A stretch of 64,000 bases of DNA from Scyliorhinus canicula (taxonomy: Eukaryota). The position numbers and the translations under genes are program-made. The stretch lies in assembly GCF_902713615.1 (NCBI RefSeq), contig NC_052146.1, positions 237,659,827 to 237,723,826 of the forward strand. The letters run 5' to 3'. This document shows, one piece after another, positions 1 through 64,000 of this stretch. The notes under the pieces are model-generated. The model had not been told where the DNA came from. It worked only from the letters and a program-made list of their open reading frames with translations, and ran no database searches. How positions within the stretch are numbered: the stretch's first letter is position 1; each line of letters begins with the position of its first letter.

Positions 1-672
1 CTCAGTTCGACCGGACAATATTACAGTGTGGCTTGGGAGAGATTATGTGATATATCTCCTCGACATTGGACAAAGGATGACTGGAATCTTGAAGTGTTTA
101 ATTGGAGACATGATTCCTTTTGTTCTTGGCAACAGTGGTTTCAGGTTAACTAAATGAAGCCTTCTTGTCGAAACCAGTGTGTTAGAACAGTTGATGCTTA
201 GGCCATGAGCGCCATATGAGAGATTAGGATCTGTGAAGGCTGTCTTTGTTACTTTGAAACTGCTGGACGCCAGCATGTGACCAGCTGGAGATATCTTATC
301 AGCTCAGCAATTATTCATTTTGTAAAGTGCAAAAAAGTGACTTTATAAAGTAGTCCAGCTGACAAATATATATATATATTTATTTCCTTTCATGTCTCGA
401 ACGTGACCCCTTTCATAAATCCATGTTGACTTTGTCTAATCCCATTGATATTTTCTAAATGTCCTGTTACCACATCTTTAATCATTTTCTCTACTGCTGA
501 TGTTCAGCTAACTGGCCTGTAATTGCCTGTTTTCTCCCACCCTCCGTTTTTAAATAGTGGGGTTATATTTGCCACCCTCCAATCTGCTGGGACTGTTCCG
601 GAATCTACAGAATTTTGGAATATAACAACGAACGTCCAACATTTCACTGGCCACATCCTTTAATACCTTGGG

Positions 673-987
673 ATGGCACAGTGGTTAGCACTGCCGCCTC
701 ACAATGCCAGCGACCTGCGTTCAATTCTGACCTTGCGTGACTATGTGGAGTTTGCATGTTCTCCCAGTGTTTGCGTGGGTTTACTCCGGGTGCTCCAGAT
801 TCCCCCCTCAGTACAAAGATGTGCAGATTAGGTGGATTGGGCATGCTGAATTGCCCCTTAGTGTCCAAAGGTTTGGTGGATTACAGGGATAGGTTGGGGG
901 ATTGGGTCCAGGAAGGGTGCTCTTTTGGAGGGTCTGTGCCGACTTGATGGGCTGAATGGCCTCCTTCTGCACTCTAGGGATTCTATT
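673..987 (+). mobile_element. HE1/V-type tRNA SINE with CR1-derived tail
   Basis: TGGCACAGTGGTTAGCAC A-box head; AAGATGTGCAG..AGGTGGATTGG core; ATGGGCTGAATGGCCTCCTTCTGCAC tail. Similar copies at about 16314-16497, 22957-23210, 45597-45902, 49618-49954, 51010-51344, 57745-58065, 59266-59530 and 60018-60190. Confidence 0.85.
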
Positions 988-1721
988 TAGATTATCAGGC
1001 CTTGGGGATTTATCAACTTTCAGTCTCATTAATTTCTCCAGCACTTACTTTTTACTAGTACTAATTTCCTTCAGTTCCTCCTTCTCACTTGGTCCTTAAT
1101 TCTCCAGTATTTCTGGGAAGTTAATTGCGTCTTCTGGGAAGATGGAACTAAAGTAGTTGTTTAATTGTTCCGCCATTTGAGGGGGGCACGGTGGCGGCGT
1201 GGTTAGCACTGCTGCCTCATGGCGCCAAGGTCCCAGGTTCGATCCTGGCCCTGGGTCACTGTGTGGTGTTTGCACATTCTCCCCGTATCTGCATGGGTCT
1301 CACCTCCCCAAAACCAGAAGATGTGTAGGGTAGGTGGATTGGCCATGCTTAATTGCCCCTTTATTGGAAAAACAAAATAAAATAGTTCTGTCATTTCCTT
1401 GTTCCCCATTATCAATTTCCCTGTTTCGGAACCTATGTTTGTCTTCACATATTTTTTTCTCTTTTTACGTGCTTATACTCATCCAGTACTGAATGTTTTG
1501 GTAAGTCATTTGCTAATTTAGCAATAGTGAAGAAATTGAGAGGTGATAGTGAGGTAGAGCTGGGTGTCATTGCCGTATGTCTGAAAACTAACGCTGTACT
1601 TTCAGATAACGTGGTTTAGGGCAGCATGTAGATGTGCAATAGGTGAGGACTAAAGATAGATCCTTGGGGAACTCTATGGTAATGGTGTGGGGTCAGGAGC
1701 AGAAGTCATTGCAAGTGGTTT

Positions 1722-1948
1722 GGGGCAGCACAATGATGCAGTGGTTAGCACTGCTGCCTCTCCGCATCGAGAACCCATGTTCGATCCTGGCCCTGGGTCG
1801 CTGTCTGTGTGGAGTTTGCACATTATCCCCATGTCTGCGTGGGTCTCACCCCCACAGCCCAAAAACTTGTGCAGGATAGGTGGATTGATCGCGCTAAATT
1901 GCCCTGTAATTGGAAAAAAAAATAATTGGGTACTCATTTTTTTTTAAA
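1722..1948 (+). mobile_element. HE1-type SINE, A-tailed subfamily with long TSD
   Basis: TSD AAGTCATTGCAAG(T/G)GGTTT at 1703-1721 and 1949-1967. Sister copies at about 1180-1382, 2697-2925, 4603-4785, 21565-21789, 29251-29467, 34091-34275, 47921-48059 and 60883-61088. Confidence 0.85.
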
Positions 1949-2353
1949 AAGTCATTGCAAGGGGTTTGATGGATATGATTAGAGATAAGAATGGAACCAA
2001 ATGCAGGCATCCCATCCAGCTGGATGACCGTGAAGAGCATTGGAGGAGGATGGTGTGGTCAAACATGTCAACAGCTGTAGACAGGTCAGCGGGGAATTTT
2101 TACCTTTGTCACAGTTGCAGAGGATGTCATTGTGATGTTGATAAGAGCTGTTTTAGTACTGCGGCAGGGGAGGAAACCTGATTGGAGTGATTCAAACATG
2201 GATTTTCAGAAAAATAGATGGACACTGATTGGAAGGCAACACCACATTCAAGGACTTTGGAGAGGAAAGGGACGTTGGAGATAGGACAGTAGTCTCGACG
2301 AGTGGTGTCTGGGGTTGATTTGTTTTTTCGGAGGTAGTGATGATGACAGATTT

Positions 2354-2663
2354 TATTTTTATTATTATAATCTTTATTGTCACAAGTTGGCTTACATTAA
2401 CACTGCAATGAAATTACTGTGAAAATCCCCTAGTCACCACATTCTGGCGCCTGTTCGGGTACACAGAGAGAGAATTCAGAATGTCCAAATTACCTAACAG
2501 CAGATCTTTTGGGTCTTGTGGGAGGAAACCGGAGCACCGGGAGGAAACCCACGCAGACATAGGGAAAACGTGCAGACTCCACACGGACAGTGACCCAAGC
2601 CGGGAATCGAACTTGGGACCCTGGAGCTGTGAAGCAACAGTGTTAACCACTGTGCTACTGTGC
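2354..2663 (-). mobile_element. tRNA SINE with the same head but an alternative 3' tail ending in (TAT)n
   Basis: Tail AACAGGCGCCAGAATGTGG.GACTAGGGG.TTTTCACAG...GACAATAAAGATTAT. Sister copies at 23845-24150 (-) and 49299-49615 (+). Confidence 0.8.
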
Positions 2664-3956
2664 TAGAGGAGAGAACCATTAACAATATAAGCTAATGGGG
2701 CAGCACAGTGGCGCAGTGGGTTAGCCCTACAGCCTCACGGCGCCGAGGTCCCAGATTCGATCCGGGCTCTGGGTCACTGTCCATGTGGAGTTTGCACATT
2801 CTCCCCATGTTTGCGTGGGTTTCACCCCCACAACCCAAAGATGTGCAGGCTAGGTGGATTGGCCATGCTAAATTGCCCCTTAATTGGAAAAAATGAATTG
2901 GGTACACTAAAATAAAATAAAAAATAGAAGCTAACATGGGGTCCTGGGAGGGAAATTGAGCCAACAGTTTAGTGGGAGTAGGGTTGATGGGAACAAGCAG
3001 TGGGTCTAATGGACATGATGAACTCTGAGAGTGCATGAGGGAAGATGGCAGAGAAATTAGAGAATGATGTGTGTTTAGGATTGAGGGAGCTGTAGAGGAT
3101 ATTCAGGGGGGATTTGGGGGGGGGGGGGGGCGGAGGTGAGAGGGCTGTCAGAGAAATTCTTTGCAAGGAGGAAGCTACTAGTTCCCACTTTTAAAAGAAC
3201 TATCTAATTAGTCCCATTGCCTCTATTAAGACTCCGTTTTCAGCTCTGTTGCCAGAATATGAGTGGAGGCTAGGTGTCTTCCAGTAGGCAGAATATTACC
3301 AGGATGTTTCCATTTTTATGCAACCTTAAATGCACCTGTAGTGATGTGGCACTGGTTTACTCCATATCATCATATGCTGTTGGCGTGATGTACAATTCTG
3401 CTATTTAGTGCATCAACACTTAAAATTATATTAATGTATCAATTAATAACATTTTGTTTTTCAACTAATAAGTTACTAGATGAACATGTAACATTAATTA
3501 GTGTGTATTGTATTGGTGGAGAATAGTTCTGCCAGTTTGTGCACTTGCATAATATTTGACATGTGTAAGAGCAACTAAACACTGATGCAGATTGCCTACC
3601 TAGAGAATTCCAGTTGAACGCTTGTTGAGCCCGAGTTGAGCCAAAGTACCATCACTAGAATTAACCATTTCAGTTTTTTCAGTACAACCCAAGTATTTAA
3701 AAAAGAAAATGAGTAAACACTTTCAAAATGGAGCTTTGGTACACTGAAATGCATACTATGTATATAACATTTGACTATATTTAAATGTACTGTAAGGAAA
3801 CTAAAACCCAAGACTGATGCTGCCAAACAAGTGTATATAAATCTATGCTGAAATGCTTCAGATTTTAGGTAATAAATCTTTGCACTTATATTTTCATAGT
3901 CTTTGGACAAATGTTTATAAGATTAATTGATGCAATAAAATACACTTTTTTGTTGA

Positions 3957-4217
<261 letters not shown>

Positions 4218-4444
4218 TGATTGTCCTTCCAAGTGTGGAATTTGGATTTTATCCAACTGGGCAGAACTGAAATCCGAGTCTTGAAGTACTTGTGGGGATT
4301 CTATATCCGTCATCTTCAATACAATTTCACATCAGAAATTAATACTGAATTGTAGTTATGCCTGGAGAGACTGAGGAATAGCCAATTTACAAAATGTATT
4401 TATTACGAACCGACTGCTGCAGCCAGTGTGAGCATTGAAGTGAA

Positions 4445-4602
4445 AGTTTTGAAGTAGGCTGATCCAGGGAAGGATGTAGTTTACACCATCCTGACATACA
4501 ACTATTGTCCTGATCCATTCCTTAGTTTTGAAGTAGGCTGATCCAGGGAAGGATGTAGTTTACACCATCCTGACATACAACTATTGTCCTGATCCATTCC
4601 TT
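4445..4602. repeat. Perfect 79-bp tandem duplication
   Basis: 4445-4523 is identical to 4524-4602. Confidence 0.95.
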
Positions 4603-5187
4603 TTTTATATAAATTTAGAATACCCAATTATTATTTTCCAATTAAGGGCCTAACCACCTATCCTGCACATCTTTGGGTTGTGTGTTGAGACGCATGCAGA
4701 CACTGGGAGAATGTGCAAACTCCACACAGACAGTGACCCGGGTCCTTGGCACTGTGAGGCAGCAGTGCTAGACACCATGCTGCCCTGATTCATTCATTTT
4801 TATTTTCTTGCAGAGGTCATTGTTCATTAACCTACTGTTTTAGCCGTTTTAAAAATGTAATCCCTTGAATTGTGGGAATCAATGACAAAGTCAACACTTA
4901 CTGCCCATCTCTCATTGTCCTGAGAAGGTCGTGGGTGTTTTTCTTGAACTGATGCAGTCAATAGTTTGTTGTGGGTTAACGCAATTGAGTGCTTGCCTGG
5001 CCATTACAGGATGCAGTTAAGAGTCACCCATGTTTTTGTGGAATGACCGTTACATACAGGCAGGAGTGGAAAAGCACAGGATATTTTCTTCCCCACAGAG
5101 CATTAGTGAACCAATGAATTTTTAGCACAATCCAACAGTTTCATGGTCACTTTTTGTGATGCTAGATTTTTTTGAACTGAATTAGAG

Positions 5188-5872
5188 TCATAAATGTTTA
5201 CAGCATGGAAACAGGCCCTTTGGCCCAGCTGGTCCATGCCGCCCAGTTTCTATCACTGTGCAAGTCCCACTTGCCTGCATTTGGCCCATATCCCTCTATA
5301 CCCACCCTGCCCAAGTAACTGTTTAACTGCTTTTTAAAGGACAAAGTTGTACCCGCCTCTACCACTGCCTGTGGCAGCCCGTTCCAGATGCTCATCACCC
5401 TCTGTGCGAAGAAATTTCCTCTCTGGTCTCTCTTGTATCTCCCTCCTCTCACCTTAAACCAATGCCCTCTAGTTCCAGACTCCTCTACCTAAGGTAGATG
5501 TTGACTATCTTCCTCATCAATGCTCCTCATTATTTTATAGACCTCAATAACATCACCCCTAAGCCTCCTACACTCCAGGGAAAAAAGTCCCAGCCTTTCC
5601 TTATAACTCAGACCATCAAGTCCTGGTAACATTCTCTTAAATCTCTTCTGCACTCTTTCTAGTTTAACAATATCCTTCCTGTAATAGGGTGACCAGAACT
5701 GAACACCGTATTCCATGTGTGGTCTTACCAAAGTCTTGTACAACTTCAACAAGACGTCCCAGCTCCTCTATTCAATATTCTGACCAATAAAATCTAGCAT
5801 GCTGAATGCCTCCTTCACCACCCTGTCCACCTGCGACTCCACCTTCAAGGAGCTATGAACCTGTCTTCCTAG
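5188..5872 (-). mobile_element. CR1 LINE 3' fragment in a kinase intron
   Basis: LYKTLVRPHMEYGVQFWSP...LERVQKRF...RRLRGD; 3' tail shared with the HE1-type SINEs. Confidence 0.88.
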
Positions 5873-6506
5873 AATTAAAATTTTCAAATTGCCATGGAGG
5901 AAGTTGAAATCCTATTTTCCCTTGATTATTATTCCATGTCTCTAGATTCCAGTAACAGTACTAAATTTACCCAATGTTTAGACACGAGACCAAAATGGTC
6001 TGTTACAAGTTGCTCGAAAACCACTTTCAGTGTTCGTAATTGACTATTGATAAATTCATGTGGAAATGGAGGAAAAACTACCTTGGTTCTTTTCTTCCCC
6101 TGTCCTAATCATTTCCCATTTTCATCACTAGAAATGTATTCTCTTACAACAGGGAGTGCATCACTGTAAGAGATGATGAAACTTGAATGATTTACAATAC
6201 TGGCTATATGTCGTCCCTTGGCCCTCGAGACTAATTGGTCACTGCAAGGTTTTCAAATAGAGAAAGAAAAAGAGGTAGATTTAATGTTCTGCTAAATTGT
6301 TACAAGATATGGTTGTCTCATCCAAGAATTGCCAAAACTTGTTTCTGATACTGGCTAGCAAATTTCAAAAAGCTTTGGGATATGAAACAACCATCTGATA
6401 AGAAATTATGGATATCTGTAAAATTGATTATTTCTACTCCTCACCCAAATGTTTTACTGCTTAAAAAGTAGCCTTTTATAATGCACTGTGTTTTGCTGTA
6501 TTCTAG

Positions 6507-6663
6507 TATACAATGTTGTCAGGACTGATCCCTTTCCAAAGTATGCAGCAAACAGTAATATCAAGAACTGATGAAATAACAAAAACAATAAAGGAGGGGA
6601 ACTTTATACTTGCCGGGGAAACGTGGAACAATGTTTCACAAGAAGCTAAGGAACTTGTGCAAG
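6507..6663 (+). CDS. RPS6KA5: RPS6KA5-like kinase exon
   Basis: ttctag|TAT...CAA G|gtaatg, 157 nt. YTMLSGLIPFQ...ETWNNVSQEAKELVQ; phase is compatible with both neighbouring exons. Confidence 0.92.
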
Positions 6664-6919
6664 GTAATGTACCTTTCAATCTTTACCATTTGGATCAAAT
6701 TGTTCTGAGTGCTGTAATAAAACGTATGTAAGCTAATAATTATATAATTAATTATTATTTATTGCACTTGCTCTCCAGGGCATTGAACTGGTTAGGGAAC
6801 ATAACAATAAAATTGTGACAACAACATCTGCTCCTAAAGCCATACAAAAAAAGATTATTTATCTATAAATCTATAATTTATCGAACAGTTCTTTTTTCAA
6901 ATGTATTTATTAGCTTTGA

Positions 6920-7111
<192 letters not shown>

Positions 7112-7971
7112 TAAGTCTTAAATCGGAAACTCTGGCCAATTTAAACTGGAGTGATCGGTAATGCATAGGCATTGGATTGTTAATTTACTTCAAAGCAAAG
7201 TTTTTAAAAGTTTAAAAACAATTTTGAATATTTTCAAGTAAACACAAATATTGCCGTAACAAAGCTACCACCAAGGGTTAACTTGAAACTTTATTTCCCC
7301 CTCCCTGCAAAATGGGTAGTTCTAGCTTTTCTATACTTTTCAAAATGTGACAAGGTTCCTTCCAGTTGCTCAGCCCATCCAATAACTGCTAACTAGGACA
7401 GCAGTAGGGATTCTACATATGGGGTTGTCACCCTGGGTTAGGGTCGGGAAGATAAACGTGCTAGAAATCTGTGTGCAAACATTTCTTAAGGAGTGCATTG
7501 GTTTTGACTGTTGAGTAATTCGATTTGTTCATGAATAATTGCCATTTGGATTAGGTACTTTAGTGTGCCCACCAGCTTTCAAACTGTACTCCAGCAGAAA
7601 GTTGAAGACCTTCAGGAGGGTAGAAAATTGGCAAGCAGAAATAGATACTCATGGCATTTTACATGTTTTCAGTGTTTGTCAGGCCACACCACATCCATTT
7701 TAAAAATGGGAGCAGCTTTAAAAAAATTGACAATTAGAAAAGAATCTGTGATGTGGCCTTGCCAGTCCTTGAAAATGTTATCAAAGTTAGACAAGATAAT
7801 AGTTTCTGCATTGTGAACAGTTCGTACTATTAATGAAATAAGTTAACTTAATGCCATCATCCAACATTCGCAAATCCAGTTAGGAGATCTTTACAAAATT
7901 ACTTTATACTATGTTGCACTTCTTGTATCGAGAGCATATTCTTTTTTTTTTAATATTGCTTTCTTATTTAG

Positions 7972-8238
7972 GCCTTTAATAAGTACAAGAGAGAAGGATT
8001 TTTCCTCCAAAGTGTTGAAAATGCTCCTTTGGCAAAGAGGCGAAAGATGAAGAAAAGTAGCACAAGTACAGAGACTCGGAGCAGTTCAAGTGAAAGCTCG
8101 ATTTCTTCCTCATCCCAGTCTCATGGCAGAACATCCCCTGTATGCATCGTCCAAGTTCCTTTACCAGCAAAACAATCTGTTTGTGTCTTCCAGTTTTCTG
8201 AAACTTTAGATAGTAGCTTCAATGATACTTCTGTCTAG
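7972..8238 (+). CDS. RPS6KA5: RPS6KA5-like kinase, terminal coding exon
   Basis: atttag|GCC TTT AAT...TAG. AFNKYKREGFFLQSVENAPLAKRRKMKKSSTSTETRSSSSESS: MAPK-docking/NLS LAKRRK motif and Ser-rich MSK1-type tail. Confidence 0.93.
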   Translation, partial: AFNKYKREGFFLQSVENAPLAKRRKMKKSSTSTETRSSSSESSISSSSQSHGRTSPVCIVQVPLPAKQSVCVFQFSETLDSSFNDTSV

Positions 8239-10235
8239 CTAGTGCAATAACAAACTTGAAGTATTTATTCCTTTTCACGATTGATTAGCAGCTGTGCCTT
8301 CAAACATCTATACCCCAAAATGTGGATTCCCTCCCTAAACCCCTCTGACCCCCACCATCTCTTTCTCTCGCTCTCTACTTGTATCTCTCAGTCCTCACTC
8401 CCTCTCCTATCCACTTAACTTATTTTTCCCTCCATTAAGGGCCTCCCTTAAAACCACATCTTTCTAGAAGCTCCCTTCCTTAGTCTTTCCTCCTTTGGCC
8501 TGTCCCTGTTTTCCTTAGCATCTCTTTGAAGCACTTGGGAGATTTTTCTCATCAAAAATACGATAAATGTAAGCTGTTAACTACATCTAGTTATTTTTAA
8601 CAAGGCTTAAGAAGTAAATTTATTTTGAAAGCATGATTAATTCTTGTAAATTGCTCAAACAATAAAGCTTGTTTTTTGATACAAAAAGGAGCATCTTTAG
8701 TATGCAAATTTGAATAACTACAAGTGGCTTACAATTTAAAGAGGGCTGAATGGTGACGGTGTCTCTGATGTGTTTCTATTCTGAAGCTGAATTCTCTCAT
8801 GCTTGCTTGAGCTGTGATTCTTGTTTTGCCTGGGTGCAACGACTATCTTGCTGTTCAACATTGGGAAGAAGTTTTGATGTCTGAAAGAGTTGACTAAAGA
8901 CATAGAAGTGGAGTTTTTTTTCCTATAAGCAACTTTGTTGGCATAATCATATCCCAGCTTAAATATCTCCCATTGGGTGCCTTGTGGCAGAGAGAGAGAA
9001 TAAACAATTAGTTAGAGAAAGATGGGGTGAGCAGGTGGACACCAAGTTGTTAAAATTGTGGAGGGATAGGGTAGGATACTTCTGAACTATGAGTGAGTGT
9101 GCCTGATATTTTTAGCATTTTAAAAAATTATCAAAAGTTATTTTAGAGTCTAGAATTGTTTAAAATATTACAGCCTAAACCACCTGATACCCACCAAATT
9201 ATGACTTTGTAGGATCATGATGGTGCCATGGATGGGGTTTTCAGAATGGAACCATGAAAAAGGCAGCTTCTGAAGACACAGTGATGATGCATTTTGCAAA
9301 CAGATTCCCAGGCAGTGAGGCATTTACCTAATGGCAGTTTAATTTCTGATGTTTTTGGTTTGTGTCATACTTCACTATGATGTTGCTGTAAAGCAGATGG
9401 GTCTTGTTGGGCAAGAAGCAGGTGAATTAAGCCAAACCCAGAAGCATTGAGAGCTGAGGAGCTAGTTGAGCCATATAAGAAAGCAGAGCACATGGACTGG
9501 GGCATGCAGTCAGGATTGAAAAAAATAGACTTCTGTGTGTTAAGCTTATTTTTGAATTGGAGAAAACGGGGCATGAACTGACATTGATAGACTGAGATGG
9601 AACAGTGCCTAAATTGTGTTGGATGAGAATAATATGGTTTCAGAATAGTCTTTGGGATGACATTTACACTCCTAATTGCATTAAAATGTCGCTTTCGTGG
9701 TGTCCTTTGCTAGGAATTTGGGAATCACAAAGGGCATAAACTTAACAAAAACACAAAGCCAAAGAAAGATAGGCAACCCACAGAAAATCAAGGGGGACCA
9801 AAACTGAAGGCAGCTGAAAATGGATAGACCTCTTGGAGCAAAACTTACTGAACAGGTTTTCAACAAGAGATGGTTTTATGAAGAAGGTGAAAGATAATTT
9901 TTTGTATGTTTTAGTTTTTAAGTTTCCAGACATAAATTATATTTTTTAGGGTTATTCAATTAGTGGCTCAGGCAATCGTGTGGCTGTTCAAGGAATTCAC
10001 AAAGAATTATCTCTGTAATTATATTAGTCTATTTTTTGTGTGTTTATGAATGGTAGTTCAGTAAAAATTTGAAGGATCTAATTGCTCAGTTTTTTCCTGT
10101 TAACTTAATGTTACTGTGTACTACTTTCAATTCAATCATATTTACTTATAATTCAAAATAGATAAGTTGTTATTTCAGCCTATTACAAAATTAACAGATG
10201 GATGATACTTTGAGGTCTAACACTTCTGAAAACAT

Positions 10236-10890
10236 GGCCAGGATTCTCCCCTACCCGGCGGGGCGGGGGGTCCCGGCGTGTCAGAGAGCGTGAACCACTC
10301 CGGCGTCAGGCCGCCCCAAAGGTGCGGAGGTCTCCGCACCTTTAGGGGCCAAGCCCTCGCATTGAGGGGCTAGGCCCGCGCCGGAGTGGTTCCTACTCCG
10401 CTGGCTGGCGTGAACTGCCTTTGGCGCCACGCCAGCCGGGGCCGATAGGATTTTGCCGGCCGGCATAAGTCCACGCATGCGCCGGAGCGTCAGCGGCTGC
10501 TGACGTCATACCGGCGCATGCGCTGGGGAGGTCTCTTCAGCCTCTGCCACGATGAAGACCATGGCGAAGGCGGAAGAAAAAGAATGCCCCCAAGGCACTG
10601 CCCCCCCCCCCCCCCCCCACCGCCGATCGGTGGGTCCCGATCGCGGGCCAGTCCACCGTGGGGGCAAGATCGCCCCACGCCCCCCCCCTGGAGCCCGCCC
10701 AATCCCGCCGGTCAAGTAGGTGGTTTAATCCACGCTGGCGGGAGAGGCCTGTCAGCGGCAGGACTTTGGCCCATCGCGGGCCAGAGAATCGCCACAGGGG
10801 GCCCGCCGACCGGCGCGGCACGATTCCCGCCCCCGCCGGATCTCGCCGGCCCCGGGCGATTCTCCGGCGGTGGGTCGGGGAATCCCACCC
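10236..10890. mobile_element. GC-rich MITE with 3-bp TSD (PIF/Harbinger-like)
   Basis: Imperfect TIRs GGCCAGGATTCTCC and GGGGAATCCCACCC flanked by CAT on both sides. Explains the cluster of spurious Pro/Gly/Arg-rich ORFs. Confidence 0.7.
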
Positions 10891-11724
10891 CATAATTTTA
10901 GCTGTGATACCTTTGAAAGAGTTAATGTAATGGACATGCACGGATTTAATTATGTAGATAAGGTTTCACTGAGTAAAGTTTTTGGTATAAGCTATTAACA
11001 TAAAGCAATGATGTATATTTGTTTTTTGTAAATATGCACTGTAATGAATACAGCACTTCAAATATATTTTAAGACTCCACTGTGTAATAAATACTTATTT
11101 TCCTAAAATAAATGTCATTTCCTATCCAGGAAAGGGAAATTTGCTTCCATTACTCTGATCATGTACCAGTTATGTGAAAACTGGGTTGGTTTTAATGATA
11201 GATTACAGACAAGACTTCAGAACTGTTGAAACTATTTATTTGAAAATAGCTTTTAAACTGTTGTTAGAAGCTCATTTTGAATTATTTGAGAAATATATTC
11301 TAGCTGGTCTAGGAAAAGGATACAGTCTTAACTGTTGCTTGCAAACTATTTTGACTATGTCTGTGACTGCTAATGATCGTTAATCACAGCTGCTTTGTGT
11401 AACAAAATAAGATACCATCTTCCTAATATGCTTTCTCTAAATATACACTCAGTTGTTATTTTTATAACGTTTGATTCATTTTTGTGCAGTTAAATTGAAT
11501 TTTAAATTAATTTACTTGTGTTTCTGTTAAGGTGACCGGGTACAGGGAACAAAAACATTTCATGCAACAAAAGTTAGTGAAAAACTGCTTATGTGTTTTT
11601 CAATAAACCAGTTCAAAAACATTCATCCCTTTTTGTTTTATTAACAGTAGCATTAGAATATTATGACTTAATTTATGCACCAATATTTGCACAGCTAATT
11701 TGCTGCAATTATTTCAGAATCAGG

Positions 11725-12600
11725 TGATTATTCAGCCCGTTGTGTTGGCCCTTCGAAGGAGCCAGTCCCCTACCTTCTCCCCAGAGCCCTGCACATTCTT
11801 TATTTTCATACAATCTTTCTTGAATGGCTCACTTGAACCAGCCTCCCCAACACACACACACAGTGCGTTCCATAACCACTTGCTGTGCAAAAACATTTTT
11901 CATGTTGCCGCTGATTTTGACAATTACCTTAAATCTGTGCCCTCTTTCTCTCTATACTTCCAGCAATGGGTAGTTTTTCTCTTTCTATTCTGCCCAGACC
12001 CCTCATGATTTTGATACATCTATCAAATCTCCTCTCCACCTTCTCTTCTCCAAGCAAAACAATCCCAATTTATCCAATGTATTTTAGTAACCCAAAGTTA
12101 TTTATCCCTGGAATAATTCTTATGAATCTTTTCTGCACTCTCCAAAGCCTTCACATCCTTCCTAATGTGTAGTGCCCAGACTGAAGGCTCCAGATGAGGC
12201 CAAATAAGGGTTCTTTGCAAGTTTAACATAACTTCCTTGCTTTTATACTCACTGCCCCTATTCCTAAAGCCTAGGGTGCTGTATGCTTTATTAACTGCCC
12301 TTTCCACCTGTCCTGTCACCTCCAATGATTTATGCACATATACAACAAGAGCCCTCTCCTCTTACACACACTTTAGAATTATACCTTTTACTTTATATTA
12401 ACATTTTTCCGCATTAAATTTCAACTGCCACTTGTCCACCTGTCCCACCAATCTGTTTGCATACTTTGAAGTTCTACACCATCCTCCTCACGGGTCACGA
12501 TCCTTCCAAGTTTCGTCTCCAAATTTTGAAATTGTCCGAATACACCAAGGTCTAGGTCAGGCAGAATAAGAGTCCTAATACTGACTCCTAGTCCAAAAAC
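11725..12600 (-). mobile_element. Degenerate CR1 fragment
   Basis: AVNKAYSTLGF.NRG.EYKSKEVMLNL.RTLI.PHLE. Confidence 0.75.
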
Positions 12601-12618
12601 ATCCATTCCCCACTTCTG

Positions 12619-13121
12619 GGGCGAAATTCTCCGACCCCTCAAAAGGTCGGGGAATTGCCCGGGGCCGGCGTAAATCCTGCCCGTGCCGTGGCCAGAATTC
12701 TCGCCACCCGGGAATTAGCGGGAGCGGGAATCACGCCCCGCCAATCGGCGTGCCCCCGCGGCGATTCTCAGGCCCGCGATGGGCCGAAGTCCTGCCGCTG
12801 TCAGGCCTCTCCCGCCGACGTGGTTTAAACCATCTCTGTGCCGGCGGGATTGGCGGCGCGAGCGGACCCCCGGAGTCCTGGGAGGGGGGGCGGGGGCGGC
12901 GCGGGGTGATCGGACCCCGGGGGGTGCCCCCACGGTGGCCTGGCCCGCGATCGGGGCCCACCGATCGGCGGGCGGGCCAGTGCCGTGGTGGCACTCTTTT
13001 TCTTCCACCGCCGCCACGGCCTCCACCATGGCGGAGGCGGAAGAGACACCCTCCACTCCAGCCGGCGGAGTGGGAGCCACTCCGGTGCGGGCCTAGCCCC
13101 TAAAGGCGCGGAGAATTCCAC
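12619..13121. mobile_element. Truncated, inverted copy of the same GC-rich MITE family
   Basis: Reverse-complement similarity to 10320-10890; starts GGGCGAAATTCTCC; abuts the L1 fragment. Confidence 0.7.
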
Positions 13122-14940
13122 ACCATGTTCGAGGACAGAGTCCCAACTAATTATGTGGCCCAGATGCTGCGTAACTTGGTTGAAAGGGACAGCTTTCCCA
13201 AACTACCAGAGATTGACAGGGCACACAAGTCATTCCGACCAAAGCCCAATGCTGGGGAGCAGCCGACGGCAATAATCAATGAGCTGCACAGGTACCCGGA
13301 TCAGGAGAGGATCCTGCATTGGGCTCGACAGACCAAAGCGAGCAGTTGGGAAGGACACCAAATAAGGGTGTATCAGGACATTGGGGCGGATCTGGCAAAG
13401 CGCAGGGCCAAGTTTAACCACGCGAAGTCAACCCTGTACAAGAACAGTGTAAAATTCGGGATATTATTCCCAGCCAGGCTCTGAGTGACATACTAGAATA
13501 CAGAATACTATTCCACCACCCCGGCAGAGGCAGACAAGTTTGTGCGTGCGAATGGTCTGGATAAAAGGCAAACAAAGCAACGGTGAGGAAGACGCAGGGA
13601 GAAAAAACTGATGGACATGGACAATTTTTGCACAGGGCCGCACTTCCTAGCTATGAGTAGGAGCACTAACTCCTAGGAAGGAAGGGGAGAGGGTACCAAA
13701 GCGCAGGACAGGGTGAGGAGGAGACCGAGGACAGCAGCGGAACGGGCATAGGAGGGGGTCCACTACACAACCGAGGAAAGCTAGCACGAGGAAGCATGGG
13801 GGAGGGGGGCTGTGGCTCCTCTTCCAGAGGGGAGAGAATACGTAGTAGGGGGGGGGGGGGGGGGGGGGAGGAAAGGGGGGGGGATGGACACGGGGTAAGC
13901 GGGGTAGAAAGTAGGGGAGCAAATAGAGGAGGGAATCGGGACCACGGAGGGAATATAATGATAAGGAAGGGATCTAGACTGACTTCAGCAGGTCAGGTTC
14001 GGGATGATAAAACAAGATGGCACCTTAAGCAGCCATTTTGGAGGGTCCCTAAACAAAAGGAAACCCCAGAATGCTGGGGTTCACCAACATGGCGTACACA
14101 CAACTAGCGGCCACTTTGGAGGGTCCCAGTGAACCCGAGAGGGGGAGGAGCAGAGGGTCTACCATTTAAAATAGCCCAAAACGAATTCCGCTAACTGGGG
14201 ATCCAGATAGCCCATGGCTAGACACAAATCCACAAGTGGATCTTATCAGTCTGGTTAAGGAAGTTAAAAAGGGCCTACAGAGATGGGATGCGCTTCCGCT
14301 TTCCCTGGTGGGGATGGTGCAGACGATCAAGATGAATGTGCTGCCCAGGTTCCTCTTCCTGTTCAGATCCATACCAATCTTCATCCCCAAGGCCTTTTTC
14401 CAAACAATAGACAAAATAATTATGGCATTTGTGTGTGTGTGTGGGGTGGGGGGAGAAGAATCCAAGAATCCTGTAAATAACAGCGCAAAGGAGAAGAAGC
14501 ATAGGTGGCCTTCCCGAACTTGCAATACTACCACTGAGCAGCCGCAGCCGTGAGAGTGAGGGGATGGGTAAAGGAACCAAACACGGAATGGGGTGAGGAT
14601 GGAGGAGTCCCTCTGCACAGGAATGACACTCCATGGGCCCTCGCCATGACGGCACTCCCATCCCTGTCAGCAAAATACTCAACCAGCCCAGTGTATTAGC
14701 AACACTGAGAACCTAGAACCAGATGAGGCAGCACTTTGGTCTGACCAAAGTGCCACCATGGCCTCCATCTGTGGCAACCACAGGCTTCCACCAGCCATGC
14801 TCGACACTACCTTTAAGAGGTGGAGACAGGATGGGGGGGATGGGGGGGGCGGGGACACTGACGGTTGGGAACCTTTACACAGGGGACAGACTGGTGACCC
14901 TAGGAGAGCTGACGGAGAGACTGGAACTACAGATTGGCCT
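13122..14940 (+). mobile_element. Internally deleted L1-clade fragment (ORF1 C-terminus, spacer, late ORF2)
   Basis: IDRAH...IRVYQDIGADLAKRR...FGILFPARL; W..LPLSL.G.VQTIKMNVLPRFLFLF. Confidence 0.85.
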
Positions 14941-15661
14941 ACGCTTGTAAGCACAGTATTTATGTGGTTATTCCAGTTACATTTCTGGTCACTGGTAACC
15001 CTAGGATGTTGATGGTGTGATCTTCAGATAAGGTAATACCATCAAATGTCAAGGCAGCTGGTTAGACTTTCTCTTGTTGGAGATGGTTATTGACTAGCAC
15101 TTGCATGGCGCATATGTTTCTTGTCATTCGTCATTCCAGCCTAAATGTTGTCCAGGTATTGCTGCATTTGGACACGGACTGTTTTATTATCTGAAGAGGG
15201 ACTGAGCACCAATCATCAGCGAGCATCCCCACTGTTGACCTTTGGATGCAGGCAAGGTCATTGATGACACAGCTGAAGATGGCTGTGTCTAGGAAACTGC
15301 CCTGAAGAACTTAAGCAGCACGCACAGAGGCTGGGATAATTGGTCTACAAGATCCACAAACATCTTCCTTTATACCAGTCATTTTCAAACCCAGGGTCAT
15401 GACTCATGGGTGGGTTGGGGGCGGGTGTTGGGAGCGGCTGGCAGGAGGGCTGCGGAGCCTTGCGTCCCGGCATTCCCGATAACGAGATCATGCGTCGTGG
15501 GAACCCGATCGCGGAACATAGTGCCCAACAGTGTGACCAGCTTTCAGAATGCCGGCCATTCTGCGCATGCGTTCCCCCTCATCAGTGCAGAGGCCTAGAG
15601 CCCAGCGGGGCAGAACACCTCCTTCTGACATCAGCGCTCTGACCAGGAGCATATTATTTTT

Positions 15662-17997
15662 TTATTTATTTATTTGGCCTTGAAAGAAAAAGTTTATTTT
15701 AGACAAACTGACTGGTACAGAGCCAAACTAAAGTAACTTCTTTTCATTTGGTCATGAAAGCAGAGAGAAATGCTGCACAGTGCGGTTTGAAATAGTTTTA
15801 AATTATCCAAGGTAAGAAATTAGTCTTCGGTTTCCAGGGTAACTTTTGTGAGGGGTGTGTGAATTAGGAGAGGTTGCATTATCACTTCACAACGCTCATT
15901 ATTAAAAGCAGTACAGCTCACTCACACAACTTTTACCTTAACCGAGCTGACCTTGTAGATAGCAGACTGTGCTACTGCAATATTATGTTCTAGTAATCCC
16001 GTCTAATTAATTTCTTCCAACACTTACGAGATCTGTCTCCAGCGACACTCACTGAATAAATTTAATAATTTACCCATGTGCTTATCTTCATCAGGTAGTT
16101 TTAATCATTTATATCCATAAAAAAGTGGATATTTTCTAACGGTTCATACATAACAAAATGCTGATACTTGCTTGTCGGGATGTGGGAGTAGAGATTGCAA
16201 CTCTGATTACACATCCACCAACTAGTCTGCTGTTGAAGCGAACTGATAAGGAACAGTTTAAGCCATCAAAGTAGAAAAGCAAAATTAAGAGGTTATTCCT
16301 TTTGATAGTGCAAATATGTGCAGGTTAGGTGGATTGGCCATGATAAATTGCCCTTAGGGTCCAAATTGCCCTTAGTGTTAGGTGGGGTTACTGGGTTATG
16401 GGGATAGGGTGGAGGTAGGGTGCTCTTTCCAAGAACCGGTGCAGACTCGATGGGCCGAATGGCCTCCTTCTGCACTGTAAATTCTATGATATGATTTCAG
16501 AGGATGTAAAAATTAAGCTTTTCAGAAAGCTACTACGTACTACAGCATTGTAAGGAAATAGGTGGTTAGAATATTAAGTTGTTCAAGTGGAATTGAAACT
16601 GTCGATTTGGCCAGAATAACAACATGTTTGTGGAGCCAGAATCACTCCGTTAGTTGTTCACAAAAATTAGTTATCAGAGCACTGTCTCAGATCCGAACAA
16701 CTTGCTTTTTCTTGACTTGTTTCTTCTGAACCATCTCCATGGCAACTGTGGCTTCATATACAGGAATGGGTTCATCCAACTGAGGCCGAAAGGTTCCACT
16801 GGACAGCTTCTCCATTACATCCTTCAAAATATGCAGGTACTTCCCCTGTTGCTTGATAGTTGCCACACTTCCTCATTTAGGAATGAAATGGTTGCTCCTT
16901 TGTGAAACAGAAATTGACTATCTGGTGGATCAAGCTGCAGATTCTCCTCTGTTGTTACCCAGTGACCTGCAACAGCCAGAAGACTGAGAATGTCATGTTT
17001 ATGTGGGAGATGCCGTTTGACAGCTGGTTCATCTTCCTTGCTGTAGAGCTGCACTCCACAGTCCACCACAATGTTCACACCTAGCCCACCAGTTTCTTCT
17101 AAACAACTGTCCACAAGGTCAACCTTCCCATCAGACAAGTTGATCACCCTGGTGACCAAAGGTTGTCTGATGCCAACTGTTGGTCTTAATCCTTCCAAAT
17201 ACATTTTGTCTTGAAGGTTGTCTGCAGTAGGAATTACTTTTGCTCCTCGATAATGAGCCAACTGAACAAGAATGGTACCAAAAGGACTTGCTCCTTCCAT
17301 CACTAGCACAGTTGTCCCAGCGCTAACATGAGAATGTGTGTGCAAGGCCATGTATGCACGCAATCCGTCACGAATAGTTCCTGCAGCATCCATCCAGCTC
17401 CCATTTTCGGGTTTAGCTACAAGATTGTGCTCATGAACCAGCAGAGTACTGCAGAGCCCAGATTCTTTACAATCCAAAGGCAGAATACCATCATTCGGCT
17501 TAAAGAAGCTCTCTTTTGGTCCAACCTCAAGAACCACTCCAGCTACTTCTATTCCAATTGGCAAAAAATCTTCCTGCAATTTTCGCTCCATCAGCAACTT
17601 TGTATTCACAGGACTGAAAGCACAAACTTTAACCTGTATTTTGACATAATGATCACTTACACTAGGGGCAGATACCTTGTCTTGGAACACAAACTTTATG
17701 TCTTCATTAGCTTCAGCCAACTGGCAATATAGTCCTTTCATCTTGAATACCGTGGTTAACTCGCCTACTTCATCCACTTTCTTTATTCTCTAAATTAAAT
17801 GCTCTAAATCTAACGTCATATGCTCAATGTGACAGGAATGATGCATATTTATAATGCAGAGGAGTTGTGTGGGGGGGGGGGGGGGGGGGGGGTTGGACGA
17901 GGTGACGTTAAATGCCTCCCTTCATTTATAACCGAAACACCGGGTGCAGCCTGAGCGTCGCCATGGTCACTGAATCAACCTAACCTGACAGCAACCT
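15662..17997 (-). pseudogene. CRYZL1: CRYZL1 processed pseudogene (retrocopy including UTRs); ancestral CDS 17741-16687
   Basis: Intronless MKGLYCQ...KKQVVRI* reading, frameshift near 16852, short in-frame deletion (KPND-GILP). AATAAA at 15693-15698 (-), A-rich tail 15662-15675, 19-bp TSD CCAGGAGCATATTATTTTT at 15643-15661 and 17998-18016. Confidence 0.92.
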
Positions 17998-18187
17998 CCA
18001 GGAGCATATTATTTTTAATTCGCTGGAGTCTACCTGCATGGAGTGACAGCAAAGAGCAGATCACACACCCCTTACACTGATGTCATGTGTTCGCGGCACG
18101 AGAGAGATTCATCCATTTTGCAGCTGCCAGCAGTGTCGGTGTGAACTCCACGGCCTCTGGTGAACAACCTATGAAGAAGCTGAAAAC

Positions 18188-18358
18188 GGGGGGGGGGGGG
18201 GGGGGGGGGAGGAGGGGGTGGGGATTAGGGGGTGTTGTTCTGCAGGTTGTTTTTTTATTCTTTTTTTAATGTGTGTCGGCCCACGCAGTTGTTTAAGAGA
18301 TGTGAATGTGTTAAATTGTGAAAATTACAAATGCTTCAATAAAATATTTTCTAAAAAA
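18188..18358 (+). mobile_element. 5'-truncated L1-type 3' end inserted in the hAT transposase remnant
   Basis: G-rich start, AATAAA, A-tail; TSD AAGCTGAAAAC at 18177-18187 and 18359-18369. Confidence 0.75.
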
Positions 18359-20665
18359 AAGCTGAAAACAGGAACAAAGCAGCATAAAGATGATTACTTG
18401 AGGTTTGGGTTTATTAATTGTGCTACTGCAAATCAGGATTCAAAGTTCATGTGTTATATGCAGGAAAGAATTGGCAAATGAAAGCTTAAAACCCTCAAAA
18501 CTTCAAAGACATTTTGAAGACTAAGTGTGGTGAGTTCATGGACAAACCTCTTGATATTTTGCAACGGATGCAGTGAGATCTTAAATCAACATAAGTCATT
18601 ACCAGAATTGTAACATTGAATAACAAAGCAAGTGAGATTGTAAGTGAAAATGGTGGGTCGTGACGTTCGAGCAGCATGGGTCGCGAAGGTCGGCCAGTGT
18701 GGGTCGCGAAGGTCAGCCAGTGTGGGTCGCGAAGGTCAGCCAGTGTGGGTCGAAAAGGTCGGCCAGTATGAGTCGCAAAGATCGGGCGGTGTGGGTCCCG
18801 AAGGACAGTCGGTTGGCTAAAAATAGGTCCTGGGCAAAAAAGTTTGAAAAACACTGCTTTATAATAAGTATGCCTCCAGTGGAGATTTCCCCCAATTCCA
18901 ATTTACTTCAATTTTACTAGGGCTCTTTGATGTCACATCCATTGAAATACTGCCTTGATGTCAAGGACTGTTACTCGCACTTTACCTATGGAATTGAACT
19001 TTTTTGTCAATATTTGGACCAAGGTTGTAATGAGGTAAGGAGCCAAGTGGTCGTGTGAATGTTAACTCAGCACTTGTGAGTGTGTTATTGCTGAGTAGGT
19101 ACTGCTTAAAAGCAATATCAATGATACCTTCCATAACTATGCTACGATTGGAAGTTATCTGAAGGAGCAGTAAATGGCTGAAATCAAAACAAAGTGTTGG
19201 AATAACTCAGCTGGTCTGATAACAACTGTGGAGAGAGCAACACAGTTAACATTGAGCCCAATGACATTGGACTTGAAACATTAACTGTTTCTCTCTCAAC
19301 AGCTGCTGATAGATCGGCTAAGTTTTTCCAGCACTTGTTTTTATTTCAGAACGCCAGAATTTTCAGTATTTTAGCAGTAAATGGTTGGACTGGGTTAGTT
19401 CTTTTTTGTGGATAGGGTGGTTGGGCAATTTTCCACATTGTCAGTAGATGTCAGTGTTGTAGTTGTATTGATCGGCTTGGCCAGAAGAATGGCTACTTTT
19501 GGAGTAGAAATCTTCAACACTGGGGGGCATGATCGAATGGCTGCATTATCCTGCTCCTGGGATGCACCCGGCTTGCAACGCCTTGCGAGATCTAACTTAA
19601 TCTCAAGAGACGTTGCAATGTGAATCCTGCCCATTATGGGTGGGACCACCTTTTTGGCAAATCTGCATATTAAAGCGTGACAGCGCGTCTCACTTGGGTT
19701 GCCTCTGGGACGCCATTTAAAGTGCAGAAAACAGGCTCTGTGCGGCCTTGGCCACGCGTTCCTTGCTGAGGCCCCATCTAACTGGGCTGCGTTAAATAGC
19801 GGGGTGTTTCTAGGCACTACAAGCACCGGGAACAGGTGGCTAAACATGCTCACTATGGGACTTTGTTCATATTTTGTTAAATTGCGCTCATGATGTTATC
19901 AAGACCCCACAGTCTTAGCTGTATCCAGGCACTCAGCCATTTCTCAATAAGACTAGCACCTGTATGGCTGAGGATCTCAAGAGGCAACACTGGTGGATCA
20001 TGGATCATCCACATGGCACTTCTGGCCAGGATGGTTGTAAACACTTTACCCTGGTCTTTTGCACTGGTGCATGGAGCTGCATTCAAGATGGGGATTGTTT
20101 AATTGTCCACCACCATTCCAACAGTTTGTGATAGGACTGCAGAGTTGTTCACACAATCACTTAGTTCTTTATATCACATGCTGCTTCTGTTGTTAAGCAC
20201 ATTTGTCCTGCGTTAAAATGTCACTAGATTGTAGCCTCATTTTTAGGTATACCTGATGCTGCTCCTGATATGCTCTCCTTACTCCTCAATGAATGACAGT
20301 TGATCCCTTGGCTTGATGGTCATGGTAGGGTAATGGATATGCTGGGCCATGAGTTTACAGACTGTGGACTACAATTTTGTTATTGCTAATAGTTCACACC
20401 GCCTTACAGATACGCAAGTTTGAGCTGTTTGTCCTTTCCGAATCTAGCCCATTTAGCACAGTGGTAGAGACACACATCACAATGGAGGGTAGGACATCCA
20501 GCATGAAAGGATTTTGTCTGCACAAGGACTATACAATGGACACGGACTCATGAACTTGCAACAGGTAATTGGAGAGGATGAGATCAATTGTTTTTTTCCC
20601 TCGTTTTTGTTCTACCACCATCTGCCGCAAACCCAGTCTGTCAATGTTGTCCCTCAGGACATCTT

Positions 20666-20925
20666 GGTCGGGATTCGGGAAACCCCCTGCGCATGCGCAG
20701 GAAACACGGCAGCGGTTCTGCGCATGCGCCAGAACATTCTGGCACTCCTGCGCATGCGCCAACTCGCGCCAGCCGGCGAAGGCCCTACGGCGCCGGTTGG
20801 CACGGCGCCAACCACTCCAGCACCAGCCGAGCTCCCAGAAGTGCAAAGTGCCCGACGCCAGAGTGGTTCGCACCTCTCTTTGGTGGCGGTACAGCCTGCC
20901 TGCCGATTGCAGGAGAATCCCAGCC
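20666..20925. mobile_element. Short GC-rich MITE with 3-bp TSD
   Basis: GGTCGGGATTC ... GGAGAATCCCAGCC flanked by CTT/CTT. Confidence 0.65.
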
Positions 20926-22410
20926 CTTAGCTTTGACAAAGTGTCATCCAGACTCAAAACATTAGCTCACTTTTCTCTCCACAGATGTTGTCAGACCTGC
21001 TGAGATTGTCCAGTTTATTCTGATTTTGTTTTCCCTCAGGACTCTGCCCGCTTACTCAGAAGTGATGCTACAAAGCCACTCTTGAAATTGAACTGTGAAG
21101 AACCACTCAGAGTACATTCTGCGCTCTTCCAAGCAATGTTCAACATGGAAACATACTGATTCATCAGTTGATGGAGGTTGTTAGGTGGTAGTCAGCAGAT
21201 GTTTTTGTCTATGATTGAACTGATGCCATTAGATTACATAGTGAAATATTTAAAAACTGCATTAACATGAAATATACTCTGATCGTAAATGGATAATTGG
21301 TAGAATAATTCACCTATAAAATGTTTTAAGATTGCAAATAGCTAGAATACACACTTTGACCCTGTATGCCAAGGTACATGGAATGAGAAGTGAAAGATGA
21401 TCAAGTAAACACTATATAGGCAATGTCAAGAATGATGTGTGGATGAACAAACTAGAATGGTCAAGCTTTTTCAAAGCTGGCACAAGTGTAATCATTCAAC
21501 TCAATTCGTCAATCTGAGTTAAGGAACAGGAATTCAGTAGTCGTAATCGAAGTTCAGTTGTCCAGGGCGGCAAGGTGGTACAGTGGTTAGCACTGCTACC
21601 TCAGGTGCCGAGGAACCAAGTTCCATCCCAGCCCCGGGTCAATGTCCATGTGGAGTTTGCACATTCTCCCGGTTCCTGCATGGGTCTCACCCCCACAATC
21701 CAAAAATGTTCAGGGTAGGTGGATTGGCCACGCTAAAATTGCCCTTTTATTAAAGAAACAAAATTGGGCACTTCAAATATTTTGAAAAATTCAGTTGTCC
21801 AATTCTTTTTTTTGGATAGCAAATACATTGGTAATGGTCTTTTTCCTTTACTCCCACCTCCATTTGATCCTAAATGGTACCATGCAAATCTGGTGTTCTC
21901 ACCCAGGAAGCTCCAGGTTAAATATTGTGGAAAATGTAAAACTGTCAGTGAAGCACTGGGAGTTCTTTTTCTAATTTTGGAGCAGAGGCAGATGTTTGGA
22001 AAGAGTAGAGAGACTTATTCCGCATCTATTTATGCAAAGGCTTTATATTCAAAACAGAAATTTATATATTTTTCCAGCACTAAGATCACCATATCGCAAG
22101 GAAAACTTTCAAAATAAATTTGTGCTGTGAACATTTGGAAAAGGAAATTATCTTACAAATAACATTGTAAGCAATGCTCTCCATCCCATATATTTATTCA
22201 ATTAGCGGTAAAAGACATGATATGGCAGGTAATTAATACGTTTGAGACTGTGGCACTCTTCCATTACAATGATGGAACCCATGTTAAAACTTTAAAAATA
22301 GAGGAAGTATTTACGACAATGAAAGCAATGCCAATTTCAAAAATGTTACTGTAAAAATTGGACACATCTAGCCAGCTGCAAGTCTGTTGGCTGAAACCTT
22401 TGTTGCTTTT

Positions 22411-22839
22411 TTAATCAAAATTTAGAATTGTAGGCTCATGTCCTGTTTCCTTCACAAAATTCAGGAAGTCTACAGGCTTAATACCCATAGTGGCTGAATT
22501 AATCATTGGATGAAAATACAGTCTTTCATGTCCTCCATCCACAAAGTTTGAATCTAACACAAATTTTACATCCCCTTGTTTATCACAAAACAAAGAAAGT
22601 GGTGTTGCACAACCTTGACCAACTTTTAATTTTTCCAACATTGTCCCTTCATCTGCAAAGCGCAGATTTCCACTTCCACAACCCAGCTTCTTTGCTAGGT
22701 CATTCAAGTTGATTTGTCTGTCGTATAAAACTGTCACCAACCATAAGCTTTTTTTCTTCTTGTCTTTAAGAAACAAATTCTTACTGTGTGCCCCTTTAAG
22801 GTGTTGTACATAAGGCATCATAGCTTCAACTGTGAACAC
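22411..22839 (-). CDS. PRORSD1: PRORSD1 exon 2 (terminal)
   Basis: ttttttag|GTG TTC ACA...; VFTVEAMMP...HSKNLFLKDKKKK...LRFA...GCATPL...FHPM.N.ATM...LNFD*. Total protein 170 aa with no disablement. Candidate AATAAA at 22193-22198 (-). Confidence 0.95.
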   Translation of the reverse strand: MFTVEAMMPYVQHLKGAHSKNLFLKDKKKKSLWLVTVLYDRQINLNDLAKKLGCGSGNLRFADEGTMLEKLKVGQGCATPLSLFCDKQGDVKFVLDSNFVDGGHERLYFHPMINSATMGIKPVDFLNFVKETGHEPTILNFD

Positions 22840-25671
22840 CTAAAAAAAAAGTTACAAATCTGAAATTAAAAATAATCTATGTTTTGCAGGATACAATATT
22901 CAAATTTAGAAACCAAATAGTTCTACAAGCAAGCTGAATGAATTATACAAATGTCTCATAGATCATAGAATTTACAGTGCAGAAAGAGGCCACTCGGCCC
23001 ATCTAATCACCACCGGCCCTTGGAAAGAGCACCCTACCTAACCCCACACCTCCACCTTAACCCCGTAACCCCATCTAACCCTTTTGGGCACTAAGGGCAA
23101 TTTTGTGTGGCCAGTCCACCTAACCTGCACATCCTTGGACTGTGGGAGGAAACTGGAGCACCCAGAGGAAACCCACGCAGACACAGGGAGAAATTGCAGT
23201 CTCCACACAGATAATTTGTCATCCTTACCCAGATTGGTCTGCATCTGGCTCCAATCCCATGCACCAATGTGATTGATTCTTAACTACCCTCTGAACTGGC
23301 CTTGCAAGCCATCAGTTGTATTAAATCATGGATGTGCATAATCACTGGCATGGATCAGTTGGGTCAAGTGGCCCGTTTCTGGGCTATAAAACTTTTATGC
23401 AGTTGTGGCTCAAGAAAGTGGTCCATCATCAGTTTCTTAGGCAGCCTTACCAATTGCATCTACATCCCAAGAATATTTTCACTTGACTGATTCCTGGGTT
23501 GAAGGGATTAGCTTATGAGGAAAGGGTTGGGCCCATTAGAGTTTAGAAGAATGAGAGGTGATCTTATTGAGGCATACAAGATCCTGAAAGGATTTGACAG
23601 GGTAGATGCTGAAATGATGTTTCCTCTGTGTGTGGATGGTGGGGAGCGGGGATTTGGAATTAGGGGACATAATTGGAAAATTAGAAATCTCCCATTTAAG
23701 ACTGAGATGAGCAGATATTTTTTTCTCTCAATAGACCATTAGTATGAGGGAATCTCTTCCTCAGAGAGCAGTGGATGATGGGTCATTTATCAAGGCTGAG
23801 TTAAATAGATTTGTTGCTTGACAGGGAGGCAAGCCATGATCTTATAATAATAATAATCTTTATTCTCACAAGTAGGCTGACAGTAACACTGCAATGAAGT
23901 TACTGTGAAAAGCCCTAGTCGCCACACTCCGGCGCCTGTTCGGGTACACAAAGGGAGAATTCAGAATGTCCAAATTATCTAACAAGCACGTCTTTCGGGA
24001 CTTGAGAGAGGAAACTGCAGCACCCGGAGAAAACCCACGCAGACACAGGGAGAACATGCAGACTCCCCACAGTGACCCAAGCCGGGAATCGAACCTGGGA
24101 CCCTGGCGCTGTGAAGCAACAGTGCTAACCACTGTGCTACCATGCCGCCCATTATCAGAGGGTGCAGTAGACTTGAGGGGCGAATGGTCTACTCCTGCTC
24201 CTATTTCTTTAGTACTTCTGTGTGAATTTTAAAAGTATTATGATTTTTTACTTTTAATGCCTTCATTCATGCTTATACGAGGGCCTCAGGTTCTTCCGTG
24301 TACCTGCTGTTTGCTCAATTTCTAAAGATACTTCAGTGTCATTTAAATAGTTGAACTGCTACAATGATATGGCAGTTTATCAGATTTTTTTTCAAAATTA
24401 AAGTCACCAGCAGATCCCTGGGATAGAGAAAGAGATTGGTTTTCTGAATACGTGATTCTGTTGCCTTGACAGATCTGGGGGTGCCCTTCAATGTGCCCCA
24501 GCAAGGGTCTCCAGGATTGTTGTGGTCTGCTTTGCACTTCATAACATGGTGCCACAGAGAGAATTGGAGATGGCAGCAGGGGAAAATGGAGAGTTCCTAG
24601 CATCCTTGGAGGTAGATGTGGAGGGGCCAGATGTGCCGTTTGTACATCCTGGCCATTTTAGTTGAGGTGTGCTTCCAGCATTACAAACTTTCCATCAAAT
24701 CCACTGTGCAATCCCCCTATCATTATCACTTCCAAACTTCCTCTCTACAATCACCCAACCATTCTTCACAGTCACACCCTTTCCGCCTCATCAAGGTGCC
24801 TCATTCCAATCAGCTGACTGAAACCGATGGGGTCAATGGGAGGTACAACAGATAAGAGTTCATGAGAATGAGAAGTTCATGTAAAACCCATTCTTTCGCT
24901 CACATTAAGAGCTTCAAACAAGGTAGGTTGGAAGTGAGGTAGCATGAGTCAAGAAGCAATAGCAAGAAGCAGGAAGTGCAAAAGAGGCAAGAAGAAAAGT
25001 TGACAGAAAGAGATCCAGCACATAAAAGCAACAGAAACAGTAAGAGACTGTGCTCTCCTACTAGAAATGCCACAGGAAATGAGCTAGTTTAAGTTAATCT
25101 TTCTGTCCCGCATTTTAATCAAAAACTATATTGCTCCAAACTTCATTTTCTAACTACCAACTCCCTCCCGGCAACCCCTCCTGGCAACAAGATGAGATTA
25201 ATTCAGTCTGTTTGCAACCGTTACATTTGATCCTGAAATGAGCTTCTGACCGCATATTCATACCATCTCTGAGACCACTTTTTCCACCTCTGCAACATCG
25301 CTGAAATTTGTCCCCATCTCAGCTCATCTGCTGCTGAAACTCATCCAATGACTTCATTACCTCTCTTCCAACGCACAGCTGGCTGGTCTCCAATATTCCA
25401 CCCTCCATCAACTTTACATCTTCCAATCTCTGCTGTGCATGTCTCAATTAGCAGCAAGTCCAGTTCCTTTACCATCTCTGTGCTCACTGACCTTCATTGG
25501 CTCCCAGAGAAACAATGTCTTCACATTAAAATTTCCATCCTTGTTTTCAAATCCCATCATGGCCTTGCCCTTCCCCATCTTCAGCCTCACAACCCTCCAA
25601 GATATCTGCACTGCATTCCTTTAATTCTGGCCTCTTGTGCATTTCCAAATCATAATTGCTTCACTCAGAAG

Positions 25672-26010
25672 GATGTGAGCATCTGAAGACCCGCACATCG
25701 AGACATAGGAAGTGTCTTTCCCACAGCTACTCGACTCCTCAACGACTCTCCCTCGGACTGATGTGTTCCCTGTAAGAACACTAGTCACGATGTCCTATGC
25801 TGCTCTTGCTCATGTATTTGCTTTGTTTAATTTGTTTGGCCCCTTGTTCCACACTGTAACCAATCACTGTTTGTTGATGTACCATTTGTCAATGTACTCT
25901 GTCGATTATTCTTTTTTGTCTACTGTGTACGTTCCCGTGGCCGCGGAAAGATACTTTTGACTGTACTTCGGTACGTGACAATAAATCAAATCAAATCAAT
26001 ATCAATCAAA
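25672..26010 (+). mobile_element. Rex/Babar-like LINE 3' end nested in an L2 remnant (about 25190-26230)
   Basis: FPTATRLLN-like ORF end and (ATCAA)n tail. Same family inverted at about 56425-56800; relative at 55075-55410. Confidence 0.6.
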
Positions 26011-26262
26011 GTAATCAACTCTTGGTGGCTATGTCTTCTGTCCCCTCGATCCTAAGCTCTGGAATTCCCTCACTATCTCTCCACCTTGCTTCTTTTAAGA
26101 CACTTCAAACCTTCCTCTTTGACCAAGCTTTTAGTAACCTAATCTAATGTCTCCTTATCATACTTTATTTAGTAAAGCCTCCTGTGAAGTTCCTTGGGAT
26201 ATTACTTTAAGGGCACTTTATAAGTAAGTTAACATAGCGATTTGTTTTAAACATAGTTTTAC

Positions 26263-27785
26263 TTTTTTTTTTGGAAAGCATTTTATGAAGGCATTTATAA
26301 TAATAACAGCAAGCAGTACAAATACTAATATAAACATAGTACAAACACCGCCTCCCTCCCTCACAAGTTCCACCTCCTCTAAATAGTAATCTAACTCCCC
26401 CCCCCCCCCCCCCCCCCCCACCTCTGCTGACAGTTTTATCCAAAGAAGTCGACAAATGGCTGCCACCTCCGGATGAACCCAGTATTGACCCTCTTAGGGC
26501 AAACTTCTATTTTCTCAAGTCTAAGAAACCAAGCCATGTCACGAAGCCAGATCTCTGAATTCGGGGGCTTCCGAGTCCCTCCACGCTACCAATATCCGTC
26601 TCCGGGCGACCAAGAAGGCAAAGGCAAAGATGATACCTCTCTCACTCCCTGGACTCTCGGATCTTCTGGCACTCTGAAAATCGCCACCTCTGGACTCAGC
26701 ACCACCCTTGTTTTTAACACCATGGACATGACTTCTGTAAAACCCTGCCAAAATTCCATAAAGCTTCGGACATGCCCAAAACATATACACATCTCCACAC
26801 CTGTCCTCCATCCCAAAAAACTTGCTCATCCAGGCCACCGTAATCTGTGTCCGGTGAACAACCTTAAACTGAATCAGGCTGAGCCTGGCACATGATGAGG
26901 ACATGTTGACTCTGCTTAACGCAGTCGCCTAGCTCATCTACTCATTTGCGCTTTAGCTCCTCTGTCTGCATTTCCTCCGACTCCATGAGTTATTTACAAA
27001 TATCCAAAACCTTCCCCTCTCCCACCCCCATTCTGGAAACTACCCTGTCCTGTATCCCCCGTGGCGGTAGGAGTGGAAAAGTTGAAAACTGCCTTCGCAG
27101 AAAATCCCGTACCTGCAGATATCTGAATCCATTTCCTGCTGGCAGTTAAAATTTCTCCTCTAAATCCTTAAAACAGGGGAAGCTCCCATCTATAAATAGA
27201 TATCCCACCCTCTCAATCCGTGCTCTCTGCATGTCCGAGATCCCCCATTCAGCTTTCCGGTACAAACCGATGGTTATTGCCGATTGGAGCCCAGACCAAT
27301 GCTTCCTCCACTCTCATATGCTTCCTCCACTGACCCCAGACTCTCAGCATCGTCACTACCAACGGGCTTGTGGAGTAACGGGCCAGCGAGAACAGCAGCG
27401 ATGCCATCGCCAATACCCCCAAACTGGTGTCGTTGCATGATGCCGCCTCTAACCGCTCCCATACCGACCCGACCCCCCCCCCCCCCCCCCCCCCCCCCTT
27501 ACCCACTTCCTAATCATGGCTGTTTTTGCCACCCACTAATGGTTGCCAAAGTTTGGCAGCGCCAACCCACCCTCCCCTCAGCCACGCTCCAGCAACACTT
27601 TCTTCAGGGTTTTACCTGCCCACACAAAACCCGAAATCATCTTGTTTACTCGTTTAAAAAAGGCCCTTGGGATAAAGATGGGGAGGCACTGAAAAACGAA
27701 CAGAAACCTCGGGAGGACCGTCATTTTCACGTTCTGTACTCTCCCTGCCAGTGACAGCGGGAGCATGTCCCACCTTTGAAAGTCC
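26263..27785 (-). mobile_element. 5'-truncated L1-clade LINE
   Basis: LPLSLAGRVQNVKMTVLPRFLFVFQCLP; SSSCARLSLIQFKVVHR...HMFWACP-like zinc-knuckle region. T-run tail; near-TSD TAGTTTT(T)ACTTTT on both sides. Confidence 0.85.
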
Positions 27786-28059
27786 TCCTAGTTTTACTTT
27801 TTATGAATAGCTGGCTTTCAAATAGCTCTTCAGTAGATGACCATTTTGATAGAAATGAGTGTGCTCCCAGACCGTAGACGTGGATAAAAATGATGGCTGG
27901 TTTCACTGTACAATGCACAATCTGAGATTCCATTAATAGTAAAAACTTCTGCACTTTTATCTTTAGCTGTATAGTGTTCTGGCATATGCCAAATAACTTG
28001 AGTTACACTGGAAACTATATAAACCCATGACAGTTTAAATTAATTCTCAAGAAAGGACT

Positions 28060-29210
28060 TGACAGTAGGGATTGAGAGGCTGGGAGATGTGTTTATTGAT
28101 AGGGATCTTTCCCTGTTTGGAGGTTCTGGAAGAGGAATTGTTGGGGGGGGGGGGGGGGGGTCGATATCTGCAGATAAGGGACTTTGTGCAGGTTTTGACC
28201 TTTCCGCTTCCACCACCGCAGGGGATACAGGACAAGGTCGTTTCTAGAACAGGAGTGGGGGAGGGGAAGATATCAGAAATCAATAAAGAACTTATGAAGT
28301 GGGAGGAAACACAGATAGGTGAGATAAAACGTAAATGGGAAGATGAGTTGGGAAAGGAGTTAGAGGCAGCCCTGTGGGAGGATGCTATGAGCAGAGTCCT
28401 CATCATGTGCCAGGCTCAGCCAGATACAATTCAAGGTGGTTCACAATTCAAGGTGGTTCACCGGGCACACATGACGGTGGCCCGGATTAGCAGGTTTTTT
28501 GGGGTAGAGGACAGGTGTGTGAAGTGTGCAGGAGTGCCTGCAAATCGTGTCTACATATTTTGGGCATATTTTGGACATTTAGGGGATTCTGGCAGGAATG
28601 TGCGGGTGTCATTTCCACAGTACTAAAAACAAGGGTGGGGCAGAGTCCAGAGGAGGCGATTTTCGAAGTATCAGAAGACCCGGGAATCCAGGGGGCGAGA
28701 GAGGCTGACGTTTTGACCTTTGCCTCCTTGGTAGCCGGGAGACTGATATTACTAGCGTGGAGGGACTCGTAGCCCCCAAAATTGGGGGTATGGATTAGCG
28801 ACATGGCCGGGTTTCTCAGACTTGAGAAAATTAGGTTCACCCAGAGAGGATCAACGTTAGGGTTCGTTCGGAGGTGGCAGCAGTTTATCGACTTCTTCGG
28901 AGAAAGCTAAACATCAGCAGATTCAATAAGGGGGGAGTAGGGGGGTGTAGGTTATTTTTAGTCTAGATTAGGCAGGAACAGTGGGAGATAGAGGGGTGTG
29001 TTACGCTCCTGAATTATGTTTACATTTGTATTGGTATCTTTTATTGTTATAAAACCATAAATAAGGGCAGCACGGTGGCGCAGTGGGTTAGCACTGCGGC
29101 CTCACAGCGTCGAGGTCCCGGGTTTGAATTGGGTACTCTTAAAAAAAAAATTTAAATTTAAAAAATTTAAAAACCATAAATGCCTCAATAAAATGTTTGT
29201 AAAAAAAAAA
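28060..29210 (+). mobile_element. 5'-truncated L1-clade LINE with a nested SINE at 29063-29170
   Basis: RYLQIRDFV...KWEDELG...QFKVVHRAH; AATAAA and A-tail at about 29187-29210. Confidence 0.85.
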
Positions 29211-30672
29211 AGGAACGGGCATGACATCTCACTTAGAAAGTGGTTCAAACGGGGCGGCATGTGGTGCAGTGGTTAGCACTGAGACTACAGCACTGAGGAC
29301 CAGGGTTCAAATCCCAGCCCTGGGTCACTGTCCGTGTGGAGTTTGCACATTCTCCCCATGTCTGCGTCGGTTTCACCCCCACAACCCAAAGATGTGCAGG
29401 TTAGATGGATTGGCCAGGATAAATTGCCCATTAATTGGAAAAAAATGGGTACTCCAAATTAAAAAAAAGAAAGTGGTTCAATCAGAAGTGGCATCTACAT
29501 TTCCCAAATACAGCAAAAAGCATGTCAGGCTCATTATTACATTTATTAAGCTGTTAATCTCAGACACTTCTTCAATACCAAAGACAGCCAGTATATCATC
29601 TCACATTTTGCAGCGAGTTCTTTGAGGATTTTTTTTTTTTTGCTCAGAATATCTGGAGGTCAGTGGATTGCAGATACACCAGGTTGTAAATTTTGATTTT
29701 TCAAGTGAGACTTCCTCAACTAATGTCTATATTTCCTCACATCATTTAAAAGTACCTGGAACGTCATAACATACAAAGCTATGGGATTAGGCAGGTAGGT
29801 CAGGAAATTTTCATGTGTCAGTGCAGATCAATGGGTGAAAGGGCCTCTTTTACACTGTATTTTGTGTGATTCTGTGGTTGAGCATCAGCAATAAGGTTAG
29901 CCTTGGTGCCTTAATGGATGGTTTTACACCATGCTTTAACTTGGGTAACTTGTTCCCACTTATGGAAGTTGATTTTTCACTGCTCAAGTGTCACTTTAAA
30001 GCAACAGACAACAAGAAATAAACACAACCATGGCACATTTGGGAATTTTGCTCGAGTGATTGGTTATCTGCGAATACTACATACCTTCCTGCATTATTTG
30101 GCTGCTGGCATTCAGCAGCTGCTAAAAAAAACTTGTGCAACGAATGCATAACAAGTTGATACAAGTATATTACAGCATGTATCTTAAGCCCAATCAAGCT
30201 AATGCCAGTTGATAACATAACTTACTTCAATTTATCAAAAGATATTAATAGAAACAGTCCAACATGTCCATATCGGTATTTATTCTCCACACTAGCCTTC
30301 TCCCAGCCATCCTCCTTTATCTCATCCTTTCTCTCTCATCTAGCTTCTCCTTAAAGTGTATCTACGCTATTCACCTCAACCATTCAATCTCTCACTCCGC
30401 AAAATAGTTTATCCTGAATTTACTGCGTTAACAAGAACAGCTGCATATTTTTTTGAAGAGCAGGGTGCCCACGAAAAGGGTTTTGAATGCACCCCGGTTG
30501 AGCTGTTGCCTGGGTTCAGCTGTTTGTGGTGTTGACACTGGGCTGGGACTCTGACCCAGGACTCTGACCCAGCCAGTGGACCTGACCATTCAGGGTTTCA
30601 GCGCTCACTCTGCCGGCGCTTGCGTCCCCGGGGCCGAGCAGCTCTCCTGCTTCTCTCGAGGCAGTCGCTCAC

Positions 30673-30756
30673 CTCTGGGTGTTCCTCACACACAGTCTCG
30701 ATATTCAGCCCTTTCAGATAATCTTCCAGCTCTTTACGCCACTCAGCCGAGGCCAT
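30673..30756 (-). CDS. PRORSD1: PRORSD1 exon 1 (prolyl-tRNA synthetase-associated domain protein, YbaK/ProX family); not in the ORF track
   Basis: Reverse strand ATG GCC TCG...CAC CCA GAG|gtgagc = MASAEWRKELEDYLKGLNIETVCEEHPE. Phase 0; joins exon 2 to give the conserved EHPEVFTVE motif. Confidence 0.93.
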
Positions 30757-30779
30757 TTCCTACTCCTCTCTGCTCCGGC

Positions 30780-30830
30780 AGAACACCACGTCGCAAGTTG
30801 CTCAGAGCATGCGCAGACACCTCCTGCCCC
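30780..30830 (-). promoter_or_regulatory. Putative PRORSD1 proximal promoter with an NRF1-like site
   Basis: GAGCATGCGCA at about 30805-30815, roughly 50 bp upstream of the ATG, in a locally CpG-enriched segment. Confidence 0.5.
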
Positions 30831-32107
30831 ATTGCTCTCCTCTCTGTTCCCCATAACCTTCATTTAGGCCATTTTGGTGTTGTGAATTGCAATGCATAGT
30901 ATTTTTAAAACAGAAACACACCGGAAACACACAGTTGGGCATCTATGGAAGGAACAAAAATGGTCAATTTTTCAGACATGGACCCAGGTGTGGGCAGGTG
31001 GATTCATCCTTCAACTTGATGGTGTAATAAGGATCTGTGTGCAAGTGACTAACTGCTGGGGTAAAAATAAGGGGCACTACGGGAGAGGGTTGCTGAGGAT
31101 ACCACGGGAGCAGCCAATCTGGGCATAACCCTCAGATTGACCACCTCAAAATGTGGTCTAACTGGATACACACCCACCCTGCCCCTGCCTCCCATTAAAA
31201 TCGGGCCTGCCAGACTCCCTGAGGCTTGTTTGCTCCCATCCCCATGTCAGTCCTGTCTGAATTCCTTCAGGCCTTCCCAGAGCTTCCCTCTGCCTCAGGC
31301 CTGCCTGGACCTCCCATCAAAAATCAGGTGCACCTGGAACTCCCCTGCCCCCTCAAAATCAGGCCTGCCCCAATCACTTCCTTCCCCCTCAGGCTTGCCT
31401 TGAATCCCTCAATCCTCAAGCTTCCTTACCCTAGCTTACCAGAACCCCCTGGACCTGGGCCAAATCACCCCCTTAAAACTGCATGTCACCATTTCACAAC
31501 ATTTTCCTTTTTTCTCAACTGAAAGTTTACCATTAAAGAATAAAACTATTTACATGAAAGCAAAACAATATAGCATTATGTCTGAATGTACTTGAACACA
31601 GGAATAAATTTAACGTCACTGAAATGCGGTTTGATTACCTGTCCAGCTTTAGTTGTGGTGATCTTTGCTAGAATGTTGTACACTTTCAGAATTCTGGTTA
31701 GAGTTGCTCCTTGTTGTGTCTTAGACCTTGTTCAAGTCATAATAGGATTGTTCAGTGCCTCTGCTTGTGGTATTGTCATATGTTTTATCGCACTGACATG
31801 TCACGGTATTTGATACGATCTTGGTTTGGGGCATATGCTGACAATTTCTGCTGGATTCATTTACCATCAGTTGGCTGTTGAACTCACACCTTTCGTCTGA
31901 TATTCAGGTTGAGTAATTCGATACCCGTAAGCTGGTCATGGGCATCTTTCATTTTCCCTTGTTTTTTAAGTAATGCATTGCGTACTACTGGGAGTATCAA
32001 CGAGTAATAACTGGGAAGGCCTGTCCTTCCTTGTCTACCGAATTCCATAGGTGAGGGAACAGTTGCACTGAGTAGTGTTTCTCTATCATGCAACATGACT
32101 GGGGTGA

Positions 32108-33117
32108 GCACAGTAAGAAGTCTTACAACACCAGTTAAAGTCCAACAGGTGGTTTTGAATCGCTAGCTTTCAGAGCACAGTTCCTTCCTCAGGTGAATGA
32201 AGAGGTGGGTTCCAGAATATATATACAAAGTCAAAGATGTAAAATGATACTTTGAATTTGAGTCTTTGCAGGTAATTAAGTCTTTACAGGTCCAGACGGA
32301 GCAACTAGAGAGAGGGATAATCACAGGTTAAAGAGGTGTGAATTGTCTCAAGCCAGGGCAGTTGGTAGGATTTCGCAAGTCCAGGCCAGATGATGGGGGG
32401 TGAATGTAATGTGACATGAATCCAAGTTCCCGGTTGAGGCTGTACTCATGTGTGCGGAACTTGGCTATAAGTTTCTGCTCGGCGATTCTGCGTTGTCGCG
32501 CTTCCTGAAGGCCGCCTTGGAGAACGCTTACCCGAAGATCAGAGGCTGAATGCCCTCAACTGCTGAAGTATTCCCCGACTGGAAGGGAGCATTCCTGCCT
32601 GCCGATTGTCCGTTGGTGTCCGTTCATCCGTTGTTGCAGCGTCTGCATGGCCTCGCCAATGTACCATGCTTTGGGACATCCTTTCCTGCAGCGTATGAAT
32701 TAGAAAATATTGGCCGAGTCACACGAGTATGTACCACGTACCTGGTGAGTGGTGTTCTCACGTGTAATGGAGGTGCCCATGTCGATGATCTGGCACGTCT
32801 TGCAGAGATTGCCATGGCAGGGTTGTGTAGTGTCATGGTCGCTGTTCTGAAAGATAGTTTGCCGCAAACAATGGTTTGTTTGAGGTTGTGCAGTTGTTTG
32901 AAGGCAAGTAGTGGGGGTGTGGGGATGACCTTGGCAAGATGTTAATCTTCATCGATGACGTTTTGAAGGCTGCGAAGAAGAAGTCGTAGTTTCTCCGCTC
33001 CGGGGAAGTACTGGACGATGAGGGGTACTCTGTCAGTTGTGTCCCGTGTTTGTCTTCTGAGGAGGTCGGTGCGGTTTTTTGCTGTGGCGTGTTGGAACTG
33101 TCGATCAATGAGTCGAG
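32108..33117 (-). mobile_element. Penelope-like element, 3' fragment
   Basis: Near-identical to the 43978-45304 copy; GIY-YIG-associated Cys-rich region on the reverse strand. Confidence 0.75.
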
Positions 33118-34673
33118 AATGTGGGAGGCTGAAATTGAAATAGTTAGGTCTAAAGGCAACAAATCCATGAATGAGGCTTTCAGTAGCAGTTAAGCTGAAG
33201 TAGGGACAAAGTGGGAGAGGTTATGGAGGTGCAAATAACATTGTGAAGGTGTGGATGTGTGGATGGAAGTTCATCTCAGGGTTCAAGTATAATACCAAGG
33301 TTGTGGACAGTCTGGTTCAGTCTCAGACAGTTCCCAAGGAGAGGAATCAAGTCAGTGGCTTGGTAGTGGAGTTTGTAGCAGGGACCAAAGACAATGGTAT
33401 GCGTCTTCCCAATATTTAGCTGGAGGAAATTTCTGCTTATTTAATACTAGAGTTTGGTCAAGCAGTCCGACAATTTAGGGATGGTGAAGAGGTTGAGGGA
33501 ATTGACGATGAAGTGGATCTGGGTATTATCAGCATATATATTAAACCTGATGCTGTGTTTCCAGATGATATCCTTGATGGCAACTTTTGGATTTTTGCAT
33601 TTTACTCTGCGTGTTGACACCAGACGTTACTGTCATGTTTGTCCTGTAATTATCACCAATGCTGATGACCTCACCATATTATTACAGCAAAATCCAATGT
33701 TGGTGACATTGATCTGTTCAAGTGTGAGCCTGTAAAGATTGTGGATGATGCAATCCCTTATAGTATGAACATACCCTATTTGGTTCCAGTCTCAATATTT
33801 TCTAAAAACGGGAAGATAATATAACAAGCTGGGACGACTAAAGAAGCTGCGTAACCTACTAAATGGTGCAAGCTAACAGTATCATTTGTAAAAGGAAAAA
33901 CTTCATTGTAACAGAAGCTGTTTCCAAGAAACTAACTGTAAATACAGAATGATTAGCTGCAGATAATGAGATATTAACAAACTTTGGAACAATAAAGACC
34001 AAGAAGCTAACACCTGGAGAGATTTGCTAATGAAACATCAAATATATCTGCAGGCAGAAACTACAAATGGATATCAAGTGTACTAAAGGTGCACTGCTGT
34101 CTCACGGTGCTGAGGACCCAGGTTCGATCCCGGCCCTGGGTCTCTGTCCGTGTGGAGTTTGTACATTCTTCCCATATCTGCATGGGTCTCACCCCCACAA
34201 CCCAAAGATGCGCAGGGTAGGTAGATTAGCCATGCTAAATTGAAAAACAAAAGAATTGGGTACTCTAAATTTAAAAAGTGTACTAAAGGTAGACTTTAGT
34301 ATATTCAAGGTGTAGCTGATCTATTGGGAGAATATTATACTGTACATGACTGAATTCTCAGTAATGAATGGCAGTGTGCCAGAACAACATTGCTTCCTGC
34401 TACAATGAATCCAAGTTCTTGATAGAATCCACAATGTATGCCAGGGATTGATAAAATGCAAGGAACCAGCAAAATTATCTATACAATGACCAATCATCTG
34501 CAAGATTATCAGAGAGGAAGTCTTCTTGGGTGAATTTTGCTACATTAATAAACCAACTTAAACAATATGTGATGAGAACACCATTCCCAGAACAAGCCTC
34601 AGAAGTTTGCAGTGGACATATGTGAGCTCAGGAGACACAAACGCCAAAGTGAGAATCACAATCAGGGAGAATT

Positions 34674-34916
34674 GGGCGAAATTGAAAAAATCTGTTTTGT
34701 GTCCACCGCCAATTCTGATGTCATGGTCTGGTTCCCCCCCCCCCCCCCCCCCCCACCCCCCACCCCTCCCCCCACCCCCGTGCCAGTGGATCCATGCAAA
34801 ACCGTCATTTGCCCACCGTAAGAACACCATAGGTGAGCCGCGTACAATGAAGAACTTCATTGACCCTGGCGGGATACTCCAGTCGCTGGGCTGACGCTGC
34901 CGGAGAATCCCACCCA
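34674..34916. mobile_element. Related MITE-like element
   Basis: GGGCGAAATT ... GGAGAATCCCACCC termini, similar to the other copies. Confidence 0.5.
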
Positions 34917-35907
34917 TAGTCTCCCAAAAGGTGAATTCCGGCACATATTTCTTTAAATAGCCCATTAAATGGTAACCAACATAACTTCAAGAGGTATGGA
35001 TGTTTTCCAACCAACATAATTATTTTTGAGACTGTAGAAATGACATTCTGAGAATGTAGAAGTGACATTCTATGTGGACCTTGGGCAGTCCTATCATGTG
35101 GTGGATCTAAACTTCTAAAAAGCCTTTAATAAAGTTCCAAATTAAAGGGTGCTATGCGGGCTTAAGGTTCTACATCTCTCTGTTTGGAGGCTGCTCAGAA
35201 ATTGGTTGAAAGGGAGGAAACAGCAAAACTATAGTTAAGTAAGTAATGCTGGGCTGAGGAAGTGTATTGCACGGTCTGAGCCCTGACGTTTCTGAGTGAT
35301 AAGGACAGCCCATCTCACTTGTCTTTCCTCCCCTGCCCCTTCCATGTTTGCATAACTGTACTTCAAAAATAATTTAATTGTACAAAGAATGCCGAAGAAT
35401 TACACTGAATGTGTCCTCAAAATGGAGTCAGTGATCAGACTGAATAGTAGTACATCAAAAGAAAACTACTGCGAATTAAAGCCATAAATGCTTGTGTGAA
35501 ATTAAACATTCCTTGCAATAACTGGGAGACATAAGCCATCAAGGCCACAGGCTTGGAAATAAACTGTTAGAAGATATAAATGTGTCACTTCTCATTGGAA
35601 AGCATGTAAGGCTGTTTGTTGCAGAAAAACTGCAAAGTTAAGTCGGTGAAAGTGCATCCTGGCATTGCTATATTCTGATGCTTTATTAATCGGAAGTCAA
35701 CCTGGGAACTGACTGGACTATGTGAGGTGATTGACACCTAAAGCTGTGAACTCCTCTGCTATGTGTAACTCAGAGTAGTTGATTATATTATTGAGATTTT
35801 TTTTACTCTCCAACATTCTCCAGGAAGATAAGATCATCCTCAAAGAACAAAGAACAAAGAACAAAGAAAAGTACAGCACAGGAACAGGCCCTCCGGCCCT
35901 CCAAGCC

Positions 35908-36793
35908 GGGAATGGGACAACTCATCGCCGCCGACTCATCGCCGCTGACTCATCGCCAGCCCAACTCATCGCCAGCCCAACTCATCGCCAGCCAACTCAT
36001 TGCCAGCCCAACTCATCGCCAGCCCAACTAAAAATTGAAATTCATGGTAATTCATGGTAAAAGCTGTCGGCGGCGGGTAACTTTTGAAAGGCCCGCACCA
36101 AGCATTTGATAGATAGACCGGCCGGCGAACCAAGTTATATCACAGTTCAGACCGGTGGTATTTCAAATTTAATTCATGGTAAAAGCTGTCGGCGGCGGGT
36201 AACTTTTGAACGGCCCGCACCAAGCATTTGATAGATAGACCGGCCGGCGAACCAAGTTATATCACAGTTCAGACCGGTGGTATTTCAAATTTAATTCATG
36301 GTAAAAGCTGTCGGTGGCGGGTAACTTTTGAGCGGCCCGCACCAAGCATTTGATAGATAGACCGGCCGGCGAACCAAGTTATATCACAGTTCAGACCGGT
36401 GGTATTTCAAATTCAATAAAAATTAATGGAGGTTAAAAGACTTATTTAACTGTGATATAACTTGGTTCGCCGGCCGGTCTATCTATCAAATGCTTGGTGC
36501 GGGCCGCTCAAAAGTTACCCGCCGCCGACAGCTTTTACCATGAATTAAATTTGAAATACCACCGGTCTGAACTGTGATATAACTTGGTTCGCCGGCCGGT
36601 CTATCTATCAAATGCTTGGTGCGGGCCGTTCAAATGTTACCCGCCGCCGACAGCTTTTACCATGAATTACCATGAATTTCAATTTTTAGTTGGGCTGGCG
36701 ATGAGTTGGGCTGGCGATGAGTTGGCTGGCGATGAGTTGGGCTGGCGATGAGTCGGCGGCGATGAGTCGGCCGCGATGAGTTGTCCTAGACCC
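35908..36793. mobile_element. Foldback/palindromic non-autonomous DNA transposon, Mutator (MULE)-like
   Basis: Termini GGGAATGGGACAACTCATCGC and (reverse complement) GGGTCTAGGACAACTCATCGC; 9-bp TSD CTCCAAGCC at 35899-35907 and 36794-36802. Arms are built of 14-16-nt repeats and 122-bp units. Confidence 0.85.
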
Positions 36794-37703
36794 CTCCAAG
36801 CCTGTGCCGACCATGCTGCCCGTCTAAACTAAAATCTTCCACACTTCCTGGGTCCGTATCCCTCTATTCCCATCCTATTCATGTATTTGTCAAGGTGCCC
36901 CTTAAATGTCCCTGCTTCCACCAACTCCTCCGGCAGCGAGTTCCAGGCACCCACTACCCTCTGTGTAAAAAAACTTGCCTTGTACACGTCCTCTAAACCT
37001 TACCCCACACACCTTAAACCTATGCCCCCTAGTAATTGACCCCTCTACCCTGGGAAAAAGCTTCTGACTATCCACTCTGTCTATGCCCCTCATCATTTTG
37101 TAGACCTCTATCAGATCGTCCCTCAACCTCCGTCGTTCCAGTGAGAACAAACAGAGTTTATTCAACTGCTCCTCATAGCTAATGCCGTCCATACCAGGCA
37201 ACATCCTGGTAAATCTCTTCAGCACCCTCTCTAAAGCCTCCACATCCTTCTGGTAGTGTGGCAACCAGAATTGAACATTATACTCCAAGCGTGGCCAAAC
37301 TAAGGTTCTATACAGCTGCAACGTGACTTGCCAATTCTTATACTCAATGCCAAGGCCAATGAAGGCAAGCATGCCATATGCCTTCTTGACTATCTTCTCC
37401 ACCTGTGTTGCCCCTTTCAGTGACCTGTGGACCTGTATACCTAGATCTCTCTGACTTTCAATACTCTTGAGGGTTCTACTATTTACTGTATATTCCCTAC
37501 CTGCATTAGACCTTCCAAAATGCATTACCTTACATTTGTCTGGATTAAACTCCATCTGCCATCTCTCCGCCCAAGTCTCCAAACGATCTAAATCCTGCTG
37601 TATCCTCTGACAGTCCTCATCGCTATCCGCAATTCCACCAACCTTTGTGTCGTCTGCAAACTTACTAATCAGACCAGTTACATTTTCCTCCAAATCATTT
37701 ATA

Positions 37704-37891
37704 TGAAATGAAATGAAATGAAAATCGCTTATTGTCACGAGTGGGCTTCAATGAAGTTACTGTGAAAAGCCCCTAGTCGCCATATTCCGGCGCCTGTTTG
37801 GGAAGGCTGTTACGGGAATCAAACCGCGCTGCTGGCCTGCCTTGGTCTGCTTCCAAAGCCAGCAATTTAGCCCAGTGTGCTAAACAGCCCC
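37704..37891 (-). mobile_element. Short tRNA-derived SINE with (TTTCA)n tail, nested in the CR1
   Basis: Reverse strand GGGGCTGTTTAGCACACTGGGCTAAA head with A/B-box-like motifs. The same family occurs at 54866-55030; tail fragment at 51405-51513. Confidence 0.75.
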
Positions 37892-40499
37892 TATACTACG
37901 AACAGCAAAGGTCCCAGCACAGATCCCTGTGGAACACCACTAGCCACAGCCCTCCAATTAGAAAAGCACCCTTCCATTGCTACTCTCTGCCTTCTATGAC
38001 CTAGCCAGTTCTGTATCCATCTTGCCAGCTCACTCCTGATCCTGTGTGACTTCACCTTTTGTTTTTTTTGGGGTTTTTTTTGTTTTTTGTTTTGTTTTTT
38101 TCCCACCCACCCCGACCACCTTTTGTACCAGTCTACCATGAGGGACCTTGTCAAAGGCCTTACTGAAGTCCATATAGACAACATCCACTGCCCTACCTGC
38201 ATCAATCATATTTGTGACAACCTCTTCAAAAAACTCTATCAAGTTCATGAGACACGACCTCCCCTTCATAAAACCGTGCTGCCTCTCGCTAATACGTCCA
38301 TTTGCTTCCAAATGGGAGTAGATCCTGTCTCGAAGAATTCTCTCCAGTAATTTCCCTACCACCGACGTAAGACTCACCAGCCTGTAGTTCCCTGGATTAT
38401 CCTTGCTACCCTTCTTAAAGAAATGAACAACATTGGCTATTCTCCAGTCCTCCGAAACATCACCTGAAGACAGTGAGGATCCGAAGATTTCTGTCAAGGC
38501 CTCAGCAATTTCCTCTCTAGCCTCCTTCAGTATTCTGGGGTAGATCCCATCAGGCCCTGGGGACTTATCTACCTTACTATTTTTCAAGATGCCTTGTCTT
38601 TTTGGATCTCCATGTGGCCCAGGCTATCTACACACCCTTCTCCAGGCTCAACATCCACCAATTCCTTCTCTTTGGTGAATACTGATGCAAAGTATTCATT
38701 TAGGACCTCGCCCATTTCCTTTGAATCCACACATAGATTCCCTTGCCTATCTTTCAATGGGCCAACCCTTTGCCTGGCTACTCTCTTGCTTTTTATGTAC
38801 GTGTAGAAAGCCTTGGGATTTTCCTTAACCCTATTTGCCAGTGACTTGTCGTGACCCCCTTCTAGCCCTCCTGACTCCTTGTTTAAGTTCCTTCCTACTT
38901 TCCTTATATTCCACACAGGCTTTGTCTGTTCCCAGCCTTCTAGCCCTGACAAATGCCTCCTTTTTCTTTTTGATGAGGCCGATAATATCTATCGTCATCC
39001 AAGGTTCCTGAAATTTGCCATATTTATCCTTCTTCCGCACAGGAACATGCCAGTCTTGAATTCCTTTCAACTGACATTTGAAAGCCTCCCACATGTCAGA
39101 TGATGATTTACCCTCAAACATCCGCCCGCAATCTAGGTTCTTCAGTTCCCGCCTAATATTGTTATAATTAGCCTTCCCCCAATTTAGCACATTCACCCTA
39201 GGACCACTCTTATCCTTGTCCACCAGCACTTTAAAACTTACTGAATTGTGGTCACTGTTCCTGAAATGCTCCCCTACTGAAACTTCTACCACCTGGCTGG
39301 TCTCATTTCCCAATACCAGGTCCAGTACAGCTCCTTCCCTAGTTGGACTATCTACATATTGTTTTAAGAAGCCCTCCTGGATGCTCCTTACAAACTTCGC
39401 CTCGTCTAAGCCCCTAGCACTAAGTGAGTCCCAGTCAATATTGGGGAAATTGAAATCTCCCATCACAACAACTTTGTTGCTTTTACTCCTTTCCAAGATC
39501 TGTCTACCTATTTCCTCTTCTATCTTCCGCTGGCTGTTGGGAGGCCTGTAGGACCCCCAACATTGTGGCTGTACCCTTCATATTCATGATCTCTACCCAT
39601 ATAGCCTCGCTGCCCTCTGAGGTGTCCTCCTGTAGTACAGCTGTGATATTCTCCCTAACCAGTAGCGCAACTCCGCCACCCCTTTTACATCCCCCTCTAT
39701 CCCGCCTGAAACATCTAAATCCTGGAATGTTTAGCTGCCAATCCTGTCCTTCCCTCAATCAGGTCTCTGTAATCGAAGCAACATCATAGTTCTAAGTACT
39801 AATCCAAGCTCTAAATTCATCTGCCTTACCCATAATACTTCTTGGATTAAAACATGCACTTCAGGCCACCAGACCCGCTGTTTTCAGCAACATCTCTCTG
39901 TCTGCTCTTCCACAGAGCCATACTGGCCCTATTCCCTAGTTCTCCCTCAATGCTTCCACCTTCTGACCTATTGCTCCATTACCCACCCCGCTGCCATACT
40001 AGTTTAAACCCTCCCGTGTGACACTAGCAAACCTCGCCGTCAGGATATTTATGCCTCTCCAGTTTAGATGCATCAGTCCTTCCTATACAGGTCACACCTG
40101 GCCCCGGAAAAGCTCCCAGTGGTCCAGATAACGGAAACCCTCCCTCCTACACCAGCTGTTTAGCCACGTGTTTAGCTGTTCTATCTTCCTATTTCTAGCC
40201 TCACTGGCACATGGCACAGGGTGTAATCCCGAGATTACACCTTTGAAGCCCTGTCTTTTAAACTTTCTACCTAGCTCCCTGAACTCCTGCTGCAGGACCT
40301 CATGCCCCTTCCTGCCTATGTCATTAGTACCAATATGTACAACGATCTCTGCCTGTTTATCCTCCCCCTTTAGGATGCCCGCTACCCGTTCTGAGACATC
40401 CTGGACCCTGGCACCAGGGAGGCAACATACCATCCTGGAGTCTCTTTCACGTCCACAGAAGCACCTATCTGTGTCCCAGAAGTGCCTATCTGTGCCCCC

Positions 40500-40720
40500 T
40501 TGTGCCTCCTTGGGGACTTTAACATTATGATTAGAAAGGACTCCCAAATCTCAAAAGGAACCATCAGAAAGGAAGGAGTTGGGAATTGCAACTCCAATGT
40601 GGTTCTCCTGCTCACCAAATGTGCAGAACACCAGCTTGTCATCACAAACACACTGTTCTGCCAAAACGTTCAAGGCTTCCTGGAGACATCCAAGATCAAA
40701 GCACTAGCACATGATCTGTT
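40500..40720 (+). mobile_element. RTE-like LINE endonuclease fragment
   Basis: LLGDFN...GVGNCNSN..LLL..CAEHQLVITNTLF is typical of the RTE/BovB APE domain. Confidence 0.65.
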
Positions 40721-41425
40721 TGGACCCATTTGGCTTTCTAGTTGCATGAGCACAGGCATGATTAATTATGTCGAGGTTTTCTGATCACGACAAATTAAGA
40801 ACATAATAAAAAACTAGCCGAATTGCAGGAAGGCATTGGCAAGTTAGTGCAAGTTGACAAAGAGGTGGAAAATGTAGTTCATTGTAGAAATCCAAATTAC
40901 AAAATCTAACAGTACGGAAAGATGCAATTCACCCATCTTGCCAGTGTATTTGTGAAAAACATGAGCAAATGAAAGTATACGCTAAAGGCACGAGTCAGCT
41001 GCGGGGTGGGGGGGGGGGGGGGGGTGAGAGGGTGGCGGTGAGACCTAGGGGTGTAGATATATAGATCCTTAGAGCTGGAAGTTCAAATAGAAAAGCAAGC
41101 AGAATTCTTGATTTTATATGTATGTAGAGGCATTGAATAAAAAAGCAAGGAAATTATGTTGATTTTGTACAGGATATTAATTACTTCACTGTTGGTTATC
41201 CCCATCTAGGAAGAAAACCATATGGATAGTACGGTGATGCAGTAGAGTGATCGGTTGCAAACAGGAAGAAAGGCTTGAAAAACGATGACAATTTTTCACT
41301 AAAATAGAGAAGGTTAAGGAGATCTAAAAGAGGTTAGATTGGAGAAGATTAAGGGAACCTAACAGAGGTTTTCAGATTTCAGTTTTAGACTGTAAATAGT
41401 GAAAGGTGTTTCCACTGGTAGACAC

Positions 41426-42787
41426 TGTTAGGAAACTGAGGTGGTTTTATATAATCTATGTTTGTATTTATGGGTATCAGAAATAAGGTATAGCTTAAGC
41501 AAGTTTAAGACCATAAGTCATAGGAGCAGAATTAGGACATTCAGCCCATCAGGTCTGCTCTGCCATTCAATCAAGGCAGATATGTTTCTCATCCCCATTC
41601 TCCTGCCTTCTCCCCATAACTTCTGATCCCCGTATTAATCAAGTTTAATTTTCTGTGTCTGTGTAAGGGTTGAAACTTTAGTTAGCTCATGTTAACAATG
41701 GTACCTGTACGTTTGTGGGTTTTGGTTTAATTTCAAACTGTGCCTGCATTGTAATTAAAGGTTTTATGATGTGAACACAAACAGAAAGACTATGCTGTTG
41801 CTTAGCAGGAGCCCAAACTGATATGCATAAGCACTTGTTCTGTAGTTGGAGCCAAGTAACTCAGAAGAAAGCCATTCTCATTGAAACTGGAGTAAGGGGC
41901 AGAAACCAAGTTGCATAAGCTAAATAACAGATAGTTCTAGAAACCAGAGAATGAAACAGTATGTCTGAAGAAGAAGTTAAGTAAATGGGAAAGGAACTGG
42001 AATCTGAACATGGTACTGCTCACTGAAATTAAAGAAAGGGACAGAGAGAGGCTCCCAGTTAAAGATAGAGCTGAAAAATGCTGACCTGGGGAGGTTGGCT
42101 AGTGGGAAGCCAGATACCTGAAGTAATCCTCAGGTTAGTTACCTTAGTTCATCCTAAGAAGTAGTGTTCTGTTGGCATGGCATGGTACCTGAGAGATTGT
42201 GTGGATGCTTGTATGCCGTGGCAATCCAAGGCAGAAGAATACTGAAAGAAGAGATTTAAATCTTGGAAGAGGATCCTTGCTGAATGGATCCAAGAGAAAG
42301 CATAGTTTGTAATAAGATTCGAAGGCTTGTTTTTCGAGAATGGGGTTTGGAAACATTTGTGTGGAAGTCGGAGTTCTAGTGAGACCAGTTGGCTTATAGT
42401 CAAGCGCCTGGAGGGATTTGATGAGAAATCCACAGTAGTTGTATTGGGTGGCATCTGCCACTTGGTTTCAGAGTGTGGTGTGTCTGACCACAGTTGGCCT
42501 GTTGGTTTACATGGACTGGGTATTTACTGAGAACATGAGAGCTTCATACATTCTGTAACTTGTGCTATCCTTAAAAATCTGTGTACATCTGTGAAGTGAT
42601 GGCATGAAGGAATATTGTATTATAGTGATGTTTAATTGATATTTAATTATTTTGTTAAAAGATAATTAGTAGTCCTGCAACTGTTCATCCATGTCTCTCA
42701 GCAAAAAATACAAGTTACAGTCTATTGAGACAGGGTTCTATTCTGGGACCTGACTATATAGTAGTAACATCAGCTGGGGTCGTAACA
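41426..42787. mobile_element. Probable solo LTR
   Basis: TGTTAGGA...TCGTAACA inverted termini; 4-bp flanks ACAC/GCAC; interrupts a CR1 RT remnant; contains a CR1 3' fragment at about 41510-41640. Confidence 0.6.
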
Positions 42788-43374
42788 GCACTTTGAGAAA
42801 AAGGAGTCATGATCTGAAGCGTATCACTAGAAGAGAAAAAGGTGGAAGTTGAAAGAAATGGTGTTCATAGAAAATTATTAGAATAAAGAATGTTTATATG
42901 AGAATAGCTATTGGAGACAGAGGCATGACTTCATTTAAAAATGAATTAGAATGGAAAGGCCAAAAATAAAGGGCAAAGATAGAGAAAATCACTGGTTCAG
43001 TGGATAGGAATAAGTTTTTATCAATTTTCAATTACTTTTGCTTGTTCCAGCCCTTTTGAAATCTTATCAATAAAACTGTAAAATTTATGACTCATTGTCT
43101 GAATGTGTTTCAGAATCATACTGAATCAATAAAATTCTGTTTTTATTGTTCCAGCTATTTTATATGAACAATGTCGATGAATATTACTATACTATTCAAT
43201 TATAGGAGGGATCATAACAGGTCTTGACCTCATTAAAATAAAGATATAGCATCGTTCACGATCATACGATGTTTCAAAACACTTTTCAGCGAATAAAATA
43301 TTTTTGAACTGTAGTCACTTTTAATGTTGGAATCGGCGCTGCCAAATTGTATACAGCAGGTCAACTATAAACCC

Positions 43375-43659
43375 CGGGCAGGCCTCCTTTACTAAATGGC
43401 AATTGCGAAAAACTCCGGAACTAATACTCCTTTGCTAAGATGATCATCGCTCTCGGCCACCGTCTCCTTTACTAACATGGCCGTCGAATAGAGTCTCACG
43501 AAATAAGATGGCCATCGATCTCGGCCATCGAACCTGGCTATCGATTAGCGTTTCCTTTACGAAGATGGCCGGGACCGACTTAATTCGCTTCCTGCTGCTC
43601 AGCGGCGATGTGTATTGTGGGAACTAAAATGGCGGCTTCCAGGCAATGAAGAGTGTCAG
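43375..43659 (+). promoter_or_regulatory. MTIF2: Putative MTIF2 promoter and non-coding first exon
   Basis: Non-TE CpG-rich island upstream of the MTIF2 coding exons. YY1-type AAAATGGCGGC at 43626-43636, several AAGATGGCC-like motifs, ETS-like CCGGAA/CTTCC motifs, candidate donor CAG|gtaccc at 43659/43660. Confidence 0.6.
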
Positions 43660-43977
43660 GTACCCTTGTAGATACATTGCTAATTAATATGGTCTGTATC
43701 CTAGCTTGTCAGTTGGACTCTGATAGGTAGGTAGCGGAGGTTAATAAAATTTGGGCAATGTAAGGTTATAGTTGACCTGCTGTATGCAATTCGGCCGGTA
43801 GTGCTGCTCCACGATTCGAACAGATCATGAATGATTATCTCCCTCAACACCATTTTCCCCTCACTATTCCCGTATCCTTGCTGTCATTAGTTTTCAAATT
43901 TCTGTCTTGAACATGTTCAATGAACTTACACAGCTCCCTGAGTTAGAGAATGCCAAAGATTAACCATCCTCTGTGAT

Positions 43978-45304
43978 CACAGGAAGAAGTCTTACAGGTT
44001 AAAGTCCAACATATTTGTTTCAAACACTAGCTTTCGAAGCACTGCTCCTTCCTCAGGTGAATGAAGAGGTATGTTCCAGAAACATATATATAGACAAATT
44101 CAAAGATGCCAGACAATGCTTAGAATGCGAGCATTTGCAGGTAATTAAGTCTTTACAGATCCAGAGATACGGATAACCCCAGGTTAAAGAGGTGTGAATT
44201 GTCTCAAACCAGGACAATTGGTAGGATTTTGCAAGCCCAGGCCAGATGGTGGGGGATGAATGTAATGCGACATGAATCCCAGGTCCCGGTTGAGGCTGCA
44301 CTCGTGTGCGGAACTTGGCTATAAGTTTCTGCTCGGTGATTCTCCATTGTCACGCGTCCTGAAGGTCGCCTTGGAGAACGCTTAACCAGAGATCAGAGGC
44401 TGAATGCCCTTGACTGCTGAAGTGTTTCCCGACGGGAAGGGAACATTCCTGCCTGGTGATTGTCGCGCGATGTCCGGTCATTCATTGTCGCAGCGTCTGC
44501 ATGGTCTCGCTAATGTACCACGCTTCGGGACATCCTTTCCTGCAGCGTATGAGTTAGAAGACATTGGCCGAGTCACATGAGTATGTACCATGTACCTGGT
44601 GGGTGGTGCCCTCACGTGTAATGGTGGTGCCCATGTCGATGATCTGCCATGTCTTGCAGAGATTGCCATGGCAGGGTTGTGGTGTCATGGTCGCTGTTCT
44701 GAAGGCTAGGTAGTTTGCTGCAAACAATGGTTTGTTTGAGGTTGCGCGGCTGTTTGAAGGCAAGTAGTGGGGGGTGGGGATGACCTTGGCAAGATGTTCA
44801 TCTTCATCGATGACGTGTTGAAGGCTGCGAAGAAGATGTTGTAGTTTCTCCGCTCCGGGAAAGTACTGGACGGCGAAGGGTACTCTGTCGGTTGTGTCCT
44901 GTGTTTGTCTTCCGAGGAGGTCGGTGCGGTTTTTTGCTGTGGCGCGTTGGAACTGTCGATCGATGAGTCGAGCGCCATATCCCGTTCGTACGAGGGCATC
45001 TTTCAGCGTCTGTAGATGTCTGTTACGCTCCTCCTCGTCTGAGCAGATCCTGTGTATATGGAGGGCTTGTCCTTTGGGGATGGCCTCTTTAATGTGTTTA
45101 GGGTGGAAGCCGGAGAAGTGGAGCATCGTGAGGCTATCCGTGGGCTTGCAGTAAAGCGAGGTGCTGAGGTGACCGTCCTTGATGGAGACGAGTGTGTCCA
45201 AGAATGCAACTGATTTTGGAGAGTAGTCCATGGTGAGTCTGATGGTGGGATGGAATTTATTGATGTCGTTGTGTAGTCGTTTCAGTGATTCTTCGCTGTG
45301 GGTC
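43978..45304 (-). mobile_element. Penelope-like element (RT C-terminus and GIY-YIG region), 5'-truncated
   Basis: INKFHPTIRLT...FLD...YCKPTD, then PCHGNLCKT...YSCDSANV. Confidence 0.8.
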
Positions 45305-47034
45305 CTCAAAACAATCTTAAGAAATTTGTCAAAGGGATTCCCCTTTTGTAATATCATTTTGACTTATTCTAATGGTACTATGCTTTTCTAAGCTCAAAAG
45401 ATTTCTTTAATAATAGGTTCCAGCATTTTCTCAACAACTAATGTTAGGTTTGTAATTCACCGTTTTCTCTTTTCCCTTCTTATTTGAAAAGCGGGATAAT
45501 ATTTTGTCAATCTGGTGGGACTATTCCTGATTCTAAGGAGTTTTGGAAAATCATAGATAGCACATCCACTATTTCTTCAGCTATCTCTTTTAGAACTATA
45601 GAAGCATTATAGTGCAGAAGGAGGCCATTTAGTCTATTGAGTCAGCACCGACCCCCCGAAAGAACACCCCATCCAGGCCAACTCTCCTGCCCTGGCCCCG
45701 TAATCCCCATTACCCCACCTAATCTGCAATTTATCATGGCCAATCCATCTAACCTGCATATCTTTGGACTGTGGGAGGAAACCGGAGCACCCGGAGGAAA
45801 TCCATGCAGACATGGGGAGAAAGTGTAAACACCACACAGTCACACAATGCTGGAATTGAACCCGGTTCTTGGTTGCTATGGGGCAGCAGTGCTAACCACT
45901 GTAAAAGGAGGAGTCAGGATGATTAAGGGCCAAAAATGAGTTTTACATATAGAGACAGGGGGAATAGCTGAAGTATTAAATTAATACTTTACATTTGTGT
46001 TTTTGAAGGAAGAAGATACTATGGTGAAAGGGGAATTAATTCAGAAACTTAAAGGGTTTAAAATTAATAAGGAAGTTAGACAGGCTGTCTATATTTAAAA
46101 TTGATAAGGCACCAGCATCAGATAGAATCAAGGATACTGAGGGAAATTAACCATCACGATCTCACACTCACATTTCTGTCCTCAACCTATGCAGTGTTAA
46201 ATCCAATTCAAGCTGCAGGAACAGTGCTTTATCTTCTGATTAGACACTTTACAGCCTTCTGGACTCAACGTTGAGCCTTCTGGACTCAACGTTGAGTTCG
46301 ACAACTTTAGATCATTAACTCTGTTCTCCATTTTGAATTTCTCTTCACCGAGTTTCAGTTTGTATCTTGTTTTCATTTTATTGCTTTCATAGCTGACCTT
46401 TATTCTTCTATTAACACCTACTCTGGATCAGTGCTCTGTTTTCTTACTACTACCATTACCTCACTGTCGCCTTTTGTTCCATGACTCTTTGTTATTTTTC
46501 TCTTCCTCCTTCTCACCTATCCCAACCTTCCCTTTTGTTCCACCTGATGCCTCCCATTATGCAAAAGCATGAAACCCATCACATTTCTACCTCTCTTCAG
46601 TTCCAAAGACGAGTCATATTGGACTTTAAATGTTAACTCTGGTTTTTCTCCACGGATGCTGCTAGACCACTGTGTTTTTCCAGCATTTTCTATTTTGATA
46701 TAAGGCTGAGAGGAGATTGTTTTGAGGGATTCAAAATCATGAGGAGCCTGGGCAGAATAGGTTGGGAGAAACTGTTTCCACTGGTAAAAGGATTAAGAAC
46801 AAGAGGACATAGATTTAAAGCAGTTGGCAAAAGAAGCAAAAGCACATGGGGTTACGGGGATAGGGTGAAGGTGTGGGCTTAGGTAGGGTGCTCTTTCCAA
46901 GGGTCAGTGCCAACTTGATGGGCAGAATGGCCTCCTTCTGCACGGTAAATTCTATGATTCCAAGCAGCGAGGGATTAAGGTCTGGAATCGACTACCTAAT
47001 AGTCTGATGAAGGCATGTTCAATCAAGACATTCA

Positions 47035-47233
47035 ATCGCTTCTCAGCCTTTTGGCTAAGATGAGCATGGGATCAGGTGTAATGCCTGGATCTGATAGTTT
47101 CTCTTGCGGGGACCATGAATTGGATTAAATTTGAATTGGTTTTTGGAGCAGGCAAGGAGCTGGATTAGGGGTTTGCCCCTCTGCAGACTCTGAGCTCTGG
47201 CTTTGTAACTCTGATAAAGTAATATTTAAAAAA
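47035..47233 (+). ncRNA. U2 snRNA-derived retroposon (divergent U2 pseudogene or U2-headed SINE)
   Basis: Starts ATCGCTTCTCAGCCTTTTGGCTAAGAT, the U2 5' end. Later U2-like blocks: ATCTGATA, TTTTTGGAGCAGG, GGGGTTTGCCCC. A-tail; TSD AATCAAGACATTCA at 47021-47034 and 47234-47247. Confidence 0.85.
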
Positions 47234-50200
47234 AATCAAGACATTCAAAAGAGAATTAAAAAATTAACAAAGTGCTGTCCGATCCCATATAACAGTGGAC
47301 ATTTTGTTTTGGGTTTTGCCAGTGTGGGCTTGTTGAGTATGGCCTGCATTCTGCCTATTACGAACAACTGAAGGATCATGCTAGTTTGAATCTGCAACTG
47401 GATAGCATTTGCTGAATAATCCTGAGTACGCTAATAGCTACAGTAGCAATCAACTTAACATAATCAACAAACTCGTAATGTGGCTCATTTACGCTTGATA
47501 GAGACATACATTCATACACAGGGACCTGTTCTTTGCAAACAAAAGGACTATGTTCAAACCTTACACCTTTTTTGAATAATGTAAGAGTTTGGTGAACCTA
47601 TATTTCCCTGTTACTCGTGATTGGTGACACCTCACCCAAACACAGTTGACTTGCCAGCCAATCTGCACCCTTTTTTGCTATTGTATAAATGATTGTGATC
47701 ACTTGAAATTTGTCAATCCTGATGAGTGCAAGATTAAAAATTTCAGAGACATGTTTCTTTTTAACAATAATTGAAACTCATTATAAATGGGAACCCAAGA
47801 GAGAAATTCTGATGATGGTTCACACCAGTGTTACCTTGTCTGCTCTTTCCATAGATACTACTTGACCTACAGAGTGTGCCCAGTAATTCTTGTTTCTGAG
47901 TTGGAATTAATGCCATTTTTGGACTTTGCACATTCTCCCCGTTTCTGCATGGATATCGCCCCACAACCCAAAGATGTGCAGGGTAGGTGGATTGGCTATG
48001 CTATATTACCCCTTAATTGGCAAAAAAGGAATTGGCTACTCTAAATTTATTCAAAAAAAGGAATTAATGGCATTTTTACTTTGAAGTGGGTATATTCTGG
48101 GATTCCTTCTGTTTTGGTCAGTGATTTGGATTTAGAGTTTGAAGTTATGGAGTTCAAATCTATAGATGATACTCAAATAGGAATTATAGCAAATAATTCT
48201 GCGAACCAAAGAATGTTGCATAGTGATTTTGATAAAATAGGGGCATGGACAAAATAGTGACAAATGGAAATCAATGTTATTAAATATAAGGTGGTACATT
48301 TTAGATACAAAATATAATGTATATTCTTTGGGCCAGCTGTACCTAGCTCAACTGCCTAATGTTGGATGATGTGGAACAGCAGAAGAATTTCAGGATTCAG
48401 GTTCACAAGACGTTTAGAACAACACCTCAAATGGACAAGGCTACTAATAAAGCTAAAAGAATGCTGCTTTTTTGACAAGCGATAGGGAATATAAAATTTG
48501 TGAGGTAATTGTGAATTTACATAAAACCTCAACAAGAGTAGTTTTGGGCACCATGCTATATGAAAGATATGGAGGCAATAGAGAATGTTCAGTGCTCACT
48601 GATCTCAGTATTGAATATAACGTAAAAGTTGCCACAGTCCCAGAGGCTGCTCTCCCTTTTGAGAGCTGACTGGTGGTGATTTAACCTGAGGATCACTACA
48701 TCTCAGATGGAGCTTTTGTGAATAACCTCAGCCAGTACGGGAATTGAACCCGCACTATTGGCGTCGCTCTGCATCACAAACCAGCCATCCAACCAAATGA
48801 GTTAACCAACCATATACTTATCAACTGACTATCCACAAATAGCTGGGATAGGGAATTTGCTCTACATCTCCTCATCTCCATCTTAAATTTTCGATCCTGA
48901 GTGAATGACCCCTAATTCGAGACTCTTCAGCAAGGGAGAATTGTACGAGTTTCAATGAGGTCAGCTCTACACTAGAGTATAGAGGCTCATTCTACTCAAT
49001 CTCCCCTCATAGGACAGCCGTTCCATCTCAGGAATCAATCTAATGAGGATTGGACAGTCAAGTCACGAGGAAACAAAGGCATGGACTGAGGGTTTCAACA
49101 GCAGGAAAGCTGAAGCAGGGCAGAGTTAGGCGATGTTACAAAGCTGGGGGTAGGTGGTATCTGTAGTATGTACAAATACAAAGAAACACTTGAAAAGTTG
49201 AAGCTCTTTTTGTTAGGAGATTGAGGTGATTTAATGGTGTTTAAAATATAGGATGGAATAGAACAGAAATAGAACATTTTCAGTGATTGAGGGTTCTCAC
49301 GGTAGCACAGTGATTTGCACTGTTGCTTCACAGCGCCAGGGTCCCAGGTTCGATTCCCGGCTTGGGTTACTGTCTGTGCAGAGTCTGCACGGTTTCCCTG
49401 TGTCTGCGTGGGTTTCCTCTGGGTGCTCCGGTTTCCCCTCACAAGTCCCGAAAGACGTGCTGTTCGGTGAATTAGACATTCTAAATTCTCCCTCTGTGTA
49501 CCCAAACAGGCGCCAGAATGTGGCGAACAAGGACTTTTCACAGTAACTTAATTGCAGTGTTAATGTAAGCCTACCTGTGACAATAAACATTATTAATTAA
49601 TTAATTTAATTTAATTTAGAATCATAGAATCACTACAGTGCAGAAGGAGGCCATTCAGCCTATTGAGTCTGCACCAACCCCCCCACCCCCCCCAGAGAAT
49701 ATCCAGGCCCATGCCCCCTCCCCATCCCCGCAACCCCACTTAATCTTGTGGGACTCTAAGGGACAATTTATCATGGCCAATCCACCTAACCTGCATGTTT
49801 TTGGACTCTGGGAGGAAACCGGAGCACCCGGAGGAAACCTGTGCAAACACAAGGAGATTATGCAAACTCCACACAGTCACCTGAGGCCAGAATTGAACCC
49901 TGGTCCCTGACGCTGTGAGGCAGCAGTGCTAACCACTGTGCCATCATGCTGCCCAACACTTAAATGTAAAAGATTTGGGATGGAGAATCGGAGAAACTCT
50001 TTCTAGAGAAAATTGTGATGTTTGAAATGCACCAGCAGATTTGATGATTGAAATAAGTCAATATTATGAAGACCCAATGACTTAGTTCACAAACAAGAAT
50101 GACTATGTGGGCAAGGTGTCAAATCCTGGCTGAAATAACCATAACATTGTCATCCTTTATATGAGAAGTAATCTTAATTCCACAACTCTGTCCCTATATA

Positions 50201-50584
50201 CCTTTATTCCTCTTTCCTGATGCACCTATCTTGTTAACTGAATTTCATGCAGATACACACACGCAGAAATATCCAGTAGGTCAATTATCAATACTGGGAC
50301 CTTTGTCGTCTTTACGGCTGAAGACCTCATTAGCTTAACCACTTTGGAATTAGCAATATGAATGTTTAGTTTTTTAATATTGTAACAATGATGGTGCAAA
50401 ATGTATTGTTATAAAGTAAATAACTTGCATTTATATAGTGCCTTTGACTTCCACAGAAAATCCCTAAATGCTTTGCAGCCAATTATACATTTTATAAATA
50501 CTTAAATATATTAAATAGTATAAGAACTTTATCAATATTGACAGTCTTAAAATGCCTTATAAATGATTTTATCCCCAGTTGGTG

Positions 50585-50782
50585 ATGATGATGAGAAGAT
50601 TGTTGGTCAGACTGAAGCCTGCGACATGGAAGCAGTGTATTCATGGGATCCATACTCTGAGATGGAGAGATACGTATGACATGTGGTTGCGTCCAGGCCT
50701 AGTGGTTTTGCAACAAAGCTGGATACCTGGAGGCATCATCAAATTTAGACTGCCATTTATCAGACATTTAGTTACTAAAAAG
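50585..50782 (+). CDS. MTIF2: MTIF2 first coding exon (mitochondrial presequence region)
   Basis: Acceptor ccccag|50579, then ATG ATG ATG; Arg-rich N-terminus ending HLVTKK|gtatgg, similar to human RLLVTKK (recalled). Confidence 0.8.
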
Positions 50783-52073
50783 GTATGGTGGTTTATTACA
50801 GCTTTTGGTCCGGTCATAGTTTCTACTCTGACTTACCATCATGCTTGCATTAGATCTCTAACCATTAAGTGGCAGTTGTGGGCATCTATGCCAGTTCACG
50901 TTTTCTGATATAAATTAATGAAACAATAAACATTTTCTGCCTCCAATATTCCAATTTCTTTTGTGGCTGATCCAATTACCTTGAACAATGTCGCATTTTC
51001 CAGTTAGTTATCATAGAATAATAGAATTTACAGTGCAGAAGGAGGTTATTCAGCCCATCGAGTCTGCACCGGCCCTTGGAAAGAGCAACTTATTTAAGCC
51101 CACACCTCCACCCTATCCCAGTAACCCCACCTCACCTTTTTGGACACTTAAGGGCAATTTAACATGGTCAATCCACCTAACCTGCACATCTTTGGATTGT
51201 GGGAGGAAACCGGAGTACCCAGAGGAAACCCACGGAGAGAATGTACAGACTGTACAGAGAATGTACAGTGACCCAAGCTGGGAATTGAATCCAGGTCCCT
51301 GGCGCTGTGAAGCAACAGTGCTAATCACTGTTACCGTGCTGCCCCTCTCTATTGTAGAGTTAGTAATTGTAAGTTGCACCTCTGTCATGACTAACTTTAT
51401 AATTCCTGTAACAGCCTCCCCGAACAGGCGCCGGACTGTGGCGACTAGGGGCTTTTCACAGTAACTTCATTGAAGCCTACTCGTGACAATAAGCGATTTT
51501 CATTTCATTTTCATAATAGTATTGGAACATCCATGTAGTTATGCAAAATGTGACATTGAAAATGAGTTAGGCTTCTATACTAATCAAGTATCAGTATAGA
51601 TAACTGTTGAACAAATAGTTGACCTCTTCTATATGCACAAAGAACACAGATGTTATGTGCATTACATAAGCGAGCTTAGTGACCACAAAACCTTAAGCAA
51701 TCCAGAAATAATTATAGATGGTTTAAGACGAGCAATCACTATGTGGAAAATTTTGGCTACATACATGGAGAAGACTATCCTCATATGAAACCGGATTAAA
51801 GGAAAAATAATTTGGTCAGGTTTCAATTCCTCATTGAGACTCAAAGTAAGTATTCAACTATGGGAGATTCGCAGACTTCAATTTTGTACAGTATTGGGGA
51901 AATTGTTGAGTTGACTAGCCATTGTAATAGGAATGTAGTTTTGTCATCCTGCAAACAAGGAAAGTTCGATATTATTTATTTTCTACATGGCTTTAGGTAA
52001 AACGGATAAAGTGTGTTTTTATATTGGATTTAGGTTGTGTATCTTAAATAGAGTTCTCTTCTAAAGCTTCAGA

Positions 52074-52995
52074 CTCATTTTGAGTTACTTTCCACAAGTA
52101 AAGCTGAGTATATGTTACAATGATCAAGGGAACATTTTATGAACACGGGGACAAGGTTGATTGGTTTCTGGCCCAACAACTCAGGGGCCAGATGGCTTCT
52201 TTGTTTATCTCCCAGGTCTATGACTTCTCCCATAATCTTACTACTGAGCCCTCTGATATTAATTTGACTTTTGCTTCTTTCTATAAATTGAAACCCCCGT
52301 CGGATAGCATGGCAATGGCTGATTTTTTGAATAATTTGGACATTCCATCTGTGGATGCGGACATGAACAAAGATTTGGAGGATCCTTTGCATCTAGATGA
52401 GATTACAAACTGTATTAAGTTAATGTAAAATGGCAAGGCCCCAGGCCCTCATGGCTTCCCTATTAACTTTTATAAAAAGTTTTCCACTCAACTCGCTCCC
52501 TTATTATTAGAAATGTTTAATTACTCATTGTCTCAAGGCTCTCTGCCCACAACGCTGACTCAAGGTTCCATCTCGCTTACACTCAAAAAAGACAGGGACC
52601 CTACGAACGTGGCTCATATCGGCCTATCTCTCTTTTAAATGCAGACATAAAGCTGTTAGCTAAGGTGTTAGCTTGCCATTTGGAGCCTTGTCCTCCTGGT
52701 TTAATGTCCAATGATCAAACTGGCTTTGTTAAGGGGTACCAATTATTTTCAAATGTACACCATCTTCTTGCCATTATACTTTCCCCAACTGCCTTGACTG
52801 ACCATGAAGTTGCCGTCTCTCTAGATGCAGAGAGAGCTTTTGACCAGTTGGAGTATTTGTTTACGATTCTGGGTAAATTTGATTTTGCTCCAAAATGAAT
52901 TTAACGGATTTGTCTTCTCTATACCTACCCTACTTCAACTCTCTATACGCAAAATACTTCCTCCTATCCAGAGGAACCTACTTTGGCGATAGAGC
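52074..52995 (+). mobile_element. L1-clade ORF2 (RT) fragment
   Basis: FYEHGDK...LA; GKAPGP.GFP; DQTGFVKG; SLDAERAFD. Confidence 0.8.
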
Positions 52996-53774
52996 CCCTG
53001 TTTTGTGAGTTTAGCTGAGAGGAGTTGTCCTGCTTCCTTTTCAGCCATGGCTTTGCTGACTTGACTTACTTTCAGCCATCAGAGAGAGAGACTTTTATTT
53101 TACTTGACAGATCAGGGCTGACTGCTGCTGTCTTTCCTTGCTTCTGTGTCATGCACTCTGACGTATGCAGTACTAGTCCACACTGACCAAGTTTCCAGCT
53201 AGCTTTTTATTCCAGTCTCCTGTGTATTCTTGGAAGGCAAAAATCCACAAAACGGCTTGGGATTTAATTTACAGGATATGATTCCTACTGAGGGGATATT
53301 CAGCTTCCATTATCTCCACAGGAGTTTATAGTTGATTGCTTAGTGTCTTTGATATATCCCTGTCTGGAAAAAGGTTGTGATATTCCATTGTCACACCACA
53401 GCATTTCAGGCAGTGACTGAATTTGCATTGTCAGAGTTTACACCTCAACCATCTTTGGCTTAAAAACACATGTCTTATTTAAAAGTTCTATATGCCCTTA
53501 TTTAATCTGGGATTTTGCTTCCTTGTCATGCCAAATGGCTCATGGAGACAATAGTTTTGAATATTATTTTGGTTGTGGTAAGTTACGGTATTTTTGAGTT
53601 TTTAAGTGTCTGTTCTCTTGTGAAATTATCCAATGTTGGATACAATGCCATAGCTGTTTCCAGAATAATGAGGACATAATCTAGGCTGATCATCCAGTGC
53701 AGTACTGAAGTTCCTCGTGTGTTGTGTATTTTACAAGTATATTCTTCTGTAAATTCCTGTTTCTCTCTTTCAAG

Positions 53775-53886
53775 AAAAATAAATATAAATTTGCTCCAGT
53801 GAAACAAAAGCAAGTTAAAAAAGAAGTGGAGATAAAGCAAACAATGACTGTCTCTGAACTTGCAGAAGCAATGGATAAAGATACAG
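53775..53886 (+). CDS. MTIF2: MTIF2 exon
   Basis: tttcaag|AAA...ACA G|gtaagc, 112 nt. KKEVEIKQTMTVSELAEAMDKDT (IF2 N-terminal domain motif MTVxELA). Confidence 0.9.
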
Positions 53887-56800
53887 GTAAGCATAAAATG
53901 AATGCAATTATGCTAGTCAGAACAAGAGATGTGACATGGTTGTAGAATGCAGAAGAGCAACAACCAAGTCTAGTAAGCCTTTGCTCAATGTCCTGTGCAG
54001 CCAGTGAGCTACTTTGCCACCTCACACATCCTACAAGTCTCTGGTATAGTGCAATTCCTGAATAACCATGACATCTTGTGATGTTGCTGGCAGGCCACCA
54101 GATTTAATTACCTTGTCTAAAGCAGTACTTTTAGGCTGTTTGCAGTCAACGTTGGGATTTTGTATTATTGTGGGCACCCCAGGAGAACTGGAGACTTGCA
54201 GATTGAGGTTTTCCATTTTTACATGCCAAATTGATTTTTTGCCTGTTTACTTCGATGAGTAGAAAGCACAGAAGTGGAAACATTGTCCACAAGGTATAAC
54301 CTTGGACAAACACCAAACAAATGCAAATGGTCCAAAGATAAGAAAACAGGTCATGGATCACGTTGTTCCTAGAACTCAGATTTAGAGCATCATTAATTGA
54401 ATTATTCTTGGATGGGATGATGCATGAGGGACAAAATGCAATACTTTATCCCTATTCACTATTTTTGTTGTTCATTATTATACTTCAAGATTAAAATCAG
54501 ATTCACAGAAAGAAAAAATTCAGTCTGGTTGATGAAAAGGGAACACAGCATGTTGTACGAGTCAGGAAGGCATTTGTCTGTTAGTATTTTATTTGTAACT
54601 TTTTTACCTTCAGACTTTATTTTAAAAGTAACCCTGTAAGGTGACTGCTCAATAGGTAAGGGCATATCTCTCACTAATTTGACACTGGAAAGGAACTTGA
54701 TGCAGCATTAAGATATAAATATTTTGATGTTCTTTGTTCCTGGTCAAATGTTAATTAATGGCTCCATAATTACCAGAACGCTGCACTTTTAAGTTATTGT
54801 CAAAGGACTCTCTCAAACGCAGTGTTTTTTATGTTGCTGTCATTCCCTACATATGAGGAGGTTTAGGGGCTGGTTTAGCGCAGTGGGCTGAACAGATGGC
54901 TTGTAATGCAGAACAAGGCAGCAGCGGGAGTTCAATTCCTATACCGGCCTCCCTGAACAGGCGCCGGAATATGGCGACTATGGGCTTTTCACCGTAACTT
55001 CATTGAAGCCTACTTGTGACAAGCGGTTATTTCTGTATATTACAGTAAATTTGTTGTATTGTCATTGCTATTGCTTCCATCTTCTTCCATCGGGTAGGAG
55101 ATACAAAAGTCTGAGAGGGCAGGAAATACAAAAGTCTGAGAACATGTACAAACAGACTCAAAAATAGCTTCTTCCGTGTTGTTACCAGACTCCTAAACGA
55201 CCCTCTTATGGACTGGCCTCATCAACACTACACCACTGTATGCTTCACCCGATGCCGGTGTTTATGTAGTTACATTGTGTACCTTGTGTTGCCCTATTAT
55301 GCATATTCTTTTATTTTCATGTACTAAATGATCTGTTGAGCTGCTCGCAGAAAAGTACTTTTCACTGTACCTCGGTACACGTGACAATAAACAAAACAAA
55401 CAAACAAACATGTCGGCACAACATCGAGTGCCGAAGGGCCTGTTCTGTGCTGTACTGTTCTATGTTCTATGTTTATTATAAATTGTCTTCTGTAGTTTAT
55501 TGTGTAAGACATGGTCTGGTAGAATTTTTATTCACCTTCAGAGTCTCCCAAGGATTCATCTTTCACCCCCTCCTCTCATCTACATGGCTTCTGATCCTTG
55601 GTGCTATTCTTTATGTGTATTCAGTTTTCCTGTGTATGCTGACGATATCCAGCTAAACCTCGCTTCCACCTCTCTACTTCCCTTCTAGCCGTCAGACCGC
55701 TTGTTCACCAATTATTCTTGTTTGAGCTGCAATTTCCTCCAGCTATGCTTTGGGAAGATCAAAACCAGCCCCAATTTTTAACCTGGGGCTGGTGGGAAGG
55801 GACCATTATTTAGTCAATGTGGGACACAAGCAATTATAACTCTCAGTTCCATTTAAATGTTACTGTGCCAATTCCCACCCGAAGCTAATGGGGTTGGAAT
55901 GGATAAAAGCAAATTGCTGCAGGTGCTGAAATCTGAAATAAACTGCAGGTCACCAATTTGGACTCAAGGAAACAGGTCCTGGCGCAGTTGTAGGTACAGC
56001 AAGAAGACCCTGGGGGTGAAGGGCCCAGAAGAACGCTCCTTGTTCTGATTGACGTGGAACCATTTCAGGAGAATTAAATAACTTCCTTGGGCTGCTTCTG
56101 ACCCTTGATCCTATGTGTTATCAGCTTTCCATGATGGATCACGCAATGCAGCTGTGATCCCAAATTAAAATTTCACTGGTGTATGAATTATTGTTATTGG
56201 ACCCTGACCCGTCCAGCCTGTGGGGCAGGTAGCCTACATTTTCCGCCAAAACAGGAGTTAAATTGATGAAAGGCGTGAATACTGGGAATTCAGCAGATAG
56301 TCACTTTAACACCACAAACATGCTGCTAGGTGAACAGAGTTAAAATCATGCAGCATCATAAAATACATAATCTTGCCAACAATTCCACCCACTCCTTGGC
56401 CACTTTCTCAAGCTGAACCAAATTTTGATTTGAGTTGATTTGATTTGATTTATTGTCACATGTACCGAAGTACAGTGAAAAGCATTTTTCTGCGGCTGAG
56501 GGAACATACACAGTACGTACATAGTAGACAAAAGAATAATCAATAGAGAACATTGACAAATGGTACATCAACAAACAGTGATTGGTTACAGTGCGGAACA
56601 AGGGGCCAAACAAAGCAAATACATGAGCAAGAGCAGCATAGGGCGTCATGAATAGTATTCTTACAGGGAACAGATCAGTCCGAGGGGGAGTCGTTGAGGA
56701 GTCTTGTAGCTGTGGGGAAGAAGATGTTCCTATGTCTGGATGTGCAAGTCTTCAGACTTCTGCACCTTCTGCCTGATGGAAGGGTCTGGAAGAAGGCAAT

Positions 56801-57381
56801 ACCTGTTTATAATTTCTGCATCCTATTTGACCCTGTATTTCAGGTTCTAATCCCCATATCTCCTCCATCACAAAAATCTACCTCTTTAACATCAATAGTG
56901 TCTGCTCATACCTCAGTCTATCTGCTGCTGTTTTTGTCCCTTCTCGCCAACTATTCCAAAGCTCATCTCGTTGACCTCCTATTGTCCCCGTAAACGTTTA
57001 TCATCATCATTCCTGTCCTTACTGACTTTCATTGGCTCCCATTGTCTCACTCCTCATTTTAAATTCTCACCCATGTGTTCAAATCTCATCACTGCTTGCC
57101 ATTCCTCATCTCTGGAGCTTCATCTAGTCCAGCAACTCTGAGTAGCGTTCCATTCCTCTGACTCCCAGCTTCTTGAGTACTTTCTCTCTTAGTGATTGTG
57201 CCTTCAGCTGCCTTGGCGGACTGTCCCTACAAACCCCCTCTAACTCTCTCCCCTTTTAAACCCAATATGATACGATAAGGAAAATAAAGTATTAAAACAA
57301 ATATCTAAAAAAAGAGAAAAATAAGTTTATTTCTGCATATATTTCTATATATTCAAATAATTCATTTTTTTCTGAATGCAG

Positions 57382-57553
57382 ATCATGTGTACGAAGCTCT
57401 ACTCCACACAAATATTGACATAGACTCCCTGGAACAGGATTTTATCTTGGAGGAAAAATGGATAAAAGAGGTCATAAAGAAGTCTGGAATGAAGTTTAAG
57501 TGGACAAAACTTTCAGAAGAAAAAGTTAAAGAAAATAAAGATGCTGTGAGGAG
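57382..57553 (+). CDS. MTIF2: MTIF2 exon (not in the ORF track)
   Basis: atgcag|AT CAT...AGG AG|gtaggt, 172 nt. [44 protein letters not shown]...NKDAVRR. Confidence 0.92.
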
Positions 57554-60294
57554 GTAGGTTCTGTGTTATGCTCTGTTAATGTCTTGGTAATATATCAATA
57601 TTTTTAAATTGAAAAGTTCAAGCCAAATTGAAATATTTATTTTGTCTATTCTGTGCCAGTGATATCAAACCACTATAGAAAAATTGCATAAAAATAAAAC
57701 CTAATGGATCACCAGGCATCAACTTACACACTGGGTATGACAAAGAATCATAGAATTTACAGTGCAGAAGGAGGCCATTCGGCCCATCGAGTCTGCACCA
57801 GCTCTTTGAAAGAGCACCCTACCCAAGCCCACACCTCCACCCTATCCCTATAACCCAGTAACCCCACCCAACACTAAGGGCAATTTAGCATGGTCAATCC
57901 ACCTGACCTGCACATTTTTGGACTGGGAGGAAACCAGAGCATCCGGAGGAAAGCCACGCACACACGTGGAGAACGCGCAGATTCCGCACAGACAGTGACC
58001 CAAGCCGGGAATCGAACCTGGAATCCTGGAGCTGTGAAGCAATTGTGCTAACCACTATGCTGCCCATACCGTTCACCGTTCCCTATTGAACCTACAAAGT
58101 TCTCCTCACGAACGTCCGACGTCGTGGGTGAAAAATGAGAGACAGACTAGTCAAGCAGCAGCCTGAAAACAGTCATACTCACTGAATCATATCTTGCAAC
58201 CAATGGCCCAGATTCCTTCATAACTATCCCTGGAGATGTCCTGTTGCAGCTGCAGGACAAAGACACCAGAGGTGTCAGTGGTCTGGAGGGAGTGGCCCTT
58301 AGAATCCTCAGTGTTAACTCCAGACTCCATAATTCTCATGGCATTGAGTCAAACATGGACAAAGAAACCTGCTCATTACCACGTACCTCTCTCTCTCAAC
58401 TGATGAACCAGTAGTCCACCTAGTTGAACACCACTTAGAAGAAGCATTCAGGGTACAGAATGCACAGGATGTACTCTGGGTGGGGAACATCACTATCCAC
58501 AATTTTGGCCTGGATTTTCGCTCTCTCATCAGGAGTGCAGAGTCAGGACATTTCCCAGCTGTACAAACCTGACCTTGGAGAAAGTCGCCTAGAAGATCAG
58601 ATTTTGTTTCTGGGTGGTGTGTCAGGGTTCCCTGGGAGTCGGGCTGGACCACCCAGAATAAATGCAGAGGATGTCAGGTGCAGGAGCAGGCTGGGCAGAA
58701 GGCCTGCCTCAGTGCACCAACACTGTATTAAAGTTTTAAAAAGACCAATTAAAGCTTCACTCCAGTCCTCACCCCACATACATTCTCAACCACCACACTC
58801 ACTATGCCTCATCTCCGCCGCCCCATGCCACATCATGCCCTGCACTCACCCCCAGGGACCCTCACATCATTCATGCCAACCTATGCCCCAATGGCTCCTC
58901 ATATCCCCCATGCTAACCTATGCCCCTCGTACCTTCCAGGTCACCTTAAGCCTCCTGCCTAGCTCTTATGGCCCTTTATAGCCCCAAAGCCAATTTAGTG
59001 CCCATTCATACCAGCCTCTGCCCCCCACCACCTTTTGCTCTAACTCCTACCATGCCAATTCACCCAGCATCCACCATGGGCAGATCCCAGGACCTAGGCT
59101 GAGATTAAATGAAATAAAGTTCCAAGTGTCTATTGCAGACTTTATTGTTCAGAAACATTCGCATTCATAACAATCCATTTCCAACATTTATGTGCCTTCA
59201 ACTACATTATCCTTTATAAACTCTGTACTTGCTAGCATACATTGACTTCCAGTAAAACAATATCTAGAATCATAGAATCCCTACAATGCAGAAGGAGGTC
59301 AATTGGCCCTTCGAGTTTGTACCACCCCATTCTCGTAACCCCACCTAATCATTGGACGCTAAGGAGAAATTTAACATGACAAATCCACCCAACCTGCACA
59401 TCTTTGGATTGTGGGGGGAAACCGAAGCACCCGGAGGAAACCCATGCAGACACGGGGAGAACATGCAAACTCCACACAAACAGTCACGTGAGGTCGGATT
59501 TGAACGTGAGTCTCTGGTGCCACCGTGCCACCCTGGGTTTTAAAATTCTCATCCTTGTTTTCAAATTCCTTCATGGCCTCACCCATCTCAATATCTGTAA
59601 TTTCCTTAAGCCCACAAACCTTGGATATCTGCACTCATCTAATTCTGGCCTCTTGAGCATTCTCGTTTTTACCTTCTCTACCATTGCAGGCTGTGCCTTG
59701 AACTGCCTAGGTCCTAAACTCTGGTATTCCCTCTCTAAACCTCCCAGCTCCTCTACCTCACTTTGTCCTTGAAAGATGTTCCTTAAAACCCACTTCTTTG
59801 ACTGTGCTTTTGGTAGTCTACTTTAATATCCTCTTATGTGGCTCAGTGTCAGATTTCGCTTTATCAAACTCCTATTATGTTAAAGATGCTATAGAAATAC
59901 AAGCTGTTGTTGTTATCAATTGTCCCCAAGTCGGTTATTCTTTCTGGTAGTCTTTCCCCATGATGATTGTACCATATAGAAATATTATTTTGCATTTTGT
60001 TAGCTTTTCAAGACTTGGAATCATAGAATACCTACAGTGCAGAAGGAGGCCATTTGGCCCACCGAGTCTTCACCGGCCCTCTGAAAGAGCACCCTACTGA
60101 GGCCCACGCTTCTACCTTTTCCCCATAACCCCACCTAACTTCTTGGACAACAAGGGCCATTTAGCGTGGCCAATCCACCTTACCTGCACATTTTCCAACT
60201 TCTTACTAGATTCCTAATTGCTGAGGAATTAGTTAACTTACCGTGAGATTTCACCATCATCTGTGAACTAATCACTACGTACTTTCTGTTTTAG

Positions 60295-60455
60295 GCCGCA
60301 CTCAGATCCAACTGTGCTCGTTCCCAAGTCACCTGTAGTTACTATAATGGGTCACGTTGACCATGGAAAAACAACATTACTTGACAGTCTTAGGAAAACT
60401 CAGGTTGCAGCTAAGGAGGCAGGAGGTATCACTCAACATATTGGCGCATTCCTTG
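60295..60455 (+). CDS. MTIF2: MTIF2 exon at the start of the G domain; gene continues beyond the window
   Basis: ttttag|G CCG...CTT G|gtatgt, 161 nt. [18 protein letters not shown] (P-loop) and [12 protein letters not shown], diagnostic of IF2. Confidence 0.96.
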
Positions 60456-60696
60456 GTATGTTTCGCAATCCTCTATGCATGTCTCAGTTGAACCTGATAA
60501 ATAATTTTTACTGAATTGTAGGTTTTAAAACTCTGGTACTTAGATTTTTAGGTAATGAGGTTTTTTTATTGAAAATGTAATCAACTCCTAGTATTTTTTT
60601 TGATACTTATTGGAATGTATATGCCATGTCAACATTTTAGTTTTAGTAGCATTTTCCTACAATAACATCTTTAAAATATCTATGCAACTATCTTTC

Positions 60697-62059
60697 TGTC
60701 ATCGCTATATGGCATTTGCCTGCTCTAACCGTGAGTGTCAGATTCTCAGAGAAAGAATCAAAGGTGGCACACATAGAGTTAATACAACATAGTACAATGA
60801 GGTTTATTTTACAAGATGCTGCTCGAACACGGTACAATGGTGAACTCTACAAAAGCCTGCAAAATGCTCTGATGATGTCATTAAAATTTTTTTAAAGAAC
60901 CCAATTCTTTTTTTTCCCAATTAAGGTGCAATCCACCTACCTGCACATCTTTGGGTTGTGGGGATGAAACCCATGCAGACACGGGGAGAATGTTCAAACT
61001 CCACGCGAACAGTGATCTGGGGTGGGGTTTGAACTTGGTCCTCAGTGTCATAAAGCAGCAGTGCTAACCACTGTGCCACCATGCCGCCCTCTGATGATGT
61101 CATTGTGTAACACATTTAATTACACCAGCCGATGGTGTAACTCTGATACATAACACCCCTCCCTCTTTACTCCTTTAGTGTCCCTGGCATTTTTACTTAA
61201 ACAAACACTTTTTAATACAGATCCAAAACATTATGCCATAACCAACATGTTACCGATACATATGTACATTAGTACGACAGTTTCTTGTGTGGATGTCTGT
61301 CCCATTTTGGCAGAACACGACGTTCAGGAACTTGGCTTTAAGGGGTATCAGGAGTGTCTTCCTGTACGGTGGTCGGGGTTACAGCTGACGAAACAAACTC
61401 AGGAACTGTCTCTGGTTGTGTAGGTATTCTATGATTCTGTCGTAGTAATTTATACTGTTGTAGTTCTCAAGTAGGGCAGGTCACTATCCATACTCCACGT
61501 GATAAAAACATCAGATACTGATTCTTAATTCTCTGTACGCACAGATAATAACTGGTCAGCGTGCCAATGCCAAATTCATTAATCGCCAGATTTTACAGTA
61601 TATGAAAGCGGACTGATTTCCATTAATACAATTGCTGGAGTCCATTTTTCACCTGAGGTGTAATTTCTTGCGAGAACACATTCCCCACGGTCAAAGACTC
61701 TGCTTTTGGAATGTTATTCCTTACTAGCCACTTGCGTCTGATGTTGTTGCCTGACTATCTCTGAAGTTGAAGGGGAAGTCAAAAGGTTGAACTGTGTGCA
61801 GTTTCCTATTGAAAATTGTATCACTGGTGAGCTTTGTGTTGTTGAATGTGCAGTGTTTCTGTGTGTCATTAGAAAGCCTTTATCCCTTGAAACCTTCACG
61901 GCATGCTTGAGCGTTTGTATGAAATGTTCAGCTAAGCTGTTGGTAGCTGGATGGTAAGGGGCAGATTTGATATGATGGAAGATGCCACGCTCCTTCAGGT
62001 AGTCCTCGAATTTGGCTGATGTGAACTGTGTACCGTTATCGCTCACAAGTTGTGCAGGT
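60697..62059 (-). mobile_element. Gypsy LTR retrotransposon remnant: integrase fragment, PPT and 3' LTR (61155-60697)
   Basis: LVSDNGTQFTS...SAPYHPATN.LAE integrase motif. Reverse-strand PPT AAAGAGGGAGGGG followed by TGTTAT; LTR ends ATGACA. Interrupted by the L1 at 62060 and a SINE at 60883-61088. Confidence 0.8.
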
Positions 62060-64000
62060 CGACTTCCGGTGGCGACGATGACGTAGGAAGCCACACATTT
62101 GGGAGCTCCCGTTTTAAACTGACTTTTCGGCTCTTTTTAGAGCCCAAAACGGAAATTTTGCGACGTCTCCCTGTGGGACACGGTGTGCTGATCAACTTTC
62201 CCCGCAGTCCGTGACTCGAACTCGGAGTGGAAAGGGGGAAAAAACGGCAGCAGCTCCCCAGAAAAAACGGGGGAAGGAATCCAAGATGGCCGTCAGCGGA
62301 GCTCCAGAGGAGTGGAAGCAGTGGGCCCAGGAGCAACAAGCTGCTCTCCTGCGCTGTTTTACAGACTTCAAGGCTGAGGTACTGAGCTCTCTGCAGGAAA
62401 CGAACAGAAGGCTGTCGGAGATTCAGACGACTCAGGGTGCTGCCATCAAGGAGTTGCAGACGCAGGCCACTGAACGAGAGGAGGAGGCCGTGGTCCTCGT
62501 GAGTAAGGTGGAGGGGCACGAGGCACTCCACAAGAAGTGGCAGGAACGCTTCGAGGAGCTTGATCACCGCATGAGGCGGAAAAACCTGCGGATCTTGGGC
62601 CTTGCGGAGGGGCTAGAGGGGTCGGACCTGACAACCTACATGGCTACAATGCTGAACTCACTAGTGGGGGCCGGGTCTTTCCATCTGCCCTTGGAGCTGG
62701 AGGGAGCACACAGAGTACTGGCCAGGAGGCCTAAGGAGAATGAACCCCCGCGTGGGGTGCTGGTGAGGTTCCACCGGTTCAGTGATTGGGAGTGTGTGCT
62801 GCGCTGGGCCAAGAAGGTGAAGAGCAGCAATTGGGAGAATGGGGTAGTACGGATCTACCAGGATTGGAGTGCGGAGGTGGCTAAGCGGCGGTCCGGATTT
62901 AATTGGACGAAAGAGGTGCTTTACAGGAAAAAGATAAAGTTCGGAATGTTGCAGCCCGCGCGCCTGTGGACCGGCATTATTATTTTGATTCCCTGGAGGA
63001 GGCGTGGGCCTTCGTGCGGACGGAGAAACTGGACTTGAACTAGGGGTTGGAGGTTGCGGGGTCGGTTGTAATGCTTTATTGCTGGTTTCTGCTGTTGCTG
63101 TGTTCTTTTTTTGTTTGTTTTTGTACTTTTGCAATTTTGATATGGTTATTTATGGGGGTGCTGTTCTGTTTTTTTTGCGGTGGGGCATTGTTTGAGTTTT
63201 GTATCTTGCGGGGAGGGTTGGGGGGGTTTGTTGTATTCTATGTCAGGTTGGGGGTATGGAGTGGGGCTGGTATTTGGGAGCTGCGTCAGAAGGGTGTGGT
63301 GGGGCAGTGCGAAAGCGCGGGCTTTCCTCTGGTTTCCCGCGCTGGGGGGCGGAGATGATGACGGGGGGAGGCGGGGCCTTAACTGGTTCTTCCCCGCGCT
63401 GGAGCGGTGCCTGGAGGAGGGATAGATTGGGGGATGATCCCACTTTGGGCGGGGTCGGGTTATTGGCGGGAGTTTCCGGGGTCAGCAGAAGTTAGCTGAC
63501 CCACGGAAGTACAATGGAGGACGGTTCGCGGCTGGGAGGGTTCCTAGCATGGGGGGGGAAGGGAGGAGGGGGAAAGGGGAATACCGGGTTGCTGCTGGTA
63601 GGGTCAGGAAGGAGCTGGTGGGGGCTGGGGGGACAGAGGAGAGGTGTTGTCGCTGTGGGGACTGGGTCGGGCAGGGGGTGCTGGCCTGGGGCGGGCAGTC
63701 GACGGGCTATGGCTAGTCGAGGGGGGGGGGACGCCCTCTGATCCGGTTGGTCACCTGGAATGCGAGAGGATTGAATGGGCCGGTGAAGCGGTCGAGGGTG
63801 ATTGCTCATCTGAAGGGGCTAAAGGCAGATGTGGCACTGCTTCAGGAGACCCACCTGAAGGTGGCGGACCAGGTCTGCCTGAGGCAGGGGTGGGTGGGGC
63901 AGGTTTTCCACTCTGGGTTGGATGTGAAGAACCGGGGAGTGGCGATTCTGGTGGGGAAAAATGTGTTGTTTGAGGCATCGGAGGTGGTGGCGGATAAGGG
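62060..64000 (+). mobile_element. L1-clade LINE 5' portion: 5'UTR, ORF1 (about 62286-63043, frameshifted near the end), spacer, start of the ORF2 endonuclease
   Basis: ORF1 coiled coil plus RRKNLRILGLAEG, AHR and IYQD motifs. ORF2 LVTWNARGLN...LQETHL...RGVAILV from about 63745. Confidence 0.9.

Follow-up and report, generated by a model that had tools for sequence, protein, structure and literature searches.

A modular foldback element, probably of Mutator type, inserted in a decayed LINE of a catshark genome

A near-perfect, modular palindrome of 886 bp lies at 35908-36793 of the window, which is the whole 64-kb stretch of DNA analysed here and contains no N. This palindrome is probably a gene-less, non-autonomous "type-2 foldback" cut-and-paste DNA transposon of a Mutator-type family. 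The original prediction, a Mutator/Foldback-like transposon, is upheld as regards a real, multi-copy insertion with foldback architecture; its appeal to the target-site duplication (TSD) and the G termini is less decisive, as both fit the Merlin superfamily equally well.

No coding capacity was found in the element, whose open reading frames measure only 39-55 aa. Neither an RNA family above the Rfam threshold nor a tRNA was found in the element, the best Rfam matches being long miRNA-precursor hairpins (65.9 bits versus a gathering score of 200), and its reading as an RNA gene was rejected on these grounds.

Structure of the element

From the outside inwards, each arm runs through a 12-nt tip, an array of short repeats with a 10-bp core, a junction motif, and tandem units of 122 bp (Table 1). 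The arms are about 360-480 bp long, the TIRs thus exceeding 100 bp, and about 94% of the shark element is palindrome. In the repeat search, the arms complement each other at 98% along a stretch of 309 nt and at 99% along another of 222 nt. The layout proposed earlier (seven and six short repeats, three units on the left, and an inverted partial plus a full unit on the right) was found at the positions originally given for it, and the AT-rich spacer, placed at about 36414-36447, was recovered within the unpaired centre of the palindrome.

Table 1. Features of the foldback element, its target-site duplication, and the interrupted LINE (positions are those of the window)
Feature	Position	Strand	Sequence, remarks, or basis
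Host CR1/L2-type LINE copy, decayed	35841..40547	-	Pfam domains, contig abundance
Target-site duplication, left copy	35899..35907	.	CTCCAAGCC; identity runs two bases further, to 35897
Left terminal tip	35908..35919	+	GGGAATGGGACA; GGG start
Left subterminal array, seven repeats of core ACTCATCGCC	35920..36026	+	Arm splitting, repeat search, motif count
Inner junction motif, left	36027..36048	+	ACTAAAAATTGAAATTCATGGT; common to other family copies
Three tandem 122-bp units (starts 36049, 36171, 36293)	36049..36414	+	97-99% alike
Unpaired centre, 56 nt	36392..36447	.	Gap between complementary arms
Unique AT-rich spacer	about 36415-36447	.	Within unpaired centre
1.8 inverted 122-bp units, inner truncated, outer full	36448..36669	-	Repeat search, arm splitting
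Junction motif, right copy	36670..36690	-	Arm splitting
Right subterminal array, six repeats of core ACTCATCGCC	36691..36781	-	Arm splitting, repeat search, motif count
Right terminal tip	36782..36793	-	Reverse complement GGGTCTAGGACA; CCC end
Target-site duplication, right copy	36794..36802	.	CTCCAAGCC; identity runs back to 36792

The two tips are identical at 8 of 12 positions and are in register only with a 9-bp TSD. Inward of them, the short repeats measure 14, 14, 16, 16, 15, 16, and 16 bp in the left arm and, on the reverse complement, 14, 14, 16, 15, 16, and 16 bp in the right arm, a spacing for which Tandem Repeats Finder gives a period of 16 bp over both 35918-36029 and 36688-36783. 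Each left repeat starts with the core, followed by a linker of 4-6 bp. The linkers fall into two classes and are variable, in contrast to the conserved core, which is intact in 11 of the 13 short repeats; one of the exceptions is a CpG-to-TpG change. All nine matches to the core motif in the window lie within the element, against an expectation of 0.29. The cores are the presumed binding sites of the transposase.

The 122-bp units are similarly confined to the element, with five matches in the window (0 expected) and none outside the palindrome. In the left arm, Tandem Repeats Finder resolves them as 3.0 copies of period 122 with 98% likeness at 36048-36417. Folded as single-stranded DNA, the element attains -474.7 kcal/mol versus -131 kcal/mol for shuffled sequences (z = -78). 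The hairpin of a single strand is thus predicted to be very stable, and cruciform extrusion from the duplex may be possible.

Insertion site and target-site duplication

The element interrupts a dead LINE whose domains are spread over several broken frames. Pfam identifies an ORF1 remnant of the GDSL/OSK esterase type at 40092-40547, an endonuclease remnant at 38831-39496, and reverse transcriptase remnants at 38030-38587 and 36902-37738. The LINE ends at its 3′ side in (TTCTTTG)4 at 35841-35868, and the element lies about 40 bp inward of that microsatellite. The earlier description of a split "CR1 3′ tail" is therefore a fair one for this CR1/L2-type copy.

The same LINE family is extremely abundant in the contigs of both species surveyed below. 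Loose contig ends that stem from other LINE copies read through the insertion point, as ...CAGGCCCTTCGG before 36792 and as TGTGCCGATCATG... after 35907. Their consensus gives the uninterrupted target as ...CTTCGG CCCTCCAAGCC TGTGCCGA... (in a shorter span, ...CGG CCCTCCAAGCC TGTGCC...). Because the flanks of the element join into this uninterrupted LINE consensus, the palindrome represents an insertion with target duplication.

Eleven identical bases, CCCTCCAAGCC, flank the element at 35897-35907 and 36792-36802, and in the single copy examined the TSD is accordingly 9-11 bp long. A length of 9 bp is preferred since it yields symmetric GGG...CCC termini and two tips of 12 nt in register, while 10 or 11 bp would leave tips of unequal length. 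The perfect 9-bp TSD with GGG...CCC termini that had been proposed holds when 9 bp is chosen, but this length is not unique given the 11 identical bases.

Copy number and species range

Logan contigs of four runs were aligned to 35650-37050. Organism A is represented by three samples of the same species from three studies (runs including X1, X2, and X15), and organism C is a related species (X10). Contigs of all three organism A samples contain internal junctions of the element, at a depth about 35-100 times that of single-copy sequence. The boundary of the outer right unit with the short repeats is crossed by a 170-nt contig whose depth is 276.5 in X1, versus 2.7 for the single-copy flank, and the same junction contig is present in X15, a further individual. 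The corresponding bins of X2 stand at about 143-156 versus 4.24 in the flank. Bins over the short repeats are much deeper than those over the unit/short-repeat junctions. The junction occurs some tens of times per genome, a rough figure as contig depth does not equal copy number.

Other copies of the family differ in their interior. In these, contig joints lead from the junction motif into GTGC and the "spacer" sequence, and connect 36449 to 36413 with 20 letters between them or 36048 to 36413. The "spacer" together with AATTGAAATTCATGGTGTGC forms a 57-bp direct tandem unit that takes the place of the 122-bp units; interiors of at least two types therefore exist within the family. X15 also yields a 122-bp unit that has diverged by six A-to-G differences.

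In organism C, no contig covers 35932-36777 at 90% likeness or more, though the host LINE is present there at very high depth. These observations indicate a family that is multi-copy and lineage-restricted, being absent from the one related species surveyed when a likeness of at least 90% is required. Contig joints that skip the element ("skip" joints) were considered as an empty allele and rejected; they derive from other high-copy LINE copies and are found in organism C as well.

Beyond these species, viral and metagenome contigs were scanned for three spaced ACTCATCGCC cores, with matches in 1 viral contig and 35 metagenome contigs and no foreign relative among them. The matches are microbial tandem repeats unrelated to the element, with a period of 15 bp in most cases, and were rejected; their BLAST likeness is limited to the short-repeat part. 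Contig L004, the only match with a 16-bp period, was also rejected as a relative; it is prokaryote-like, holds other short tandem repeats, and is without an inverted partner. Many of the metagenome contigs (L002-L036) hold arrays of 14-16-bp period with the 10-mer ACTCATCGCC and are unrelated to the element. As many unrelated microbial contigs carry it, the repeated 10-mer is a poor family probe in large collections. A protein search with the 55-aa arm ORF retrieved no relatives, and a literature search for the repeat motif returned unrelated PCR primers only. The same genome may harbor other foldback or MULE-like miniature elements that have 9-bp TSDs but are built on repeats unlike those described here, among them TTTTGGCGC arrays and modular TIRs of 128 bp.

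Age and origin of the arms

Undecayed CpGs, a perfect TSD, and near-identical arms indicate a young insertion. The CpG o/e is 1.13 in the element, compared with 0.29 on one side and 0.38 on the other within 2 kb and with 0.43 across the whole window, which bears out the recent insertion originally proposed from the preservation of CpGs. Of the inter-arm differences, only two are CpG-to-TpG changes. The likeness of the arms is a weak clock, however, because exchange between them may inflate it.

The arms are alike except in the number of 122-bp units and of 16-bp repeats, each differing by one, and in a few private substitutions. One of these, T at 36635, is seen in this copy alone, the multi-copy contig having A. 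The 122-bp units vary at one multi-state site, which reads GAAAGG, GAACGG, and GAGCGG in the first, second, and third left units and GAGCGG and GAACGG in the inner and outer right units. Similarly, counted from the inside, the lone 15-bp short repeat occupies the third place in either arm. The mirror symmetry of variants that had been noted from the sequence is thereby confirmed at the unit site and extends to the position of the 15-bp repeat. This mirrored order, read outwards from the centre, indicates that the arms are copies of one already diversified array. The palindrome may have originated by inverted duplication of that array, or exchange may have kept the arms uniform; later slippage would have gained or lost one 122-bp unit and one 16-bp repeat.

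Comparison with known foldback elements

The closest architectural parallels are found among elements with short tips and subterminal tandem repeats. Muta1 of Aedes aegypti is a type 2 foldback of the Mutator superfamily, 3.2 kb long, that encodes its transposase (PMC5499845). In its TIR of 145 bp, a tip of 10 bp is followed by nine subterminal repeats of 12 bp with linkers of 3-4 bp, and its TSDs are 8-9 bp long (PMC5499845). The repeats of Muta1 strengthen both binding and cleavage by the transposase, and differences between its arms are confined to the linkers (PMC5499845). Like Muta1, the shark element has a short tip followed by evenly spaced subterminal repeats (six to nine across the two elements, with a period of about 15-16 bp), near-identical arms, and a conserved core with variable linkers. 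Unlike Muta1, it is only 886 bp long and gene-less, its arms extend inward via the 122-bp units, and the two share no sequence similarity.

Tm1 of Meloidogyne, which comprises MITE-like and histone-hairpin elements, belongs to the Phantom subclass of Mutator/Foldback elements (PMC3169594). Its tips are asymmetric and 7 bp long, and they are followed by 13-15-bp tandem repeats in variable number and by a conserved inner motif; the arms are unequal, TSDs are mostly 9 bp (8-10 bp), and members are mainly non-autonomous (PMC3169594). The shark element resembles Tm1 in its composite TIRs, asymmetric short tips, tandem repeats, inner motif, unequal repeat numbers per arm, and 9-bp-type TSD. It differs in sequence and host (shark versus nematode), and Tm1 is linked to a transposase-encoding member.

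The Drosophila Foldback element (FB) consists almost entirely of two long inverted arms of tandem repeats, in which the repeat unit grows inwards, and it produces a 9-bp TSD. The shark element is of similar build but has other repeat units and another sequence, while FB has an insect host and arms that are much longer and more variable.

Galileo of the P superfamily has long foldback-like TIRs with multiple transposase-binding sites (PMC3688188). The shark element is comparable, with long foldback-like TIRs and multiple sites that are here presumed to bind a transposase. The TSD of Galileo is 7 bp, in contrast to the at least nine bases duplicated around the shark element.

In the Rehavkus group, which is MuDR-related, the TSD is 9 bp, the TIRs measure 26-400 bp, a minisatellite precedes the 3′ TIR, and the transposase has a PHD finger; the group has so far been reported from arthropods and annelids only (PMC6446971). 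The shark element fits in TSD and TIR length but carries tandem units in each of its arms instead of just ahead of the 3′ TIR.

Classification and alternative explanations

MULE target-site duplications are 8-11 bp long, typically 9 bp, and 9-11 identical bases flank the one copy examined here. MULE foldbacks further combine TIRs of more than 100 bp with a short tip and tandem repeats of about 12-15 bp; the period in the shark element is 14-16 bp. To judge from TSD length and architecture, the transposase is most likely one of the Mutator superfamily of the Phantom/FLYWCH-MULE type. Membership in this superfamily is decided by termini held in common with an element that encodes a MULE DDE transposase, which in Phantom has a FLYWCH/WRKY-type zinc finger.

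In the mechanism proposed for such an element, the transposase would be supplied in trans by an autonomous relative and would bind the ACTCATCGCC array cooperatively as an oligomer. The ends of the element would then be cut out and joined to the target, the older LINE 3′ tail, with a stagger of 9 bp and at most 11 bp.

Alternatively, though this is unlikely, the foldback form could be that of an element from a different DDE superfamily (P/Galileo-like, hAT-like, or other) or from one not yet described. Foldback structures have arisen more than once, in the P superfamily (Galileo) as well as among MULEs (FB, Muta1, and Tm1), and structure alone is an unreliable classifier. TSDs of 7-8 bp in P and 8 bp in hAT are shorter than the at least nine identical flanking bases found here, and either superfamily would require one to three extra bases to match by chance (~0.25 per base). 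CACTA was rejected for its 2-3-bp TSD, as were piggyBac, Harbinger, and Tc1 for their targets (TTAA, TAA, and TA, respectively).

A further alternative retains the non-autonomous foldback and assigns its mobilisation to a Merlin (IS1016/IS1595-like) transposase, which is characterized by the domain DDE_Tnp_IS1595. Merlin elements have TIRs of 24-462 bp, a conserved terminal 5′-GG, and TSDs of 8 or 9 bp (PMC8101967), and constitute an accepted vertebrate superfamily (PMC5753468). The shark element agrees in its GGG tip, in the length of its TIRs, and in its vertebrate host, and its TSD may be one of 9 bp, the identical stretch being 11 bp. Against this assignment, which appears quite improbable, a tip followed by a regular subterminal array of 14-16-bp period is documented for MULE and P foldbacks and no such description was found for Merlin; a true TSD of 10 or 11 bp, which the 11 identical bases would allow, would also be a misfit.

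Finally, it is barely credible that no mobile element is involved and that the palindrome was either generated locally or produced by a fold-back in the assembly: chimeric long reads can yield long near-perfect palindromes and no short-read contig spans the whole element, but the boundaries are precise, the target is duplicated in a LINE of known uninterrupted consensus, the internal junctions (unit/short repeat and loop) recur in three independent samples, many times deeper than single-copy sequence, and no element sequence derives from the flanks. The precise boundaries and the multi-copy junctions in contigs thus largely refute an artefact.

Genomic context

The element was originally suggested to lie between two divergent promoters, which is not supported: it lies inside a dead LINE, and CpG-rich segment mapping places the strong CpG islands at 10.2-13.2 kb and 62-63.7 kb, no nearer than 23 kb to it. 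The translation of an exon-sized stretch at 60323-60451 (+) matches the beginning of the Escherichia coli IF-2 G-domain with 77% identity across 43 aa, a similarity that fits an exon of an MTIF2-like gene. The element may lie upstream of this putative gene or in one of its introns.

Two other segments of the window deserve mention. The first, of 455 bp at 43341-43795, has 30-nt inverted repeats at its ends (93% complementary), a CpG o/e above 1, and several copies of an CCTTTACTAA-ATGGC-like motif in its interior. No clear TSD was seen by eye around it, and it may be another young miniature transposon. The second is a 267-aa ORF with an ATG start at 44554-45357 (-), within a CpG-rich segment (44.2-45.3 kb, o/e 0.8-1.15); it has no Pfam match.

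Significance

Plants, fungi, and invertebrates are well-established hosts of Mutator-superfamily elements. Foldback elements of the present kind are rarely documented in vertebrates, and the interest of this one is moderate owing to its vertebrate host; the single copy on its own is an ordinary passenger within a dead LINE. The view that such elements are uncommon in vertebrates, expressed at the outset, agrees with Dupeyron et al. 2019, who confirmed no vertebrate MULE and questioned whether these elements are truly absent from vertebrates (PMC6446971). A young, multi-copy, lineage-restricted shark foldback family with MULE-type ends would strengthen the case for vertebrate hosts.

A bolder reading is a possible, if doubtful, one: that this Mutator-type foldback family of one catshark lineage was mobile recently, and perhaps still is, driven by a horizontally acquired autonomous MULE. 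If so, sharks would be vertebrates with live Mutator transposition, the existence of which the main survey doubted (PMC6446971). The original suggestion of an active or horizontally acquired family has in its favor only that contigs of one related species lack the element at a likeness of 90% or above. Such a family would also supply a natural set of candidate transposase-binding repeats. Knowledge of it aids the annotation of shark genomes; near-perfect palindromes of such length are difficult to assemble and easily deleted or rearranged.

Follow-up and report, generated by a model that had tools for sequence, protein, structure and literature searches.

A probable SINEU-like retroposon family derived from U2 snRNA in the catshark Scyliorhinus canicula

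The DNA analyzed here, called the window, is a stretch of 64,000 nucleotides from the catshark Scyliorhinus canicula (contig NC_052146.1, positions 237,659,827 to 237,723,826). MTIF2-like coding exons lie on its plus strand at about 53750-53900 and 60270-60440, and one of them encodes ..MTVSELAEAMDKDT... A U2 snRNA-like element occupies 47035-47233, 6.6 kb upstream of the nearer of these exons (about 53.8 kb) and 13 kb upstream of the farther one (60.35 kb), which encodes the binding motif. The original prediction, made from the sequence alone, placed it in sense orientation in a putative first MTIF2 intron; the sense orientation and the position upstream of both exons are borne out. The copy presumably has no function in the host gene. 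Its parts, with the flanking duplications, are as follows.

47021-47034, plus strand: left target-site duplication AATCAAGACATTCA, an exact 14-bp match to 47234-47247, starting with AA after a pyrimidine, as at the family's other sites
47035-47223, plus strand: element body, 189 nt, from U2 +1
47035-47061, plus strand: U2 head, corresponding to U2 bases 1-27 and including stem-loop I; 26/27 identical to the genome's own U2
47062-47087, plus strand: decayed extra U2 28-36, then the original branch-point region; family-wide, GTAGTA being changed to GTAATG
47073-47087, plus strand: hairpin CAGGTGTAATGCCTG (CAGG-TGTAATG-CCTG) holding the altered branch-point region
47088-47116, plus strand: what is left of stem IIa (3' side) and stem-loop IIb, placed by alignment to U2 and to older subfamilies
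47097-47113, plus strand: stem IIb remnant GTTTCTCTTGCGGGGAC, with private changes of the window copy
47117-47139, plus strand: family-specific insertion GAATTGGATT.AAATTTGAATTGG before the Sm-like site; not in U2, present in all subfamilies
47138-47146, plus strand: Sm-site remnant GGTTTTTGG, the U2 counterpart being GATTTTTGG
47147-47191, plus strand: stem-loop III remnant, 78% identical to U2 bases 111-146; by Infernal the upper stem is kept and the lower stem is partly broken
47168-47179, plus strand: stem III tip GGGGTTTGCCCC
47192-47223, plus strand: the 3' terminal 32 bases, ..GCTCTGGCTTTGTAACTCTGATAAAGTAAT; 30-mer count 1,611; 47% of shuffles are as similar to U2 stem-loop IV
47224-47233, plus strand: A-rich tail ATTTAAAAAA
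47234-47247, plus strand: right target-site duplication AATCAAGACATTCA, a perfect 14-bp match to the left one

The insert had been predicted to start at U2 +1 with 26 of 27 bases matching, and comparison with the species' own U2 confirms this. The single head mismatch of the window copy is G11 to A, at a CpG; the family majority matches at all 27 bases. The predicted A-tail and 14-bp duplication are in place as well, at 47224-47233 and 47021-47034/47234-47247. So is the conversion of the branch-point motif GTAGTA to GTAATG within a hairpin (47073-47087), which is family-wide, and so is the altered Sm site, GGTTTTTGG at 47138-47146, whose five-T run would also stop RNA polymerase III. Other points needed revision. 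What was described as an 11-nt insertion after stem I is extra sequence, but its source is a repeated unit of U2 bases 25-36. Stem IIb was placed correctly at GTTTCTCTTGCGGGGAC, G.U pair included, but two of the changes there are private to the window copy and are not the family's. The stem III tip GGGGTTTGCCCC is still there, but it had been set against a U2 tip of GGAGCTTGCTCC, and the tip of the species' own U2 is GGGGCTTGCTCC. Thus, GGGGTTTGCCCC represents one loop base change and one G.U-to-G-C change.

Eleven differences set the window copy apart from the family majority, a divergence of 5.8%, and are private to it. The stem IIb remnant, which reads GTCTCTCTTGTGGGGAC in the family, holds two of them, including an extra C-to-T, and the 3' strand of stem III holds three. 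Four of the changes earlier cited as features of the source are private to this copy. The sequence at 47035-47233 is an old, dead, full-length retroposon copy and otherwise an ordinary insertion.

Among all Rfam families, the sole match is to U2 (RF00004), at 47035-47227 on the plus strand, over model positions 1-192. The covariance-model check suggested in the original prediction therefore names U2 and nothing else, though at 38.2 bits (E 1.5e-05) the match falls short of the gathering cut-off, which is 46. Scores of other family members are 28-38 bits; genuine U2 genes of the catshark reach 162-192 bits. With the species' own gene (L031:1501-1691) as reference, the family majority is identical to U2 at 27/27 of bases 1-27, with identities of 54% over bases 28-66, 75% over bases 67-110, 78% over bases 111-146, and 37% over bases 147-191. 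Identity over U2 28-191 is 63%, and under uniform decay a perfect head has a P of about 3e-06. The alignments show U2 descent of the element body for approximately bases 1-150, with rearrangements common to the family. A U2 origin for the last 32 bases was considered and rejected, as their similarity to stem-loop IV was reached by 934 of 2,000 shuffles (47%); Infernal nonetheless places the loop of these bases over stem-loop IV.

The folding energy of the element has a z-score of -2.1, versus -4.5 for real U2, and 6 of 200 shuffles fold equally well. Surviving structure comprises stem I, stem IIb with one G.U pair, and the top of stem III. Stem IV is lost altogether, 3 of the 8 lower stem III pairs are broken, and the young subfamily lacks part of stem IIa. 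C-to-U changes opposite G keep wobble pairing automatically and are therefore no evidence of selection. The folding scores weakly suggest that the element RNA may retain a U2-like fold; the structured source put forward earlier fares accordingly, given damage to stems IIa, III and IV.

The window copy has many relatives. A search of the 4.22-Gb assembly with the window element gave 2,232 first-look candidates on many contigs. The 40 of these that were scored were all approximately full length and 90-93% identical to the query, with the query's own locus at 100%. With L002:1501-1690, the copy closest to the family majority, as query, 2,792 candidates were obtained. Family size was gauged by counting 30-mers over the whole genome with up to 3 mismatches, the reversed-pattern controls all giving 0. 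The counts were as follows.

Family-specific centre, including the family-specific insertion: 2,778 matches
Young-type 3' end: 1,611 matches
Young-type head junction: 829 matches
Older-type 3' end: 451 matches
Motif kept solely by the older, longer copies: 239 matches

By these counts, dispersed copies number at least about 2,800 (some 3,000 loci). Heads are rarer than 3' ends, a pattern that 5' truncation during reverse transcription gives; 5' truncation and age are judged here from motif counts and best-matching copies. An own duplication of at least 9 bp was found in 29 of 42 distinct copies (range 9-18 bp, median 13). Its first base is A in 24 of the 29; a pyrimidine usually comes before it, so that the site reads pyrimidine/AA. 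Tails of the sampled copies span 0-20 bases and are 68% A, often with a few T first. Such duplications, A tails, and sites are the signs of L1-type retroposition. All-against-all comparison of the flanks of the 42 copies found them unrelated, apart from one subfamily's 5' extension. The sampled copies differ from the family majority by 1-6%; because they are the best-matching ones, their ages are biased young, and the true mean divergence is higher.

The proposal of a SINE family is thus sustained by thousands of duplication-flanked, A-tailed copies that share the diagnostic changes at unrelated sites. The alternative of a single copy with private decay fails on the 2,778 centre matches and the subfamilies described below. 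In terms of annotation, about 3,000 U2-like loci in this genome are neither genes nor ordinary pseudogenes. A cluster of copies on contig 1 at 188-190 Mb was considered as a source array and rejected; it is one insertion in a duplicated block, with flanks 97-99% identical. In this region (about 188.0-190.0 Mb, L096-L101), at least 10 copies of one old insertion lie in a block of at least 1 kb and have the common duplication AATAACTTTGCT.

The copies differ in structure at their 5' ends. Older copies (L091-L093, L096-L101, and the second copy in L073) have a length of about 225 bases. Their order is U2 1-36, a repeat of 25-36, and then a U2-like body from base 26, with the tandem units GATCAAGCGTAG / GATCAAGCGTGAG / ATCAGGTGTAATG ahead of a stem IIa region that is still intact. 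They keep the branch-point region (GTGTAATG) and stem IIa, have one extra AATTTG unit, and end in ..GAGAAAGGAAT. In the young form, one of the units has been lost, together with 12 bases of stem IIa, and L094 and L095 stand between the older and young forms. In a dimer-head subfamily, an extra U2 1-36 precedes SINE base 3. Its junction, ..AAGCGTAG joined to CGCTTCT.., has 27 matches on many contigs, and the dimer-head copies read (L008 and L026) each have their own duplication. On contig 11 (127737236-127737335), three tandem 34-base U2 head units stand ahead of the SINE. A different kind of joint is found at L007:1700-1741 (minus strand; the same locus as L077), where canonical U2 14-58 is fused to base 1 of a full-length SINE. 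This chimera appears to have arisen when the reverse transcriptase switched templates to U2 snRNA.

The aligned copies form at least four structural subfamilies of different ages, and the 5' U2 additions are recurrent and can be passed on to daughter copies. The added U2 head units all end at U2 G36, and the element joined to them starts at base 25, 26 or 3.

Taken as a whole, the window copy is very probably a member of a SINEU-like non-autonomous retroposon family derived from U2 snRNA. Copying would be by target-primed reverse transcription, with the machinery of an L1/Tx1-group LINE that depends on poly(A). Amplification would start from a few source copies and not from every copy, since the element is without an internal polymerase III promoter and no U2 promoter is carried along into new copies. 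The internal promoter was sought and rejected, as matches to the A and B boxes were reached by 46% and 83% of shuffles, respectively. Oligo-T runs are present within the element, a T4 at bases 15-18 and a T5 at 107-111.

The search for a source gene made use of the promoters of real U2 genes, which have in common an upstream element, CTGTAAAAGAGGGAAGG, at a distance of about 35 bases, and a downstream 3' box, GGGGAATTTCAAA. The window copy has neither the U2 promoter element nor the 3' box. A genome-wide pattern of the U2 promoter element, 40-58 bases, and a SINE-type head gave 0 matches. With fixed spacing and up to 3 mismatches, the same promoter-head pattern gave 19 matches, all of them true U2 genes, which serve as positive control, and none with a SINE-type head. 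Both patterns cover the CTGTAAAAGAGGGAAGG-type element; a different promoter is found in an array on contig 26. That array is a tandem array of variant U2 genes at 12.68-13.13 Mb (L037, L039-L047, L056-L060), with a period of 970-976 bp. Its genes have C at base 23 and altered stems III/IV and still score 162-180 bits; their promoter and 3' box are unlike those of the other U2 loci, and an N gap lies at L040:2811-3010.

These results bear on a rival explanation, in which the copies are a swarm of processed pseudogenes from one variant U2 gene with an external snRNA promoter and there is no self-propagating SINE lineage. Such an origin would sit well with the lack of an internal promoter, the T4/T5 runs, the promoterless new copies, and a head identical to U2. 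Yet one gene would hardly produce at least four subfamilies of different ages, among them a 27-copy inherited extension; several successive or parallel sources would be needed. Moreover, the variant U2 gene or master locus that the original prediction offered as one possible source was not found genome-wide in linkage with the promoter element, although the same pattern recovered the 19 true U2 genes. We consider the pseudogene swarm unlikely, while noting that the distinction between it and the SINEU-like family is partly semantic.

In a second rival explanation, the product of the locus would be a functional RNA, either a variant U2 or a regulatory one. The intact head and stem-loop I and the sense orientation in a gene region would be in its favor, but the duplication and A-tail are the marks of a retrocopy, neither promoter element nor 3' box is present, 11 substitutions are private, and the branch-point region, Sm site, and stem IV are all altered. 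RNA data point the same way, with zero reads from an oligo-dT library on the unique flanks of the window copy. A functional RNA is thus highly improbable. On the element itself, oligo-dT reads are few, fall on both strands, and do not pile up at any start or end point; short non-polyadenylated RNAs would be missed by such a library. About 690 oligo-dT reads (run X22) on 47191-47223 come from one other, 5'-truncated copy, which has AAAGACCAGGATT on both sides and lies inside a well-expressed transcript.

The U2 loci of this genome also harbor a LINE, inserted at a fixed U2 position, and pieces of it are present in 12 of the 30 U2 loci examined. At the 5' junction, U2 1-36 is followed by CGCACTTGATCGG... 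The U2 promoter lies upstream of this junction at L040:2477-2512 and L039:2264-2300. The junctions at L031:2066 and in L034 are without the promoter and lie 375 and 134 bases, respectively, downstream of intact U2 genes. At the 3' junction (L040, about 552-571), ..GAATAAAGTATATTTTTTG is followed by 19 A and then by U2 from base 39 (TCTGTTCTTATCAG). ORF1 encodes a ZCCHC3-type RNA-binding domain and CCHC knuckles, and the LINE has a poly(A) tail. The pieces are at the following locations.

L040: 1-571 and 2477-2810
L039: 2264-3191
L031: 2066-2861
L034: 1-1367, minus strand
Also L048, L050-L055, and L058

Head-to-tail LINE-LINE joints occur in L048 and L055, and the first 11 bases of the LINE are an inverted copy of U2 bases 25-33.

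The non-LTR retrotransposons Keno, of the Tx1 clade, and Utopia, of the NeSL clade, target U2 genes, and in both cases U2 is reported to resume at base 39 (PMC4640811). The catshark LINE is like both on its 3' side. Its poly(A) tail and ORF1 fit Keno rather than Utopia, which suggests a Keno-like element, putatively of the Tx1 clade. The window element is distinct from this LINE and lies outside U2 genes; the one link between the two is the base-36 boundary of the head.

One may ask whether the Keno-like LINE mobilizes the SINE directly, the latter being a stringent-type SINE whose 3' end mimics that of the LINE. Both elements end in ATAAAGTA(T)ATTT followed by A's, an agreement that 36 of 3,000 shuffles score as well. 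The SINE head units end at the LINE target, U2 base 36, and crocodilian SINEU has been tied to Keno-related Tx1 elements (PMC4494074). The tail is matched equally, however, by 3.3% of random genomic 120-mers. A LINE origin of the SINE body or tail was also considered and rejected, as no significant similarity exists to the last 300 or the first 500 bases of the LINE. Furthermore, the sampled insertions are at unrelated pyrimidine/AA sites and not in U2 genes. Direct mobilization by the Keno-like LINE therefore has a low probability in our estimation. Nor do the 3' end counts (1,611 and 451) exceed that of the centre (2,778), which means that no abundant LINE shares the tail. With no significant similarity of the SINE body and tail to the LINE ends, and with the sampled insertions outside U2 genes, bulk dispersal of the SINEU-like family was probably the work of a non-specific poly(A)-dependent LINE.

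The U2 loci may have had another part in the family's history. We propose, tentatively and with considerable doubt, that source copies re-insert into U2 genes at the Keno site, after base 36, and are there transcribed from the U2 promoter at +1. Each cycle of re-insertion would add a fresh U2 1-36 head to a variably 5'-truncated element. A fixed donor end combined with a variable acceptor start fits 5'-truncated retrocopies entering a fixed target; template switching, as in L007, gives a variable donor end. Residence in U2 genes would explain why the head is perfect (27/27) when the rest is 63% identical, why added units end at G36 with varied acceptor starts (base 25, 26 or 3), why no internal promoter is needed, and why a U2-headed, Keno-like LINE is found in the same U2 arrays. 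If true, U2-gene-resident sources would answer the question posed by crocodilian SINEU, namely, how snRNA-derived SINEs originate and are transcribed.

The closest known system is SINEU-3 of crocodilians (Kojima 2015, PMC4494074), in which U2 pieces of 32 bp (5') and 83 bp (middle) are followed by a 3' end of about 40 bp that matches nothing in U2. SINEU-3 numbers about 1,600 copies; it ends in a poly(A) tail, contains an oligo-T run, and lacks an internal promoter (PMC4494074). The shark family is likewise derived from U2 alone, with a 27-36-base head, a U2-like middle, and an unassignable 32-base end. It too has an A-tail, 1,600-2,800 copies, no internal promoter, and oligo-T inside. Compared with the published description of SINEU-3, the shark family differs in its host, in retaining more of U2, and in its tandem head units. 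Ninety percent of SINEU-3 copies lie in one Mariner family, and SINEU shares its target preference (Mariner-N4_AMi) with Tx1-Mar LINEs (PMC4494074). In contrast, the flanks of the 42 shark copies have no common target, so that the Mariner preference is absent. From the distance between the hosts and the youth of the family, we infer that the shark family arose independently of crocodilian SINEU.

Repeated 5' addition of U2 or U1 has been described for SINEU-1 and SINEU-2, with subfamilies that inherit the extensions (PMC4494074). The shark family resembles them in its recurrent, inherited 5' snRNA additions. SINEU-1, however, has a common non-snRNA 3' body and SINEU-2 combines U1 and U2, whereas the shark additions all end at U2 base 36. 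Mammals have L1-made snRNA retropseudogenes and snRNA-L1 chimeras (cited in PMC4494074, PMC4476161). The duplications, A-tails, and template-switch chimeras (L007) are similar in the shark; the mammalian retropseudogenes are independent one-off copies of normal snRNA, whereas the shark copies number thousands, with common derived rearrangements and subfamilies. Unlike a classical SINE, with a tRNA, 7SL or 5S head that contains an internal polymerase III promoter, the shark element has no such promoter. And unlike a U2 snRNA gene, it has GTAATG for GUAGUA, GGTTTTTGG for the Sm site AUUUUUG, a part-deleted stem IIa, and an unalignable stem IV.

No SINEU was found outside crocodilians (Kojima 2015, PMC4494074). 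In the literature searched, there is no snRNA-derived SINE in sharks and no later non-crocodilian report, and neither SINEs nor snRNA come up in the text of the catshark genome paper. The shark family is thus a new member of a rare known kind, SINEU, new relative to the literature searched. Also new here is the base-36 rule for added U2 heads, which coincides with the Keno-like LINE site. The snRNA-headed SINEs are the one SINE class whose transcription is unexplained, as U1 and U2 genes lack an internal promoter. A second, probably independent, younger family in a shark, with its duplications, its subfamily intermediates, and a Keno-like LINE in the same genome, offers a system for testing the birth and transcription of such elements.

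The insertion in the window is also present in a second species. Contigs from two independent studies contain a 214-base piece corresponding to 47207-47420, with 6 differences. The piece spans the last 17 bases of the element, the tail, the right duplication, and the flank; its left side of the junction has 27 letters, slightly below the 31-letter criterion. Contig depths of 7.6 and 15.8, against baselines of 6.6 and 8.4, are those of a single-copy sequence. Because the contigs bridge element and flank, where an empty site would continue into the upstream flank of 47021-47034, the insertion is older than the split of the sister species. Words of the near-majority copy are present in runs of three species labels. 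The closest other copy to the near-majority copy is just 97% identical in the genome search, which found no source gene, and the family looks extinct or nearly so.

The surroundings of the window copy are themselves repetitive. At 46961-47034 and 47234-47420 the depth is 160-890, against about 7 for single-copy DNA; the SINE landed within another, moderately repeated element. Just upstream, at 46808-46960, lies a far more abundant repeat whose end at 46960 reads ..GGCCTCCTTCTGCACGGTAAATTCTATGATTC. Summed over contigs, the depth of this repeat is about 35-fold that of the SINE centre, and 700-1,000 RNA reads per bin fall on it, on both strands.
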